In this document: positions 1-64,000 of the stretch, piece by piece
How positions within the stretch are numbered: position 1 is the stretch's first letter
How the letters are laid out: the number at the start of each line of letters is the position of its first letter
IMG/VR virus record: IMGVR_UViG_3300037963_003337
DNA: 64,000 nucleotides
Direction: 5' to 3' (one strand)
From: an uncultured virus (IMG/VR IMGVR_UViG_3300037963_003337)
Taxonomy: Duplodnaviria; Heunggongvirae; Uroviricota; Caudoviricetes
Notes under the pieces: generated by a model
The model's database searches: none
What the model saw: the letters and a program-made list of their open reading frames with translations, nothing else
Told to the model about the DNA's origin: nothing
Program-made: the position numbers and the translations under genes

Positions 1-1
1 G

Positions 2-220
2 GTCAGTTCTATCGGTATTATTGGACTCGCTCTTAATCTTCGTGCTTACGACTTTGTATCTCAGGAGATTCGTGCAGCAGAAGATCCAGAGTTTGAAACT
101 TTCTATACCAAGAATATTCTTCTGAATGAAGGACTTCGTGCTTGGATGGCACCTGCCGACCAACCACATGAGAACTTCGTATTCCCTGAGGAAGTTCTTC
201 CTAGAGGTAACGCATTGTGA
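2..220 (+). CDS. psbD: Photosystem II D2 protein, C-terminal part (truncated by window start)
   Basis: Frame from nt 2 reads ...[64 protein letters not shown], the canonical D2 C-terminus. Confidence 0.98.
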
Positions 221-327
221 TTCAATTCCTAATCGGATTAGTTGTCGGGTATTTACTTACCCGACTTATCATTACCCTATATAAAACATCAAGAATTTTA
301 TATGAAAATTTCAGACACATGGGGTAA
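217..327 (+). CDS. Small hydrophobic hypothetical protein (36 aa)
   Basis: GTG start overlaps psbD stop (GTGA); [23 protein letters not shown]...; fills the gap to the next gene. Confidence 0.45.
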
Positions 328-330
328 AAA

Positions 331-567
331 ATGATTGCATTTCTATACTTTGCATGTTTATTTGCTATCGGTGGAGGTGCTTTCGCTTTAATATGGGGGA
401 ACATCAAATCAATTAATGAGATGGATACCCCCATTAAAACAACTAGACATCCAGAAGCACCAGAACCTGGTGAAGAAGTGATGTATGTTGATGTTTCTGA
501 AATGAATAGTAAAGAATTCAGTGATCAGAAGCAGAGATTAGAAGATCTTTTCAACACAGAAGATTAG
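331..567 (+). CDS. Small membrane protein, DUF2973-like
   Basis: N-terminal TM helix followed by RHPEAP motif. Confidence 0.6.
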   Translation: MIAFLYFACLFAIGGGAFALIWGNIKSINEMDTPIKTTRHPEAPEPGEEVMYVDVSEMNSKEFSDQKQRLEDLFNTED

Positions 568-568
568 C

Positions 569-604
569 AAGGGGTTGCCAATTGGCAATCCTTTATGCTA
601 TAAT
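569..604 (+). promoter_or_regulatory. Sigma70-type promoter overlapping a terminator-like hairpin
   Basis: TTGCCA (575-580), 18 nt, TGC-TATAAT (599-604); palindrome TTGCCAATTGGCAA flanked by AAGGGG/TCCTTT. Confidence 0.6.
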
Positions 605-633
605 ACATAAGATACATCGTAACAAAACAAAGT

Positions 634-924
634 ATGTCGTTCACTGTAACTTTCAAAACTTCTGAAGGTGAGTTTACTTTCCCCTGCGAACCTGATCAGT
701 ATATTCTAGATGCTGCAGATGAAGCAGGTGTAGACGGTCCTTATTCTTGTCGTGCTGGTGCATGTTCTACGTGTGCTGGTAAGATTGAAGAGGGAACTGT
801 GGATCAAAGTGATCAATCTTTCCTAGATGATGATCAAATTGAATCAGGATTTCTTCTCACTTGTGTATCATACCCAACTAGCGATGTAGTTATCGCTGCA
901 GAGAAAGAGGAGGAACTTTACTAA
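634..924 (+). CDS. petF: Plant-type [2Fe-2S] ferredoxin
   Basis: [15 protein letters not shown]...[12 protein letters not shown]...LTCVSYP. Confidence 0.97.
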
Positions 925-1136
925 TGTCTTGCAATCTAAGAGATAGAACACTCTCTGCTTTACTTAGTAATGCAGAGGGTAATATTGAAAAAGCAAAACT
1001 GAATATTGAAATCTACTTACATAACCCTGTAGGTATTGGAGAACATCCAGACGTACTAGGTGCCATTCAAGAACAATTAGATATCATTGCTCATGAAGAA
1101 GAACGCATCGAAGTCATCCAAAAGCATTTCACCTAG
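924..1136 (+). CDS. Conserved phage hypothetical protein
   Basis: NIEIYLHNPVGIGEHPD motif; start overlaps petF stop. Confidence 0.75.
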   Translation: MSCNLRDRTLSALLSNAEGNIEKAKLNIEIYLHNPVGIGEHPDVLGAIQEQLDIIAHEEERIEVIQKHFT

Positions 1137-1185
1137 AGGATGTTGTGGATCAGGATGCTATAATTGTCCGTTTAGACCTAAATAG
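1093..1185 (+). CDS. Putative Cys-rich microprotein (30 aa, CCGSGCYNCP)
   Basis: ATG 1093 to TAG 1185 in +1 frame: MKKNASKSSKSISPRGCCGSGCYNCPFRPK. Confidence 0.45.
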   Translation: MKKNASKSSKSISPRGCCGSGCYNCPFRPK

Positions 1186-1214
1186 TTTTTATATCCACAC
1201 ATCCCAATACAAAT

Positions 1215-1433
1215 ATGGACATCCGTATATGCCCCAAGTGTGAGGCAAAATGGATTGATGGTCAACATTATTGGCATACTGGATCTCTTGGAGATCCTCA
1301 TGATCTTGCTGGTCTAGTATGTAATAACTATGGTGATGAAACATGTATCAACCCAGTCAAAGGATCTGACAGTGGAGATACATGGGAAAAAAGATCAGCA
1401 TTTTTAGACAAAATTTCAGAGGAAGATCAGTGA
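1215..1433 (+). CDS. Hypothetical protein, possible Zn-binding (CPKC...C...C)
   Basis: 72-aa ORF; CTAAATA late-promoter-like box at 1178-1184. Confidence 0.7.
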   Translation: MDIRICPKCEAKWIDGQHYWHTGSLGDPHDLAGLVCNNYGDETCINPVKGSDSGDTWEKRSAFLDKISEEDQ

Positions 1434-1501
1434 GGGATCACTGACATTCTACTGTAACAATTACCTATTAACAAATACATAATGTAGTCATATAAAGGAA
1501 T

Positions 1502-1825
1502 ATGAGGTTTCTTTTTGCACTTATCGCTACAATGTTTTTTGCTGCTCCTGTATGGGCAGTAGACGTTCAAATGGGTTATGAAGGTAATTTAGTATTTGAA
1601 CCTGCCGAAGTATCAATTAGTGCTGGCGAATCAGTACATTTTATTAACAACATGCTTCCACCCCACAATGTTATTGTGGAAGGTCGTCCAGATTTAGGTC
1701 ACGAATCCCTGGCAATGTTACCAGGTGAAGAGTTTGACCTTGCATTTTCTGATCCTGGCGACTATACTTATTGGTGTGCCCCCCATAAGGGTGCAGGCAT
1801 GATTGGAACTGTCCACGTATCATGA
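1502..1825 (+). CDS. petE: Plastocyanin
   Basis: Signal peptide; PHNV and YWCAPHKGAGM type-1 copper ligands. Confidence 0.97.
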   Translation: MRFLFALIATMFFAAPVWAVDVQMGYEGNLVFEPAEVSISAGESVHFINNMLPPHNVIVEGRPDLGHESLAMLPGEEFDLAFSDPGDYTYWCAPHKGAGMIGTVHVS

Positions 1826-1842
1826 TTTACACTCACAACTTA

Positions 1843-2499
1843 ATGAAGATTTTTCTTGACACAGCAGACCTCGATGAGATTCGTGCTGCTAATGAAACTG
1901 GTTTGATTGATGGTGTCACCACCAACCCTACACTTATTCTTCGTAGTGGGAAAACCCTTCCAGAAGTTGCTCAGCAACTTGTAAAGGAATTCCCTAATTT
2001 TGAAAGTGTTTCTACAGAGGTTGTTGCTGACACTGCTGAAGAAATGATTGCCCAAGCACAGCAGTATATTGCAATGGGTCCTGCCATTACAGTTAAACTT
2101 CCATGCACAGTTGAAGGACTGAAGGCATGTCGAGTTCTTAACAAAGCAGGAATCAAAACTAATGTTACATTGGTCATGTGTGCTGCCCAAGCAGTTCTTG
2201 CTGCTAAAGCAGGTGCTACTTATGTGTCTCCTTTTGTGGGACGACTTGATGATCAATCTGTAGCAGGACTAGAGGTTGTTCGTTCAATCTCTGAACTGTA
2301 TCGTATCTATGGGGTGCAAACTCAGGTACTATCTGCATCTATTCGTAGCGTTCAGCGTGCTGTTCGCTCCTGGTACAATGGTGCTCAGGTTGTAACGATG
2401 CCCCCTAAACACTTCTGGGAAATGTACAACCATATTCTAACTGAAGATGGTTTGGATAGATTCCAAAAAGATTGGGACGCCGCTCATGCAGAAATTTAA
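1843..2499 (+). CDS. talC: Transaldolase (TalC/FSA family)
   Basis: MKIFLDTAD...GVTTNPTL...VKLP...YVSPFVGRLDD; ATG 1843 preferred over 1822. Confidence 0.96.
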   Translation: MKIFLDTADLDEIRAANETGLIDGVTTNPTLILRSGKTLPEVAQQLVKEFPNFESVSTEVVADTAEEMIAQAQQYIAMGPAITVKLPCTVEGLKACRVLNKAGIKTNVTLVMCAAQAVLAAKAGATYVSPFVGRLDDQSVAGLEVVRSISELYRIYGVQTQVLSASIRSVQRAVRSWYNGAQVVTMPPKHFWEMYNHILTEDGLDRFQKDWDAAHAEI

Positions 2500-2986
2500 C
2501 ACATTTACATTAAATATCACAGTTGCCATCCTTGACTTCCTTTATAGGGGTCGGGATGTGCAGCGTTTTTGGGTGCTTGAGACAATTGCTCGGGCACCCT
2601 ATTTTGCGTTTTTGAGTGTACTTCATTTCAAAGAATCTCTTGGTTTGCGAACAGAAGCACACTTCCATTTAATGAAAGAACACTTCGCACAGACAGTCAA
2701 TGAGACAGAACACCTTGCAGAAATGGAGAAGCGTGGAGGTCACACTGCTTGGATTGACAGATTCTTCGCTTATCACCTGGTCCTTATTTACTATTGGATC
2801 ATGGTCGTTTATTATTTTGTGGATCCTGTGTCTGCTTATCACTTAAATTCTGAGGTAGAACTTCATGCATCTATGACCTATGCTGAATACCTAACACGTC
2901 ACGTTGACGATGAGAAAATCATCGCTATAATGAATGACGAGATTCACCATTATCAAGAACTCTTACTTGCCATGGAGAAGATTTAA
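2486..2986 (+). CDS. ptox: Plastoquinol terminal oxidase (PTOX)
   Basis: RFWVLETIARAPYFAFLSVLH, NETEHL, EVELHA, DEIHH di-iron motifs. Confidence 0.95.
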   Translation: MQKFNTFTLNITVAILDFLYRGRDVQRFWVLETIARAPYFAFLSVLHFKESLGLRTEAHFHLMKEHFAQTVNETEHLAEMEKRGGHTAWIDRFFAYHLVLIYYWIMVVYYFVDPVSAYHLNSEVELHASMTYAEYLTRHVDDEKIIAIMNDEIHHYQELLLAMEKI

Positions 2987-3279
2987 TGTTCAAGGACTAT
3001 CCACCTGAAATGGAACCGCCTGAATGGGCAACTAAACAAGAAGTCCAGGAAATGGTTGACGACATGGCACACAGATTTACTGAGATTAAACCACCACACT
3101 ATGTTACAGAACAAAAAGTTCAGGAGATGATCGATGATGCCATACGAAAGCATAATCGTAATGCTGGAATTATCAGTATGTGTGTTGGTTGGGTTGTTCT
3201 CGCACTTTTTGCTGAAGGTCTGCTTCGACTTATTGGAGTTATAGATCCAATAGTACCCTGGTTAAAAATTACAATTTAA
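2986..3279 (+). CDS. Small membrane protein with duplicated N-terminal motif
   Basis: Two VQEM(V/I)DD repeats then a C-terminal TM helix. Confidence 0.7.
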   Translation: MFKDYPPEMEPPEWATKQEVQEMVDDMAHRFTEIKPPHYVTEQKVQEMIDDAIRKHNRNAGIISMCVGWVVLALFAEGLLRLIGVIDPIVPWLKITI

Positions 3280-3285
3280 AGGAGA

Positions 3286-4338
3286 ATGATGAAAGTAGGA
3301 ATGATTGGACTCGGACGAATGGGAGAAGGTATGTCCCGTCGTCTACTCAAAGCAGGACATGAAGTTCATGGATATCGCAACAATTATAAGAAAGCAGAAG
3401 AACAATTTGAGAAGGGTTATATCAGTGGATGTGCCACTACTCTGGAAAATCTTGTTCAAATAGTACATACTAATCGAAACCCTCTCACTGAAGGTCCAGG
3501 TAAAGCACCTGGGGTATTCATGATGGTTGTACCAGCAGAAACAGTGGAGGATACATTAAATGAGTTACTACGGTTTTGTGTGGAGGGAGATATTATTATT
3601 GATCATGGCAATAGTAATTTTAAGGACTCTCGCAGGAGGGCAGAAAAACTTGCTAAGTTGGGTATCCAATATCTTGACTGTGGCACTAGCGGTGGTGTTT
3701 ACGGTCTGGACCGTGGATACTGTCTTATGGTTGGTGGTGCAAATACTGCAGTATCCGCCTGCTCTCCAATCTTTAGGGCACTCGCACCAGGCATCGGCGG
3801 TGCTTCCAGAACTGACCCTATGAGTTGGGAGTCATCCAGTGAGCATGGTTGGTTACATTGTGGAGGACCAGGTGCTGGTCACTTTGTAAAGATGGTCCAC
3901 AACGGTGTAGAGTATGGTATGATGCAGGCATATGCAGAGGGTTTCAACATCTTACATGAGGCAAACGCTGGATCCAAGTACGTCAAGGAAGGAGACGCAG
4001 AGGTTGCCCCAATGGACAACCCTGCCGATTATTGCTATGACATTGACGTTGCTGAGGTTGCTGAGTTATGGCGTCGTGGTTCTGTTGTTGGTTCTTGGTT
4101 ACTTGACCTTACCGCTGATGTTCTACGTCGTGATGGAGAACTTGGCAAGTTCGATGGGGGAGTATCAGACAGTGGTGAGGGTCGTTGGACGGTTCACGCT
4201 GCTGTGGATCTTGGCGTACCCGCTCCTGTCATCAGCAGTGCATTGTATGAGCGTTTTAACTCACGCAATCTTGGTACTTTCGCGTCCAAGATTTTAAACG
4301 GAATGCGGGCAATGTTCGGAGGTCACGATGTTCGGTAA
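3286..4338 (+). CDS. gnd: 6-phosphogluconate dehydrogenase (decarboxylating)
   Basis: GMIGLGRMG Rossmann motif, DCGTSGG, GHFVKMVHNGVEYG, DSGEGRW. Confidence 0.97.
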   Translation: MMKVGMIGLGRMGEGMSRRLLKAGHEVHGYRNNYKKAEEQFEKGYISGCATTLENLVQIVHTNRNPLTEGPGKAPGVFMMVVPAETVEDTLNELLRFCVEGDIIIDHGNSNFKDSRRRAEKLAKLGIQYLDCGTSGGVYGLDRGYCLMVGGANTAVSACSPIFRALAPGIGGASRTDPMSWESSSEHGWLHCGGPGAGHFVKMVHNGVEYGMMQAYAEGFNILHEANAGSKYVKEGDAEVAPMDNPADYCYDIDVAEVAELWRRGSVVGSWLLDLTADVLRRDGELGKFDGGVSDSGEGRWTVHAAVDLGVPAPVISSALYERFNSRNLGTFASKILNGMRAMFGGHDVR

Positions 4339-4456
4339 TGTCTTACTTTGGACAGCAATACCCTTTGTACTTTCCACAATCTATTTCGGGATACGAAAAG
4401 GTGAAAATGACTACTACGACTCGGAGGACTACAAAGGAAATGGAACAGCACACTAA
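4328..4456 (+). CDS. ndhP: NdhP-like small subunit of photosynthetic complex I (NDH-1L), 42 aa
   Basis: MFGNVLLWTAIPFVLSTIYFGIRKGENDYYDSEDYKGNGTAH: TM helix plus FG...YDS..Y.GNG.AH C-terminus characteristic of NdhP. Confidence 0.85.
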   Translation: MFGNVLLWTAIPFVLSTIYFGIRKGENDYYDSEDYKGNGTAH

Positions 4457-5783
4457 AATTTCTACTAGTCAAATTGTTATCTTTGGCGCTACAGGTGATC
4501 TATGTCGTAGGAAACTTATTCCTGCACTATTTAAATTACATGAAAAACAATTAATCCCAGACAATCTTGTAATTGTTGGCACGTCTCGCAGAGAAATTCC
4601 TAAGGAATCCTGGGTTCAATCCCTTGGAGATTATCCTCAGGATTTTCTACACAGATTAGATTGGGTATCTACCAATCTTTCTGATAAAGATTCTTTAATG
4701 AATCTTCCAAAAGCAGATGATACAACTTACTTCTTATCTGTACCCCCCGATACCTATGAACACGCAATCGGAAATCTTAAAGAAGCAGGACTCCTCGACC
4801 ACCCAGAACGCTCGCGTGTGGTTATTGAGAAACCCTTTGGGCACGATTATAAATCTGCTGATCATCTATCAAATGTGGTTGCTCGACACTTACGCGAGAA
4901 ACAAGTATATCGGATTGACCATTATCTCGGTAAAGATACTGTTAATAATATCCTTGCCACCCGCTTTAGCAATATTCTATTGGAACCACTTTGGAATAGG
5001 CAGTACATAGAAGAGATTCAAATCTTTGCAACTGAAACTATTAGTTGTGAAGGTCGTGCTCAATACTATGACACTGCTGGTCAGGTTCGTGACATGCTCC
5101 AGAATCACATTCTACAAGTCCTAGCACTCATTGCTATGGAGGCACCCTGTAGAATGTCAGCAACAGAGATTAGACGAGAGAAGGTGAAGGTGCTTGCCGC
5201 TACTAGAATGTCTGAAAACTTTATCCTGGGGCAGTATGATGGTTACAAAGATGAAGAGGGTGTTGATCCTCTCAGTGGCACTCCTACCTATTGTGCTGGT
5301 TCTCTATTCGTCGATAACTGGCGTTGGCAGGGAGTTCCTTTTAACGTCATGACTGGTAAGAAACTACCATATCAATGTGTAGAGGTAGTTATTAAACTCA
5401 AAGCACCACCGCTAAAATTATATGAAGGGGAAATTAATGATCGCATTTGTATGCGTCTACAACCTAATCCTCATCTCGACATCCGTATGGATATTAAGTC
5501 ACCTGGTCTTGGCGATGAACTTGAGCAAGCTACTCTTACCCACGACTATCCCCAAGACAGAGCAATCGATGGATACGAGAAGTTACTTTACGACGCCATA
5601 AATGGAGATCAATCACACTTTGTTCATGCTGATGAAGTTATGGAGTCCTGGAGGATCGTTGATGACCTTCTCTGTACTGGTGAGTTTTGCCCCATTCGTA
5701 CTGCTCCTTACCTCTATATGTCTGGGGTCTGGGGACCGCAATATAAAGTAGATCAAATTACCAATTGGGACTATCCAGCATGA
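4440..5783 (+). CDS. zwf: Glucose-6-phosphate 1-dehydrogenase
   Basis: IFGATGDL, EKPFG, RIDHYLGK, RDMLQNH; start at 4440 because 4338-4439 is occupied by the ndhP-like gene. Confidence 0.96.
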   Translation: MEQHTKISTSQIVIFGATGDLCRRKLIPALFKLHEKQLIPDNLVIVGTSRREIPKESWVQSLGDYPQDFLHRLDWVSTNLSDKDSLMNLPKADDTTYFLSVPPDTYEHAIGNLKEAGLLDHPERSRVVIEKPFGHDYKSADHLSNVVARHLREKQVYRIDHYLGKDTVNNILATRFSNILLEPLWNRQYIEEIQIFATETISCEGRAQYYDTAGQVRDMLQNHILQVLALIAMEAPCRMSATEIRREKVKVLAATRMSENFILGQYDGYKDEEGVDPLSGTPTYCAGSLFVDNWRWQGVPFNVMTGKKLPYQCVEVVIKLKAPPLKLYEGEINDRICMRLQPNPHLDIRMDIKSPGLGDELEQATLTHDYPQDRAIDGYEKLLYDAINGDQSHFVHADEVMESWRIVDDLLCTGEFCPIRTAPYLYMSGVWGPQYKVDQITNWDYPA

Positions 5784-5935
5784 GTTTAAACAGACGGCAT
5801 GGTCCACTAAGTAAAGAAGAAGTGGACCAACATAGGGAGTTGCGAAAGGATTTATACGAACGTATTAAACAACTTCGTATGACCGAATACATTGATGATG
5901 ATGAAGAACCAGAAATTTTCTTAGATGTATCATGA
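5780..5935 (+). CDS. Hypothetical protein (51 aa)
   Basis: ATGA-coupled at both ends. Confidence 0.6.
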   Translation: MSLNRRHGPLSKEEVDQHRELRKDLYERIKQLRMTEYIDDDEEPEIFLDVS

Positions 5936-6093
5936 TACTAGAGTTTGCTAGATTCTGTGGACGGACACTAAATAATCCGATAGCATGTGGATTCATGGCA
6001 TGGTGTCTAGTATTTGTTCCTATCATAGGAATGTACTTAGTACATAAATATAGATGGGAGCACTGGGAACCTTTTACAAGGAAACACAAATGA
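5932..6093 (+). CDS. Small membrane protein (53 aa)
   Basis: ATGA-coupled; ...LVFVPIIGMYLVHKYRWEHWEPF. Confidence 0.65.
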   Translation: MILEFARFCGRTLNNPIACGFMAWCLVFVPIIGMYLVHKYRWEHWEPFTRKHK

Positions 6094-6299
6094 AACCAGT
6101 TATATTAGTAGCATGTTTCTTACCACTCATCATATTATTCATCGTAACAAAACTTGCCGTCTGGGTCGAAGCAGTTAATGCAGAAACGGATTATGTCAGG
6201 AAAGAACCTTTACGAAAACGAGGACCCTACGTGGCAAACCCATATGCAGACGTTGATGAAGAGGAAGAGGAATATGGAGATCGCACAGATTATCGATGA
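6090..6299 (+). CDS. Small membrane protein (69 aa)
   Basis: ATGA-coupled start; N-terminal TM, acidic tail. Confidence 0.7.
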   Translation: MKPVILVACFLPLIILFIVTKLAVWVEAVNAETDYVRKEPLRKRGPYVANPYADVDEEEEEYGDRTDYR

Positions 6300-6420
6300 A
6301 GCGATTAGCGAATACTATTCGCTTCATGGACTACCTGTTCCTGATTGGAAAACTAAAAAAGATCCCTGTTGGTGGACAGAATATCTTAAACAGTTAGGTA
6401 TTGACCCCAAGAATCCATGA
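6274..6420 (+). CDS. Hypothetical protein (48 aa)
   Basis: ATG after GAGG SD; in frame with the ORF track call 6154-6420. Confidence 0.6.
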   Translation: MEIAQIIDEAISEYYSLHGLPVPDWKTKKDPCWWTEYLKQLGIDPKNP

Positions 6421-6423
6421 ATT

Positions 6424-6624
6424 ATGAATGACGAAGATTTTCCAGAGTATGATTTTCAAGTTAATTTGACAATAGAGGATATTTATCTACTCCATCATTC
6501 CGTAAAAGAAACTATTAAATATTGGCCAGGTTCTCCTTCTCGTCCTGCTGATGAACAAGAGCACCTATGGTACTTACGTGACTCATTGTACAGGATGATA
6601 TTAGAACACCAATTTCAGAAATAA
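6424..6624 (+). CDS. Hypothetical protein
   Basis: 66-aa ORF with WPGSP..P.DEQEHL motif. Confidence 0.7.
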   Translation: MNDEDFPEYDFQVNLTIEDIYLLHHSVKETIKYWPGSPSRPADEQEHLWYLRDSLYRMILEHQFQK

Positions 6625-6629
6625 TTCTC

Positions 6630-6847
6630 ATGTACCGAGAACCACACCTTCAGAAAAAATCAGATGAATGTGCAGACCTTTGGAGGGAGTGGGAACGCTT
6701 GTGGAGAAAAAAGCATTAGGTGCGCCAGAGGCGAGAAGAAAATGGTGTATTTGTTGTGACGAGTTTGCTGCCATGATAGATAGAGAGGTAAAGGAAAACC
6801 CTCGTTATAATGCATTTGATCCTAAGACCCTTAAACGACGTGAATGA
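6630..6847 (+). CDS. Micro-gene with candidate -1 frameshift (29 aa unshifted, 72 aa shifted)
   Basis: ATG 6630 to TAG 6719; in-frame A AAA AAG at 6707-6713; -1 frame open to TGA 6847. Confidence 0.55.
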
Positions 6848-7043
6848 TGTCACGTGGAGTGTTGTTATTAGTTTGATAATACTTCTAGCGGGTGTCGCTT
6901 ACTACATCTACACAATAATGACCCTTGCATATGAAGAACTTAAAGAAACTAACGTTAAAGAAAGTAGTCCCGTACATGATTGTGGCACAGACGACGATGC
7001 TGTTCATAATCACGATGGCAGTGCTGGGGCAAGTGGGCAGTAA
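6810..7043 (+). CDS. Small membrane protein
   Basis: 77-aa ORF with one TM helix. Confidence 0.65.
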   Translation: MHLILRPLNDVNDVTWSVVISLIILLAGVAYYIYTIMTLAYEELKETNVKESSPVHDCGTDDDAVHNHDGSAGASGQ

Positions 7044-7101
7044 AAAAGTTGTTGGATGTCACATGACAGGTTCCAGCACTCTTGTTTGCATTCAGAAATA
7101 A
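6931..7101 (+). CDS. Putative small membrane protein (56 aa)
   Basis: MKNLKKLTLKKVVPYMIVAQTTMLFIITMAVLGQ...C...C; basic N-terminus plus hydrophobic helix; overlaps the previous ORF. Confidence 0.45.
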   Translation: MKNLKKLTLKKVVPYMIVAQTTMLFIITMAVLGQVGSKKVVGCHMTGSSTLVCIQK

Positions 7102-7103
7102 AC

Positions 7104-7138
7104 TTGACTAAATAGGACATGAGGGTCTATAATAGACC
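7104..7138 (+). promoter_or_regulatory. Sigma70-type promoter of the riboswitch transcript
   Basis: TTGACT (7104-7109), 18 nt, TATAAT (7128-7133); embedded CTAAATA (7108-7114); palindrome GGTCTAT-A-ATAGACC. Confidence 0.75.
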
Positions 7139-7141
7139 TGT

Positions 7142-7370
7142 CGTTCATCCCACTCTAGTGGTGGGACGCAAGTAAGTCGCGGAACGGAGCGTTCATCCCA
7201 ATGGTAGATCTACTACTATACACTACAATTAGTTGTGCTGATGCCGATGCTATCCTGCTGAGGATTGATGCACATAAAAATCTGCCTGATACTATCAAGG
7301 TAGAACTTGTAGAGACCGTAAAGGAATCAACACCTGATTGTTATTGGGACGCAAACGACTGAAGGAACGG
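7142..7370 (+). ncRNA. Tandem glutamine riboswitch-like aptamers (glnA / Downstream-peptide class)
   Basis: Two copies of CGTTCATCCCA...TGGGACGCAA...GGAACGG; AGTA/GAA E-loop halves; directly upstream of a DUF4278 peptide gene. Confidence 0.8.
7201..7362 (+). CDS. 53-aa ORF nested in the P2 loop of the second aptamer
   Basis: MVDLLLYTTISCADADAILLRIDAHKNLPDTIKVELVETVKESTPDCYWDAND*; GGAG at 7186-7189. Confidence 0.65.
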   Translation: MVDLLLYTTISCADADAILLRIDAHKNLPDTIKVELVETVKESTPDCYWDAND

Positions 7371-7405
7371 GGATTAAACCACCCTTACTTTCAGGAGTAC
7401 ATCAA

Positions 7406-7573
7406 ATGAACACACTTACTATCATTCAGAAGCAGATCAAGAAAGCTGCTGCTCTTCATGACGCTCAGATCTCTCACACTGCTTATCGTGGTGTCGAGTA
7501 TGATACACGTTGTGTAGAGTCCAAAGAGTCACACGGTACATTCTGCTATCGTGGTAAGACATACACAAAGTGA
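7406..7573 (+). CDS. DUF4278-family small protein (55 aa)
   Basis: AGGAG SD; MNTLTIIQKQIKKAAALHDAQISHTAYRGVEY...FCYRGKTYTK with two YRG motifs. Confidence 0.85.
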   Translation: MNTLTIIQKQIKKAAALHDAQISHTAYRGVEYDTRCVESKESHGTFCYRGKTYTK

Positions 7574-7577
7574 TTGG

Positions 7578-7606
7578 TTGACAAAACCTTTTATTTCGTG
7601 TATACT
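7578..7606 (+). promoter_or_regulatory. Sigma70-type promoter
   Basis: TTGACA, 17 nt, TATACT. Confidence 0.7.
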
Positions 7607-7632
7607 ATAACTTCCGTGTGAAGGAAGTGACC

Positions 7633-7660
7633 AGAGAGGGTTCAACCCCTCTCTTTTTTT
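7633..7660 (+). terminator. Intrinsic terminator
   Basis: AGAGAGGG-ttcaac-CCCTCTCT followed by a T run. Confidence 0.85.
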
Positions 7661-7671
7661 ATCTAATCATC

Positions 7672-7839
7672 ATGCCCTATTTTACTAACACCTCTGATGC
7701 TCCCTATAATCGTCATAGGTACAAACTAATTTTTAAAAATAAGAAGGCAGCAATCTTTGATGACTATGAAGTGCTGAGATCTGCTTGGTTTGAATGGGCA
7801 GGGACAAAGCAACTAGATAGGATAGAGGTACTTGACTAG
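7672..7839 (+). CDS. Hypothetical protein (55 aa)
   Basis: ATG just after the terminator; PYNRHRYKL motif. Confidence 0.65.
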   Translation: MPYFTNTSDAPYNRHRYKLIFKNKKAAIFDDYEVLRSAWFEWAGTKQLDRIEVLD

Positions 7840-7840
7840 T

Positions 7841-8167
7841 ATGGGAATGTTTGACACCATCAGATCCTCCTATGATTTAGGACCAGGATTCTGGAACAGA
7901 GAACTGCAAACTAAAGATTTAGAGAGCATAATGGCAACCTATTGGATTGATCCAGCAGGTCGTTTTTTTCAAATTGATTACTCAGGTACTGCAGATTTTG
8001 ACATTCATCCAGTAATGGGTTGGAAAGTAGTTCCCAATGGTAATCGTGGTAAGGTCAGACCAACTCTTTTTACTGGAGAGATTGAGGTATATCCCACTAA
8101 ATGGGATGCTAAGTACGCTCCTTTTCCCAGAATGAAAATTAAATTTATAGATGGAGTATTACAATGA
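7841..8167 (+). CDS. Conserved phage hypothetical protein
   Basis: MGMFDTI...QTKDLE...YWIDPAG. Confidence 0.75.
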   Translation: MGMFDTIRSSYDLGPGFWNRELQTKDLESIMATYWIDPAGRFFQIDYSGTADFDIHPVMGWKVVPNGNRGKVRPTLFTGEIEVYPTKWDAKYAPFPRMKIKFIDGVLQ

Positions 8168-8844
8168 AGAAATTTATAGCAGCAGTTGCAGCATCAGCAG
8201 CACTTGCTTTCCCTGCCTTAGCAGACGACTCTAAAATCACCAAGGGTTTCAATACTATGGATTCTATGGGGTGTATGCTACTACAGGAGTGTACCGATGG
8301 AGTCGAAGAAGTATTCAGTTTACTTGATGTATCTTCTCAGTATCCTAATACTGATGATTTTTATTTTGTTGCTAACGAGTTCAACAACATGCTTGTCTCC
8401 CTTAACCAGGTCGGAGTTAGGGTGTTTCTAGCAGATGAAAAGTATTTTCCACCTGAACACCGTGGTGTATACCATACAGTAGGAAATAACTTTTTCCTTA
8501 ATAAGAAATACATGGGTAAACCTGGTGTATTGATGCAGGTTATGCGTCATGAAGGGTGGCACGCTGCCCAGGACTGCATGGCAGGGACTATTGATAATAG
8601 TTTGATTGCTATTATCCTACCTGAAGATGAAGTTCCTATGATCTGGCGTGTCATGGCAGAGAGAACCTACCCCAAACATGCTGTGCCTTGGGAGGCAGAA
8701 GCAGGATGGGCAGGTAGAACTGAGAACATGACCAAGGATGCTCTTGCTGCCTGTGCTACAGGCAAGATGTGGGAGATCTACGAACCAACACCATTGACCC
8801 GCCAATATCTGGAGGACTTTGGTTACATTAAGAAAGGGGGTTGA
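8164..8844 (+). CDS. Exported protein with HEXXH zinc-metallopeptidase motif
   Basis: Signal peptide (ALA cleavage), RHEGWH, downstream WEAEA. Confidence 0.7.
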   Translation: MKKFIAAVAASAALAFPALADDSKITKGFNTMDSMGCMLLQECTDGVEEVFSLLDVSSQYPNTDDFYFVANEFNNMLVSLNQVGVRVFLADEKYFPPEHRGVYHTVGNNFFLNKKYMGKPGVLMQVMRHEGWHAAQDCMAGTIDNSLIAIILPEDEVPMIWRVMAERTYPKHAVPWEAEAGWAGRTENMTKDALAACATGKMWEIYEPTPLTRQYLEDFGYIKKGG

Positions 8845-8847
8845 CAA

Positions 8848-9015
8848 ATGCCAATGGATAGAGTAAAGTTGAAAGCGTTGTTGAGCGATCTTAAACGACT
8901 CACCAGCGAACTAGAATCAGAGATCTATTCTGATCTCTCTGCATACACCACGTATGAAGAGATCGCCAAGTGTCGTCCTCTATCTACAGATGACGATGAT
9001 GGATACCCTGATTAA
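8848..9015 (+). CDS. Hypothetical protein (55 aa)
   Basis: MPMDRVKLKALL...SEIYSD...DDDDGYPD. Confidence 0.6.
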   Translation: MPMDRVKLKALLSDLKRLTSELESEIYSDLSAYTTYEEIAKCRPLSTDDDDGYPD

Positions 9016-9229
9016 GATTTGGAAATACTCCCTAGGGAGTTTCTCTGATGACAAGACAGCACCCTATGACAACTATGTTGCCACTGTGAGAACTGTCATA
9101 TTCGTTTCCTATATGGTCACGAATGCCTTTATTATATCGGGAGTTATCAGACACTGGAATGAAAACACTTCTAATCCATCTGATAGCGTTCTGGAACGTA
9201 GTTGTAATGAACTGCGTCCAACCCGTTAA
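8990..9229 (+). CDS. Small membrane protein
   Basis: IWKYSLGSFSD...TM...IRHW. Confidence 0.65.
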   Translation: MTMMDTLIKIWKYSLGSFSDDKTAPYDNYVATVRTVIFVSYMVTNAFIISGVIRHWNENTSNPSDSVLERSCNELRPTR

Positions 9230-9392
9230 CTGGAAATACTGTTATCGTATTGACCAGTGGTTAGTACCAGATCTGGTAGAAGGTTATCAGATTTGGACTG
9301 GCGACAAATATCCTTATCAAAATGAGAGGGATTACCTACGGAAGAGTGGTCGAGTGGTTGATGGCACTGGTCTTGAAAACCAGCAACGTTAA
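9159..9392 (+). CDS. Hypothetical protein whose 3' end overlaps tRNA-Ser
   Basis: MKTLLIHLIAFWNVVVMNCVQPVNWKYC... Confidence 0.55.
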   Translation: MKTLLIHLIAFWNVVVMNCVQPVNWKYCYRIDQWLVPDLVEGYQIWTGDKYPYQNERDYLRKSGRVVDGTGLENQQR

Positions 9393-9425
9393 TAGCGTTC
9401 GTGGGTTCAAATCCCACCTCTTCCG
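9340..9425 (+). tRNA. tRNA-Ser (anticodon TGA)
   Basis: GGAAGAG/CTCTTCC acceptor stem, CTGGT-CT TGA AA-ACCAG anticodon arm, long variable arm, GGTTCAAATCC T-loop; no encoded CCA. Confidence 0.96.
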
Positions 9426-9532
9426 TTGTCAGGATATCCACACCTGACTCATGTATACAAATTGTATACATATACTACAACTGTCACATGTGACAGTTTA
9501 CAATGTACACTTACTTAGAGGAATTAATTCAA

Positions 9533-9904
9533 ATGATCAAATCTGTATTCGCTGCTACTGCTGCTCTTTCTATGTCTGCAGGTGCTGCCCTTGCAGGTCC
9601 CTACGTTAACGTAGAAACCAATGCTGGTTGGACTGGTTCAAATTATTCTGGTGCTGCCACAGATTTCCACGTTGGTTACGAGGGTGTTTTCGGTGACGCT
9701 GCTTCTTACTACGTCCAGGGTGGTGCTACCCTGCTGAGTCCTGACGGTGGTGAGAGTGACACTGTTCCTTCTGGCAAGGCAGGTCTGGGTCTGGGACTGA
9801 CCGAAGCACTGGGTGCTTATGGTGAGGTTTCTTTCGTCGGTTCTGGTTCTGACGACATCGACCGTGGATACGGCGCTAAGCTGGGTCTGAAGTACAACTT
9901 CTGA
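9533..9904 (+). CDS. Small outer-membrane beta-barrel protein
   Basis: Signal peptide, alternating Gly/aromatic strands, C-terminal KYNF. Confidence 0.75.
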   Translation: MIKSVFAATAALSMSAGAALAGPYVNVETNAGWTGSNYSGAATDFHVGYEGVFGDAASYYVQGGATLLSPDGGESDTVPSGKAGLGLGLTEALGAYGEVSFVGSGSDDIDRGYGAKLGLKYNF

Positions 9905-9928
9905 TACTTGACAGCATTGCTATAATGG

Positions 9929-9952
9929 AGGGACCTAAGGGTCCCTTTTTTT
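9929..9952 (+). terminator. Intrinsic terminator
   Basis: AGGGACC-taag-GGTCCCT followed by a T run. Confidence 0.85.
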
Positions 9953-10153
9953 ATGCTTATGGCAAAGGTCTTTAAAGTAATCTTTCACCCAGTCACAGTG
10001 GTGAACTTACTGTTTGTTGGGTCTCTAGGAATGATTGAAATCATTCACATCAGAGCACATCATACGTTAGAACAGGATGTGCATGGTCATGTTCACCGAG
10101 CACTTAAAAAGAATCCAGAACTAGCAAGGTCTGCTTGTTACGAATTGGATTAG
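9953..10153 (+). CDS. Hypothetical membrane protein, His-rich
   Basis: 66-aa ORF. Confidence 0.6.
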   Translation: MLMAKVFKVIFHPVTVVNLLFVGSLGMIEIIHIRAHHTLEQDVHGHVHRALKKNPELARSACYELD

Positions 10154-10159
10154 TTGGTG

Positions 10160-10195
10160 AGCAGGGTTGACTACCCTGCTTTTTTATGCTATCAT
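10160..10195 (+). promoter_or_regulatory. Terminator hairpin overlapping a sigma70 promoter
   Basis: AGCAGGG-ttgacta-CCCTGCT plus T run; TTGACT (10167-10172), 17 nt, TGC-TATCAT (10190-10195). Confidence 0.7.
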
Positions 10196-10211
10196 ATTCA
10201 CAGTCATTCCT

Positions 10212-10457
10212 ATGGAGGTTATGGAAGTAATTCTTTACTCAAAGAAAGATTGTCAATGGTGCGAACGTGCTAAAATGTTGTTTGACAATTTAGATGTTAA
10301 ATACACTGAGTACAAATATCAAGAGCACTTCACTAAAAAAGATTTCATTTCTGAATTCGGTGAAGGTGCTACTTTTCCACAGATCTCAATTAACACCAAA
10401 CATATTGGTGGATTCAAAGACACCCTTCATTACTTTCAAGAAAACAAACTTATCTAA
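10212..10457 (+). CDS. nrdC: Glutaredoxin
   Basis: CQWC active site, TFPQI, HIGGF. Confidence 0.9.
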   Translation: MEVMEVILYSKKDCQWCERAKMLFDNLDVKYTEYKYQEHFTKKDFISEFGEGATFPQISINTKHIGGFKDTLHYFQENKLI

Positions 10458-10831
10458 TGGAACCTACTGACGAACTTTACACACTTGTTGAGCGAGCAAT
10501 TGATGCTGCCTTTGAGGGAAAGTTCTTATTCAATTTTTATACCTACGTCAAGTCCTCTAAGTTCACTCGTAGAGAGGTGACTACTTTCATTGAAAGTTCT
10601 ACTGCTGCAAACGTATCTAACACTGTCCTTGAATTAGAACTCTACATTAAGGGCAGAGATAAGTTTTCCAAGGAAGCATATGGACATCTTTCAAAACCTA
10701 CTGCACGAAAGATCAAAGATTATCTCTACAAAATTTTAACTGATGCATGGAAGTATGAACAAGAACGAAGACCAGGAAGAAAACCTGGAACCAAAAACCG
10801 AAAGCGAAAGTCAGCAATCACCAATAAATAG
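10457..10831 (+). CDS. Conserved phage hypothetical protein
   Basis: EAYGHLSKP.ARKI motif, basic tail. Confidence 0.75.
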   Translation: MEPTDELYTLVERAIDAAFEGKFLFNFYTYVKSSKFTRREVTTFIESSTAANVSNTVLELELYIKGRDKFSKEAYGHLSKPTARKIKDYLYKILTDAWKYEQERRPGRKPGTKNRKRKSAITNK

Positions 10832-10844
10832 AGGTGATGAGTTT

Positions 10845-11204
10845 ATGCTTAATAGGAGGAGGCGTAAGAAGTCCACTCAAAAGGAACCAGAGTCAGAGGT
10901 TCAAATACAGGAGGTAAACAAAATGAACTTGTCAGTAGTTCTAGTGTTCTCAACTTTAATTACCATTGGAGGAACACTGCTTGGATTTATGATTGGATGG
11001 TTATCACATGCTTACTATTCAGGATTTGTTGATTCAGTAGCAGAGGTACTATCAGCACAAGAAGAACCTGAGTTATCTTACACACCCCATCCTGAGATGA
11101 TGGATGATGAAGGAAATCCAATTCCTTTCCACGTAGCAAAACTGATCAGTGTTGAATTTGATCAGAGAGATGCTTTTGATACAGACCCATTCCCCGACGA
11201 CTAA
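10845..11204 (+). CDS. DUF2973-like membrane protein (start may be 10923)
   Basis: TM helix plus HPEMMDDEG motif; ATAAATA at 10824-10830. Confidence 0.6.
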   Translation: MLNRRRRKKSTQKEPESEVQIQEVNKMNLSVVLVFSTLITIGGTLLGFMIGWLSHAYYSGFVDSVAEVLSAQEEPELSYTPHPEMMDDEGNPIPFHVAKLISVEFDQRDAFDTDPFPDD

Positions 11205-11233
11205 ATAATCACAAACGACATTTCGTATTACTC

Positions 11234-11659
11234 ATGAAACTATTGATTTCTGAAGTCATTAAAAAGGCATCTAATGCCAAAACTAAATCTGAAAAGATCA
11301 AAATTCTCAAAGAGAATAATTCACAGGCACTACGTTCTGTTTTGAAATGGAACTACGATCCTAATATCAACACGGATCTTCCAGAAGGTGAGGTGCCTTA
11401 TGAAAAAAATGATGCACCGATTGGAACAGAACATACAGTTCTTGAAAGGGAGTACCGTAACCTCTGGAGATTTATTAAGGGTGCAAACTCCTTGACTCGT
11501 ATGAAGCGAGAGCAACTGTTCATTCAATTGCTTGAAGGTCTTCACGAAAGCGAAGCAGAAGTTATCTGTCTCGTTAAAGACGGTTTACTCCAATCAAAAT
11601 TTAGAATTACTATTGCAGTAGTTAAAGAAGCTTTCCCCGAAATTAAATGGAGTGAATGA
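11234..11659 (+). CDS. Conserved T4-like hypothetical protein
   Basis: LPEGEVPY...KREQLFIQLLEGLHESEA. Confidence 0.8.
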   Translation: MKLLISEVIKKASNAKTKSEKIKILKENNSQALRSVLKWNYDPNINTDLPEGEVPYEKNDAPIGTEHTVLEREYRNLWRFIKGANSLTRMKREQLFIQLLEGLHESEAEVICLVKDGLLQSKFRITIAVVKEAFPEIKWSE

Positions 11660-11832
11660 CAACCATGGTCAACATCGTTAATGAACAACGAGTGATCTAC
11701 ATGATTAAAAAGTGCATAAATGAGGAGCAAAATGACCGAGAAACTTTCCACAGAGTCACCCTATCAAACCCAGGATTCTGTGAAGACCGAATCAGACAAC
11801 TCATCGATGAATTTCAATCTAACAGACGCTGA
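11656..11832 (+). CDS. Hypothetical protein (58 aa)
   Basis: ATGA-coupled ORF not in the ORF track. Confidence 0.45.
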   Translation: MTTMVNIVNEQRVIYMIKKCINEEQNDRETFHRVTLSNPGFCEDRIRQLIDEFQSNRR

Positions 11833-12115
11833 TAAAAAACTACTACGGTCAAAATATGACGTAGTAGTTTTTTCTCATGATTGCGATCCTAAAACTATCG
11901 ATAAGAAAGATTGGCCATACAACGCTGTACTAGTGGTGTATGAGATCGATGGCGTGACTCACTATGATCATGCCTGCGGTCCTAAAAACGTTAAAGTTTT
12001 TGATGCTTATTACGATCTTCTCAAACCAGTAGGTGGAAAGATCTTGACAATGGAGACCATGTATGGTATGGTTAATCCGAAACTCTTTGGAAACAAACCC
12101 AAGAAATCAAAATGA
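11807..12115 (+). CDS. Hypothetical protein (start uncertain, 11720-11807)
   Basis: FDAYYD...YG.VNPKL motif. Confidence 0.65.
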   Translation: MNFNLTDADKKLLRSKYDVVVFSHDCDPKTIDKKDWPYNAVLVVYEIDGVTHYDHACGPKNVKVFDAYYDLLKPVGGKILTMETMYGMVNPKLFGNKPKKSK

Positions 12116-12327
12116 ACGACGACTGGCGCTACAACGAGGAGCGTATGGAACTACGCTCAACGGTATACACAATTCTCCTGAACAAGTTTGGTGGTCTTAC
12201 CGAAGAAAATGGAGAACCAAAATATAGTATGGAGAGTATCCAGGCATGTTGTCATGATTGGGTCTCCCAAGGACACGTCAGTTCGTCTGGCATTGTAAAA
12301 TTTTATCAAGCGTACTATGCAAGTTAA
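12112..12327 (+). CDS. Hypothetical protein
   Basis: DWRY.EERM...HDWVSQG; ATGA-coupled. Confidence 0.75.
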   Translation: MNDDWRYNEERMELRSTVYTILLNKFGGLTEENGEPKYSMESIQACCHDWVSQGHVSSSGIVKFYQAYYAS

Positions 12328-12973
12328 AGTTATTAGTGTTACCCCTGATGCTGAGAAGCACATGGGGTATGTGGCAAGGGTCAGCAACCCCAATAACCAG
12401 GAAAATCCAAAGGTTGCGGGTCTTTTATCCTATTGCATCAAACACCAGCATTGGAGCGTCTTTGAGCAGGCATTCATGACGCTTGAGATCGAGACCACCA
12501 GGGGACTGGCAGCTCAAATATTGAGGCATAGGTCCTTCACCTTCCAGGAATTTTCACAACGCTACGCTGACAGTAGTTTGTTGGGAGAAAGAATTCCTAT
12601 GTTTGATATTCGTCGTCAGGATACAAAGAATCGTCAAAACAGTATTGATGACATTGATCCTTTTGAACGACAGCATCTTCAGATCCTAATTCAAAAACAT
12701 TTTGATGAAGGTATGGATCTGTATCGTGAGATGCTTTCACGTGGTGTGGCAAAGGAGTGTGCTCGTTTTGTACTTCCTTTAGCAACGCCCACTAGATTAT
12801 ACATGACGGGTTCAATTCGTTCATGGATCCACTATATAGAACTACGCTCTGCCAATGGCACACAAAAAGAGCACATGGACATTGCAAATGAATGTAAGTG
12901 TTTGTTTGCAGGTCAATTTCCAATTACCGCTGAAGCATTAGGATGGTCAACCCATGAAACTACTAACACTTGA
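12317..12973 (+). CDS. thyX: Flavin-dependent thymidylate synthase
   Basis: HWSVFE, QILRHRSFTFQEFSQRY, KECARFVLP, TQKEH. Confidence 0.97.
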   Translation: MQVKVISVTPDAEKHMGYVARVSNPNNQENPKVAGLLSYCIKHQHWSVFEQAFMTLEIETTRGLAAQILRHRSFTFQEFSQRYADSSLLGERIPMFDIRRQDTKNRQNSIDDIDPFERQHLQILIQKHFDEGMDLYREMLSRGVAKECARFVLPLATPTRLYMTGSIRSWIHYIELRSANGTQKEHMDIANECKCLFAGQFPITAEALGWSTHETTNT

Positions 12974-13187
12974 AGATTATCAAAAGGCAGGAGAAACCTT
13001 CTGGCCAAAGTATTGGTACGTTGCCAAAGAACTTGGTGAAGATGCTAAGACCGAAGACATTCTTAAATGTATGGAGGCAGTCGGTGGTGTTGCATTGAAA
13101 CTCGCATTAGAGAAAAAAGAAGGACCATTTGGATTTAACAAGAAAGAGGAGGGGGAAGGCGATGCCGACGTATCAGTTCAGGAATAA
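12954..13187 (+). CDS. Hypothetical protein
   Basis: 77-aa ORF overlapping both neighbours. Confidence 0.7.
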   Translation: MKLLTLEDYQKAGETFWPKYWYVAKELGEDAKTEDILKCMEAVGGVALKLALEKKEGPFGFNKKEEGEGDADVSVQE

Positions 13188-13395
13188 AGAAACTGGTGAG
13201 ATTACTGAGGAACGCATGAGTTTCACTGTTTTGGATAAATACAAAGAAGATAACCCACATCTTGAACAGTACCATGATTCATTTCCTGGTCTTGTAGCAG
13301 ATGCAGGTGTTAGGAACAAAGTTCCTGACGGTTTCAGAGACGTTCTGAAATCTATCAAAAAAGCAAACTACCGTTCCAACATCGATACTCATTAA
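13162..13395 (+). CDS. FmdB-like small protein
   Basis: MPTYQF...GFRDVLKSIKK, typically found before phoH in T4-like phages. Confidence 0.7.
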   Translation: MPTYQFRNKETGEITEERMSFTVLDKYKEDNPHLEQYHDSFPGLVADAGVRNKVPDGFRDVLKSIKKANYRSNIDTH

Positions 13396-13400
13396 CCCAT

Positions 13401-14156
13401 ATGCCTAGAAGAAGGAAAGACAATCAATTCGATTTTGTGAATAGCACAGCAAAGCAAATGAGACGCAAAAAACCAATTAATGTTGATCATCTAATTGAGA
13501 TCAATCCTTTAACCGAAAATCAAACAACTGCATTCGATGCATACGAAAAGGGCAAACACCTTTTCCTCTATGGATGTGCAGGCACAGGTAAGACATTCGT
13601 AGCAATGTACCTGGCACTCAAGGAGATCCTTTCAGGCACATCTCCTTATGAAAAACTGTATATGGTGCGTTCACTTGTCCCTACAAGAGAGATTGGATTC
13701 CTTCCAGGAGATCATGAAGACAAGTCAAACTTGTATCAGATTCCATATAAGAACATGGTACAACACATGTTCAAAATGCCTGACGATCCAGCATTTGACA
13801 TGCTGTATGATAACCTGAAGGCACAGGAAACTATTTCTTTCTGGAGTACTTCTTTCCTTCGTGGTACAACACTCAACAATGCTATTGTTATTGTTGATGA
13901 GTGTCAAAACCTGAACTTCCATGAGTTGGATTCAATCATCACTCGTATTGGTACTGATTGTAAGATCATCTTTGCAGGTGATGTTATGCAGACCGACCTC
14001 ATTAAAACTAATGAGCGTAATGGCATCCTTGACTTCATGAAGATTCTTGAGGTCATGGAAGAGTTCCAAAGTATTGAGTTTGGTGTTGACGATATCGTAA
14101 GATCTGGTCTCATCAAGAGTTACATTCTTAGTAAAATGCATTTAGGATTTGGTTGA
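13401..14156 (+). CDS. phoH: PhoH-family ATPase
   Basis: GCAGTGKT, IGFLPG, FLRGTT, VDECQN, GDVMQ.D, DIVRSG. Confidence 0.96.
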   Translation: MPRRRKDNQFDFVNSTAKQMRRKKPINVDHLIEINPLTENQTTAFDAYEKGKHLFLYGCAGTGKTFVAMYLALKEILSGTSPYEKLYMVRSLVPTREIGFLPGDHEDKSNLYQIPYKNMVQHMFKMPDDPAFDMLYDNLKAQETISFWSTSFLRGTTLNNAIVIVDECQNLNFHELDSIITRIGTDCKIIFAGDVMQTDLIKTNERNGILDFMKILEVMEEFQSIEFGVDDIVRSGLIKSYILSKMHLGFG

Positions 14157-14818
14157 TGTTTAATCATGTTAATATGGGTGTCCTCCTTGAGGACATCAAG
14201 GCGACCACTTCACCTAATGGCAAACGAGTTTATGCTGTAGATGGTAATGAATATCCATCTATCTCTACCATCTGTTCCTATCGTAAACGCAAATCAATTG
14301 CAGAGTGGAGGAAGAGAGTTGGTAATGATGAAGCAAACAAGGTGTCTACTCGGGCAGCGTCTGTTGGAACCTCACTACATAGTATAGTGGAAGATTATCT
14401 AAACAATAATCTGGATCTAGAAAGGTACAAAGATAAGTATCTTGCGTTGTTACTGTTCAAGCAGGCAAAGTCCATGCTTGGACGTATTAACAACATTCAC
14501 TTCCAAGAGGCACCTTTATTCAGTCATGAATTTGGAATTGCTGGACGAGTAGATTGCATCGCTGAGTTCGATGGCAAACTTTCGGTCATAGATTTCAAAA
14601 CTTCTTCAAAGGAAAAGAAAGAATCCTGGATTGAGAACTACTTTGTTCAAGAGACAGGATATGCTAAGATGTATGAAGAGCGATCTGATATCAAAGTAGA
14701 TCAGATTGTTACTTTGGTCACTTGTCAAACAGGTGATACCCAAGTGTTCATTAAGAACCCTGACGACTATGTGCCTCTGCTAATCGATTACATTGCAGAG
14801 TACAAAGATGCCCACTAA
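14153..14818 (+). CDS. PD-(D/E)XK exonuclease
   Basis: YPSISTI, GTSLH, AGRVDCI, IDFKTS, Q...YA. Confidence 0.88.
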   Translation: MMFNHVNMGVLLEDIKATTSPNGKRVYAVDGNEYPSISTICSYRKRKSIAEWRKRVGNDEANKVSTRAASVGTSLHSIVEDYLNNNLDLERYKDKYLALLLFKQAKSMLGRINNIHFQEAPLFSHEFGIAGRVDCIAEFDGKLSVIDFKTSSKEKKESWIENYFVQETGYAKMYEERSDIKVDQIVTLVTCQTGDTQVFIKNPDDYVPLLIDYIAEYKDAH

Positions 14819-15077
14819 AAACAAAAACATTAATGAACTAATTGATGAAAACTTTATGGACAAAAACAAGTTTTCAATGACTATTGAAAACATGGTCAAA
14901 GATAGTAACAGAACCATCAATTACATTGATGCTATCGTTGATTTTTGTGAGTCGAAAGACATTGAAATTGAATCAGTTGTTAAACTGATTGCTCCTTCAC
15001 TGAAGGAAAAGATTAAGGCAGAGGCAACTCGTCTTAACTATATTAAAAAAACAACCAGAGGCGTTCTGCCACTTTAA
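14808..15077 (+). CDS. gp33: Late transcription coactivator gp33
   Basis: YIDAIVDFCE...LKEKIKAEA..LN; position before gp59. Confidence 0.88.
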   Translation: MPTKNKNINELIDENFMDKNKFSMTIENMVKDSNRTINYIDAIVDFCESKDIEIESVVKLIAPSLKEKIKAEATRLNYIKKTTRGVLPL

Positions 15078-15079
15078 TC

Positions 15080-15652
15080 ATGTATCCCTTTGAGGTTTAT
15101 CAAATTTATGTTGCACTGAAGACACACTTCAGTCGCAAAACCTATGATTACTTTGAATACCAAGGAAGTATCAAAGTATCAAGAGAAAAATTCATGGAGA
15201 GGAATGACGTTTACTTCTTTGAAAAACTCTCCAAAAAATACACAGCAGAAGAAGTAGAACAATACTTTGTATCTAACTTTCTAGTCAATTCTAATTTCCA
15301 TATCATTCAAATGAATGATAATAATTATATGGACTGGAAAAGAAAGATGCAGAGTATTACTTATTTGTTTGGACAGGATATTGAAAACCTCTCTGTTCAA
15401 GTAAATGAATTTAATGATGTGTTCAAATGTAATCGTGGTCATTCTCAATTACTAAAAGCATATCTTGGTGGTAGGGTGATGTTGGAAACTCTTATAATGT
15501 TAAATAAGATTACCCATTTCGTTAGTAGGTATGACACGTTGTTGAAGGAAGATGTAATCTGGAAACAACTATCGTTTCTCCTACACAAATATGATCCTTT
15601 TATAGAGGAAGACCCCACTAGAATTAAGCAATTAGTACTACAGAAACTATGA
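15080..15652 (+). CDS. gp59: Helicase loader gp59
   Basis: Y..YVALKTHF...YDYF.Y.G; gp33-gp59-gp32 synteny. Confidence 0.9.
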   Translation: MYPFEVYQIYVALKTHFSRKTYDYFEYQGSIKVSREKFMERNDVYFFEKLSKKYTAEEVEQYFVSNFLVNSNFHIIQMNDNNYMDWKRKMQSITYLFGQDIENLSVQVNEFNDVFKCNRGHSQLLKAYLGGRVMLETLIMLNKITHFVSRYDTLLKEDVIWKQLSFLLHKYDPFIEEDPTRIKQLVLQKL

Positions 15653-15996
15653 ACGACAAAGGAATGTTTGCATCTGAGATCGTCCGAAAGGAGATCGAAC
15701 GGATGCATGAATTGTATAAAGAAATTTACATGGAAACACCTTTGATTGAGATGAAATCAAAGGAAGACAAAGAAGAACTCCTTGGTAAGATGGAACGTCT
15801 TATTGAAATGCAAGAAGTTCTATACACTAGGATAAATCTTAGTGATGATAAAGATAGTGAGATGGTCAAAGAAAATTTTAGGATTGCAGCAAAGCAGATG
15901 GGTCTCCCAGCAACGCAGGTCGGTCCTGAGGTATTTAAGATCGCTCGGGCATCAATTACTTCTTTACGTCAACAGGTGCTTGACAATCAGATCTAG
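15649..15996 (+). CDS. DUF1825-like protein
   Basis: F.SEIV...Q..LYTRINLSDD. Confidence 0.7.
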   Translation: MNDKGMFASEIVRKEIERMHELYKEIYMETPLIEMKSKEDKEELLGKMERLIEMQEVLYTRINLSDDKDSEMVKENFRIAAKQMGLPATQVGPEVFKIARASITSLRQQVLDNQI

Positions 15997-16008
15997 ACCT
16001 GCTATCAT
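15980..16008 (+). promoter_or_regulatory. Sigma70-type promoter for gp32
   Basis: TTGACA, 17 nt, TGC-TATCAT. Confidence 0.75.
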
Positions 16009-16103
16009 AATTTCAATGGGCAGATGGGACAGGGCGACTTGTTCGGACGTAAGACCCATTTACACACACAATCCAACTAATCTTTTTAATACGGAGAATA
16101 CAA

Positions 16104-17021
16104 ATGTCTTTTAAATCCCTTAAAGCTCAAGGTTCCCTTCTGGAGAAACTTAATAAGGAAATCAATAAGGTAGAGGGTGTTTCTGGTTACGTCGATGAAC
16201 GACTCTGGAAACCTACCATGGGTAAAGAAGGTGTCGGCAGTGCCGTCATTCGTTTCCTCCCTCCTACAGAAGGTTGTGATATGCCTTGGGCAAAGGTCTG
16301 GAGTCATGCATTCCAGGGTCCTGGTGGTTGGTATATTGAAAACTCTTTGACAACTTTGGGTCAGCAAGATCCTGTCAGTGAGGCAAATCGTCTGCTGTGG
16401 AACAGTGGTCTGGATAGCGACAAGGAAGTTGCACGTAAGCAGAAGCGTAAACTGTCTTACTACAGCAACATCTATGTGATCAAGGATCCTGCTAACCCTC
16501 AGAACGAAGGTAAAGTATTCCTTTACAAGTATGGTAAGAAGATCCATGACAAGATCATTGAACTCATGCAACCTGAGTTTGAAGGTCAAGAGGCAATCAA
16601 TCCTTTTGATTTCTGGCAAGGTGCTGACTTCAACCTTCGTCTGAAGAAAGTTGCAGGTTTCTGGAACTATGATTCCTCTGCCTTTGGTCGTCCTACAACC
16701 CTTGGTGGGTTTGATGACGAACAACTTGAAGCGATCTACGACAAAGAGTATGATCTCAATGAGTTCACTGATGCTAAGAACTTCAAGTCATATGATGAAC
16801 TGAAGACACGTATGGATACTGTGCTCAGGGGTCGTGCTCCTGCACCTGAGGTTCGTGATGAAGAGCGTGGTTACGATCATGCAAGTGATAGTTTCAATGC
16901 ACCTGACATCACGATGACTCGTTCCACTCCTGCACCAGAACCTGCAGTATCTACAGCAGCACCTGCTGCATCTGAGGATACTTATTCTTACTTTGACTCT
17001 CTCGCTAACGAAGATCTTTGA
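16104..17021 (+). CDS. gp32: Single-stranded DNA-binding protein gp32
   Basis: DERLWKP, AVIRFLP, WYIENSLTT, FLYKYGKKI, NYDSS, acidic tail. Confidence 0.97.
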   Translation: MSFKSLKAQGSLLEKLNKEINKVEGVSGYVDERLWKPTMGKEGVGSAVIRFLPPTEGCDMPWAKVWSHAFQGPGGWYIENSLTTLGQQDPVSEANRLLWNSGLDSDKEVARKQKRKLSYYSNIYVIKDPANPQNEGKVFLYKYGKKIHDKIIELMQPEFEGQEAINPFDFWQGADFNLRLKKVAGFWNYDSSAFGRPTTLGGFDDEQLEAIYDKEYDLNEFTDAKNFKSYDELKTRMDTVLRGRAPAPEVRDEERGYDHASDSFNAPDITMTRSTPAPEPAVSTAAPAASEDTYSYFDSLANEDL

Positions 17022-17134
17022 TGGAAGCAGTACACGCTTGGAACTCCATGTCATACGGCGAGGGGTTCCTTTTTTCCTTGTGGGTAATTGGAATGTATTA
17101 CATCAAGCTCCGCATGGATAAATTTATTAAATAA
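17021..17134 (+). CDS. Small membrane protein (37 aa)
   Basis: MEAVHAWNSMSYGEGFLFSLWVIGMYYIKLRMDKFIK; coupled to the gp32 stop. Confidence 0.6.
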   Translation: MEAVHAWNSMSYGEGFLFSLWVIGMYYIKLRMDKFIK

Positions 17135-17239
17135 TTTCCCGAATTTGAAAATCACTTTTTAGTTACAAAAAAGTCGGGAAAAAAATTCCGCCAAAAATTT
17201 GCCCAAAAGGGTCGATGCTAAATTTACTCATGAGTTATT

Positions 17240-17434
17240 ATGAACTACAAACCTTATTCACCAGAGTGGCATAGATACAGGTATCTAAAGGAAGCACTCA
17301 ATACATATATTGAGGATTATATCGATAATGATGTTATCCTTAATGATATTCTTGATATCATTTGTGAACGCCAAGAGCGAGCACACGCTGAATATCACAA
17401 ACTCGAAGATCTAGAAATTAAATTAAGGGAGTAA
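17240..17434 (+). CDS. Hypothetical protein
   Basis: YKPYSPEWHR.RYL. Confidence 0.75.
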   Translation: MNYKPYSPEWHRYRYLKEALNTYIEDYIDNDVILNDILDIICERQERAHAEYHKLEDLEIKLRE

Positions 17435-17435
17435 C

Positions 17436-17750
17436 ATGCTTTCTACCAAGTATCGCTTAAAAATGCAATTCATTTGCAAGAAAATTGCAAATAAGGAGGA
17501 AGTAAAGTTAGAAGAGATGATTTGGGCAGAGAAACTCGCTAAATCACATACTACCGCTAGAGAATGGTTGAAACAGGCACGTCGTCAGGCAGCACAAGAC
17601 ATCCAAGAAGGTAGTATGGATGATTTTATGAATAGGATGGGTTTAGGCGACCCCGATCCATCCAATCACAAAACGGGGTTCGATAGTGCTGACGACATCA
17701 AAGATTGGTTCCAAAGAGACAAACCTGACGATTGGAGACAACGTGACTAA
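17436..17750 (+). CDS. Conserved cyanophage/cyanobacterial hypothetical protein
   Basis: MLST.YRL...LGDPDPSNH...DDWRQRD. Confidence 0.8.
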   Translation: MLSTKYRLKMQFICKKIANKEEVKLEEMIWAEKLAKSHTTAREWLKQARRQAAQDIQEGSMDDFMNRMGLGDPDPSNHKTGFDSADDIKDWFQRDKPDDWRQRD

Positions 17751-17880
17751 CGATTTTTTAGACAACCTTGCTGCTCATCAATATCAAAAGATGCACAAGA
17801 AAAAAGAGCTAGATCTCTTTGAAGTAATTCCTAAATGGAAAGAATGGAAAGAATCACTTCAGAGGAGGACGCACAAATGA
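17743..17880 (+). CDS. Hypothetical protein
   Basis: GTG start, DFLDNLAA.QYQKMH. Confidence 0.5.
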   Translation: MTNDFLDNLAAHQYQKMHKKKELDLFEVIPKWKEWKESLQRRTHK

Positions 17881-18065
17881 GTGAAGATCCAAGAGAGCGT
17901 AACGAGCGAAAATGGCAAGAAGCAACAAATAAGGTAATCGCCAATAACTTGGTAATTAACCTTGAGAAACTTTTAAATGGCACAGCAAAATATGTAGTGT
18001 GTTCAGATAGAACCACTACACATAGAAAGATTATTATTGAATATGATCACCAACAGAAAGATTAA
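17877..18065 (+). CDS. Hypothetical protein
   Basis: ATGA-coupled; stop shares TTAA with the convergent gp53. Confidence 0.6.
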   Translation: MSEDPRERNERKWQEATNKVIANNLVINLEKLLNGTAKYVVCSDRTTTHRKIIIEYDHQQKD

Positions 18066-18685
18066 TTTCTAGAAATCTTCAGAGTTTCACTAACATACTC
18101 TGTGCTAGGAGTAAATTTCATCTCGTTAACAAAAATCTCAGTAAACTGATCAACAAACGCGGGTCTTAGCACAAAGATCTCGCGTTTTTTGTCGTTTTTA
18201 CGTAATTCGTAAATGTAGTTAGATACTGGACCTCTAGAATCTTGTAAAGATAGTGTATTGCCATCTGGAGTGACGAATTGGTATGCTTCACCAACTTGCA
18301 GACCTCCAGGTAGAACAAGTTGATCGTCGTAATATTGCTCAATCGTCTCATAGTGATGTGGAGCAGTTGGATCATCATATGTGGCGCTAATATACTCTTC
18401 AAACGCAATATTACTCAGTGGCCAATCCTCGTATAGATTTTTAATATTGTTGATAATCATGATAATCCAATCATTTCCTGGATCTCCATAAAAATCCATT
18501 GAAACGGTGTCAGGTCTTTCTCCATCTTTGACGAAATAATCTTCAAAGATAGTTGATCCTGGAACAATATTGTCAATGAGTTTAATACGAGCAAAAATGT
18601 TCCTGATAGTAATATAACTACCATTCTCAGGATTCTTGTCGTATTTTAGATAAAGAATTTCTGGAACTTTGTCGAAATATGCCAT
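18062..18685 (-). CDS. gp53: Baseplate wedge subunit gp53
   Basis: GERPDTVS..FYG...WII...N, WPL, HHYET. Confidence 0.92.
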   Translation of the reverse strand: MAYFDKVPEILYLKYDKNPENGSYITIRNIFARIKLIDNIVPGSTIFEDYFVKDGERPDTVSMDFYGDPGNDWIIMIINNIKNLYEDWPLSNIAFEEYISATYDDPTAPHHYETIEQYYDDQLVLPGGLQVGEAYQFVTPDGNTLSLQDSRGPVSNYIYELRKNDKKREIFVLRPAFVDQFTEIFVNEMKFTPSTEYVSETLKISRN

Positions 18686-18687
18686 GT

Positions 18688-19701
18688 TTATGCCTCCGTC
18701 ATTGTTGTGCTGTCTTCAAAGTTTTCAATGTCTTGTCTGACCAGAGCAGTAAGTTCAGCAAATTGCAAACTTAATCTAACTGCCTGTACATAACCATTTT
18801 TAGTCAAAGCAATAACATTATCTGGAGTATAATCAACATTAAGACCAGTCAAAGCACAATATTTTGTATTTGGTAGAAAATCACTAACTCCACCTGTTTT
18901 TGCGTCTACATCTGTAACAATTCCATTAGATTTTACTTTTAGTTTGCTCTTGAGTCCACTTGGAATAATTCTCCAAATATGAGGATATCCCAAAAACAAA
19001 GAATTGCTTCTTTCTTTTAATTTTGCCTCTGGATGCATACTGATTTTAAATTGTTTAACAATTTTTCTAATCTCATTCTCTTCAGTAACATCTCTTGCTA
19101 GGAATAAGTAATCAAAGTTGAAAGATCTTGTCTGCATTCTGTTGAATGTCTGCAGAGTATTATCATTAAATGTTTGACCAAATGCAGCACCAACTAATGT
19201 GTCTAGAGAGAGACCATCAACCTTTGGAATATCTTGGAATCCATCTAAATTTGTCAAAGATTTCATTAAAGAATTAGCACCTGTTGCAAGAGCAACTTTT
19301 GCTGCAGCACCAAAAATACCACCACCAGCACCTAGAGTAGATCCCAATGCACCAAATGATATCTTTGACCATTCTGCACCATATTGATATTCAATTTTAG
19401 GTGGAAGATATAAAGAAATATTCGCTACACCAGTATTATTTGCATCTCCACCTGTACCACTAGTAGTTGGTGCTATATTCTTACCGTCTTCACCTCTACC
19501 CCCGTATGAACCAGTTAACTTACCATTAAGGTTTTCTGCAGTAAGTTCAACATTTCTATTACTACCAGAGATAACATTTTGAATATCTGGTAATGCACCT
19601 GGAGGCACTGGTGCTCCTGCATAATCGTATGCTCGGAATGTTAGAAACATACCAGTATTGTTAATACTGGTCTTTGGGTACATTAATCTTGTTGCTGTCA
19701 T
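18688..19701 (-). CDS. gp48: Baseplate tail-tube cap gp48
   Basis: ISLYLP, RSFNFDY, VDYTPD, LSLQFAEL; synteny. Confidence 0.85.
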   Translation of the reverse strand: MTATRLMYPKTSINNTGMFLTFRAYDYAGAPVPPGALPDIQNVISGSNRNVELTAENLNGKLTGSYGGRGEDGKNIAPTTSGTGGDANNTGVANISLYLPPKIEYQYGAEWSKISFGALGSTLGAGGGIFGAAAKVALATGANSLMKSLTNLDGFQDIPKVDGLSLDTLVGAAFGQTFNDNTLQTFNRMQTRSFNFDYLFLARDVTEENEIRKIVKQFKISMHPEAKLKERSNSLFLGYPHIWRIIPSGLKSKLKVKSNGIVTDVDAKTGGVSDFLPNTKYCALTGLNVDYTPDNVIALTKNGYVQAVRLSLQFAELTALVRQDIENFEDSTTMTEA

Positions 19702-20162
19702 TATTTACGTTTACCTAATTGAACTTTTTTCTTACTTACAAAACGATTTTGACTATCATAAAATTGCTCTATAGGCAATGCGGCAAATTCAATTAGTTCC
19801 TCTTCTGGAACCTCAAAGAATAAATTATCTGCACGACTTATAATATATCTATGCAACAATTTAAAGGGTATCCTAACATTCTTATTTAGAAACTTTTTAG
19901 CAAGCATCATTCGTTGCTTTGGAGTGGTATAATGGAAGTTTGCTCCCATGAATCCATCCTCATAGATATTAGTTACCAAAACTAGAGGATATTTATCCCA
20001 TCTTGCTAACTGTGCCTTTGTTTTGGGGTCATATTCAAAAAGGTAGAATTTACCGACCATTACGTCATCTTTAGCACTATCAAAGAGGTAGTTAAATGCT
20101 ACTGATCTTTGTTTAGATACAGTATTGGCATTTTCATCTTTAAGTTCTTGAATAATACTCAT
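19701..20162 (-). CDS. gp2: DNA end protector gp2-like protein
   Basis: F.YDPKTK...WDKYPLV...GANFHY. Confidence 0.8.
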   Translation of the reverse strand: MSIIQELKDENANTVSKQRSVAFNYLFDSAKDDVMVGKFYLFEYDPKTKAQLARWDKYPLVLVTNIYEDGFMGANFHYTTPKQRMMLAKKFLNKNVRIPFKLLHRYIISRADNLFFEVPEEELIEFAALPIEQFYDSQNRFVSKKKVQLGKRK

Positions 20163-20593
20163 ATCTTAAGTTCCTTTTCTGTTAGGATTTTAAATTGCCA
20201 TCTTCTGTCCTTGCAGTATTCAGTTGCTGCTTTCCATTTAGCATCATTGACAGCATATGTGGTAACTTCAGTTATATACCTCTTTGTACGACGGCGTTGT
20301 TTTTGGGGAGGCGCTGTCTGCTTAAGCGGTTTGATCTCAATAATAAACTTCTGCGTCCCCCCAGTTTTTGTTCTGGCACGGACGTAGAAATCTGGGAAAT
20401 ACCGATGCATCCGATTATCAAGAGGAGAGATGTAAGGTATAACGATCTCTTCACTACCCCATTCCAGCACATTTTCATTGTTATCACACCAAACCATGAA
20501 CTTTCTTTCCCATAAAGACCTGTAAATGACATTTGTCGGGTCTCCTTTATATTTCCTAGGATGGGAAGGGCGATATTTACCACTATATGCCAT
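20159..20593 (-). CDS. gp4: Head completion nuclease gp4
   Basis: YRSLWE, WGSEE, HRYFPDF, IEIKP, N.AKW.AA. Confidence 0.93.
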   Translation of the reverse strand: MAYSGKYRPSHPRKYKGDPTNVIYRSLWERKFMVWCDNNENVLEWGSEEIVIPYISPLDNRMHRYFPDFYVRARTKTGGTQKFIIEIKPLKQTAPPQKQRRRTKRYITEVTTYAVNDAKWKAATEYCKDRRWQFKILTEKELKI

Positions 20594-20594
20594 A

Positions 20595-20627
20595 CTAAAT
20601 ATAAATATACTTCCTAGTCCTATTTAG
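20595..20627. promoter_or_regulatory. Pair of T4-type late promoters between divergent genes
   Basis: TATAAATA (+, 20600-20607) and CTAAATA (-, 20621-20627). Confidence 0.7.
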
Positions 20628-21362
20628 ATGAATATCGACAGAATTAGAAAAAACATCGTGGGTGACTATGGATTGTCTTCGTCGAATCAATATCATATTT
20701 CTTTTGAGATCCCTGTAGGTATTAATAGTAGTACCGATGGAACTCTTACAGAATTCATGAGGAATAGGGGATTTACCATTAATAGTGTATCAGAACCTGA
20801 AATTTTCGGAAGAAATGATAGTGTCGTCGGAAACATGGCGAGATTAAGTTTCTTAGCAGACGAAGTTAATATCCCTGGATTTAGTATAGCAACTGGTGAT
20901 TTTAAAGGATATGTTCCTGGTATCAATGTTAGATACGCACATACCAGAAACTTTACTGAGATGAATATTGCCTTTTTAATGGATATGGATCATACTCCAT
21001 TAAAATTCTTAAGGTTGTGGTCTGATTTTATATTTGGATTTGAAGAGTCATATGGCGTCTCATCCTCAGCACCGACTGTAGTTTCTCAGTTGCAATATTA
21101 CAATAATTATGCTCACGATATTGTTATTGATAAATTAGAACCAAACACTAATTCTTTATCAAAATCAAGAGCAAAGAGTAGTTTTGATACTCATAATGTA
21201 GTCACCAGAACACGATTGCACAAAGCATTCCCATACATGATTAATGATGTTACAGTTAGTAACGCTCCAAACCAACCAATGAGATTGCAGTCCACCTTTT
21301 ACTATGAGTACTTTACCACTGAAACTTTAAAAAGAAATACGGTAAATGCCCTCAGACAATGA
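20628..21362 (+). CDS. Tail tube initiator gp54 / gp19-like protein
   Basis: VNIPG, RLHKAFPY, F.YEYF tail-tube family pattern; context. Confidence 0.7.
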   Translation: MNIDRIRKNIVGDYGLSSSNQYHISFEIPVGINSSTDGTLTEFMRNRGFTINSVSEPEIFGRNDSVVGNMARLSFLADEVNIPGFSIATGDFKGYVPGINVRYAHTRNFTEMNIAFLMDMDHTPLKFLRLWSDFIFGFEESYGVSSSAPTVVSQLQYYNNYAHDIVIDKLEPNTNSLSKSRAKSSFDTHNVVTRTRLHKAFPYMINDVTVSNAPNQPMRLQSTFYYEYFTTETLKRNTVNALRQ

Positions 21363-21395
21363 CGCTAAATAAAAATATGATATGGAGTTTAATTA

Positions 21396-22097
21396 ATGTC
21401 TTTACCAACACTGAATACACCAACCTATAATCTTACTATCCCATCAACAAAACAAAGAATTAAATACAGACCTTTCTTTGTAAAGGAAGAGAAAGTTCTT
21501 CTGATGGCACTTGAATCTCAAAATGACCAAGAAATTGCAGATGCATTAAAATCAATTATTGTTGCTTGTGTGACTACAAAAGATTTTAATTTTGATAAAT
21601 TGGCAACATTTGATATTGAGTATATTTTCTTGAATATCAGAGGTAAGTCAGTAGGTGAAATGGTTGAACTTATTGTTATTGCACCTGATGATGGTGAAAC
21701 TGAGGTAAGAATCAATATTAATATTGATGATGTCAAAGTAAAATTTGATAAATCACATTCTAATAAGATCCAAATTGATAAAGATCTTTGGGTTGAGATG
21801 AAGTATCCTGGTCTTAGTAGTTTTACTAACCCTCAAGAAAATATTGATGATACTTTTGAATTCGTTGCTAATTCAATTGAAAAGATTTACAATGAAGAGG
21901 ATGTTTGGGACAGCACCACAACAACCCCTGATGAGTTTGTGACTTTCCTTGAGAATATGAGCAGCAAACAGTTCAACAGTGTCCAAAAGTTTTTTGAGAC
22001 AATGCCTTCCCTAAAGCATGAGGTTAAGTTTACTAATCCAAATACAGAGGTTGAATCAACTTACGTTGTCGAAGGACTTGCTAATTTTTTCGGATAA
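21396..22097 (+). CDS. gp26: Baseplate hub assembly protein (gp26 in cyanophage annotations)
   Basis: MSLP...TPTY, YRPF.VKEEK, FDIEYIFLNIRGKSVGE, FFETMP, EGLANFF. Confidence 0.9.
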   Translation: MSLPTLNTPTYNLTIPSTKQRIKYRPFFVKEEKVLLMALESQNDQEIADALKSIIVACVTTKDFNFDKLATFDIEYIFLNIRGKSVGEMVELIVIAPDDGETEVRININIDDVKVKFDKSHSNKIQIDKDLWVEMKYPGLSSFTNPQENIDDTFEFVANSIEKIYNEEDVWDSTTTTPDEFVTFLENMSSKQFNSVQKFFETMPSLKHEVKFTNPNTEVESTYVVEGLANFFG

Positions 22098-22282
22098 GCC
22101 TCTTTCATAATTCACTAGAAAATTATTATAGAACTAATTTCTCATTAATGCAGCATCATAAGTACAGTTTAACTGAACTTGATGGTCTTATTCCTTGGGA
22201 AAAAGATATATACATTGCGTTGTTGAAAAATTATCTGGAAGAGGAAAGACAGAGAATAGAACAGCAAAAACATCAAAGTTAA
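22091..22282 (+). CDS. gp51: gp51-like baseplate hub assembly domain, probably translated via -1 frameshift from gp26
   Basis: -1 frame: RISLFHNSLENYYRTNFSLMQHHKYSLTELDGLIPWEKDIYIALLKNYLEEE...; first ATG only at 22148. Confidence 0.8.
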   Translation, partial: RISLFHNSLENYYRTNFSLMQHHKYSLTELDGLIPWEKDIYIALLKNYLEEERQRIEQQKHQS

Positions 22283-25176
22283 TGAAAGCAAAACAAATAG
22301 GATTAACTCAATATAATGATGCCATATTGTCAATATATGGTGCGAATCCTGTTGCAACTTTGAAGGAAGCAAAAGGGGCAACAACTACTGCTCCAGATTT
22401 AACGAAGGACAACGTAAAGAAGAAGGCACAACCTAAAAGTGGAACTCTTGTAAAAGAGACCCTTCGCCTTAGAAATACTGCAGTTTTAAATTTAAAACTG
22501 GCGAAGAATATTCAAAAGTATGAGAAGGAAAGGTTATCTAAACTAAGTGCATTACTAGACAAAGATAAATCCTCAAAGGGAGGAGAAGGTGGTGAGGTTG
22601 AAGAAGATACAGATGATCCGAAGAAGTTAGAAAGGAAATCTCCTTGGTGGAGAAAATTTCTTCGTAAGTTTAGAAACTTTGCAAAAGGTCTGTTAAAGAA
22701 ACTCTTTAAAAAGTTCGTTCCTAGAAGGGTGCGTGCTAGAGGGAGATTGCTTGCAAGGAGAATTCGTAGATTTAAAAGGGTAGTAAAAGCGAACATCAAA
22801 AGAAGATGGAGGAATTTTACTAAACCTTTTAGACAAGCACAGAGATTTATTGCAAATACCACTGCTCCACTTAGACGTAGGTTAGGTACTGGATTTAAAC
22901 GTGCCCAAAGAAATTTAACAAAACCTTTTAGGCAAGCAAAACGATTTGCTGAAACTGCAGTTAAGAATCCAAGAAAGGCACTACAGCAAACTCAACGTGC
23001 TCTTAACACAGCAAAGAATGTCGCTGCTGGTGCTGCTACAAGGGTAAATCAGTTTGTATCACCTGGAATTAAGGCAGGTAGAGAATTTGCTGGTCAAAAA
23101 CTTACTCAAGGTAGAAAAGCATTAGAAGGTGGTATTGATACTGCAAGATCAATATGGAACTTTGGTACTGAAATGCTGCAGCAGGCAAGTGGAAAGAAAC
23201 CAAACTTGTCAGGTGGAAATAGATTTGGTTTTCTGAATAGATTTTCTGGTATTGGTCAGAAATTGAATCAAGGTAGACAGGCATTGATGGGTGGTATTGA
23301 TATTGCTGTTAAAAAAGGACAACAGATTGGTGAGGCAGTTGCTGCTACTTGGACTAAATGGAGTAATGTCGTTAAAGATCCTAAGACATGGAATAAAATT
23401 AAGGATAGTGTAGTAGGTGGATATGAAAAGTTAAAAGGTGCCGCAAAAAAACTGTATGATGATTTTATTACATGGTTAGCAGGAACCAAATGGTTCAGAG
23501 AGATGATTGAGAGTAAAATCGGCAAGAAAGTAACTCGAATGCTCATTGAAAAGGGCGGTAAGATAGCACTGAAAAAGATTCTTACTAGATTGGTTATTGG
23601 TCTTGGTACTGTTATGGCGTTATGGGAAGCAGTAGATGACTGGGCAAGAGGTGACTATGAAGGTGCAGCGTTAGCAGCACTTGGTGCTATTCCTGTTGTT
23701 GGTTTGGTTGCAGTTGTTGTTGATATTTTAAGAGATCTGTTTCCAAAAACTTGGGAAAGCGTTGTTTCTCAAATTACAGGTCAAGATGCAGAGACAAGAA
23801 GTAAAAATATTAAAGATGCCACTGATGATTTGATGATGAATCCAGTAGATAGTACTACTGGTGGTAATGATATTGCTGATGGGATTCCCATGGCAGCAGA
23901 TGGAATGGTAACCGACAACCAACCACAGTTGGTTATTGTTGGTGATGGAGGCGAGGAAGAATTTATCGTTCCTAAGAGTAAACTTGCACAGTTCTTAGGA
24001 TCTGATACTGCATTAGAGTTCTTAAATTTTGGAGGATCTCAGGTAGTCAGCACAGTTAATGAATACTTAAAGAAACTAGGTATTGCTGGTGAAACTGCAG
24101 GTCAAATCTCAGAACTTAAAGATGCTCAAGATTTACCTAAAAAACCAACAAATAATGTAAAGAATGTCAGACCATTTGGTTCTGCCATTTCAGACATCAG
24201 TGGTAAGATTATGAAATTTATCATTGAAAGTGTTGAAAGTTTAATAGAACCACTGAAAAATATTATGGATTGGTTGAAAAAGAACGTCCTGGATAATCCA
24301 TTAGTTAAAGGTATTACTGGTGTTGTTGGAGCAATAGGTTCTTCTATATTTGGTGGTGGTGCTAATGCAGCAACACTGAACAATAATTTTAATTTATCAA
24401 ATATGTCTGCAGATGGAGTATTTAATACTGAATTGAAAACTGGTAAATCAGCATATATTGGTGGATCTGCTGATTACCACATTGACAGTCAGTTTAAGAG
24501 TTCTCTTCCTATGTCGGAGAAAGTAGCAATGATGGATCAACTTGCAGCAGGATATGCTGCACAAGGTAGAATTATTGAATTCTCTAATGCTGGGGTTGTC
24601 AACCAGGTGTATGATCCTAGTGCTTCTCTTGAAGAAAAGAGTGCTTTATTACAAAGAGCATTTGAAGCACACCAACTTCCTAGAGGACGTGCTATTGATG
24701 CAGGCGGTTTCAATCGTATTGATTATTATGCTCCTCTTGTTGAAGATTCTAGAGAAACTGGAGGACAAGGTAGATTTAGAGATAGTGTAGTAGGTCAGGA
24801 TATTCTTATTCCGACACGTGGTGGTGAAAAAGTATCTTATCATCAAGGGGGTGATTATGGTGCATTTGTTCACTTGACAGATAAAGATGGTAATGTCATC
24901 TTTAGAACAGGTCATGGTGATACTAGAACTGCAAAATCAGGAACTGTTGATATATCAGCACTAAATAAAGATGATGCAGTAGATGAAGATCCTAATAACC
25001 TGGAAGACGATAATATTATGGTACAAATGTTACAGCAACAACTTGCCCAGCAGGCAAACGCTCAAACTCAACCAAATATTCTTCCAATGCCTATTCCATT
25101 AGGATCTGTCCCTGCATTTATGTTGCCTAGGACTAATACTCCAGCATGGGGACACGCAGCAGTACACGGTAACTGA
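22282..25176 (+). CDS. Tape-measure-like / tail-associated protein with C-terminal M23-like domain
   Basis: TAATG coupling to gp51; basic helical repeats, hydrophobic Gly/Ala segments, GGDYGAFVHL...GH. Confidence 0.6.
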   Translation: MKAKQIGLTQYNDAILSIYGANPVATLKEAKGATTTAPDLTKDNVKKKAQPKSGTLVKETLRLRNTAVLNLKLAKNIQKYEKERLSKLSALLDKDKSSKGGEGGEVEEDTDDPKKLERKSPWWRKFLRKFRNFAKGLLKKLFKKFVPRRVRARGRLLARRIRRFKRVVKANIKRRWRNFTKPFRQAQRFIANTTAPLRRRLGTGFKRAQRNLTKPFRQAKRFAETAVKNPRKALQQTQRALNTAKNVAAGAATRVNQFVSPGIKAGREFAGQKLTQGRKALEGGIDTARSIWNFGTEMLQQASGKKPNLSGGNRFGFLNRFSGIGQKLNQGRQALMGGIDIAVKKGQQIGEAVAATWTKWSNVVKDPKTWNKIKDSVVGGYEKLKGAAKKLYDDFITWLAGTKWFREMIESKIGKKVTRMLIEKGGKIALKKILTRLVIGLGTVMALWEAVDDWARGDYEGAALAALGAIPVVGLVAVVVDILRDLFPKTWESVVSQITGQDAETRSKNIKDATDDLMMNPVDSTTGGNDIADGIPMAADGMVTDNQPQLVIVGDGGEEEFIVPKSKLAQFLGSDTALEFLNFGGSQVVSTVNEYLKKLGIAGETAGQISELKDAQDLPKKPTNNVKNVRPFGSAISDISGKIMKFIIESVESLIEPLKNIMDWLKKNVLDNPLVKGITGVVGAIGSSIFGGGANAATLNNNFNLSNMSADGVFNTELKTGKSAYIGGSADYHIDSQFKSSLPMSEKVAMMDQLAAGYAAQGRIIEFSNAGVVNQVYDPSASLEEKSALLQRAFEAHQLPRGRAIDAGGFNRIDYYAPLVEDSRETGGQGRFRDSVVGQDILIPTRGGEKVSYHQGGDYGAFVHLTDKDGNVIFRTGHGDTRTAKSGTVDISALNKDDAVDEDPNNLEDDNIMVQMLQQQLAQQANAQTQPNILPMPIPLGSVPAFMLPRTNTPAWGHAAVHGN

Positions 25177-25178
25177 TA

Positions 25179-27737
25179 ATGGCAAGAGATCCAGCAACAT
25201 TAAGAAAGGCGTATGAAGTCAAACTTGGTAAGGACAGAGTTGATAAACTTACCAACGAACAGATTGGACTGCTTTCTAAACATTATAATTCCTTAAGTGA
25301 TAAAGAACAAAGTGACATTGATAGCCAAATTCTTAAAGGTTATCGAACAGAACTGCATGAGATTGCAGATGCATTTATTGAAGAGAATAAACCATCTAGT
25401 GATGCTGTCTCAATATACACGGCAGGTGAGAAGTTTGTAGATGATAAGAAAGAATTTGCTAAAGAGCAAGAGGAAAAACTTGAGAAAGCTTTAGAAGAGC
25501 AATCTGATAAAATTATGGATGCAATTGATGAATTGATTGCAGCAGATAGAAAAAAGTTTGAAGATTTTAAAAAGCAACAACAGCAGCAATCAAAGGGTAA
25601 GTCCCAATATGAGAAACCAGTTGGTCCTAATCCAATGCAGGGACCAAAGGAACCTCCTAAGAAAACTTTTTCTCCTGAAAAAGATGAAGATTGGGAAGGT
25701 GAAGTTCCAGATCAACTGGATAGTAAATTAGATGATCTCCTTGAGCAGGTAAGAAACGAACCACTTCCACAACCTACTAAAACAAAGAGAAGAAAATCAA
25801 AAGGTAAAAAAGTACTTCAAAGAAAGAGTGCTAGAGTAGATGCTAAAGAGTTAGGAGTTGGTGGATCTCTTACTGAAATCATGGCAAACGTCATGGATAC
25901 AAGAGAGGCATTATTTGATCTTTATAAGGTCACTAAAGCAAGATTTGAGTTTAAGAAAAAGATTGACAAGAAACTAACTGGATCTCTTACTGCAAAGTTA
26001 AGAGAGAGGCAGATTGAGAAAGGTGATAAATCAGATGATTCAAAGGGATTGAAAAATGTAGATGGGGATGATAAGAAGAAAAAGAAACCAAACGCATTCC
26101 AGAAAAGTTTAATTTCTGGTTTAGTTGGTGGTGCTGTTGCTTTAACTTTACCTTTAATTATTGAAGGTCTCCGACCCTTTATGGAAAGGGACAGAGAAAA
26201 TGAAGGTGATAACCAATGGTGGGACTTCTTAGATGTATTCCCAAATGAGGTTGAAGAAGATCTTGAGGAAGCAACACCAGTAATTGAGGCACCTGGTGTA
26301 GAATCACCTACTGTAGAAGAACCAACTGCTGGAACAGAAACTCCTACTCCTGTTGCTACATCGCCAGGAGTGTCAGCAGGCACTGCTGCACCAGCAGCAC
26401 CACCACAGGAAACTGCACCAGCAGTAACACCAATGCCAGTAAGGGATACTAATATCCCTGGTGACTCTGGTTATAGAAGACCTCAACCAATGCCTTTAAG
26501 AAAGGCAGCAACTGGTGGTAAATTTACTGAAGGTAAGCATAAACCTCTTACACCTATTTCTAGACCACCTGTAAATAACTCAGCAGTCAAGAAATTAACT
26601 AGACCTCTTGCTTCCGTAGTATCTTTACCACAGAAAGCAGCAGCGGCAGGTGTGTTATCATTTGCAAGTAGTTTAATTACTCCATTTGCAGCATTCTTAC
26701 CAGACGCTGGAAAGAACTTTATTCAAGACATTTATAAAAATGTTGCTACTAGTTCAGGTCTCTCTGGAATGAAACTTAATTTAAGTTCAGAAGAAAATCT
26801 GATTGAGAAACTTAAGAAAAAGATTGGTGATATTTTTAATTCATTGCTAGGCATCACACCTGCCAACGCTGGCGGCGGTGGTGGTTACGGCGGCGGTGGT
26901 GGCGGTGGTGACCGTCGTGGTAGTGGTACACCTTCTACTGTGGAGGGTTCAACTGGTGAACAGAATCTTGCTGCATTCTTATCAACTATGGAAGCATCTG
27001 GTAATCAAAACCAAGCAGATGCATTCCAAGTAATGCTTAATAGAGCTGCTAATGCACAAGCAGGTGGTTCTTTCAAAGCATATGGAACTACTTTAGGTGA
27101 TCAAATTACTGGTAGAGAACAATTCTCACCACTATCATCTGCAATTTATGGTGTCAGTGCTGATAGTGCTGCAGCAGCAAAGTATGGTCCTATTTCACAA
27201 TCACTAGGAGCAACTCCAGAAGAAAGAAAAAAAAGATTACTTGAGATTGCTTCTGAAAAAGATGGATTAAATCAATTACAAAAACTATTTGGTGGCGGTT
27301 CTGCATCAGATGCAGCAACAGTATTAGAAGATTTTAAATCTGGAGGAGATCTATCTAAACAAGCTGCTTCTGATATTGGATCTATGGTGTCATTTAGAGG
27401 ATATAGATCTGGTGCTGGAGATTTTCATAGAGGACAAGGTGGTAACTATTTCTTCGGTTCAGGATCCCATACGGGATCGTTGACAGATGTTTCACCAGAT
27501 CTTGAACCTGTAGTACCAAAATCAAGTCCACATTCAGTCCCAGAAGGTCACATGGGACCAATAATTGAAAAACCTGGTAGTCCTAAACCAGAACCACCAG
27601 ATGCATCACCTAGAAGGAGCATGATTCAACAGATGTTACCTTTTATGTTCCCACAAAAACCAGCAACACCAAAAGTACAACCACCAAAATCATCACAACC
27701 AGCAGGAATGAGAGCACCACAGCAACCAGGGAGTTAA
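25179..27737 (+). CDS. Tail-associated protein with cell-wall-hydrolase-like domain
   Basis: Coiled coil, Pro-rich linkers, MEA...VMLNRA...QITGREQFSP (SleB/Hydrolase_2-like). Confidence 0.55.
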   Translation: MARDPATLRKAYEVKLGKDRVDKLTNEQIGLLSKHYNSLSDKEQSDIDSQILKGYRTELHEIADAFIEENKPSSDAVSIYTAGEKFVDDKKEFAKEQEEKLEKALEEQSDKIMDAIDELIAADRKKFEDFKKQQQQQSKGKSQYEKPVGPNPMQGPKEPPKKTFSPEKDEDWEGEVPDQLDSKLDDLLEQVRNEPLPQPTKTKRRKSKGKKVLQRKSARVDAKELGVGGSLTEIMANVMDTREALFDLYKVTKARFEFKKKIDKKLTGSLTAKLRERQIEKGDKSDDSKGLKNVDGDDKKKKKPNAFQKSLISGLVGGAVALTLPLIIEGLRPFMERDRENEGDNQWWDFLDVFPNEVEEDLEEATPVIEAPGVESPTVEEPTAGTETPTPVATSPGVSAGTAAPAAPPQETAPAVTPMPVRDTNIPGDSGYRRPQPMPLRKAATGGKFTEGKHKPLTPISRPPVNNSAVKKLTRPLASVVSLPQKAAAAGVLSFASSLITPFAAFLPDAGKNFIQDIYKNVATSSGLSGMKLNLSSEENLIEKLKKKIGDIFNSLLGITPANAGGGGGYGGGGGGGDRRGSGTPSTVEGSTGEQNLAAFLSTMEASGNQNQADAFQVMLNRAANAQAGGSFKAYGTTLGDQITGREQFSPLSSAIYGVSADSAAAAKYGPISQSLGATPEERKKRLLEIASEKDGLNQLQKLFGGGSASDAATVLEDFKSGGDLSKQAASDIGSMVSFRGYRSGAGDFHRGQGGNYFFGSGSHTGSLTDVSPDLEPVVPKSSPHSVPEGHMGPIIEKPGSPKPEPPDASPRRSMIQQMLPFMFPQKPATPKVQPPKSSQPAGMRAPQQPGS

Positions 27738-27740
27738 ATT

Positions 27741-29066
27741 ATGACATTACCATATCAGATTAGAAACTTTAAAATTGATAACATAGCAGTGATGTTCCTG
27801 AATGGAGATGCTGTCTCTATTGATAAGGGGCAGATTCTTCAATTGGAATATAGGGAGGGATTGTTTGATAAATTCCTAACTGTGACTCTTACATTGATGG
27901 ACACTACAAGTAGAATTTCTAATGCACTTGTAGGTATGGAGATGTTTGAGGTTACTTTTACTGATACTCAAAATGGAGTTAAGTATGAGTTCAATGCAAG
28001 TTCAGAAAATGGACCATTGTATGCATATAATATTCACAGTAAGCAGATTATTGACACTGGTAAATCAGTTACTATTGAATTGTGTAGAAAAGATGCTATT
28101 CTTTCAATGCAGAAAAGAGTGTGTAAAAAGTACACAAATACCACTGCAATGGAATTATTGCAGGATATTATTGTAACAGAACTCGGTAGTAAGAAACAAA
28201 TTTATAATCAAGGTGGTGATAGTATAAACAAAATCAATTTTGTTCCACCGAACTCAAGACCACTCGATGTATTGATCTGGGCAAGGAATAAATTTATTGG
28301 TCAGGATCAAAAGACAGTAAAAGGTAATGGTAAGTATACTAGTGCTGGATATTTGTTCTATGAAACTTATGATCAATACAATTATGTTTCAGTGGATCAT
28401 ATTAGCGGGCAGAAAGGTCATAAGTGTACATTCACCACTGGAACTGGTGATGGTAGCACACAAGATGCATTTAGGATAGACAATCCTGAGTTTGTCAATG
28501 CCATTGATATGGTTCAAAATTTTGACAAAGGATTTTACTCAGGTCAGATTGAGTTTTTCGATATTGCTGAATGCACTATGACTACTGAGAAATATACATT
28601 GAAGGACTTATATAGAACTTGGAATAAAATTGGCACTAGTGAATGGTTACCATCAATGAATAGTCCTGCTATGCAGGATGATCTAGAACCAGTTGAGGCA
28701 GAATCACCAGCAGTTCATAGTCCGTTTGCCACTAGAACTATGCTAGTTTCTTTCAATAAAGAATTGTTTGCTGGATCTTCAGAGGATGCTGACCAAGATG
28801 CTGAGATTTTCAGAGAAACTGTGTTGCAATCAGTATCTAGATTGGGTATCTTCATGAACCAGGTCTTGACAGTTACGTGTAATGTTGGTAATATGGACCT
28901 ACATGCAGCGGATCCTGTCTTCATAGAATTCTTTGATTCCGAAGGAAACATAGACACCCAACACTCAGGACGCTACATTATCGCTGACTTGACTCACCTA
29001 TATACAAAAGGCGAGGACAAGTTAAAAACCTACCTTACCCTAACCCGAGATTCGTTCGGACTGTAA
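27741..29066 (+). CDS. Baseplate hub protein (gp27-like)
   Basis: YLFYET, SGRYII..LTH...L.RDS; position before gp5. Confidence 0.7.
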   Translation: MTLPYQIRNFKIDNIAVMFLNGDAVSIDKGQILQLEYREGLFDKFLTVTLTLMDTTSRISNALVGMEMFEVTFTDTQNGVKYEFNASSENGPLYAYNIHSKQIIDTGKSVTIELCRKDAILSMQKRVCKKYTNTTAMELLQDIIVTELGSKKQIYNQGGDSINKINFVPPNSRPLDVLIWARNKFIGQDQKTVKGNGKYTSAGYLFYETYDQYNYVSVDHISGQKGHKCTFTTGTGDGSTQDAFRIDNPEFVNAIDMVQNFDKGFYSGQIEFFDIAECTMTTEKYTLKDLYRTWNKIGTSEWLPSMNSPAMQDDLEPVEAESPAVHSPFATRTMLVSFNKELFAGSSEDADQDAEIFRETVLQSVSRLGIFMNQVLTVTCNVGNMDLHAADPVFIEFFDSEGNIDTQHSGRYIIADLTHLYTKGEDKLKTYLTLTRDSFGL

Positions 29067-29068
29067 AA

Positions 29069-29296
29069 ATGGAAAACATCGAAGCACACATTAAAAAAGA
29101 CAAAGAGATCCTTGATAATCCAATGATCTCACCTAATCAACGTCGTCACATTGAGGGTGAACTGCATGATTTAGAGGAGTATGTAGAGCATCACAAACAA
29201 GAAATTGAGGCAGGAGATCACCATGATCCAACTGCATTGGAACTATATTGTGATCAAAATCCAGAAGCGGATGAATGTAGAATTTACGAGGATTGA
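29069..29296 (+). CDS. cp12: CP12 Calvin-cycle inhibitor
   Basis: C-terminal LELYCDQNPEADECRIYED. Confidence 0.95.
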   Translation: MENIEAHIKKDKEILDNPMISPNQRRHIEGELHDLEEYVEHHKQEIEAGDHHDPTALELYCDQNPEADECRIYED

Positions 29297-29302
29297 TAGT
29301 AT

Positions 29303-31540
29303 ATGTTAGGGGGAGCACCTACATTAGAATCCAACTATTGGTTTGGAGCACAAGGTAATCGTCTTTGGGTTGGTCAAGTTGAAGGAGACGGAAATGTCTT
29401 CATTGATGGAACCAAGGGAGAAGATCAGGACGGATCCTATCGTGTTAAAGTTCGTATTATGGGATATCATACCCGTAGTAGGAACAATCTGAAACCTCAG
29501 GACCTTCCATGGGCATCTGTGATGATGCCAACGACCGAAACGATTACTAGAGACCATGCAGGTGCTACTCATGGTCTTGAGGTTGGCATGTGGGTGCTTG
29601 GTACTTTTATGGATGGTGAGAGTGCTCAACAACCAGTGGTCATGGGATCATTGGGTATTGTTGATAAAAATCAACCTTATGAAGATAGATTAGAAGATAT
29701 TGGTGGTACTAACAACTTCCCAGCAGTAGAAAGGGCACTAAAAACTAGGGACCAGAATAAACCTCCAGAAGGTCATGGTGCCTCAAATCGTGGAACAAAA
29801 AGAGGAGATCCTAGTTCTGCTGATGAACGTCAAGCAGAAAATGAAAAAGTAGTCATTGCTGTTTCAAACGGAAAATGTGGACCAAGACCTGAAAATGAAA
29901 TCTCTAGAATTTTAGGGGATCTGTTTAAGTTTTTAAGTAGTCAGGATAGATTGGATGGTGGTGTACTGGTTGATAAGTTAACTGGTAACATTACTAGATC
30001 TGCTGATATTATTTCAGGATACTTTGGGAGATTAGCAAATTCTGTTAATGGACTTCTTGGTGATATTAAAGCTCTTGTAGTTGCTGAACTTAAGAAATTA
30101 TTTGAAACTACTTTACTTCCTATTATTACTGGACTTACTGCTACACCAACAGGTAGAGGGGTAGCAATCACTGCTGGAATGAAGTTTGCTGATGTTATAT
30201 TTGAGATTATCAAATGTATTTTCCAAACAGTATTAGAGAAAGTATACAACCTTATTCTTGATATTCTTACTACTCTTGTAGATGACATTCTCAATACAGC
30301 ATTTTGCCAAGTTAGCAACATTCTTAAGAGTATTGTTGGAGAAATTCAAGATGGAATTGGATCTGCCTTAAGTGCTCTTGGTGAAATTACTTCACTTATT
30401 GGTGGAATGGGTGGATTTAATGGTGGATTCCTTGCTAACATTGGTGAACTTATTAATATGTTCTGTGATGGAAAACTTGGTTGTATCTTAGGTATTGGTG
30501 ACTTTACTACTGGAATTGGTGATAGACCAGACAACGCAGTCGGTGCGTTCTTTAATAGATTAGAAACATTTGGCGGTCTACCTAATGAACTTAATACTGG
30601 TCTTTATGGTTCTGATTCTTTCTTATCTTCAATTGAAGGAACAGAGATTAGAGACAGTAGTGGTAACATTGTTAAGGGGTCACTGGATTGTAATAAAGCA
30701 ACCTCTTTTAACTTCCCCATGATCCCAGACCTGTTTTTTACAGGACTTCAAAATGAACTTAATCAGTTCAAATTAAAAGGTAGTTTGATTTCTTATGAAC
30801 CAGGATCTAGATCTGGTGGAGATGACCCATATCCAAAACCAAATTATGACGCCAGTAATCCAACTCCATATGCATTACCAGTAGTTAATAGTTTTGGATC
30901 AGTTATTGGTGGTGTTGTAACTAATCCTGGATTTGGATTAGAAAATCCACCAAATGTAACTGTATATCCTGCTCCTGGTTGGGGTAGTGGTGCAGAAATG
31001 ACAGCAACTTTAGATGATAAAGGTGGTGTCAAAGATCTTATCGTATTAAATCCTGGTGGTGGATATCCATACTTTGATGGATCTGTATCAAATTCAGAAT
31101 ATGTACCTACAGATGAAAATGGAGATCCAAATTATGATAAGATTCCTGGAATTTATCCTGGAAATGAGTATTGGATAGGTATTATCACTGAGAATAATCC
31201 ACCTGTGGTAACTAAAACTGGTGGTGGTTATGATGAGAGTTGTGCTCTTATTGTAGAACCAGGAGACAATGAAGTTAATGAGGTAGTTTTACCACAATTA
31301 AAACCAATTATTCAAGACGGATTCTTAGTTGGAATAGAAGTTGTCAGAGAGGGATTTGGATTTACTGATCTACCGAAAATCTACATGTCTTGTGGTAGTG
31401 GCGTTGGTTTAGGTTCTCAAAGAAGAGCAGTAATTAGACCTGTCTTGAAATTTATTCCAAGAAAAGATTCTAAAGATTACCTTAACAATTATGATGAATT
31501 TAGAACTATTATTGACTGTGTGGGTCATCCAGGAGATTAA
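29303..31540 (+). CDS. gp5: Baseplate spike gp5, N-terminal (OB-fold) part
   Basis: WVGQVE, RVKVRIMGYH, DLPWA, WVLG.FMDG...QQPVVMG. Confidence 0.88.
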   Translation: MLGGAPTLESNYWFGAQGNRLWVGQVEGDGNVFIDGTKGEDQDGSYRVKVRIMGYHTRSRNNLKPQDLPWASVMMPTTETITRDHAGATHGLEVGMWVLGTFMDGESAQQPVVMGSLGIVDKNQPYEDRLEDIGGTNNFPAVERALKTRDQNKPPEGHGASNRGTKRGDPSSADERQAENEKVVIAVSNGKCGPRPENEISRILGDLFKFLSSQDRLDGGVLVDKLTGNITRSADIISGYFGRLANSVNGLLGDIKALVVAELKKLFETTLLPIITGLTATPTGRGVAITAGMKFADVIFEIIKCIFQTVLEKVYNLILDILTTLVDDILNTAFCQVSNILKSIVGEIQDGIGSALSALGEITSLIGGMGGFNGGFLANIGELINMFCDGKLGCILGIGDFTTGIGDRPDNAVGAFFNRLETFGGLPNELNTGLYGSDSFLSSIEGTEIRDSSGNIVKGSLDCNKATSFNFPMIPDLFFTGLQNELNQFKLKGSLISYEPGSRSGGDDPYPKPNYDASNPTPYALPVVNSFGSVIGGVVTNPGFGLENPPNVTVYPAPGWGSGAEMTATLDDKGGVKDLIVLNPGGGYPYFDGSVSNSEYVPTDENGDPNYDKIPGIYPGNEYWIGIITENNPPVVTKTGGGYDESCALIVEPGDNEVNEVVLPQLKPIIQDGFLVGIEVVREGFGFTDLPKIYMSCGSGVGLGSQRRAVIRPVLKFIPRKDSKDYLNNYDEFRTIIDCVGHPGD

Positions 31541-31542
31541 TT

Positions 31543-32418
31543 ATGGCACATGATTTAGACACATCCAAACTGGATCCCAAAACAAAAGAAGCAACTAAAA
31601 AGATAAAGGATAATAATACTCAAGGAAAGAGTACCTATCCTCATAACAAACAAAAAACTACCACTATTGGTCACAAGTGGGAGATGAACGAAACTGAGGG
31701 TAATGAGTATATTAACCTCAGACATGGATTGACTGGAGCATACATTAAAATGTTTGCTAATGGTGATGTCCAAGTTCACTCACCAGTACGAGATGTTAAT
31801 GTCATTGCTGCAAGACATGTTAACGTCAAGGCAGGATCAAAGGTAGATGCTAAGCAAAAAGATCTTAGTGATCGACTTTGTATCAATGTTGTTGGCAATG
31901 CTCACCTTTTAGTAGAGGGTGATATGCATCAGCATGTTAAAGGTGACAAGTTTGAGACCGTTGATGGGACATATACCCTTAACGTTAAGAACAGATATAT
32001 TATAAACGCTAACGATCTTGGTGTAAAATGTCTAGGTACATACCAAGTAGAAGCAAACAAATGCACAAACAGTGGTCAAAATGTTGAAACTAATGTTATG
32101 GGTGGTGCAGTCACCTTTAACTATGCTGGTGGATTTGTCATTAATACATTGACACCAGGATCTACAATCAGTTTTAATGGTGCAGGTAACTTTGAGGTTA
32201 ATGTTGCTGCTGACATTATGTTTAATGCTGGTGGTAAAGAAATCCACAATATTGCTGGTGTCAGTCCAACGGGTGGCGTCAGTCCTGTAACACCTGCATT
32301 TGCCGTCACAACCGCTCTTGGTGGTATTAGTTTGAATGCATTGGTTGGTGTCGGTAATTTCTTCGCAGGTGGTCCATACCTCGATGTGGACTGCCTCACT
32401 GGGGTCTATCTCAACTAG
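31543..32418 (+). CDS. gp5-like C-terminal beta-helix spike protein
   Basis: YPHN...GHKWEMNET.G.E.I.LRH..G; V.G(N/D) repeats. Confidence 0.78.
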   Translation: MAHDLDTSKLDPKTKEATKKIKDNNTQGKSTYPHNKQKTTTIGHKWEMNETEGNEYINLRHGLTGAYIKMFANGDVQVHSPVRDVNVIAARHVNVKAGSKVDAKQKDLSDRLCINVVGNAHLLVEGDMHQHVKGDKFETVDGTYTLNVKNRYIINANDLGVKCLGTYQVEANKCTNSGQNVETNVMGGAVTFNYAGGFVINTLTPGSTISFNGAGNFEVNVAADIMFNAGGKEIHNIAGVSPTGGVSPVTPAFAVTTALGGISLNALVGVGNFFAGGPYLDVDCLTGVYLN

Positions 32419-32422
32419 GGGG

Positions 32423-32451
32423 TTGACAAAGACCAACGCCCGTGGTATACT
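32423..32451 (+). promoter_or_regulatory. Sigma70-type promoter
   Basis: TTGACA, 17 nt, TGG-TATACT. Confidence 0.8.
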
Positions 32452-32475
32452 TCATTTGTTCAACACACATACATC

Positions 32476-32655
32476 ATGTTTACTGACGAATACGTCGCTC
32501 TTGTGACTGTTAACATTCCTTCTAGGAAGTTCATTCTGACTTCTGAGAGGGGCAACCAAAAGGTTGTTGCATGTGAAACCCCAGATCAATTCCAAGCAGT
32601 TTTGGAAATTGTACGTGCTAATCATGAGCATCTAGAAATCTCTTATGATTTCTGA
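32476..32655 (+). CDS. Hypothetical protein (59 aa)
   Basis: MFTDEYV...CETPDQF..VL; directly after the promoter. Confidence 0.7.
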   Translation: MFTDEYVALVTVNIPSRKFILTSERGNQKVVACETPDQFQAVLEIVRANHEHLEISYDF

Positions 32656-32670
32656 TTTGGGTTCTTTTTA

Positions 32671-32754
32671 GGGAGCGTGACGGAATCGGTAGACGTATCG
32701 GACTTAAAATCCGCTGATGGCAACATCGTGGGGGTTCAAGTCCCCCCGCTCCTA
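32671..32754 (+). tRNA. tRNA-Leu (anticodon TAA)
   Basis: GGGAGCG/CGCTCCT acceptor stem, CGGA-CT TAA AA-TCCG anticodon arm, variable arm, GGTTCAAGTCC. Confidence 0.95.
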
Positions 32755-32766
32755 CTTAAAAAGGCA

Positions 32767-33030
32767 ATGTTTAAAGTTAGATGCGATTATCGGTACATTA
32801 ATTACATAGGAATTGTTCTTGTTTATTTTCTGAATGGAATGCCCTTCGTTTATGATGACATTACAGAAGCAGAGAAAGAAGATCCCTATGTAAAGGCAAT
32901 CGCAGAGCATGAGTATTCTCTCGATGTCGAACAGTTGACAAAAAACAGTGAATACCTTATGATGGAAGAACTTCATCCAATGTTATTTCCTGTCGAATTA
33001 GACGAAGTTTCTGTTTTACCACCTGTATGA
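32767..33030 (+). CDS. Hypothetical protein
   Basis: YFLNGMPF.YD...YLMMEELHP; ATG after the tRNA. Confidence 0.7.
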   Translation: MFKVRCDYRYINYIGIVLVYFLNGMPFVYDDITEAEKEDPYVKAIAEHEYSLDVEQLTKNSEYLMMEELHPMLFPVELDEVSVLPPV

Positions 33031-33710
33031 TAACAAACGTTTTTTCACCATTTTTCTTCACTACACAGTTAAAGGGACATTCAGAATATAAAAAAGATAT
33101 TATTCCTATTATTTTTGAAAAGTATTTTGAAAAGAATGGAACTAATACTGAGGGTGAGTGGGGATGTGATTGCTTTACCACGTTTTTTGATAGGGACTTT
33201 GCTGTTCATGAACCACTTAAGAATGAACTTCAATTAGTGGTTCGTAAGATGTTTGAAGAACTTGATATGAAACCTTATGCATATACCGTTGAACAAATGT
33301 GGTTTAATGCATATGGTGCAAAGCAATCTCAAGAAGTTCACTGTCATACTGGACCTTCATTTTCTGGAATTTATTATTTGTTATATGAGGAAGGAGTTCA
33401 TAAACCAACTACGTTTATGAATCCTATTAGGTGGGGAGAATCAAAACGACATAATCGATTTTGGACTCCAGAACTTTGGAATAGTCAAAGTTTGTACCAT
33501 CATTATCATGAACCAGAGGTTAAAGAAGGTGATGTGATTATGTTCCCCTCAGAAATGGATCATTATGTTCAACCTTTCTTTAATTCAAACACATTAAGAA
33601 TGACATGTTCATTCAATGTGTTTACATATAGTGAGGCAGAAGTTAAAATGCTTGCTGGACATACTGCAAGTGTTCCAGATGTAAAACCAGCATCTAAAGG
33701 ATTTGCATGA
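33027..33710 (+). CDS. 2OG-Fe(II) oxygenase-like protein
   Basis: WFN.Y, QEVHCH, FSGIYY, GDVIMFPS...H.V, R...SFN. Confidence 0.85.
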   Translation: MITNVFSPFFFTTQLKGHSEYKKDIIPIIFEKYFEKNGTNTEGEWGCDCFTTFFDRDFAVHEPLKNELQLVVRKMFEELDMKPYAYTVEQMWFNAYGAKQSQEVHCHTGPSFSGIYYLLYEEGVHKPTTFMNPIRWGESKRHNRFWTPELWNSQSLYHHYHEPEVKEGDVIMFPSEMDHYVQPFFNSNTLRMTCSFNVFTYSEAEVKMLAGHTASVPDVKPASKGFA

Positions 33711-33925
33711 GACCCTTATCTGAATATGAATTTGGTGGGAGACCTGTAACAGGCATACATCTTCTTCTACTCATAAGTGAGATGGAAGGTACTTACCAAC
33801 ATCTCAAATACATGGGGTTTGAAGAAGATATGAATGTGCTTGACAAAATGAAAAAAAGGTACTATAGTATGTACTTCAAAGTTTCTAAAGAAGAAAAGAA
33901 CCGCCAAACTAGCTCAGATGGATAG
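33707..33925 (+). CDS. Hypothetical protein overlapping the tRNA-Thr 5' end
   Basis: LISEMEG.YQHLKYMGF..DM; ATGA-coupled. Confidence 0.7.
   Translation: MRPLSEYEFGGRPVTGIHLLLLISEMEGTYQHLKYMGFEEDMNVLDKMKKRYYSMYFKVSKEEKNRQTSSDG
33840..33868 (+). promoter_or_regulatory. Intragenic sigma70-type promoter for the tRNA cluster
   Basis: TTGACA, 17 nt, TATAGT. Confidence 0.65.
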
Positions 33926-33976
33926 AGCAGGTCTTTTGTAAAGATCAGGTCGCAGGTTCAAGTCCTGTGTTTGGCT
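33903..33976 (+). tRNA. tRNA-Thr (anticodon TGT)
   Basis: GCCAAAC/GTTTGGC acceptor stem, TT TGT AA loop, GGTTCAAGTCC. Confidence 0.95.
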
Positions 33977-33978
33977 TA

Positions 33979-34095
33979 ACGGGTTGGCGACACCCGTGCT
34001 CACATCTCCGAGAGAACAAAGAATCGGAACAACAACCCATGTGAGAGAAAGGTGGGATCCCTTTCGGTGCTACCGCTGTGGGACGCTGCAGCGGT
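33979..34095 (+). ncRNA. Structured ncRNA between tRNAs (possibly manA RNA motif)
   Basis: Four hairpin domains with clear complementarity; non-coding; family call from context and memory only. Confidence 0.55.
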
Positions 34096-34104
34096 TATTT
34101 TCAA

Positions 34105-34177
34105 TCCTCTATAGCTCAGTTGGTAGAGCAGGTGACTGTTAATCACCCTGTCCCTGGTTCGAGTCCAGGTGGAGGAG
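34105..34177 (+). tRNA. tRNA-Asn (anticodon GTT)
   Basis: TCCTCTA/TGGAGGA acceptor stem, GGTGA-CT GTT AA-TCACC, GGTTCGAGTCC. Confidence 0.96.
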
Positions 34178-34197
34178 TTCTAAATAGTAAAAAAACT

Positions 34198-34365
34198 ATG
34201 TACAACGATCTAAACGAATTTGACAAAGCAGTATATGACTTTGGAAAAAAGGTTGAGATGATTTGTGCCATGGAATTTGCTGGTAAGTTAGATGCGGAGT
34301 GTGCTTACCAGAATATTAAATACGAGTTAAAAGTCCTGAAGAAGGTTCGTAAAGAATATAAATAA
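34198..34365 (+). CDS. Hypothetical protein (55 aa)
   Basis: ATG after CTAAATA; FG.KVE.ICAME..GK...AYQ.IK. Confidence 0.75.
   Translation: MYNDLNEFDKAVYDFGKKVEMICAMEFAGKLDAECAYQNIKYELKVLKKVRKEYK
34357..34364 (+). promoter_or_regulatory. T4-type late promoter
   Basis: TATAAATA 37 nt before the 1767-aa gene. Confidence 0.7.
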
Positions 34366-34401
34366 CTCAAGAATAGATCCGTGTCATATTAGGACAATTT
34401 A

Positions 34402-37400
34402 ATGGCATTAACACGACTTCAAAACATCATTTCATCAGTTGAAGGTAGAATCCTTTACGTCAATCCTGATGACTTTGATGCAACAGATGCAATTGATAAT
34501 AAAGGCAATTCGCCTATCAGACCTTTCAAGACAATTGCACGTGCAGTTCTTGAAGTAGCAAGATATTCTTATGTCAGTGCGGGTAACGCTGATGATAAGT
34601 TTGACCAATTTACAATTCTTCTTTACCCTGGTGATCACATTGTTGACAACCGTCCTGGTTCTTATGCATATAAGTTAGATGGTAGTAATAATATCGTTCC
34701 TAACGTAAATACTCAGTTTACTGAACTTGCTTCTGAAGGTAACCTTGGATGGAGTAATTCTACTAAACAGTATGGAGAATTATTCAAGATCGTCAACTCA
34801 ACTAGAGGTGGTCTGATTATCCCTAGGGGTGTATCTATTATTGGTCTTGATCTTAGAAAAACAAAACTCAGACCTAAGTATATTCCTGGTGGTGGTAATA
34901 ATACTGCAGCAACTAGCGTTGAAGTTAACTTTGATGTAAATACAACCAACAGAACACAGATTACAATTAACAGTACATCAGGTGGTGACACTGGTACAGT
35001 TAATGACATCTATGTTGGTGCAGAGTTTAGAACAGGTATTCAAGATGCTAATGGTAACAACCTGATTGAACCTGGTACAACAGTTACTTCATTTGAAACT
35101 TCTCTTGGTGGTCAGACATTTAATGTCAATATTTCTAAACCACACGCATATCAGTCAAATACTAGTGGTGTTCAAGGAACACTTAAAGTTCCTTTTGAGG
35201 ATGACAATACAAGAACTGCTCTCTTCAGAATTACTGGTGGATGTTATTTCTGGCAGTTTAGTATCTTTGATGGTGATCCTAATGGTGTATACAATGCAAG
35301 TCCAGTAGTACCTGTTGTTCATGATCCTAATGATGGTACTCAATGGGGAGATGTTGTATCTCCATTCTTTAGTCATACAAAACTGACTATTTTTGAATAT
35401 GCTTCACTGCATGATCTTCATGTATTCTATAGAAGAATCTCTGATGCAGTTACTCTTATTAACTCTGAAAAGATTGAACCTAAGATTCAAGAGAACAGAA
35501 TTGTTGGTCCTCTTGCCGATAGTGTTCAGATAACAAAGGTACAAAGAAATGCAACAACAGTAACTGTAACTCTTGCAGAAGAGTTGAACCTTACTGCTGG
35601 AAACTTTGTTTCTATTAAAGGTGAGGGTAACTTCATTACAGGAAGTCCTAACACCAATGGATTCTACTCTGGTGAGAAGCAAGTATCTTCTGTCATTAGT
35701 AGAAGTGAGTTTACATATATTATCACCCCAACCGAAGCACAAGGTCTTGATGTATATGAGACAGATGCTGATGGTGATCCTATTAATGGAACTCAAATCA
35801 CCTATCAAGCAACTGTTGGTGCCAGTGCTAAGGTAGAGATTGAGATTGATACAGTAGAATCTGCATCTCCATACATCTTTAATATCTCACTGCGTTCTAC
35901 TTATGGAGCGTGTGGTATGCACGCTGATGGATCTAGGGCAACTGGATTCAAGTCAATGGTCGTAGCTCAATATACTGGAATCTCTCTTCAAAAAGAAGAT
36001 AGTGCATTCTATGTTTATGATTCTACTGCCAATCCCCCTGTATATGCTGCTGCTGGACAAGGTGGTCACACAAATATCAATTCGATCTATAAACCAGAGG
36101 CAAGAAGTTTCCACGTCAAAGCATCTAACCGTGCTGTAATTCAGGCAGTTTCTGTCTTCGCCGTTGGTTTTGCTGATCACTTCATCGCTGAAGATGGGGG
36201 TGACATGAGCATCACCAACTCGAACTCCAACTTTGGTTCAAATTCGATGAGATCCATCGGATTTAGTGATGTTGCATTTAATAAAGATGCTCTTGGTGAG
36301 ATTACACATATCATTCCACCAAGAAATATTGAATCTGCACCTACTAATATTTACTGGGAATCTCTTGATGCTGTAAAAACACAACAAGCAGCAAGTAACA
36401 CTAGATTATACATCAACGGAAGAACATCAGAACTTGAAATTAGTGCCCCTGGTAGTTTGTTTACTGGTGGTAACTATGAAGCACGTTTAAATGGTGTTGC
36501 ACTTGGTAAAAATCTTACAGTCACCGTTCAAAATGGTGAAGTTGTAACTGCAACATTCCAAAACCAAGATTATGGTAATCTCCAACCTGGAGATAAAGTA
36601 ACTATTGAATCTCCTACCACAGGTGGTCTTCCTGCTGAAATCACTGTTGGTGGATCGTTAACCTCAAATGCAGGTGAGTTTAGGATTGGATATAAATCAC
36701 TTGACAAGAATGGTGCTGCTGAGAATGAACTTCTATATGTTCCTCTGTTTGAACTTGCTGGATCTACTGAGCAAACCGTTCAATCAGCACGTATCGATAA
36801 GGATGCAACTACACAAAGAGTATTTGAATATGACTATACTCTCAACAACTGGTATATCAGAGTAAGTAGTTCCTTTAATGATATCTACAGTGTATTATCT
36901 ACTAATACTACGAGATATGGTCCTTCACTAATTACAAACACACCTACCTCTTATATTACCAGATTGGTAGATGAGAGAATTGATGATGATAAAATCTTTA
37001 GATTGCGTTATGTTACCCGTCGTGGAGATGACGGCACTCTTCCATCATTCCCTCAAGCAGGTTATGTTATCCAACCTAAGAAGGGTCAGGTAAGAGGTAT
37101 TGGTGATAGATTTACTGATGCTGCAAACCTGTTACTCCTGAATAAGGAGACCATGGCAACAGATGTTGTAAGTAGATATAAGACATACGTTGGTGGTGGA
37201 CAACTCCCTAATACAGACGCTGATGCAACTGCAAGTTGTGAAGAGGATATTATTAAAATTATTGAAACTGTTGCATATGACCTGAGATATGGTGGTAACG
37301 CTAGAACTTATGATGGTGCAGCATACTATGCTGTAGGTGGTCTTGCTGCTGGTGCAACAGGTATTCAGGGCGAGAGAGATGAAACTGTAGCAATTATTAA

Positions 37401-39705
37401 CTCTGTTTCTGCACTGAATGGTGGATCTGACTTGTTTGATGGTCTTAAGGTGATGTTTAACAACGTCATTAATAATGGCGTTACTGGAACAGATGCAAAT
37501 GGTATTGCTGTTAATGCTCAAGTTTGGGGTAATTCACCAGGAAACTTGACTCCTGAGTATATTACTGGTGAAGAGCAGTTAACAAACACAACTGGTGGTT
37601 GTACTAATGTTGTTAGTGCTGCAAATACTCTGTTAAACATCTATACTACAGCACTTGGTAGTGATGCAACTCCAGGTACTCTTGGTAGTGTTACTAGAGT
37701 AACTTATGATTCTGCTAGACCATCTGAGCAAGAAGGTTCTGACTTCTTTAACATTTACGATAGAATTTCTGGTCAAGAGTACAATGAAGTATACTACATC
37801 TATGAAGTAGAAGAAGAGCAAGCATTCGCTTATGATTCTGTTAATCAAATTGAAACTCCTGGAATCTACTACTTGACAGTTCTGAAAGGATCTGTTTATA
37901 TCAATGGTAGTCCAAGTGAAAGTGATGCTGTTCTTGCAAACAATACATTCAGATTTAGTCAAGAGATTGATGATCTGTATCCACAAATTGATATTGATAA
38001 TGTCGTTAGTGATCCTATCATTGCAAAGAGTATTGCTGATCCACAAATAATTGGTCGTGTTAAAACTCAAGATGGTACAAATTCCAATTATAATATTCCA
38101 GTTGATAGAACATTTAGTATTACTAAAGAATCTCTGGCGTATTTCTTTGATGAGTATCTTAATAATGAAGTAGAATGGGATTGGGATGGTGTTGGTGACA
38201 ATACTGTTACTCATAGAAGAATTGAAAACCCAACTGATGGAACTAGTAATGGTGTTTCTCTCACCACGTTATCTTCAAGAAGTGGTGATACAGAAGTAAG
38301 AAAGATTGATCTTAATCCTGGTGAATCTGGTTGGAAAATTGAAGTAGAACTTCGTAGACCATCTACTATCAGATCTGGTAACCATACGTTTGAATATGTT
38401 GGTTTCGGTCCTGGTAACTACTCAACTGCGTTCCCAATTAGACAGACCAAAGTTCTTACAGCAGAAGAGCAGAAGTACTCACAGTCACTTAAGGAAGCAG
38501 GTGGTATTGCATTCTATTCTGGTCTTAACTCTAACGGTGACCTTTACATTGGTAATACAGTTATTAACGCTGTTACTGGTAAGACCACCAATAATGAAAT
38601 TAATGAACTAACAACTCTTACTATCAGAAATAATCTGAATGTACTTGGTGGAACTGGAAACAGCATTGCGTCTAACTTCCAGGGACCAATTAACTTTATT
38701 GGTAATGTTAATGCTGATGGTGGAGAATATGTATTCTCTAATATCCAGTTAAGAAACTCTGCTGGATTTATTTCTAAGTTTACTAACGGAACTGTAGCAA
38801 ATCTTCCAACAACAGATCTTACAAAGAGTGACATTCAATTTAATTTGAATCCAGTTGATGGTGGATCTGTTGGTCACGTATATTCTGATGATAATGAGTG
38901 GAGACCATTTGGTCTGATTGGAACTGAAGATTTACATGTTTATAAGAGCACTAATGCTAATAGTGGACATGTTCTGAATGTTGGTAATGCTATCGGTACT
39001 GCTGGCACTCAATATAACGATAACTTTGATCTTGATGTAACTGGTCGTCAAAGAATTTCAGAATGTCTTGTTATTGGAAATACTGTTAGTGATAGTAACT
39101 TTGAAGGTTTAATCTCTGACTCTGGTCATAAAGGATCTCTGCTCTTGAATCCAGATTGGACCGCTGAGTCCAATGTTGATAAGTTTGGTATGGTTATCAA
39201 ACTGCAGAATCAAGGTAATGGTAAATATGTTGATTTTAGAAGTGCAACTGGAACATCTCAATTCAATGTTGATCAAGATGGTAATGTAAGTATTCCAGCA
39301 AATGCTAGTTATGGTAATGCTTCTAAAGCATGGTCAGTAACTTTGACAGTGGTAGCAAGTGGAGTTACTGCTGGAACTAATAATATTATCTTTAGTCCAA
39401 CAGGTGGAAACTTCTTCCAGAGTAATCCAATTAATCAGTATCAAGGTACTTCTATCTTAGGAAGTCAGCATACTCCTGCAGGATTTGTTTGGGTATCTAA
39501 TGATCCTCTTGACTCAAAGATCTTCTATGGTTCTCCTGGAGAGTTGGGTCAGTATAAAGGTAAATCTAATTCTGTAATGATTTTTGTTAATGGTGTTATG
39601 CAAGATCCATTTGTTGACTCTCACCTTGCCTCTAATGGACTGCTATATTTTACTGGACAACCACAACCAGGAGACACTATTACTATTCGTGGTTTCGCTA
39701 CGTAA
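34402..39705 (+). CDS. Large virion structural / fibre protein (1767 aa)
   Basis: ILYVNP...GNSPIRPFKTIARA N-terminus, beta-helix-like segments, C-terminal VFVNGV.Q.P-type module. Confidence 0.75.
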   Translation: MALTRLQNIISSVEGRILYVNPDDFDATDAIDNKGNSPIRPFKTIARAVLEVARYSYVSAGNADDKFDQFTILLYPGDHIVDNRPGSYAYKLDGSNNIVPNVNTQFTELASEGNLGWSNSTKQYGELFKIVNSTRGGLIIPRGVSIIGLDLRKTKLRPKYIPGGGNNTAATSVEVNFDVNTTNRTQITINSTSGGDTGTVNDIYVGAEFRTGIQDANGNNLIEPGTTVTSFETSLGGQTFNVNISKPHAYQSNTSGVQGTLKVPFEDDNTRTALFRITGGCYFWQFSIFDGDPNGVYNASPVVPVVHDPNDGTQWGDVVSPFFSHTKLTIFEYASLHDLHVFYRRISDAVTLINSEKIEPKIQENRIVGPLADSVQITKVQRNATTVTVTLAEELNLTAGNFVSIKGEGNFITGSPNTNGFYSGEKQVSSVISRSEFTYIITPTEAQGLDVYETDADGDPINGTQITYQATVGASAKVEIEIDTVESASPYIFNISLRSTYGACGMHADGSRATGFKSMVVAQYTGISLQKEDSAFYVYDSTANPPVYAAAGQGGHTNINSIYKPEARSFHVKASNRAVIQAVSVFAVGFADHFIAEDGGDMSITNSNSNFGSNSMRSIGFSDVAFNKDALGEITHIIPPRNIESAPTNIYWESLDAVKTQQAASNTRLYINGRTSELEISAPGSLFTGGNYEARLNGVALGKNLTVTVQNGEVVTATFQNQDYGNLQPGDKVTIESPTTGGLPAEITVGGSLTSNAGEFRIGYKSLDKNGAAENELLYVPLFELAGSTEQTVQSARIDKDATTQRVFEYDYTLNNWYIRVSSSFNDIYSVLSTNTTRYGPSLITNTPTSYITRLVDERIDDDKIFRLRYVTRRGDDGTLPSFPQAGYVIQPKKGQVRGIGDRFTDAANLLLLNKETMATDVVSRYKTYVGGGQLPNTDADATASCEEDIIKIIETVAYDLRYGGNARTYDGAAYYAVGGLAAGATGIQGERDETVAIINSVSALNGGSDLFDGLKVMFNNVINNGVTGTDANGIAVNAQVWGNSPGNLTPEYITGEEQLTNTTGGCTNVVSAANTLLNIYTTALGSDATPGTLGSVTRVTYDSARPSEQEGSDFFNIYDRISGQEYNEVYYIYEVEEEQAFAYDSVNQIETPGIYYLTVLKGSVYINGSPSESDAVLANNTFRFSQEIDDLYPQIDIDNVVSDPIIAKSIADPQIIGRVKTQDGTNSNYNIPVDRTFSITKESLAYFFDEYLNNEVEWDWDGVGDNTVTHRRIENPTDGTSNGVSLTTLSSRSGDTEVRKIDLNPGESGWKIEVELRRPSTIRSGNHTFEYVGFGPGNYSTAFPIRQTKVLTAEEQKYSQSLKEAGGIAFYSGLNSNGDLYIGNTVINAVTGKTTNNEINELTTLTIRNNLNVLGGTGNSIASNFQGPINFIGNVNADGGEYVFSNIQLRNSAGFISKFTNGTVANLPTTDLTKSDIQFNLNPVDGGSVGHVYSDDNEWRPFGLIGTEDLHVYKSTNANSGHVLNVGNAIGTAGTQYNDNFDLDVTGRQRISECLVIGNTVSDSNFEGLISDSGHKGSLLLNPDWTAESNVDKFGMVIKLQNQGNGKYVDFRSATGTSQFNVDQDGNVSIPANASYGNASKAWSVTLTVVASGVTAGTNNIIFSPTGGNFFQSNPINQYQGTSILGSQHTPAGFVWVSNDPLDSKIFYGSPGELGQYKGKSNSVMIFVNGVMQDPFVDSHLASNGLLYFTGQPQPGDTITIRGFAT

Positions 39706-39735
39706 TAAATAAAATATAGGGAAAAACCAAAGTAA

Positions 39736-42700
39736 ATGGCATTAACCAGAATTACATCAAATGTTATCAAAGATAACACGATTGAAGAAGGTAAGTTTAA
39801 CAAACCTTACCTTGATTCTTCTAATGCAGATACGGCGCAGCAGGCGATTACATTTCAATCTGATTTAACCATTCAGGTTGGTGCAGGTCCAACATATTTC
39901 TCTGCTAGTAATAACTTAGTAACTTTAACTGGAACTAATTCAGCATCTGCAATTCTAAGTTTATCTGTTGGTGGATTAAGTTTAGGTGATGGTGACATCA
40001 ATCTAACAGGTACTCATAAAGTACAATCACCTTTTTTAGATGTTGGTAATGGGACAAGCACCACACCTGGATTATTTTTCGGGGGCGAGACCAGCACAGG
40101 TTTCTATAGGACTACAACTCCTACAGAATCTGTAAATCTTGCTCTACAGGGATCTGATCTTTTATCATTACAACCAACAGAATTTAAGTTTGGTACTAAC
40201 AATCTTCAGATTCTTACTAACGCTGCTAATACATACACACAACTTGCTGGGTATGACACGGCGAGTGGTGCAATTGAGTTTGGTGGTGCCAATGAAAGTG
40301 TAGAGATCAAGGTAAAGAATGCCACAGTAATTGATGTAAGATCTGAAGATGCTCTTGGTAATTCGTATACCAACAATGAGAATCGTGTTGGTATCAATAC
40401 CCAGGCACCAGCAGCGACTCTGGATGTTAATGGAACAATTAGAGCAACTAGTTTCCAGGGACCAAGTGGTGCTATTTCAGCAGATGATCTTCCTGTAATT
40501 CCAATTAATAAAGGTGGTACTAATACCACAACGATTGGTACACCAACTCAACTTCTTCGTGTTAATGAGAATGGTGATGGTTTTGAATACTTTGACCAGT
40601 CAACTGGTGACCCTAACAATTTAAAATCTTTTGGTGTTGCTGGTGATGGTAATATCTATACTGTAACCACTAGAGATAATAATGCTGGTCAAGTTCGCTT
40701 AAAAGTTTCAGATGCAGCAACCTTTGTTGTTGATCATGAGGTTAAGGTATTTGGTATTAATACAACAAACTATAACGCATATGATGTAGATGGTGGTAGT
40801 GGAACTTTCTTTGATAACTGGAGTAGTGACATTGATGGAGAATCGCTGAATTTAATTGCAGCACAGGGTCCATCTGGAGGAACAGTTCAATATACTTATT
40901 ATGCTTGCTTGATGAATACTGTTACTGGTGTCATCTCTACTCCTAAGAAACTTAAGCATAGTGGACCTCAAACTCAAGAGTATGTTGTAAATTATCCATT
41001 AGGCACTTTCAACGATCAGATTTACAACTCTGTTCCTCTTAGGAGACCAGTTACTGGTGCTAATCATGCAATTCTTCTGTATAGGTACGTCAATTATGGA
41101 AGCACTAACGTTCCTGAATATGATAGGAATGAAACTTTAATTCCTAATCATAACGATAATGTCAATCTGATTGCAATTATTGGCAATAGAGATATTGGTG
41201 CTGTTACAACTTCTCAGTGGGTATACAACGATTACGGTCCATACCAAAGAACGAGTTGGGGTGATTTCAATACAGATGGAACATATAATCAAAATTTCCA
41301 GAAAGTAGGCAACATTCCTTGCTCACTCCCGATTTCAAATATTACTCAGAGAAAAGCACGTCCAGGTTGGGCATATAGAACTGTTACTGCTGTAGATTAT
41401 GTAAATGATAAGATTACCATTTCTAATCCTGCTTCCAATCAAAGTCCAACAACTGACACTACAGACACTGCAGTTCTTTCGTCATTAGATTTAAATGGAT
41501 TTGATGGAAACAATAAAGGATTCTTTAATTCTGTTCAAATCTGTCATGATGACACAGTTCCTTTACAAACTGCAATTGACCAGCAAGAATCTCTAGGATT
41601 GAATTCTCTTTATGTTATTGGTGGAACATATTTAGTGAGAAGATTAAATATTCCTGCCGATTTCTCATTCCTTGGATCTGGTAAAGCAACAATTATTAAA
41701 AAACAATTCTTTGATACAGAGTATCAGAAAACTGCTGGTGCTGTAGAATTTTCAAGATTCTATTGCTCACTGTTCTTGAGAGATCCTGGTTCATCTGTTA
41801 GTGTTTCACAACCAATTAAAAATGTTACTGTAAGAGATATGGTTATCGATGGTAACTATAACTCTCAGACAAGATTGGGACTTAACACTACACCTCAAGC
41901 AAACGCTTTGATTTACTGTGAAGATATTGAGAATGCAAGTTTTTCTAGTTTAGATGTTAAGAACTCTGTTGGTGATGGCATCTATGCTAAAGGTGCAAAG
42001 AGAATGTCATTACAAAATTGCACTGTATTTGACAACTCAATTACATATCTTACCTTTGATAATCCGTTACAAGCAACAAATGCAGAGGTATTAAGAGCAT
42101 CCAACTGTGCATTCCTTGCAACCCCTGGTCCAGTTGATATCACAACGTCAGAAGTTGTTGCATTTAACTCATGTATTATTAGAAATTGTGGAACTGGAAT
42201 TAGAATCTATGGTGCTAGAAGTGCAAACACTGAAAACAACTTAGTTCTTGGTCCAGATGATGAATGGATTCCAACTGAGGATATTTACGATAGTGATTAT
42301 AACTCAGTAAATATCACTGTTGATAAAACAACTGGTACAGGAACTGGTGGAGACGTTAAGTTTACCTTTGTTGAAGATAACCTCGCAAAGGATATGACTA
42401 ATACAACCGTATCTGCTAAGGTTTATAAGATCATTGTTGATACTAATGGTAATGAAACTATTGTAGGTGAGGTTACTTATAGACAGGATGGACTTCCAAC
42501 TAATCCAGAGATTTCTGTTCTTTCTTCGAGTGTTTTTGATGCAGAAAATGGTGGAGTTCAAATTAAGGTTGTATCTGGAATTGATGCACAAGGAAATTAT
42601 GAGATCTTCCCAGCAACTAATACACAAGCAGTTCATTCTATTCCATATAGAACGACACTGACTGCTGGAACTATTAACACTAATTACAATTATCTTGCAT

Positions 42701-43101
42701 ATAGTGTTGTTGGTCAAGAATCATTAGCAATTGGATCTGCTGATGAATATATCATTGATGGTGTAATTGGATACAATTCAACCAAGCAACAATATGAAAT
42801 TAAGATTGACACTGAAAATGTTTCTGACTTTGCCGTTGGTGACATTGTTACTCTTAAAGAACATAACACAGGATATTCGTTACCAGCGAATCTAACTGTT
42901 ACTGACTTTGGGTTTGCTCAACAGTCATTTACATTAATCCTATCATTTACTGGAGGATTTAATTCTTATCATGATCAATTGAATAGTTCCAATGGTTGGG
43001 ATAGTCAGGCACAAACTTTGAGTGTTGACGCTACCGCCAGAGGATATATAGAAAAGAAAAGATCATTCACAATCGCAAAAGGTATCATCGGAGTCGTTTA
43101 A
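39736..43101 (+). CDS. Tail fibre/spike protein with pectate-lyase-like beta-helix
   Basis: MALTRI, RVGINT.AP..TLDVNG, DDT.PLQ.AID...GGTYLV...NVTVRDMVIDGN; ATAAATA at 39705-39711. Confidence 0.75.
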   Translation: MALTRITSNVIKDNTIEEGKFNKPYLDSSNADTAQQAITFQSDLTIQVGAGPTYFSASNNLVTLTGTNSASAILSLSVGGLSLGDGDINLTGTHKVQSPFLDVGNGTSTTPGLFFGGETSTGFYRTTTPTESVNLALQGSDLLSLQPTEFKFGTNNLQILTNAANTYTQLAGYDTASGAIEFGGANESVEIKVKNATVIDVRSEDALGNSYTNNENRVGINTQAPAATLDVNGTIRATSFQGPSGAISADDLPVIPINKGGTNTTTIGTPTQLLRVNENGDGFEYFDQSTGDPNNLKSFGVAGDGNIYTVTTRDNNAGQVRLKVSDAATFVVDHEVKVFGINTTNYNAYDVDGGSGTFFDNWSSDIDGESLNLIAAQGPSGGTVQYTYYACLMNTVTGVISTPKKLKHSGPQTQEYVVNYPLGTFNDQIYNSVPLRRPVTGANHAILLYRYVNYGSTNVPEYDRNETLIPNHNDNVNLIAIIGNRDIGAVTTSQWVYNDYGPYQRTSWGDFNTDGTYNQNFQKVGNIPCSLPISNITQRKARPGWAYRTVTAVDYVNDKITISNPASNQSPTTDTTDTAVLSSLDLNGFDGNNKGFFNSVQICHDDTVPLQTAIDQQESLGLNSLYVIGGTYLVRRLNIPADFSFLGSGKATIIKKQFFDTEYQKTAGAVEFSRFYCSLFLRDPGSSVSVSQPIKNVTVRDMVIDGNYNSQTRLGLNTTPQANALIYCEDIENASFSSLDVKNSVGDGIYAKGAKRMSLQNCTVFDNSITYLTFDNPLQATNAEVLRASNCAFLATPGPVDITTSEVVAFNSCIIRNCGTGIRIYGARSANTENNLVLGPDDEWIPTEDIYDSDYNSVNITVDKTTGTGTGGDVKFTFVEDNLAKDMTNTTVSAKVYKIIVDTNGNETIVGEVTYRQDGLPTNPEISVLSSSVFDAENGGVQIKVVSGIDAQGNYEIFPATNTQAVHSIPYRTTLTAGTINTNYNYLAYSVVGQESLAIGSADEYIIDGVIGYNSTKQQYEIKIDTENVSDFAVGDIVTLKEHNTGYSLPANLTVTDFGFAQQSFTLILSFTGGFNSYHDQLNSSNGWDSQAQTLSVDATARGYIEKKRSFTIAKGIIGVV

Positions 43102-43104
43102 TCC

Positions 43105-46100
43105 ATGCCATCAAATACTAATGTAAACAATAACTCTGCCGTTGTTGTTGTCGGCAGAACTGCTCCAGTACCAACTGGTCAGCAATCAGCGGCAAAATCA
43201 ATTCCAGTCGTTGTCGCCTCTGACCAGGAAGCGATTCCAGTTGAGGAACAGAATAAGCAACAATCGGAAGTTGCCCTATCTCTGCTTGGTATTCCTAGAT
43301 CAGAAGTTGCTCTGGGTATCTTTGCAGACGTTAACACCTATGATGTTAACCCATCTGAATGGTCAGCAGAACCAGTTCAGTTAAGAACTGTCTTAGCAAA
43401 TGAGCGTGATGATTTTACTGGATTCCTTGGTGATCAGGATTGGGGATTAAGTCATGTGCCTGCAGAAGCAGGAGCACTTATTGAAGCACCTGCTACTGAG
43501 TTTGCAGTCCTTACCTCAAAGAGATTCTTCAGATATCAACCAGGTCGTGTATCTGCTGGTACGTTTGGTGTTAAGTTTGGTCGTTCTCCGATCACTTCAA
43601 TTACATCAAATGGTGATTTTCCAACTGGAACTAACCAGCAAGATTATATGCTGTCCATTAAGGATCACCAGGTACGTCACCCATCAATTAAGAAGTATGG
43701 TGTATTTGATAACTTTGATGGTTACTACTATGAGAGTATTAACGAAAGTATTGGTGATAACTTCTGCTGTGTAAGAAGAACACAATCACTGATTCAACAG
43801 AAGTCACAATACTTCTTCTTCGATCCTAATAATCCAAACAATCCTAAGCAATATGCAGACAAACAGTATGATGACTATGGTAACTTTGAGATCCCAGGTA
43901 TTTACTACAAGTATCATGGAGATTCTGTTATCCTGCGTGATGGATTAGTTAATATCCATGCAGGTCTGTTTGATCCTTCTCTCCTCAAAGAAAAGAGAGA
44001 GATTGATATTGCACAAATCAATGGTAATACTAGCGGTGGAGAAATTATTCTCGACACTGTTGAGTATGACATCGCTGATTTTACTTACAATAATGTAACT
44101 GGTAGAGCAACTGTTACTACTGTTGGTGATCATGGATTTAAAGATGGTGATAGTGTTACTCTGAAAGACATTATGCTTTCATGTAATACTGGTCAGAAAT
44201 TATATCCTAATAAGTATTCTAGAAAGCACTTCAAAGTAGAAAGTGTATCCAGTAATGAAATTGTTGTTCATGTTGGTATCTCCAACTTTGATGGTCAAGG
44301 TCCATTCACATCTGATGCAGGTCTTTCTGGAGGAAAGGTAGAGCAAACATCTGTTACTGAAACAACACTTACTCTTGAGGATGTATCTAAGGTTGTAAAT
44401 TCTGGTGGATCAGCTGGATCTGATGTTGTACAACTCCAACTCACATTTGATGGAGATCATGGAGTAATAGAAGGTGATTATATTCGTCTTAATGATATTA
44501 ACTGGGACAATGGTGGATCTCCTTTAGAATGGCCACAAGCATCAAATACTAATCACCAACACATCTTCCAAGTAAGAAGAGTTATTAACAGCGAACAACT
44601 TGTAATTCTTATTGGTGATGCAGCATTCTCAGGTCTTCCTGACGCTGCTACCTTTGACAATGTTACTGGTGCTGTTGCAACCAGAATTAATAGCAGAGTT
44701 TATGCAAGTGCAAATAGTATCAATGCTGTAAGTTATGTACCTGCAACAGGTAAAATGACTATTAACTTTGGTAGTAACGCTGCTGCTCTTGGTTATGTAA
44801 CAGGTCAAACCATTCGCATTTCAGATATTGAAACTTCATGTAGTTATAACAAGGCACAAGGAGCAGGGTCTCATACACTTGCAAAACCTTCTAAAACTTA
44901 TCCTGCTAAAGATGACGAAGATACTTTCCCAATTAGCAATGTTACTAGCAATAGTTTCACGTTTGAGTTGTTCCAATCAACCATCGTTCATACCTATCGA
45001 GGTGGTGGTAGAGTAACTAACTTAGGTCTTAGAAAGGGTTCCTCTGTATACTATTATAAGAATGGTCAAAACACTAATGGTGTTGATGGTGGTATTTACT
45101 ACGTCCATGATATTATTGGACCAAAAGTAAAACTCACACTATGTCCAACTAATGGTGATAATACTTCACCATTTAGTGCTTCTAAGTTAGTACCGTTTGA
45201 GTTCAATACTAATGCAAGTTCTGATAATTATAAGTTAACTCCAACCACTGGAACAACTTATGATGCAACCACTGGTATCATGTCGATTACGACAACTGCT
45301 GCTCATGGATTAGTAACTGGTGATAAAGTTAGATTTGATGATTTCTCATTAGGATTTACTTGTACTCTTGGTAGTGGGACTAAGTATTATCCAAGACCTA
45401 GTAACGCTAATCCTGCCGCTGGTCTGAGTCCTCTTGACCCACTGCAAGGTAAGAATATTGCTGTAACTGTTACTTCAACTACAACATTTGAAGTACAAGT
45501 TCTGGCAGTTGTCCCTTCTTCTAATACAACTGTACATACCTTCGTTTATGGTTCTACTGCTAGTATTACTGTAGAGAAGTCAAGACCTTATCTGATCACA
45601 CCAGCACCATTTATTCTTCCTGATACAGTTGATAATCAGTATAATGGTACATTTAACTCTGCTGAACCTGATGACTTTGATTCTTGGACACTGAATGTAT
45701 TCGGTGCATTCCCATATAGTTACACTTATGGTAACACAACGGTTGGTTACATCAAAACTGATGTTGCTGGATCAAGTCAACAGGATGCCTTACAACTTAA
45801 GAGTGAGATTGATTATGTAAATAATAATCTTCTGAAAGATTGGATTTACAACCATGTTAAACCAGAATACTGGAACGTATATGAGTACAGAGTACCACGT
45901 TCTAGATTCTCTGGTGAGAAGATTGATGGACAAGTTGATCAAGACGTTGTATACTCTGACGTAGTTTACTCTCAAGGATCTCAGAAGTTCCCTGGAGAAA
46001 ATGTTCTTGACTCTGCAACTGGTTCTGGATTAACAAGATCTTCCAATTGGAATCTTAATCCTGAAAACGTTACCATGTACAAGATTGAATTCTCATGGTA

Positions 46101-47496
46101 CGGCGCTGTTGGTGCTCTCTTCCTTGCATACGTCCCTCTGGACTCTGGAGAGGCACGCTGGGTACGTGTACACCACCTTAGAGCATCTAACCAGTTGAAG
46201 GTCTCCTCACTTGGTAATCCGACGCTTCCTATCACCTATATGGTATATGGTGGTGGTACTGAAAGATCTTATGGTTATGTAAACGCAACCAAGCAAGAAA
46301 ATTATATTTCTGGATCAAATTCACGTTCGGAATTCCTTGTTAAGTATGGTGCTTCATACTACATTGATGGTGGTGACCGTGGTACAGTTAGATTGTTTAA
46401 CTATGCTACGCCAACAACTGAGGATGTTTATGGATCTAAGTTAACATTTGGTATTGCCGCTAATAAAGATTATACTGATGGTTCTGACTCTGTTGGTAAA
46501 TTAGCTAATGTACCTTATCTTGATCTGAGTGGAGCAACAGTTGCTGGAAGTAATAATCTGACTGTATCTGACTACACATTCTATATGGGTGCAACTGTTG
46601 TTACTCCTAATAGAGATCCTGGTATCAAAGTTGTATGGGTAGACAGTGCTAATGACAGAATTTATATTAACAGAACATTACCAACTGCTGCTGGTGGAAC
46701 ATACAATCTGATTCTCGACAGACCAAAAGTTCTTATTGGACTTAAGTGTAGAGAAGAAGTTAATAGTGTAAGAAACCGTATTCAGGTATATCCTACTAGA
46801 TTGTCTATTGGTAACTCTGGTAATTTTGCAACCATCAAACTTGTTAAGAGTCCTGTATTCCAAACAGAGGATGTTGTTACTGGAACCTTTGAAACAACAT
46901 ATGATAAAGGTAATGCATTAAACATTGGATCTATTGGTAAACCAGTAGCACTTGATAGTACGTTAATTAGTAACCAAACTTTCTTAAATGAACTTGGTAA
47001 GACATTTGGATACTTTAGAGGATTCTACGATGGTGATGCTGGTAATGAAATTACTGTCTTTGGTACTCTTCAAAGAGATGCTAGTGGAGTATATCTCTTT
47101 AATTCTTATGAGAAGACCAATGTTAATCTTCTTATCTTTGGTGACTTCTTGAGATCGGGTGAGTTCTACGAACCAAACCCAACCTCACTTAGTATCCCAT
47201 CAACATATGCTCCAACGGATACTCCTCTTGCTGCACTCTCTGCTATTTCTATTAGCACTGAGCAAAGAACACCTATTCCAGGCACTGGTCAGCAAATCAC
47301 AACGCTGTATACTCCTAGTAGCAGTGGCGAACAATTTGAGTTGCAACAATTCTTTGATTATAACAAGGATTATCTCTCATTCCCATTAACGAATGAAATT
47401 GAAACCCTATTTGTACTCGGTTCTGAGAACAATACATATAATAGTGGAAATCCTGCAACTACGATTACTGCCGCTGTTACCTGGGAGGAACAATAA
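43105..47496 (+). CDS. Large virion structural protein, paralog A (1463 aa)
   Basis: FRYQPGR, MYKIEFSWYGA, YIDGGD.G; internal Y...TG...HG...GD repeats. Confidence 0.7.
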   Translation: MPSNTNVNNNSAVVVVGRTAPVPTGQQSAAKSIPVVVASDQEAIPVEEQNKQQSEVALSLLGIPRSEVALGIFADVNTYDVNPSEWSAEPVQLRTVLANERDDFTGFLGDQDWGLSHVPAEAGALIEAPATEFAVLTSKRFFRYQPGRVSAGTFGVKFGRSPITSITSNGDFPTGTNQQDYMLSIKDHQVRHPSIKKYGVFDNFDGYYYESINESIGDNFCCVRRTQSLIQQKSQYFFFDPNNPNNPKQYADKQYDDYGNFEIPGIYYKYHGDSVILRDGLVNIHAGLFDPSLLKEKREIDIAQINGNTSGGEIILDTVEYDIADFTYNNVTGRATVTTVGDHGFKDGDSVTLKDIMLSCNTGQKLYPNKYSRKHFKVESVSSNEIVVHVGISNFDGQGPFTSDAGLSGGKVEQTSVTETTLTLEDVSKVVNSGGSAGSDVVQLQLTFDGDHGVIEGDYIRLNDINWDNGGSPLEWPQASNTNHQHIFQVRRVINSEQLVILIGDAAFSGLPDAATFDNVTGAVATRINSRVYASANSINAVSYVPATGKMTINFGSNAAALGYVTGQTIRISDIETSCSYNKAQGAGSHTLAKPSKTYPAKDDEDTFPISNVTSNSFTFELFQSTIVHTYRGGGRVTNLGLRKGSSVYYYKNGQNTNGVDGGIYYVHDIIGPKVKLTLCPTNGDNTSPFSASKLVPFEFNTNASSDNYKLTPTTGTTYDATTGIMSITTTAAHGLVTGDKVRFDDFSLGFTCTLGSGTKYYPRPSNANPAAGLSPLDPLQGKNIAVTVTSTTTFEVQVLAVVPSSNTTVHTFVYGSTASITVEKSRPYLITPAPFILPDTVDNQYNGTFNSAEPDDFDSWTLNVFGAFPYSYTYGNTTVGYIKTDVAGSSQQDALQLKSEIDYVNNNLLKDWIYNHVKPEYWNVYEYRVPRSRFSGEKIDGQVDQDVVYSDVVYSQGSQKFPGENVLDSATGSGLTRSSNWNLNPENVTMYKIEFSWYGAVGALFLAYVPLDSGEARWVRVHHLRASNQLKVSSLGNPTLPITYMVYGGGTERSYGYVNATKQENYISGSNSRSEFLVKYGASYYIDGGDRGTVRLFNYATPTTEDVYGSKLTFGIAANKDYTDGSDSVGKLANVPYLDLSGATVAGSNNLTVSDYTFYMGATVVTPNRDPGIKVVWVDSANDRIYINRTLPTAAGGTYNLILDRPKVLIGLKCREEVNSVRNRIQVYPTRLSIGNSGNFATIKLVKSPVFQTEDVVTGTFETTYDKGNALNIGSIGKPVALDSTLISNQTFLNELGKTFGYFRGFYDGDAGNEITVFGTLQRDASGVYLFNSYEKTNVNLLIFGDFLRSGEFYEPNPTSLSIPSTYAPTDTPLAALSAISISTEQRTPIPGTGQQITTLYTPSSSGEQFELQQFFDYNKDYLSFPLTNEIETLFVLGSENNTYNSGNPATTITAAVTWEEQ

Positions 47497-47499
47497 TAA

Positions 47500-50400
47500 A
47501 TGTCGGGAAACGAATTTGACGTAAAGATCGGTTATAATAAAAGAGCTGCTGCTACCAGAGATCTGACAACCACCCTCCAAGATATTGAGGGTGTACAACT
47601 TACAGATGAAACTGGGGCAGATCTTATTACCGAGGTTGAAGGATTTGTTGTTTCTGAATTGACCTCAGAGAAGGCATTATCGATTGGACTGCCAACAGAA
47701 AAAAGAGTAGTTAATAAATTCTTCTCTTTTCTTTTTGGTGGTTCATTTGAGACCAAGAGAAGAGTACTTGATTCTGAAGGAAACATTCAAGTTGAATCAT
47801 TTATCAGAATTACTGATCCAGATCCAACCTGGAAGTTTATCCAAAGGGGTTTTAAGATTGATGCTGCTACCTCTGACCCACAGTTTGAGGCAGATGGCGT
47901 TACTATTAAAGGGAATGCGTTTGAGTCATTTGTAGTTAAGAATGTTATTGAAGAAGGTAATGTAGGACCGAATGGAGAATTTGTTGTAAGGTTTGATCTT
48001 GAAAGTGATCCAAAATTTGATGATGATAGTCCTGGCAGACAACCTATTACTTACGTCAGGAGATTAGTAACTAAAGAAAGAACTGGTGTTCTTCCTATTG
48101 CAGAACAATTTGCTGCTACATCTGAGGTTAGTACTAGTTTACTTGGTATTGATCGTGCAGAGACCCAATTAGGATTGTTCTCTAATGTATCAACATATGG
48201 ATTTGATACAGATTCTTTTGTATTTTATACAGATAATCCTAGGAATGGTCCTCGTGTATGGGTCTATAGACAGAGTGCTTCAGGAGAATTTCATTATCCA
48301 GCACAAATTGAAGAGATTAAAAACGAGGGTGCATTAAGAATTGGATCTTATCCTGTCCCATATAACTTTCCTTATCCACCACTCTCACAAAATATTATTA
48401 ATAATGTAGACGTTGCTGGTTTGTTCAATGCAACTAGTTGGGCAAAATGGCAAAACTGGTTGAAATTAGGCAAAACATTGTATGAGTATTATGTTGGTAG
48501 AAGAGATCAGCAAGTAGTTTCTTCTGATCCGAACTCAAACTATGTAAAGTATGATGTCCTAAGTAAGAAATTTCTCCCTGCAATTAATATTTGGGATGAT
48601 GATACTCACTATAATAGTATAAACTTTGGTAAGAATCAAGATGCATACTATTTCCAGATATCAATTTGGACTGAAACTTGGCATAATATTCAGAAATCAG
48701 TATTACTTGACCCTGTATCTGGTCAACCAATTAACTTTACATTTTTAGATACTATTGCATTAATGTTGAGAGGCACTGGTACTACGCTTGGTCTTAATGA
48801 GGGTAGTGTTGAAAGTGCAGGTGGTGTTGGACCTAATAGAATTCTTAATCCATTTGAAGAGACCTGGATCAACACTCCATGGGCAGATAGTTCTGTATCT
48901 GGTGGTGAACCTGATCTGGTAGATTTTCGACCAGGATATGGTCCAACTGGTGGACACTTTGCACTGCTACAATCTAGACAGGCATTTAGATATCAACCTG
49001 GTCGTATCAGTGGTTATACCTTTGGTACAAGAGCAACATTAGAAAAGAACCAGGGTGATAACTACGCAGAATGGGGTATCTTCAATGACTTTGATGAATA
49101 TGTATTCAGAAGAGAGGGTGCCAACTTCTTCATTGTAAGAAGATCTAACATTAAATATCCAGTATCATTCTTGAAAGAAATTGGTGCGGTTGATGAACTG
49201 GGAAATGAAGATCCAGAAATCGTCACCAATTACACTAAAACAATTGCTGGTAAATCTTATAATATGCAGGAAGTTAAACTTGGAAGAGAGAAGTTTAACG
49301 GTGATAGTTTGAATGGTAATGGTCCTAGTGGATATCTGTTGACAACAGATGAAATCACGATGTACAAGATCGAATTTGGTTGGTATGGTGCTATTGGTCT
49401 TAGATTATATGCATATGTACCTGTAGAAAATGGTAAGGCACGTTGGATCGTTGTTCATACCTTTGTTATTGAAAATAAACTGAATGTCCCATCAATGGGA
49501 GATCCATTCTTTAAATTTAAGTATGAAGTGAGAATTGGATCTGGTCAAGGTGCTGACCTTACTGAACCTCAACTTCTTTATAAGTATGGTACGTCGATGT
49601 ATATTGATGGTGGTGATGAAGGTACAGTAAGTGTGTTTACTGAAACTTCTGATCCTAAACTTCTGCCATCATCTGGAGAGTTTACTTCTATTTTTGGTGT
49701 ATATCCCAAGAAGAATATTGTTAGTGGTGGTGGAGATCTGATTCCAAATAAAAAGATTATTATTCCTAAGCAGATGTCAATTACTGCAGATGGATTTGCT
49801 GAAATTAGTGTGTTTAAATGTCGTGGGTGTGTTGGTAGTCAGTTCTTATATCTTCCAAATGTACAGGCAGGAACATTTGGTGAAACTCGTAAACTGTTTA
49901 AAGCAAACATTAATGGACAGGATGAAACTGTCACCCTTGCACCAATTGAAATTACTGCATCTGCTGCAGGAACTACAAACGCTGTAACTACTACTGATAG
50001 TGACGTACAATATTTACGTCCAGGTGATTATCTTTTAGATACAGATATTAGTGGTGTTTTAGTCGCTGGTGCAGTGGCATCTAGAATTACTGCAATCAGT
50101 GAAAGTTCTGGTACGTACACTATTACTCTCGAAACTGGTGATGATCAGTCATTTGCTAATGGTGCAACTGTTGTATTCCAACCAACATTTATCACCACAG
50201 ATACTGAAAGAGCATTGTATGGATTAGACCACAATGATTTTAATACCAAGATCATTTATCCTAATCTATACAACACATATCTTGGTAATATTAGATCTGG
50301 AGCACAGAATCAAACAGTTAATTTACTACAGTATATTGTATCCAATAAACATGAATTAATTACTGATAGAGTATTGAATCCTGCTAAAATTGTTCAGGAT

Positions 50401-51921
50401 ACTGTTAACTTTACTCCTGAAGATTTCTTTGGTAATCCAAACACAGATACATTTGATGTAAGATTATCACAATTAAAAACTGTGGTTGCTTCACCAACTC
50501 CTGTATCTGGTCCCGTTGCGGCACTTAAATGGTTGAATGATTTTAATAGAGATGGACAACATAATGCTGATTGGAGAATGGGATTTACTCCAAACAAACC
50601 ACTATTTGCTATTAATGGTGAACTTACTGGATGGGAAAGACCAAATGGTACAACAATTACTGAAGATAGAAATGGAACTCAAGTAAATGTGACTATCCTT
50701 CCTGAAGAAGAATATGTTTCATTAGATTGGCACCCATATCAAACTTCTTTAAGTTCCCTTGGTTTTGAATCTGGTGAAGATTGGGCAGCATTAATTAGAC
50801 CATTTACCGTAGATTTTAGAATTGGAACTCCTCCTGGATCTAATAGTGGAAGATGTTCTGAAATGAGATTGAATAAGGAAGATCCAATCTCAGTATCAGT
50901 TACAGAAGTTCCTGCTGCAACTCTTCAAGCATTATCACCAAGTCAAACTGGTGGTGTTCCTCTTCAAAATTGGAGTGGATTCTCTACAGCATCAGAAATT
51001 GATAGTTATCTTGCGTCACATTCATTCTTCTTAACATCAACATCACCAATTATTGGTGGAGCACGTAGTCCAAAGGGTGGACAGTTGGCACTTAATAAGA
51101 ATAATGTATTTGATACTAATTTTTATAATTCTAATGGTGTTGCACAAGATGCTAGATTTACTGATGTACAGATTTCTTATCAAACTGTAGACAATCAAGC
51201 AAATACAATTACGAACTATATTGTTCCAATCAATTTGAGTATTTACGGTTCTTTCACATCTGATGGAGTTACCCCAATTGTTCAAAATAATTCTGAGTTC
51301 TTAATTGCATACAATAAAGTTACTTTGAAAGCATGGTTCAGTGGTGGTGATAGATATGACTCACCTAATTCATATAGTACTGGACCTAGAAGTGATGGTA
51401 TTTTTGAATTCAATGCATTCCCTCTATATCCATTTGCATTCATGAGAGATAAGGGTAAGTTGTTATCCCTTGAAGTTCATAATACTGACTTGTTAGGAAA
51501 TATTAGCACATACAATCCAGAGTGGAAATATACTTTTAAAGATAGTAATCCTATGGTTACATATGATGCTGGAACTAATTTACAAACTGGACAAATTAAT
51601 GCTAATGGTGTAGGTAGTAACAATCAAACACCAAATGGTATTGATGAACTTGTTCCAAGTGCATTTAGTCAAGTTACTAGATTATCATCTTCACAAATTG
51701 ATAAGCAAGGTGAGTCACTGCTGAGACCAGGAGATAACCTAACGACCCTATATATTAATAACGAAACTAAAACCTTTGACTTGACTGATGTTTTTGGATT
51801 TGATAGGAAGGTGATTACTCCAGACATCGTAAATACTGAAGCAGTATTTTTTGTAGGGAGATCTCTTGCAAATCAACCTGTAGATATTCAAGTCAACTTA
51901 ACTTACATAGAACAATTATAA
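47500..51921 (+). CDS. Large virion structural protein, paralog B (1473 aa)
   Basis: Same FRYQPGR / MYKIEFGWYGA / YIDGGD.G motifs in the same order. Confidence 0.7.
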   Translation: MSGNEFDVKIGYNKRAAATRDLTTTLQDIEGVQLTDETGADLITEVEGFVVSELTSEKALSIGLPTEKRVVNKFFSFLFGGSFETKRRVLDSEGNIQVESFIRITDPDPTWKFIQRGFKIDAATSDPQFEADGVTIKGNAFESFVVKNVIEEGNVGPNGEFVVRFDLESDPKFDDDSPGRQPITYVRRLVTKERTGVLPIAEQFAATSEVSTSLLGIDRAETQLGLFSNVSTYGFDTDSFVFYTDNPRNGPRVWVYRQSASGEFHYPAQIEEIKNEGALRIGSYPVPYNFPYPPLSQNIINNVDVAGLFNATSWAKWQNWLKLGKTLYEYYVGRRDQQVVSSDPNSNYVKYDVLSKKFLPAINIWDDDTHYNSINFGKNQDAYYFQISIWTETWHNIQKSVLLDPVSGQPINFTFLDTIALMLRGTGTTLGLNEGSVESAGGVGPNRILNPFEETWINTPWADSSVSGGEPDLVDFRPGYGPTGGHFALLQSRQAFRYQPGRISGYTFGTRATLEKNQGDNYAEWGIFNDFDEYVFRREGANFFIVRRSNIKYPVSFLKEIGAVDELGNEDPEIVTNYTKTIAGKSYNMQEVKLGREKFNGDSLNGNGPSGYLLTTDEITMYKIEFGWYGAIGLRLYAYVPVENGKARWIVVHTFVIENKLNVPSMGDPFFKFKYEVRIGSGQGADLTEPQLLYKYGTSMYIDGGDEGTVSVFTETSDPKLLPSSGEFTSIFGVYPKKNIVSGGGDLIPNKKIIIPKQMSITADGFAEISVFKCRGCVGSQFLYLPNVQAGTFGETRKLFKANINGQDETVTLAPIEITASAAGTTNAVTTTDSDVQYLRPGDYLLDTDISGVLVAGAVASRITAISESSGTYTITLETGDDQSFANGATVVFQPTFITTDTERALYGLDHNDFNTKIIYPNLYNTYLGNIRSGAQNQTVNLLQYIVSNKHELITDRVLNPAKIVQDTVNFTPEDFFGNPNTDTFDVRLSQLKTVVASPTPVSGPVAALKWLNDFNRDGQHNADWRMGFTPNKPLFAINGELTGWERPNGTTITEDRNGTQVNVTILPEEEYVSLDWHPYQTSLSSLGFESGEDWAALIRPFTVDFRIGTPPGSNSGRCSEMRLNKEDPISVSVTEVPAATLQALSPSQTGGVPLQNWSGFSTASEIDSYLASHSFFLTSTSPIIGGARSPKGGQLALNKNNVFDTNFYNSNGVAQDARFTDVQISYQTVDNQANTITNYIVPINLSIYGSFTSDGVTPIVQNNSEFLIAYNKVTLKAWFSGGDRYDSPNSYSTGPRSDGIFEFNAFPLYPFAFMRDKGKLLSLEVHNTDLLGNISTYNPEWKYTFKDSNPMVTYDAGTNLQTGQINANGVGSNNQTPNGIDELVPSAFSQVTRLSSSQIDKQGESLLRPGDNLTTLYINNETKTFDLTDVFGFDRKVITPDIVNTEAVFFVGRSLANQPVDIQVNLTYIEQL

Positions 51922-51924
51922 GAT

Positions 51925-54900
51925 ATGTCGATTAGAAATCCAGTCCTATTTGGGTTAAAGGTTGCATTTAACTTCTCTGATGCTCGATCTAAAATTCAAT
52001 GTCTGACCAACTTAGGGTTAGACATTAGGGATTTGAATGTAATTCGTGGTATCAATGAAAGTGTTGACAAACTCGATTTACAGAATGTATCTGGATTGGA
52101 TGTCAATCTTACCAGGTATCTGGATCGCCTTAAAAGTGACACTGGATTGTACTCTGGAATCGTAAATGAACTTGGAGGGTATCAGTATACCCTACAGGGT
52201 AATTTGGAGGCGTTTGGACCCCTCTCAGGGGGTGCTGTGAGGTTTAAATACATACCCAATGATAAAGGTACAGGACTCACTAAAAATGATTTAAAATTCG
52301 GTGACATTTCTACCTCCAGGGTTAGTTCTTGGAGTGGATCATCATCTGATGAAACTGATGATGAGCAAGCAATTTCTTATGGTGCGTCTGTTCAGGTAAG
52401 AGGAACTGTTAAAGTAGGACAAAAAGGATCATTTACACCTGGTGCTACTGAGGCAACTATTAACGTATTAGATACACCAGAACCAATTAGATTTGCAACG
52501 GAAGTTGCTACAGATGTATTGGAAGTTGAATTGAATGGTAATACCAGGTACATCTATGCAATGCGTGGTATTCCTATCATCTTTACCACGGCATTTAAGA
52601 ATGTCTCTATGGATTTTAAGTTCAATACAATCCCTAGTGGCAACCCTGTTTTTACGTTACAAGCAACTGATGGATCTGAGGCAGAGATTCAATCAACACC
52701 ACCTGTATCTGGTGGTACATCTAGATTGAGATATAACGGACCATCATACAAAGAAAGATTTGTAAAAGTATATTATCCTCCTAATAATATTACTGGTATT
52801 ACTGCTAAATCTCTGAACATTAGAGAGTTGCCAGCAGTTAAGTTCTTTGAGTTAACAGAAATTATAGTATCGGGTAATTTGATTGGTGAAATGCCTGATT
52901 GGAGAAGTATTACCTATGCTTATGATAGAGACGTAACAACTAATTCTCCTGAATCAAATCTGACAACTATTAATCTTTCAAGTAATCCACTCAATCAAAC
53001 TGATGATGAGGATTTAGAGTTCTTTGGAACTAATGTTGTAGAAAGGTTACCAAAGAAACTTACAACTTATTATGGAAATGGAACTTATAACGCACATACT
53101 ACATTCAAAACAATCAATGAGTCATGTGCTCTTGTAGTCACTCAAAGTGAGTATAATAGTATTTCAGTTGATCCAACAACTAAGCAAACATATAATTTTT
53201 CTCAAACTCTCACATCTGGTGCTAGTAATGTTACAACTCACATTGAGGGAATTTATTATGACAAACAGGTACACCCAATAACAGGTGCATATTATTTGTA
53301 TATTAAAGAACCTGTAATTACCAAAGATTCTAGTTGGACTGCTGATAACCTTAAAACTGATGCTGAATGGAGAAATGCTTTTGCAGCCAATGGTATTAAT
53401 AACTATGGTGAATATTTCTTACCATTAAATCTTGCAACTAGATGTCCTAATTTACAAACCTTCCAAATGAGAAATGCCTCAGGAAGAAGGATTTATAAAA
53501 ACACAAATACTAGAGGACCATTACCATCTGGTGCTACAAAAAATATTGAATATCAAACCTCTCAAGAATATACACCAACTGTTGATCTAGAAACAATTAG
53601 GACTTATGATGTATATGATAATAACTATACTAAGTTATCTGATATCTTTGTCAATCCTGGATCATATATTTCTGGATCAAGCACGCTAAAAACTTTCAAT
53701 GTCTCAGAGAATGAGGGTTTAAGTGAACCAGCAGATAGTATTAACTTCTCTAAGATGACAGCAATTAGTAGTATCAGCATTACTGATACTGCTTTACCTA
53801 TTCCTTCTGGTCTTGCAGGAAACTCTTCATTAAGTAGTTTGAGTTGTAGTTACACCAGATTTCCAGTAAGATCTCAAAGTAATCCTATTGCATACAATAT
53901 TCAGCACCCAAGTGGTGGTTATGTAGATGCTAATGGTGATGGTAATCCAAGTAACGCTACAAATCATTTGTTTAATACAAAATGGCCAACGTTAGAATCG
54001 GAGTATGCACTGACGGGATGTTCTAGTTTAAGTTCATTATCATTCTATGCATCTAGATTGGATGGTATGATTCCAAAGTTTGTAGGAAATACAAATTTAA
54101 AATCTATCGATTTTAGATATACCTCTATTGAAGGTGGTAGACCTAAAGATCCATCTGGTAATCTTTCTGGTAGAAGATATGTAATGTGGGATGATACATT
54201 TGAAGATGCTCAAGGTATGACTACCATTAGAATTAGAAGTGCTAATTTAGGTAGAAATATTGGTATCTATGATCCTGCTACACAAACCTACAGTCAAGCA
54301 GCATTTCAAGGAAGTACATTCAATCTTCCATTACTTACAACTATTGAAATTGTTAGCACTAACAAACTACTTAGAGGCACCTTCTTTAACACTAGTGGTG
54401 CTCCTAACTTGGTTAAATTATATTCACCATCAAGTGGTTGGGGTTTAGATGTTCCAAATGGAGCACCAATACCATCATTTGGTAGTAATCCAAACCTTGA
54501 GCAAGTTAATTTAAGTGGCAACAACTTTAGTGGTAATATTGTACTAACAGGTGCAGGGAAGTTAAGAGAATTCTATGTTAATAGTAATATCATTCAAGGT
54601 GTTGATCTTAACAATTTCTCAGGACTAGGTAATCTTCAATACTTTATTGCTTCTAACAATCAAATGACGGGACAATTCCCGAACTTCAGTGTTGCTGCTC
54701 CAAACATTCAGTATATCTCTTTTGCAGATAATTTATATGGAACAGCAGGTGCTGTTGCTCCATTCACAGCAGGATTGTTTAGTCAATGTACTAGATTAAG
54801 ATCTCTTGACTTGTCAAATAATAGTATGAACTCAGGAACTGTTGATGATATCTTACTTGAGATGGTATCAAATTACAATAACTCACCAAGGAGTGGTGTT

Positions 54901-55311
54901 GTAGTCAACCTTCAAGGTAATGCTGCACCATCACAGGTTATTGTTAGTACACCTACCACTACTACAACTGTTTCAATTGATTCGTTTACAGTATCACAAC
55001 CTGATCCATTAAATCCACAGCAAACATTCTTTAAACCACAAGATTTTACTGAGGATCTTAAAACTGGTGTTAGTGGCAATCTTTCATTCAGCACCAAAAT
55101 TAAGCAAGATGGTGTTGATATAACTAGTTTACTGAGTATTAATCATGCTGCTGATACCTTCTCTTATACAGGGGTAAGTTTCCCACCTGATGGTGCAACT
55201 ATTGATATTGAAGTAACAACTGTTGAACAAGGATTTGAAACGACTTTAACAGGTGGTGTTGTAACTGCTCAACAATTAAGAAACGTAGGTTGGATCGTAA
55301 GGACTGCATAA
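51925..55311 (+). CDS. Leucine-rich-repeat protein, probably virion-associated (1128 aa)
   Basis: Multiple LxxLxLxxN units, e.g. LEQVNLSGNNFSG, LQYFIASNNQMTGQFP, LRSLDLSNNSM. Confidence 0.75.
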   Translation: MSIRNPVLFGLKVAFNFSDARSKIQCLTNLGLDIRDLNVIRGINESVDKLDLQNVSGLDVNLTRYLDRLKSDTGLYSGIVNELGGYQYTLQGNLEAFGPLSGGAVRFKYIPNDKGTGLTKNDLKFGDISTSRVSSWSGSSSDETDDEQAISYGASVQVRGTVKVGQKGSFTPGATEATINVLDTPEPIRFATEVATDVLEVELNGNTRYIYAMRGIPIIFTTAFKNVSMDFKFNTIPSGNPVFTLQATDGSEAEIQSTPPVSGGTSRLRYNGPSYKERFVKVYYPPNNITGITAKSLNIRELPAVKFFELTEIIVSGNLIGEMPDWRSITYAYDRDVTTNSPESNLTTINLSSNPLNQTDDEDLEFFGTNVVERLPKKLTTYYGNGTYNAHTTFKTINESCALVVTQSEYNSISVDPTTKQTYNFSQTLTSGASNVTTHIEGIYYDKQVHPITGAYYLYIKEPVITKDSSWTADNLKTDAEWRNAFAANGINNYGEYFLPLNLATRCPNLQTFQMRNASGRRIYKNTNTRGPLPSGATKNIEYQTSQEYTPTVDLETIRTYDVYDNNYTKLSDIFVNPGSYISGSSTLKTFNVSENEGLSEPADSINFSKMTAISSISITDTALPIPSGLAGNSSLSSLSCSYTRFPVRSQSNPIAYNIQHPSGGYVDANGDGNPSNATNHLFNTKWPTLESEYALTGCSSLSSLSFYASRLDGMIPKFVGNTNLKSIDFRYTSIEGGRPKDPSGNLSGRRYVMWDDTFEDAQGMTTIRIRSANLGRNIGIYDPATQTYSQAAFQGSTFNLPLLTTIEIVSTNKLLRGTFFNTSGAPNLVKLYSPSSGWGLDVPNGAPIPSFGSNPNLEQVNLSGNNFSGNIVLTGAGKLREFYVNSNIIQGVDLNNFSGLGNLQYFIASNNQMTGQFPNFSVAAPNIQYISFADNLYGTAGAVAPFTAGLFSQCTRLRSLDLSNNSMNSGTVDDILLEMVSNYNNSPRSGVVVNLQGNAAPSQVIVSTPTTTTTVSIDSFTVSQPDPLNPQQTFFKPQDFTEDLKTGVSGNLSFSTKIKQDGVDITSLLSINHAADTFSYTGVSFPPDGATIDIEVTTVEQGFETTLTGGVVTAQQLRNVGWIVRTA

Positions 55312-57702
55312 ATGGCTAATCAAGGTTTTGTACAATCATTAAATTTATTAGAAGTACCAGATGGTGCTGAATTAATCCAGAACCTCGCTGGAGGTACAGT
55401 TGATGCTGACATGAGATTGTTTGCTGGGTTATCAAGCAAGAGATCTCAATTATTTTGGGACAGATTTTATAATTCAGTAAATATTGCTAAGTCACCAACA
55501 ACATTAACACAATCAACACAGTTTGAATGGGATACTGACTACAGTTATACTGATGAAGATATCATATCAGTAACTCCAATTAATCTTATCAAGGAAGTTG
55601 GAGCATCATTCGTTGGATTTGATGGTGATGGAGTATTAGTCAACAACTTGTCTGGTAGTTTTATTGCATTTGATAGGGGAGAAGGATATACTCCAGGCAC
55701 ATATAATTTAAACTTACAGGGTGGTAGTGGTCAAAATGCAACTGCAGAAATTATTGTTAATAATAATGGTCTTGTAGAATCAGTAGAAATTACTAATAGT
55801 GGTACTGGATATGCTAGAGGAGATACATTTACTGCTGCTATTCCAGGCAACGGAGTAGGATTCAATGTTAGAATTATTTCTAATCCTTGGAAAGTAATTA
55901 TTATTGGTAACTTTGCATGGGACGTTGCTAATCTTAATACCAAACAATTATCAATTGAGGTTAACAATACCAGTTCAGCATTAGATGGTGATTATAATAT
56001 AGATATCCCAGGAACTGGTGTTAATGCATGGCACCTCCCAACTAACAACACACTTCCAGCATTTGATATTAATAGAAAGATCTTTGCCGATACAAAGATT
56101 AGTAATAACTTAGATTTATACGATATTGATGGTGATGGAACATTTACCAGCACTGATGCTGATTTAATCTATGCTTGGGCAGATGCAAAACGCACTGGAT
56201 CAACTGGTGAATCAGCAATTACGTCATATTTAAATAGCAACTCTCTGCCTGCAGGTGCTATTAGAAACAATACAACTAGAATTTACAATTACCTTCAAGG
56301 ATTATCACCATTATTGTGGGATATAGATGGGACTGGATTTAGTGTCTATGAAAGTGGTAATACTGCTGCTGAGTTAACTAGATTCTATAATTACTTCACA
56401 GGTTATATCGGTGGTGGAAACTATCCATATCCAGCAGCATCTACATTATTATCACAGACACCAACTGCAACAACAGCAACTACAAAACATGCTATTGCTA
56501 TTGAGTTCTTGGCAAATAGAGATCCTCAGTATGCCGTACCTGCAGAAGTAGAAGATGAGTATGAGAGACCATATTTTGTATTGAAATTCAATCAGAGTAA
56601 TAGTAAGATAAATGCATTTGATAATTTTGTTGAGTATGGATCACAACAAACATGTACCACCAATCAAACTGACTGGATTAATAATGTTCAGGTAGGTTCA
56701 TATAATTCAACTCTCAACTACAGAATTATTGATAAGTTCAGTACTACTGATTCTTCTCAGAACATTACATATTTTGTTGTTATTGTTACTGCTGGAACTG
56801 GTAAACCTGTTTCTCAAGCATTTGGTAGTAATCCAACACTTACACCAATCAACTCTGCACCAGTATTTGATTCATCACGTGAGTATGGTGTGTTTGACTC
56901 GAACTCAACTGATAAGTTTTTCCTAAGAACTAATCCTAGAAGTACAAGTGAAACTGCAAAGCAAATTATTACATTCTCAGAGAAGTATACGGTAAGCGAT
57001 AGTGCATCTAATTACAATGGTGAGATTGTCAATGTAACTACATTGATTCCAGATATTATTATGGAGAGAGATGACTCTCTAACCACTGAGAACATTGAAT
57101 TTTTAGAAGCACCTGTTATTGTTGATACTGGTGACAATGATTACGTTGGAACATTCGGTGCATTTAGTTATAATATTGAAGGATATTCAACAGAACTCAA
57201 CAATATTACTGACAACGTAGATGAGTCAATTTACTTAAGAACTACAAAGTATAGAATTGACAGAAGTTTATATTATGTTAAAGAGATCACAGTCAATGGA
57301 TTTATGACATCCTTTGACCCTGATGGATTCAACTCATCAGTTACAGATTTGACTGCTGAATTATCACCAGGTATCTACATCTCATCTTCAGCATCACAGA
57401 TTACTAATCCATTAGCATCTGACTTTGCTAATAAGACAAGATCATTCTCTAGTGATTACAACCCATGGAAAGATGATGCAGTACCAAATGCACTGTCTAC
57501 CACATCATTGGCAGTAAACATTAATGATTTGGTATGGACATCAGAGATTAAATTAGATGTAGGTAATAATATTGCACATCAAGGACTATCCCAAACTCTT
57601 GATGGTAACTTTAATAGCAACACAGTTTCACAGGGTCAATCATTCAAACTCAAGATGTTAATTAATGGTGAAGAATACTTTATTATTATGCGTAAATCTT
57701 AG
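55312..57702 (+). CDS. Virion protein with Ca-binding dockerin/EF-hand-like loops (796 aa)
   Basis: DIDGDGTFTSTD and DIDGTG; V.ITNSGTGY fibre motif. Confidence 0.6.
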   Translation: MANQGFVQSLNLLEVPDGAELIQNLAGGTVDADMRLFAGLSSKRSQLFWDRFYNSVNIAKSPTTLTQSTQFEWDTDYSYTDEDIISVTPINLIKEVGASFVGFDGDGVLVNNLSGSFIAFDRGEGYTPGTYNLNLQGGSGQNATAEIIVNNNGLVESVEITNSGTGYARGDTFTAAIPGNGVGFNVRIISNPWKVIIIGNFAWDVANLNTKQLSIEVNNTSSALDGDYNIDIPGTGVNAWHLPTNNTLPAFDINRKIFADTKISNNLDLYDIDGDGTFTSTDADLIYAWADAKRTGSTGESAITSYLNSNSLPAGAIRNNTTRIYNYLQGLSPLLWDIDGTGFSVYESGNTAAELTRFYNYFTGYIGGGNYPYPAASTLLSQTPTATTATTKHAIAIEFLANRDPQYAVPAEVEDEYERPYFVLKFNQSNSKINAFDNFVEYGSQQTCTTNQTDWINNVQVGSYNSTLNYRIIDKFSTTDSSQNITYFVVIVTAGTGKPVSQAFGSNPTLTPINSAPVFDSSREYGVFDSNSTDKFFLRTNPRSTSETAKQIITFSEKYTVSDSASNYNGEIVNVTTLIPDIIMERDDSLTTENIEFLEAPVIVDTGDNDYVGTFGAFSYNIEGYSTELNNITDNVDESIYLRTTKYRIDRSLYYVKEITVNGFMTSFDPDGFNSSVTDLTAELSPGIYISSSASQITNPLASDFANKTRSFSSDYNPWKDDAVPNALSTTSLAVNINDLVWTSEIKLDVGNNIAHQGLSQTLDGNFNSNTVSQGQSFKLKMLINGEEYFIIMRKS

Positions 57703-60700
57703 AAAGGTTTACTAGTACCAAACAGTAGATCATATTTAATACCACCAAATACAACCTCTACCTTCTCATTGACTGGTAATTGAGCGTTAGTGATGTTGCT
57801 TGGGATACCAAAGATTTTACTTTCAGGATGAGTTGCAGACAAACTTCTAACATTGATCAATCCAGCAACGTGGAAGTCAGGGTTTAGAATAGTGGTAGAC
57901 AATCCAATCTCAGAACTATCAAATGGTGGTGAGGTATCAAGTGGTGGGCAGCAGAGTTCCTTACTCTCCAGAACTGTATTAGCAAATGTATATACAGATA
58001 ATTTGTTAGTGGAGTTCAGAATGAATGGTGACAATGCACCATTAGCACCACTAGAGGAGTTGTCTGCATTTTCATGTAAGATTCTAAGACCTTTCCAAAT
58101 GTCTTGGTCAATCTCACGATCTACAGGTAAGATTTCATAGAAACTATTTCTGTAGTGCATGTAGCGTTTTCTGCTAGGATTCTCACTCCATGTGTTAGGA
58201 CTCTCAGCAGGAGAGATGATAATATTATCAGCAGGGAACAGATTAATTGACTTTTGTGGTGTATTAATGGTCTGTACTTGACCATTGTTGTCAGTGTATG
58301 TTCTAGTGCCTTGATCTACCAGTGTTGTTGTAAGTGTTCCACCAGAACTACTCGCTTGTGCTGGAGTTACACCAGGATATGAATAAAGAGGTTCCCAGTT
58401 ACTAGCAGCATCAAACTCTGGATACCATAAGAATTTACTGGTGGTTGAGAATGATTTAATATATGAACCAGCAGGCAGAACATATTCAACAGCAGTGCCA
58501 GCATTATTATTTCTTACAAATGATCTATGTGATGTACTATAGAACATTTCAATATCAGTGCTGGCGGTTCCTGCTGCATTACCAGTAAGATTAACACCAT
58601 TATATGATGATGCACTGAGTGTAATGTCAGAGGTAATCTTCACCATTCTGTCAGGATATGCTGAGTTACCAGGGTTAGAACTATTATATCCAGCATCATT
58701 TAACCAAGCATTGTAGAATGTAGAAAGTTGATTGAGGTTAGAAATTTCACCATTTCCATTTGGACCAGAGACACTACCAATTTTATTTGCTTGTGGTAGA
58801 GTGAAGTCCTGGTGCCTAGAGAGATATACATTTCTCAAATCAAACAATGATGATTCATACTCTTGTAAATTGATAAATTTACATCTCTTTGTAGTACCAT
58901 CTACTAAGAAGTCATCCTCAAGATCATCCCAAGATGAAATGCTATCATTAAGACGTACAACCATATAGTATTTGATATTCAAACTAGTGCTAGTTGTATC
59001 ACCCCAGACATTACCAGATACTCTGACAAATCCCTCCATACTACCAATAGTAACCATTGGTGTAGTATAACCATTAGCAAAATTTACAAATCCATCTTCA
59101 ATTAATTTTAATTTCAACTTAGTACCATTGAGATTGGCAAAGACCTGGTTACCACCATACTTTTTACAACCAATAAATGTATTTTGTATATGGTTAACAA
59201 CACTTCCAGCGCCAGTACCACCTTGTAAATCTGCCATTCCCCAAGCATCACGATTACCAGCAGCACCATCACACCAGTATGCTACTGAATCTTGATAGGT
59301 ATTTGCAAATTCATTAGTTGTGATACTTGTTCTATCCTTACTACCAGTGCGATCAAGTAGTTTTCTATATGGATCTTCAGGGTCACCAGTATTTCCTCTG
59401 TAACCATTCTGACCTCCACCTTGTGTGGTAGATGTCTCATTCCAACGGATATCAATGCCTGCTACATTTGCATTACCAGACATATCAACATCAATTAAGA
59501 TATATTTGGTCTTTACTTTATCTGTGGTTGCATCATAGTTATTTTGAGCACATGCTGAACCAGTACAGAATTGCTCAAGAGGTTTAGTAATATCAATACC
59601 TCTATCTCTATAGATTGCACACAGACCACCATCAGTGCCACCACCTGCTGGATATGGCATTTGATCATCAAATTCAATAGCAAGTTCATTATCAGCAATC
59701 TTCTCAAATCTAGTTGCTCTACAATATGTGGTTTGTGTTGCATTCTTGAATACAATAACGTGTCCAAGATCAATTTCATCAATCTTATCTTCAGGTACAG
59801 TCAGAACTGTATATGATGTTGTTTGATTAACTTGATCTGTAAGTGGTAAGGTTTCACCAGTTGGTGACAATAGAGTATGATTGGCAGTAGTAACAAATCC
59901 TCTGTGGTCAAATACAGTGACATTGTATGAGGTATTTGAACCAACGTTTGCCTCTTTACTAAGAACAATAGAATTACTATCTGCTAATACATCAATAACT
60001 CTTGTTCCAAGTGGGATTGTAGAAGTACCTACGTGTCCATCAGTGCTATCTTGTACAAGATAATTACCAACCTCAACATCAGTTGAGTTGTTAATGTTAA
60101 ACAGTCGAGAATCTGCGTCTATGTTTCCAGATCTGCTTAATGTAACAGCACCCCAACTCTCTTGTGGTGTGTAAATTGACTTAATAGGTAAGAGAGAATA
60201 CAGGATATTGTATTGGTCACCAGCAGAGATCAATTGCTTCTTACCAAATGCTCTCTGATCTACACCATCTTCTCTACTTGTACCACCAGAAAGAACTGAG
60301 TTGTCTAAGAATGTTTTAAAGTCACCAATTTGATAGAACTCATAGTCCTTTTCATATAGTTGCTTATATGTTAAACGACCATAACCACCAGATGTTTCTG
60401 TTCTTTGTCTAATAATCCATGCTTTATTATTACTGTTAGTATCTACATCATCATCCTTCATAAAGAATGTCCAGTCAAAGACATAATCAACATAGCGATC
60501 AAGATATTGACTGATTCTGATATATCTCTGTCGTGTAGTTAACTCACCCATGCGTGCTACATGGAGAAGATTATTATATGTGTTACCACTAAACAAAGTA
60601 TGATTCAAACTGCCAGTGGTATATGTTGTGTCAATCTTCTTATTATCTAATTCATCTTGTGCCTGAATACTATACTCTGAAGTAGTGCCATCATACCTGA

Positions 60701-62282
60701 AATAGTATTGTTGATCATTATTATAACCGTCGTCAAAGTTAGTATAATCAGGATCAATTTCTACAGTAATAGTATTGACACCATTGGATGATGTGCAATT
60801 TGTTACATTGTATCTTCTTACACCTTGCTCAGCTTCATACTCCTCATCAGTTGTATTAGCGGGATTAACATCAGTATTTGCAATTCTATAATCATAGATG
60901 AAATCATTAATCATGATGTTCTGATATACTTCATCACTAACTGTAAACTGTGTAGCATTTACAATTGCATTATCACCAATAAGTTCGATATCAGTTCTAT
61001 GTCTATATGAATTAAGATATGTCTTCATATCTTTTCTATCATATGGAGTATATCTTACTACTGCCTTCAATCCTTCAATATTGGCATTAGGGTTTTTAGA
61101 AAATGTACCAGTGTTTAAGGTCAGTGTATATCCACCATTAGGATCAGGTAGAGTTGATGCGTTGAGATTTAATTTATTAAATTCTTCAGTTACTTCAATA
61201 TAGAATCTTGGAATCTTTTTTACATCTTCATAATCAAATAAATGTAGAACTCTATATCTCTGTGCAGGAACTTGACCCTCTTGTACATCTAAGAATATCA
61301 AATCACCATGCTTGATATCCATAGCATCTTCAAGATGCACCTCAACCAATTGTCTGGTAGGGTCATTATAAATGTTTAGAATTTCATCAACTTGATTTAG
61401 TTTGTATTGTGTCGTCTGCTCACTGAGGGTGTTATTACCATCCAGAAAACTAAACACAAAATCATCTGGAGCACCATATCTCACTGACTGGAATGACTGA
61501 GATGATGGATCCTGAAACTTAAAGATTGTGCTACCAGTAGTATTAATTAAGAATGTGGTAATGCCTGCTACTGTTGGTTTATAGAATCCCTGCCAATTAG
61601 TACCACCAAAGAGAGATAGGAATGATGATTGTAACTTATCACTGTATACAAAGTTTCCTTGCTCCCAGAAGTTATCACTCAGTGTGGTAATATTGCCATC
61701 ACTATCAATCTCATCATCAAAGAATAGATCTGTAACTGGTCCTACAGATAACCACTGATTCTCAGATCCACCTGGAACATCTGCTTCACCGACTCGGATT
61801 CTACGCCATAGTTGATTATTATATGATACAATATCACCAATTTTGTAACTACCAAGAGTGTCTAAGTTTGAACTATATGCTGGTGCATCTCTTACAATAT
61901 TCTTATCGTCATAGTATTTGACATTAGGACCATCACCACCTAAGAAGAATGGTTCTCCTGTGGAGAAGTATGCTGCATCTAATCTATTCTTGATCTTGAT
62001 GAGTGGTCTGTATACTTTAGGGTTAGAACTGTTATCAATGATACCATTGTCAACAATAGTAAATGCTACAGTTACACCATCCAAACTAGCAAAGGTGCTC
62101 GCAGTAATATTTGTAATGTAAATGCCCTGAATGGGTTCTAAGTCAGTAGTAGTGAAAGAACTCTCACTACCAAGCATCGTTGGGTTTGATAAAATATTAT
62201 TAAGTGCTGCTGTTGCCGAGGGCAAATCAGACAGGTTCAAGTCCCTTCTTAATCCAAATTGATTAAACTGCTTCTGAGCCAT
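57699..62282 (-). CDS. Large virion protein with possible carbohydrate-binding modules (1527 aa)
   Basis: YKIGDIVSYNNQLWR (CBM5/12-like), WQGFYKP (PA14-like); late promoter boxes upstream. Confidence 0.65.
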   Translation of the reverse strand: MAQKQFNQFGLRRDLNLSDLPSATAALNNILSNPTMLGSESSFTTTDLEPIQGIYITNITASTFASLDGVTVAFTIVDNGIIDNSSNPKVYRPLIKIKNRLDAAYFSTGEPFFLGGDGPNVKYYDDKNIVRDAPAYSSNLDTLGSYKIGDIVSYNNQLWRRIRVGEADVPGGSENQWLSVGPVTDLFFDDEIDSDGNITTLSDNFWEQGNFVYSDKLQSSFLSLFGGTNWQGFYKPTVAGITTFLINTTGSTIFKFQDPSSQSFQSVRYGAPDDFVFSFLDGNNTLSEQTTQYKLNQVDEILNIYNDPTRQLVEVHLEDAMDIKHGDLIFLDVQEGQVPAQRYRVLHLFDYEDVKKIPRFYIEVTEEFNKLNLNASTLPDPNGGYTLTLNTGTFSKNPNANIEGLKAVVRYTPYDRKDMKTYLNSYRHRTDIELIGDNAIVNATQFTVSDEVYQNIMINDFIYDYRIANTDVNPANTTDEEYEAEQGVRRYNVTNCTSSNGVNTITVEIDPDYTNFDDGYNNDQQYYFRYDGTTSEYSIQAQDELDNKKIDTTYTTGSLNHTLFSGNTYNNLLHVARMGELTTRQRYIRISQYLDRYVDYVFDWTFFMKDDDVDTNSNNKAWIIRQRTETSGGYGRLTYKQLYEKDYEFYQIGDFKTFLDNSVLSGGTSREDGVDQRAFGKKQLISAGDQYNILYSLLPIKSIYTPQESWGAVTLSRSGNIDADSRLFNINNSTDVEVGNYLVQDSTDGHVGTSTIPLGTRVIDVLADSNSIVLSKEANVGSNTSYNVTVFDHRGFVTTANHTLLSPTGETLPLTDQVNQTTSYTVLTVPEDKIDEIDLGHVIVFKNATQTTYCRATRFEKIADNELAIEFDDQMPYPAGGGTDGGLCAIYRDRGIDITKPLEQFCTGSACAQNNYDATTDKVKTKYILIDVDMSGNANVAGIDIRWNETSTTQGGGQNGYRGNTGDPEDPYRKLLDRTGSKDRTSITTNEFANTYQDSVAYWCDGAAGNRDAWGMADLQGGTGAGSVVNHIQNTFIGCKKYGGNQVFANLNGTKLKLKLIEDGFVNFANGYTTPMVTIGSMEGFVRVSGNVWGDTTSTSLNIKYYMVVRLNDSISSWDDLEDDFLVDGTTKRCKFINLQEYESSLFDLRNVYLSRHQDFTLPQANKIGSVSGPNGNGEISNLNQLSTFYNAWLNDAGYNSSNPGNSAYPDRMVKITSDITLSASSYNGVNLTGNAAGTASTDIEMFYSTSHRSFVRNNNAGTAVEYVLPAGSYIKSFSTTSKFLWYPEFDAASNWEPLYSYPGVTPAQASSSGGTLTTTLVDQGTRTYTDNNGQVQTINTPQKSINLFPADNIIISPAESPNTWSENPSRKRYMHYRNSFYEILPVDREIDQDIWKGLRILHENADNSSSGANGALSPFILNSTNKLSVYTFANTVLESKELCCPPLDTSPPFDSSEIGLSTTILNPDFHVAGLINVRSLSATHPESKIFGIPSNITNAQLPVNEKVEVVFGGIKYDLLFGTSKPF

Positions 62283-62294
62283 GAGATATACGGG

Positions 62295-62347
62295 TTGCCT
62301 TTTACTGCTATTTATGGTATAGTGGTTTAGTCAATCTCATATTTATA
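62295..62347. promoter_or_regulatory. Divergent control region: + strand sigma70 promoter and - strand late promoters
   Basis: TTGCCT (62295-62300), 17 nt, TGG-TATAGT (62318-62323); ATAAATA (-, 62309-62315) and TATAAATA (-, 62340-62347). Confidence 0.6.
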
Positions 62348-62598
62348 TGGACTTTCAAAAGTATCTCGACAATCTCACCAACCAATTGAAGGCAGTCAAT
62401 GCTGACATCGTAGAGAAACAGGAGGAACTGGACAAACTCAAGGAGTTTCGGTCTCGTATCAAGGGAGGACTAGAAGTGGTCAACCAGATCGAGTCAGACA
62501 ACAAACCAGAGGAACGTCCACCATTGCAATTGCAGCAGGAGATCCGTAATGAGATCCAAGAACTGCAACGCCATGGTGGTGACATGGACGCACTGTGA
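62347..62598 (+). CDS. Coiled-coil hypothetical protein
   Basis: 83-aa helical ORF. Confidence 0.7.
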   Translation: MDFQKYLDNLTNQLKAVNADIVEKQEELDKLKEFRSRIKGGLEVVNQIESDNKPEERPPLQLQQEIRNEIQELQRHGGDMDAL

Positions 62599-62678
62599 CA
62601 GTGTACAAACCGCCACACCACAGGTCGCCAAGGACCAGGTGTTCGCTACAATATGAACATACACAAGGGAACACCACC

Positions 62679-63092
62679 ATGTACAACACCACACTGACCG
62701 CCGAGAAGATTGAGGACTACACAGTAATGCTGTGTGATGCTCTCTACATGAACTTCAAAGAGTACAACATTCGTGCTCATCAGCGTTCTATCAACATGGG
62801 TGAGGACAACACTGGTTACCATGCTCGTAAGATCGAAGAGATCAAAGAGAACGGTGCTGACATTGAGTTCTACACCAAGAGAGGTAAGCGTTACCTGAAG
62901 ATCATTATGAAGGACAGTGGTGGTTCCAATAGCGTCCATGCCTTCGTTGATCGTGAGACAGGTGATGTGTACAAGGCAGCATCCTGGAAGCAACCTGCTA
63001 AGATTGCTCGTTTCTCTCTCCTGCAGGACAGTGACCGTGAGTGGTTGTACCTCCACGCTGACTGGTCTGGTGGTTACCTCTACATCCGCTGA
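62679..63092 (+). CDS. Conserved phage hypothetical protein (early-type)
   Basis: SVHAFVD..TGDVYKAASW..PAK...ADWSGGYLY; ATG after AAGGGA. Confidence 0.8.
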   Translation: MYNTTLTAEKIEDYTVMLCDALYMNFKEYNIRAHQRSINMGEDNTGYHARKIEEIKENGADIEFYTKRGKRYLKIIMKDSGGSNSVHAFVDRETGDVYKAASWKQPAKIARFSLLQDSDREWLYLHADWSGGYLYIR

Positions 63093-63094
63093 TC

Positions 63095-63298
63095 ATGGAC
63101 GATATCACACGTAAGAGGTTGATCAATGCATTGTGTGCAGAGTGGGAATACTGCCTGCACAATGTATTTGAAGTTGACGGTGAGTGCATGAATCTCGAAG
63201 AGTATCGCCTTATGCTAGAATGCTACAATGACGATGATCTACTGAACATAGTAGGTGACGTTGACCACTATCTTAATCAATGGGGTGTTTGGAAATGA
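63095..63298 (+). CDS. Hypothetical protein
   Basis: LINAL..EWEY..H. Confidence 0.65.
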   Translation: MDDITRKRLINALCAEWEYCLHNVFEVDGECMNLEEYRLMLECYNDDDLLNIVGDVDHYLNQWGVWK

Positions 63299-63816
63299 AG
63301 AATCTAGACAATCTTCCACTAGGCACGTGTGTATGCTCCAAGTGTGGGGAGCGTAAATCTAATATTGAATTCTCATGGTATGCCAATAGGTTTACCAAGG
63401 ATGGTAAGCGTCTACGTGTCAATACAATCTGTGACACATGTTCCTCTCGCACTGCTAAGGAACTTGCTGCCATTAAGAGAACGATAGTGAAGCAGCATCC
63501 ACGTCCTGCATATGGTGAGAACTGTGCCATCTGTGATAAACCCGTGTACAAGAACAAAGCATCTGTACCTGATGGTGTAGATGGTACGTGGGGATGGCAA
63601 TGTGACCATGATCATGCATCTGGTCAGTTCAGAGGATGGTTGTGTAAGAAGTGCAACACGGGATTAGGAGCACTAGGTGATGATCTGGAGTCCATTCTTC
63701 GTGCTGTACAATACCTTGCCAAGCAAGATGACCTAGAAATCTACACTGTATGGAACGGTGGTAAGAGTAGAATTGCGTCTAAGGTCAATAAAGAGTACCT
63801 GAAACGCGGAGAATAA
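63295..63816 (+). CDS. Endonuclease VII-family (HNH-type) nuclease, possible homing endonuclease
   Basis: CSKC...CDTC zinc ribbon; CAIC...DHDH...RGWLCKKCN.GLG. Confidence 0.88.
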   Translation: MKNLDNLPLGTCVCSKCGERKSNIEFSWYANRFTKDGKRLRVNTICDTCSSRTAKELAAIKRTIVKQHPRPAYGENCAICDKPVYKNKASVPDGVDGTWGWQCDHDHASGQFRGWLCKKCNTGLGALGDDLESILRAVQYLAKQDDLEIYTVWNGGKSRIASKVNKEYLKRGE

Positions 63817-63835
63817 ATACATTGCGTTCACACGC

Positions 63836-63864
63836 TTGACAATATTCCGTAAATGACTTAAACT
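63836..63864 (+). promoter_or_regulatory. Sigma70-type promoter
   Basis: TTGACA, 17 nt, TAAACT. Confidence 0.65.
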
Positions 63865-63888
63865 TTACCCGTTCACGCATTTTCCACT

Positions 63889-64000
63889 ATGTACAGCACT
63901 ACTACTATTGTTGATCGTTCTGTGTATTACGTAGAAGAGATCACATATGAGTCCGCCTTTGAGTGTGACCATGATGAAGAAGGATGGTATGTCGAACTAT
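63889..64000 (+). CDS. Hypothetical protein, truncated by window end
   Basis: ATG after the promoter, open to the window end. Confidence 0.55.
   Translation, partial: MYSTTTIVDRSVYYVEEITYESAFECDHDEEGWYVEL

Follow-up and report, generated by a model that had tools for sequence, protein, structure and literature searches.

By covariation, the RNA encoded at positions 7140–7400 of the window (the whole 64,000-nt stretch of DNA from an uncultured Caudoviricetes virus, a marine cyanophage, IMG/VR record IMGVR_UViG_3300037963_003337) is a single composite glutamine riboswitch of the glnA type with nested pairing. The similarity of its core to RF01739 makes the composite a putative L-glutamine sensor. 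The open reading frame at 7201–7362, located in a hairpin of the inner junction, is a real protein-coding gene under coding constraint, as judged from sequence comparison. A nested glnA-type riboswitch that carries a gene in its loop, and through which glutamine would control this gene and the downstream gene reciprocally, is in our estimate the best explanation of the locus (probability of about 0.55). The element is a variant of a known riboswitch class; by sequence matches, it is found widely among the phage records and viral contigs that were searched.

The usual view is that riboswitch aptamers are non-coding and that phages have hardly any of them; here, a putative phage glutamine sensor is hidden from standard model searches by the genes in its own hairpins. 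The nested pairing changes how tandem glutamine riboswitches should be modelled. If the control logic proposed below is true, one natural sensor exerts opposite control on the genes that it contains and on those that follow it, translation being a second input, and this bears on the handling of host nitrogen status by cyanophages during infection.

Nested pairing of the sensor

The sensor and its loop gene comprise the following features, all on the plus strand; the AGTA/GAA internal loop is called the E-loop.

7142–7146, +, 5′ strand of the outer helix P1 (CGTTC), partner of 7365–7369
7148–7166, +, P2 hairpin of the outer junction, 6 bp, loop at 7154–7160
7167–7174, +, junction strand CGCAAGTA with the AGTA half of the E-loop, invariant in alignment A4
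7175–7179, +, 5′ strand of P3 (AGTCG), partner of 7356–7360
7182–7194, +, inner hairpin, P1-like and closed by a loop (GAACG at 7182–7186, loop GAG, CGTTC at 7190–7194)
7196–7202, +, 5′ arm of the P2′ stem (TCCCAAT), holding the A and T of the loop-gene start codon
7201–7362, +, loop gene, 53 aa, of the family phrog_504, “T4-GC 430” and Syn9 gp197
7343–7349, +, 3′ arm of P2′ (ATTGGGA), coding for part of Tyr-Trp-Asp
7350–7355, +, inner junction strand CGCAAA, nearly invariant, with A changed to C at one position only
7356–7360, +, 3′ strand of P3 (CGACT), whose final T begins the stop codon
7361–7364, +, GAAG with the GAA half of the E-loop, overlapping the loop-gene stop codon
7365–7369, +, 3′ strand of the outer helix P1 (GAACG), partner of 7142–7146

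Two aptamer-like units follow each other at this locus, and an earlier note on this DNA had taken the stem around the gene for P2 of a second aptamer. An independent second aptamer was not upheld: the P1 strands of the two units covary crosswise, and the stem is part of a nested composite, in its inner junction. We compared the inner strands (P1 3′ of unit 1, P1 5′ of unit 2) and the outer strands (P1 5′ of unit 1, P1 3′ of unit 2) in the 238 distinct loci listed. The inner strands were GGAACG/CGTTCA in 139 loci and GCAACG/CGTTGA in 95, with no mixed combinations and four incomplete cases. The outer strands were CGTTCA/GGAACG in 209 loci and CGTTTA/GAAACG in eight, again with no mixed combinations; one locus had GGAACA, and the others were incomplete.

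The same pattern was found in the 143-row alignment A4. Column pair 11–339 of the outer P1 was CG in 136 rows and UA in 6, and column pair 75–89 of the inner hairpin was CG in 72 rows and GC in 71, these near-equal halves reflecting that half of the rows were sampled from each of two scans; no row was unpaired at either position. The pairs required by a side-by-side model, 11–75 and 89–339, were unpaired in 71 and 72 of the 143 rows, respectively. In the nested structure, 98.6% of cells were paired, as against 30–52% in controls with partners slid by 1–3 columns, and its covariation score was reached by none of 500 shuffles. The defined helices amounted to −24.8 kcal/mol when nested and to −17.6 kcal/mol when placed side by side. 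Thus, the crosswise covariation of the P1 strands indicates one nested composite, whose inner junction has the gene in its hairpin.

A single mutational event, or a small number of them, may underlie each covarying pair. The sites of the inner pair are inherited together, since they are only 8–12 nt apart. On the loop-gene tree, there are 20 changes of the inner state and 2 of the outer one, and recombination could be the source of this pattern.

Other helices of the composite differed in their variability. In P2 of the outer junction, which directly follows CGUUCA, three of the four counted pairs were altered on both sides. P3 (AGTCG/CGACT) was 99.9% paired, with one pair being GC in 138 rows and GU in 5, the others invariant and no double change; the variants CGATT and CGGCT keep the pairing through wobble, one divergent locus (L140) has a C-A mismatch within P3, and in phage sequences P3 is invariant across genera.

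The features of RF01739 were present in the composite: P1 CGUUC/GAACG, P2 after CGUUCA, the AAGUA and GAAGG strands flanking P3 and, as context, a position in the leader of a DUF4278-like gene, which starts 37 nt past the outer helix. The junction strand CGCAAGTA was aligned to the RF01739 consensus, and the internal-loop strands AAGTA (7170–7174) and GAAGG (7361–7365) were both invariant and consensus-aligned in relatives.

The loop gene and its overlap with the sensor

The arms of P2′, TCCCAAT and ATTGGGA, are complementary over 7 bp with 140 nt in between, confirming the coordinates, the complementarity and the approximate loop length that the earlier note had given for a stem around a 53-codon frame. 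The frame starts with ATG at 7201–7203 and ends with the residues YWDAND and a TGA at 7360–7362. It overlaps the sensor as previously described: the ATG lies in the 5′ arm, the end of the frame runs through the 3′ arm, the junction and the P3 strand, and the TGA overlaps GAA (7361–7363).

Among 111 distinct long-loop relatives, the first pair of P2′ was T-A in 106, C-G in 4 and G-C in 1; the fourth was C-G in 87, T-A in 16 and T-G in 7, with one mismatch; and the fifth, which carries the A of the ATG, was A-T in 92. The first four pairs were retained with compensatory changes. The stem is 5 bp long in most relatives and 7 bp in the window, and it was 99.7% paired in alignment A4. This predicted stem exceeds chance.

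The loop-gene start codon was found 4 nt past CGTTCA in 193 of 198 distinct loci among the matches listed. The tetramer GGAG at 7186–7189, proposed earlier as a Shine–Dalgarno sequence, does lie upstream of this ATG, within the loop region of the inner hairpin; it does not hold as a conserved ribosome-binding site, since of the 198 distinct loci only 143 carry an SD-like tetramer ahead of the ATG and 55 have none.

At the other end of the gene, third-position entropy was 0.00 over the last five codons (WDAND), and the nucleotides of these codons were also conserved in relatives that lack the gene; CGCAAA, too, was present in natural gene-less relatives. These two facts indicate selection on the RNA at the gene end. 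The last codons and the stop are built from invariant sensor nucleotides, and therefore a translating ribosome must unfold the sensor. With the start codon in a covarying stem and the end of the frame in the invariant core, the conflict between folding and translation that had been suggested for this locus is borne out: folding of the predicted sensor and translation of the loop gene are mutually exclusive.

Coding constraint on the loop frame, likewise anticipated, was evident from substitution rates and from the frame itself. Median pairwise dN/dS was 0.26 for 88 distinct main-family sequences (2547 of 3828 pairs usable), and off-frame reading of the same bases gave medians of 0.67 and 2.15. 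In these 88 sequences, interior codon-position entropy was 1.05/0.51/1.40, and both other frames were interrupted by stops in every case. Insert lengths among relatives varied by multiples of three. A frame from the ATG to the core stop [T(G/A)A of the core] was present in 109 of 115 long-loop loci among the matches listed, and the remaining six still had a frame: one had its own stop 22 nt before the arm, two had TAG in the 3′ arm, one was read through, one had a TTG start, and one had a TTG start and a late frameshift. Counted by stop position, 106 of 108 loci ended in the core or 3′ arm; in four of the 108 the stop was elsewhere than in the core (two in the 3′ arm, one earlier, one far downstream).

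The loop protein matched the phrog_504 profile with an E-value of 2.8e-27, residues 1–53 aligning with profile positions 1–53; phrog_504 is a family of phage proteins of unknown function. With a profile built from 82 sequences, 226 cluster representatives were retrieved at E ≤ 0.001, nearly all of 50–60 residues. The AlphaFold model of the protein was a two-helix hairpin (helices 12–24 and 30–43, mean pLDDT 81) with two invariant cysteines, C12 and C47, one at the start of helix 1 and one past helix 2. We failed to find a family or structural name for the protein in Pfam (no match below E 0.09), in a Foldseek search of the model against PDB (nothing at E ≤ 0.001, the top rows being generic helices) or in the ESM Atlas, where matches were unnamed clusters of its own family only.

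The WDAND tail was absent from about 20 divergent family members. One of these (L133) was found on a viral contig without the sensor halves around the gene; the family is therefore also free-standing. Several divergent peptide types were found in the same loop, and a tblastn search with two divergent members against phage isolates returned loop genes at 34–53% identity only.

The first (P2) hairpin of the sensor can also host a gene. A gene of about 66 codons was present there in 30 of the 133 loci listed, including Syn9 (gp196), with its ATG 4–5 nt past CGTTCA and its stop within the 3′ arm; the arms co-vary with the stop used (TCTCATG/CATGAGA and TCTTATG/CATAAGA). As to the first and second hairpins, respectively, the 133 loci listed comprised short/gene (85), gene/gene (27 and 2 variants), short/short (8) and gene/short (1) combinations, while 10 were incomplete or ambiguous. 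A hydrophobic start and two cysteines were common to the peptides of both hairpins, and hhalign aligned both cysteines at a probability of only 33–37%, which suggests that the two peptides may be paralogous.

Expression platform and proposed control

Upstream and downstream of the sensor, the following features were located on the plus strand.

7104–7133, +, promoter-like site (TTGACT, 18-nt spacer, TATAAT), 11 of 12 positions matching
7359–7394, +, alternative (OFF) helix, CTGAAGG at 7359–7365 with CTTTCAG at 7388–7394, present in the MFE fold
7393–7397, +, Shine–Dalgarno sequence AGGAG of the downstream gene
7406–7573, +, DUF4278-like gene, 55 aa, of the family phrog_545, “T4-GC 937” and Syn9 gp198
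7633–7660, +, intrinsic-terminator-like hairpin (7633–7654) followed by a T run, end of the unit

The region from the promoter-like site to the terminator-like hairpin looks like one short transcription unit. From this site, the RNA would start at about 7140, just ahead of the sensor; TTGACA with at most one mismatch was found upstream in 135 of 162 distinct relatives. The downstream protein matched PF14105 (DUF4278) with 21.3 bits and an E-value of 3.5e-4, the Pfam gathering score being 25.3, and phrog_545 over its full length (E 6e-35). Its counterpart in P-TIM40 is annotated as a DUF4278 domain-containing protein.

The OFF helix overlaps the AGGAG of the downstream gene and uses a strand that is also used by the sensor; the two structures therefore exclude each other. 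The loop-gene stop codon takes part in this helix, and among the 195 distinct loci listed the middle base of the stop covaried with its partner: TAA was opposite U in 56 of 56 loci, TGA was opposite C in 73 and U in 56, and A was opposite C in none (Fisher's test, p = 5e-16, relatedness between loci being ignored). The pattern left the helix motif unmatched in 10 of the 195 loci, mostly ATTCAGG forms. The position of the stop in the OFF helix makes a link between both genes structurally plausible. A pairing of GUUCAU with the downstream start AUGAAC, seen in the MFE fold, was dropped as a general feature; many relatives start with ATGACT or ATGTCT.

In Synechocystis, gifB, encoding the DUF4278 protein IF17, is controlled by a type 1 glutamine riboswitch of ON polarity, in which glutamine binding frees a masked ribosome-binding site (Klaehn 2018, PMC6212724). 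As far as the available description of the Synechocystis glnA RNA goes, the phage element is similar to it: the core CGUUCA, P2, CG-AAGUA, P3 and GAAGGAACG are common to both, both lie in the 5′ leader of a DUF4278-type gene, and in both the sequence adjoining the aptamer 3′ end can pair with the ribosome-binding site. Given this pairing next to the aptamer 3′ end, the ligand-bound fold should turn translation on. Unlike the Synechocystis RNA, the phage element is viral, its P3 carries a whole second aptamer-like junction, and protein genes are located in one or both hairpin loops.

In the mechanism that we favor, the glutamine-stabilized fold would shut the loop-gene AUG in P2′ and free the downstream Shine–Dalgarno sequence. 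High glutamine would thus turn the loop gene off and the IF17-like downstream gene on; at low glutamine, the fold would open, the loop gene would be translated, and the downstream gene would be masked. A ribosome crossing the loop gene would unfold P2′, P3, the internal loop and the outer helix, making translation a second input or a reset, and on terminating it would also open the masking helix. A first ribosome could load before the start closes, because transcription has to proceed about 150 nt beyond the AUG before it reaches the 3′ half of the sensor.

More tentatively, the one fold may be both a reciprocal switch and a logic gate for up to three phage genes. The glutamine-bound fold would then silence the cysteine proteins encoded in its own hairpin loops and turn on the downstream IF17-like gene, whose product is a candidate inhibitor of glutamine synthetase, while ribosome traffic in the loop genes would report the translation status of the cell to the sensor. 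If this is true, the catalogued “tandem” riboswitches include a nested two-junction class, possibly with two ligand sites, that was missed by standard searches.

A somewhat less probable explanation, rather unlikely in our view, is that the hairpin loops are simply permissive and that small genes settled there without any selected regulatory link, using the promoter of the riboswitch in the manner of endonuclease genes in group I intron loops. The occurrence of all four gene/short hairpin combinations in the 133 loci listed is consistent with such neutral hosting, as are at least one free-standing homologue (L133), the divergent peptide types sharing a loop, and the widely varying P2 loop lengths of other glnA RNAs in the available part of the Weinberg 2010 alignment (PMC2864571). 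The fixed places of the start codon in the stem, 4 nt past CGTTCA (193 of 198 loci), and of the stop in the core or 3′ arm (106 of 108) argue against it, and so does the first hairpin, in which the overlap of start and stop with the arms recurs and compensatory changes track the stop. Moreover, a ribosome at the last codons would open the sensor and the masking helix anyway.

Lower still, and unlikely, we rank the possibility that the DUF4278-like gene is activated mainly, and not antagonized, by translation of the loop gene. A ribosome terminating in CUGAAGG would melt the masking helix and free the Shine–Dalgarno sequence, both proteins would be made together, and glutamine would mainly tune entry into the loop gene. 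The location of the loop-gene stop, inside the covarying masking helix and 31 nt upstream of the downstream Shine–Dalgarno sequence, fits such coupling. In four RNA libraries from two studies, there are contigs of the core and of the genes of relatives, and some span a relative's loop gene and downstream gene together, as coupling would have it. But relatives lacking the loop gene retain both the masking helix and the sensor, which argues that the platform works without the gene, and 4 of 108 loci have the loop-gene stop at another position. The RNA-library contigs were rejected as evidence of expression level, because contigs can contain DNA; contig ends at 7171–7173 were likewise rejected as transcript ends, being likely assembly breaks at variable hairpins.

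Relation to known RNAs and distribution

At gathering thresholds, Rfam reported only four tRNAs within the window. With E-value thresholds, unit 1 (7140–7190) scored 25.7 bits for RF01739 (Glutamine; cut-off 35) and 24.8 bits for RF01704 (Glutamine-II; cut-off 33), and neither the interrupted unit nor the composite was reported in the window. The score in the window is below the RF01739 cut-off because of the insertions: in natural short-loop relatives with the same core, RF01739 recognized the whole composite as a single aptamer at 38.4–43.6 bits in five of seven loci. In these relatives, the 5′ half of unit 1 was aligned to the model together with the 3′ half of unit 2, everything in between being treated as an insertion in P3, and AGU was paired with ACU across both units.

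The phage element is similar to the tandem glutamine doublets in that two aptamer-like units lie within a few nucleotides of each other, upstream of one gene. According to the available text of the respective papers, tandems are separate units with digital or pseudo-cooperative action (Weinberg 2010, PMC2864571; Sherlock 2022, PMC9481103), and 157 glutamine doublets and 4 triplets are listed as pseudo-cooperative (Sherlock 2022, PMC9481103). It is very improbable that the phage units are such a doublet, two independent aptamers side by side with the gene in P2 of the second. This reading would accommodate the 157 listed doublets, the usual order of CGTTCA, hairpin, CGCAA and GGAACG in each unit, the weak Rfam matches of unit 1 alone, and the RF01704 scores of short-loop unit 2 forms (34.0 and 32.1 bits, cut-off 33). 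Unlike the strands of tandem doublets, however, the phage strands pair crosswise, the two outer ones with each other and the two inner ones likewise; each unit's own P1 was mismatched in 95 of 234 loci and in 71–72 of the 143 rows with the crosswise pairing intact, and the internal loop is split between the units, its AGUA half being confined to unit 1 and its GAA half to unit 2. Least credible of all is that the open frame is no gene and that a long variable spacer is open by chance: metatranscriptome contigs do not prove translation, but the coding constraint, the phrog_504 match, the structure model, the free-standing homologue and the off-frame stops in 88 of 88 sequences speak against it.

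Glutamine-II (the Downstream-peptide motif, RF01704) has the same junction nucleotides, and the inner junction is similar to it in lacking an internal E-loop; according to the available sources, it is tied to short DUF4278 genes as well, in its case in marine picocyanobacteria. It differs from the phage element in that its P1 is a pseudoknot with the hairpin loop. A linear reading of unit 2 as Glutamine-II conflicts with the covariation, its own P1 being broken in half of the rows.

The leader of Salmonella mgtA contains mgtL, a short translated ORF inside a sensing leader; ORFs of this type encode short regulatory peptides, and the product itself is regarded as unimportant. The phage arrangement is similar in having an ORF in a ligand-sensing leader, where translation alters which RNA helices form. 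It differs in that its product belongs to a conserved 53-residue family with free-standing relatives and is encoded inside the aptamer's own hairpin. A regulatory leader peptide of the mgtL type was rejected in view of the dN/dS of 0.26, the two invariant cysteines, the two-helix model and the free-standing homologue.

Group I and group II introns carry protein genes in peripheral loops. In them, as in the phage element, a functional structured RNA tolerates a gene in a hairpin loop, and folding competes with translation. Unlike in introns, the host RNA of the phage is a metabolite sensor rather than a ribozyme, the guest is no homing endonuclease or maturase, and the start and stop of the loop gene overlap conserved core nucleotides.

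The earlier note knew of no description of such an arrangement, and the literature searched, too, contained no published description of a gene inside a glutamine aptamer or of the nested pairing. The words “nested” and “phage” do not occur in the available text of Sherlock 2022 (PMC9481103). The available part of the Weinberg 2010 glnA alignment (PMC2864571) contains unit-like sequences from marine metagenomes; the phage-type strings searched for were absent from it. Only two glutamine aptamers in cyanophage genomes are reported in the accessible portion of McCown 2017 (PMC5473149), and the accessible portions of cyanophage genome papers give the glutamine riboswitch only a passing mention.

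A blastn search of phage records with positions 7130–7580 (451-base query) returned 421 records, all cyanophages; 270 of them covered at least 80% of the query at 60–95% identity. Scanning IMG/VR with a 23-base motif taken from unit 1 gave at least 120 loci, and so did a second scan, prompted by a double change in one locus (L139), for variants of the unit 1 3′ strand; more than 240 viral metagenome loci had the core. Such counts of loci, gathered with exact motifs and among the matches listed, are not natural frequencies. The 126 motif sources listed comprised 115 with a long insert, 8 with an ordinary short hairpin and 3 incomplete ones, and the 115 long inserts spanned 157–259 nt to the 3′ half.

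The matching phage records give both the loop ORF and the ORF that follows it as hypothetical proteins. Annotation notes of S-SM2 and S-MbCM7 assign them to T4-GC 430 and T4-GC 937, respectively, and in Syn9 they are gp197 and gp198.

Inverted repeat at the promoter-like site and genes in the first hairpin

In the promoter-like site upstream of the glutamine riboswitch, an inverted repeat, GGTCTA..TAGACC, flanked the -10 hexamer (window 7123-7139). The search for such repeats in the related viral loci obtained by motif scans (L001-L020 and other loci) covered the 26 nt preceding the first CGTTCA. A perfect inverted repeat of at least 6 bp was found in 125 of the 162 distinct relatives, compared with 8 of 162 in the shuffled control; the sequence of the arms varied from phage to phage. 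The repeat may form a hairpin in the RNA, be a feature of the DNA, or serve as a protein site.

In several relatives, the first riboswitch hairpin (P2 of unit 1) enclosed genes of about 66 codons of the Syn9 gp196 type (L126, the Syn9 locus, positions 295-508; L009, L014, L017, and others). The start of the first-hairpin gene was located about 12 nt from the predicted 5' end of the RNA; thus, its leader would be very short.

Variant and possible additional riboswitch units

At L055, the stem arms were altered to GATT/AATC with full compensation, and the loop frame did not terminate in the sensor core but read through it for 92 codons. In the divergent lineage represented by L140, the P3 strands were replaced by AGCCGAC and GTTGACT. 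The original glnA alignment (Weinberg 2010) includes marine metagenome sequences with similar unit types, AAGUA-AGCCGA-CACGGAACGG and AAAU-GCCGACU-GAAGGAACGG; taken together with the P3 variants of L140, these sequences indicate that split E-loop halves may be general for marine tandems.

Alignment of four further loci (L154, L179, L189, and L202) revealed, 3' of the outer helix, a repeated ACTGAAGGAAAC, a hairpin, and a further CGTTCATCCCAT, in this order. This arrangement suggests a third unit downstream of the riboswitch in some phages.

The loop of the inner hairpin, joining unit 1 and unit 2, held in certain loci an insertion of 60-100 nt with AGCGTAAGCAATTAGAATG at its 5' end. Its carriers were L071, L108, and, among the matches listed, six loci from the scan for variants of the unit 1 3' strand. 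The insertion may represent a small mobile or remnant element.

Region downstream of the DUF4278-like gene and tRNA genes

The following features were identified downstream of the DUF4278-like gene:

7578-7606, second promoter-like site (TTGACA-17-TATACT), located after the DUF4278-like stop codon and before the terminator-like hairpin
7618-7839, next ORF, matching DUF7441 (PF24225, E 9.5e-19) and phrog_897

The cyanobacterial sRNA family Yfr19 gave a weak match in this region (within window positions 7578-7667), scoring 23.7 bits against a cut-off of 70.

Four tRNA genes were encoded in the window:

9340-9425, tRNA gene
32671-32754, tRNA gene
33903-33976, tRNA gene
34105-34177, tRNA gene

Long variable arms were found in two of the four.
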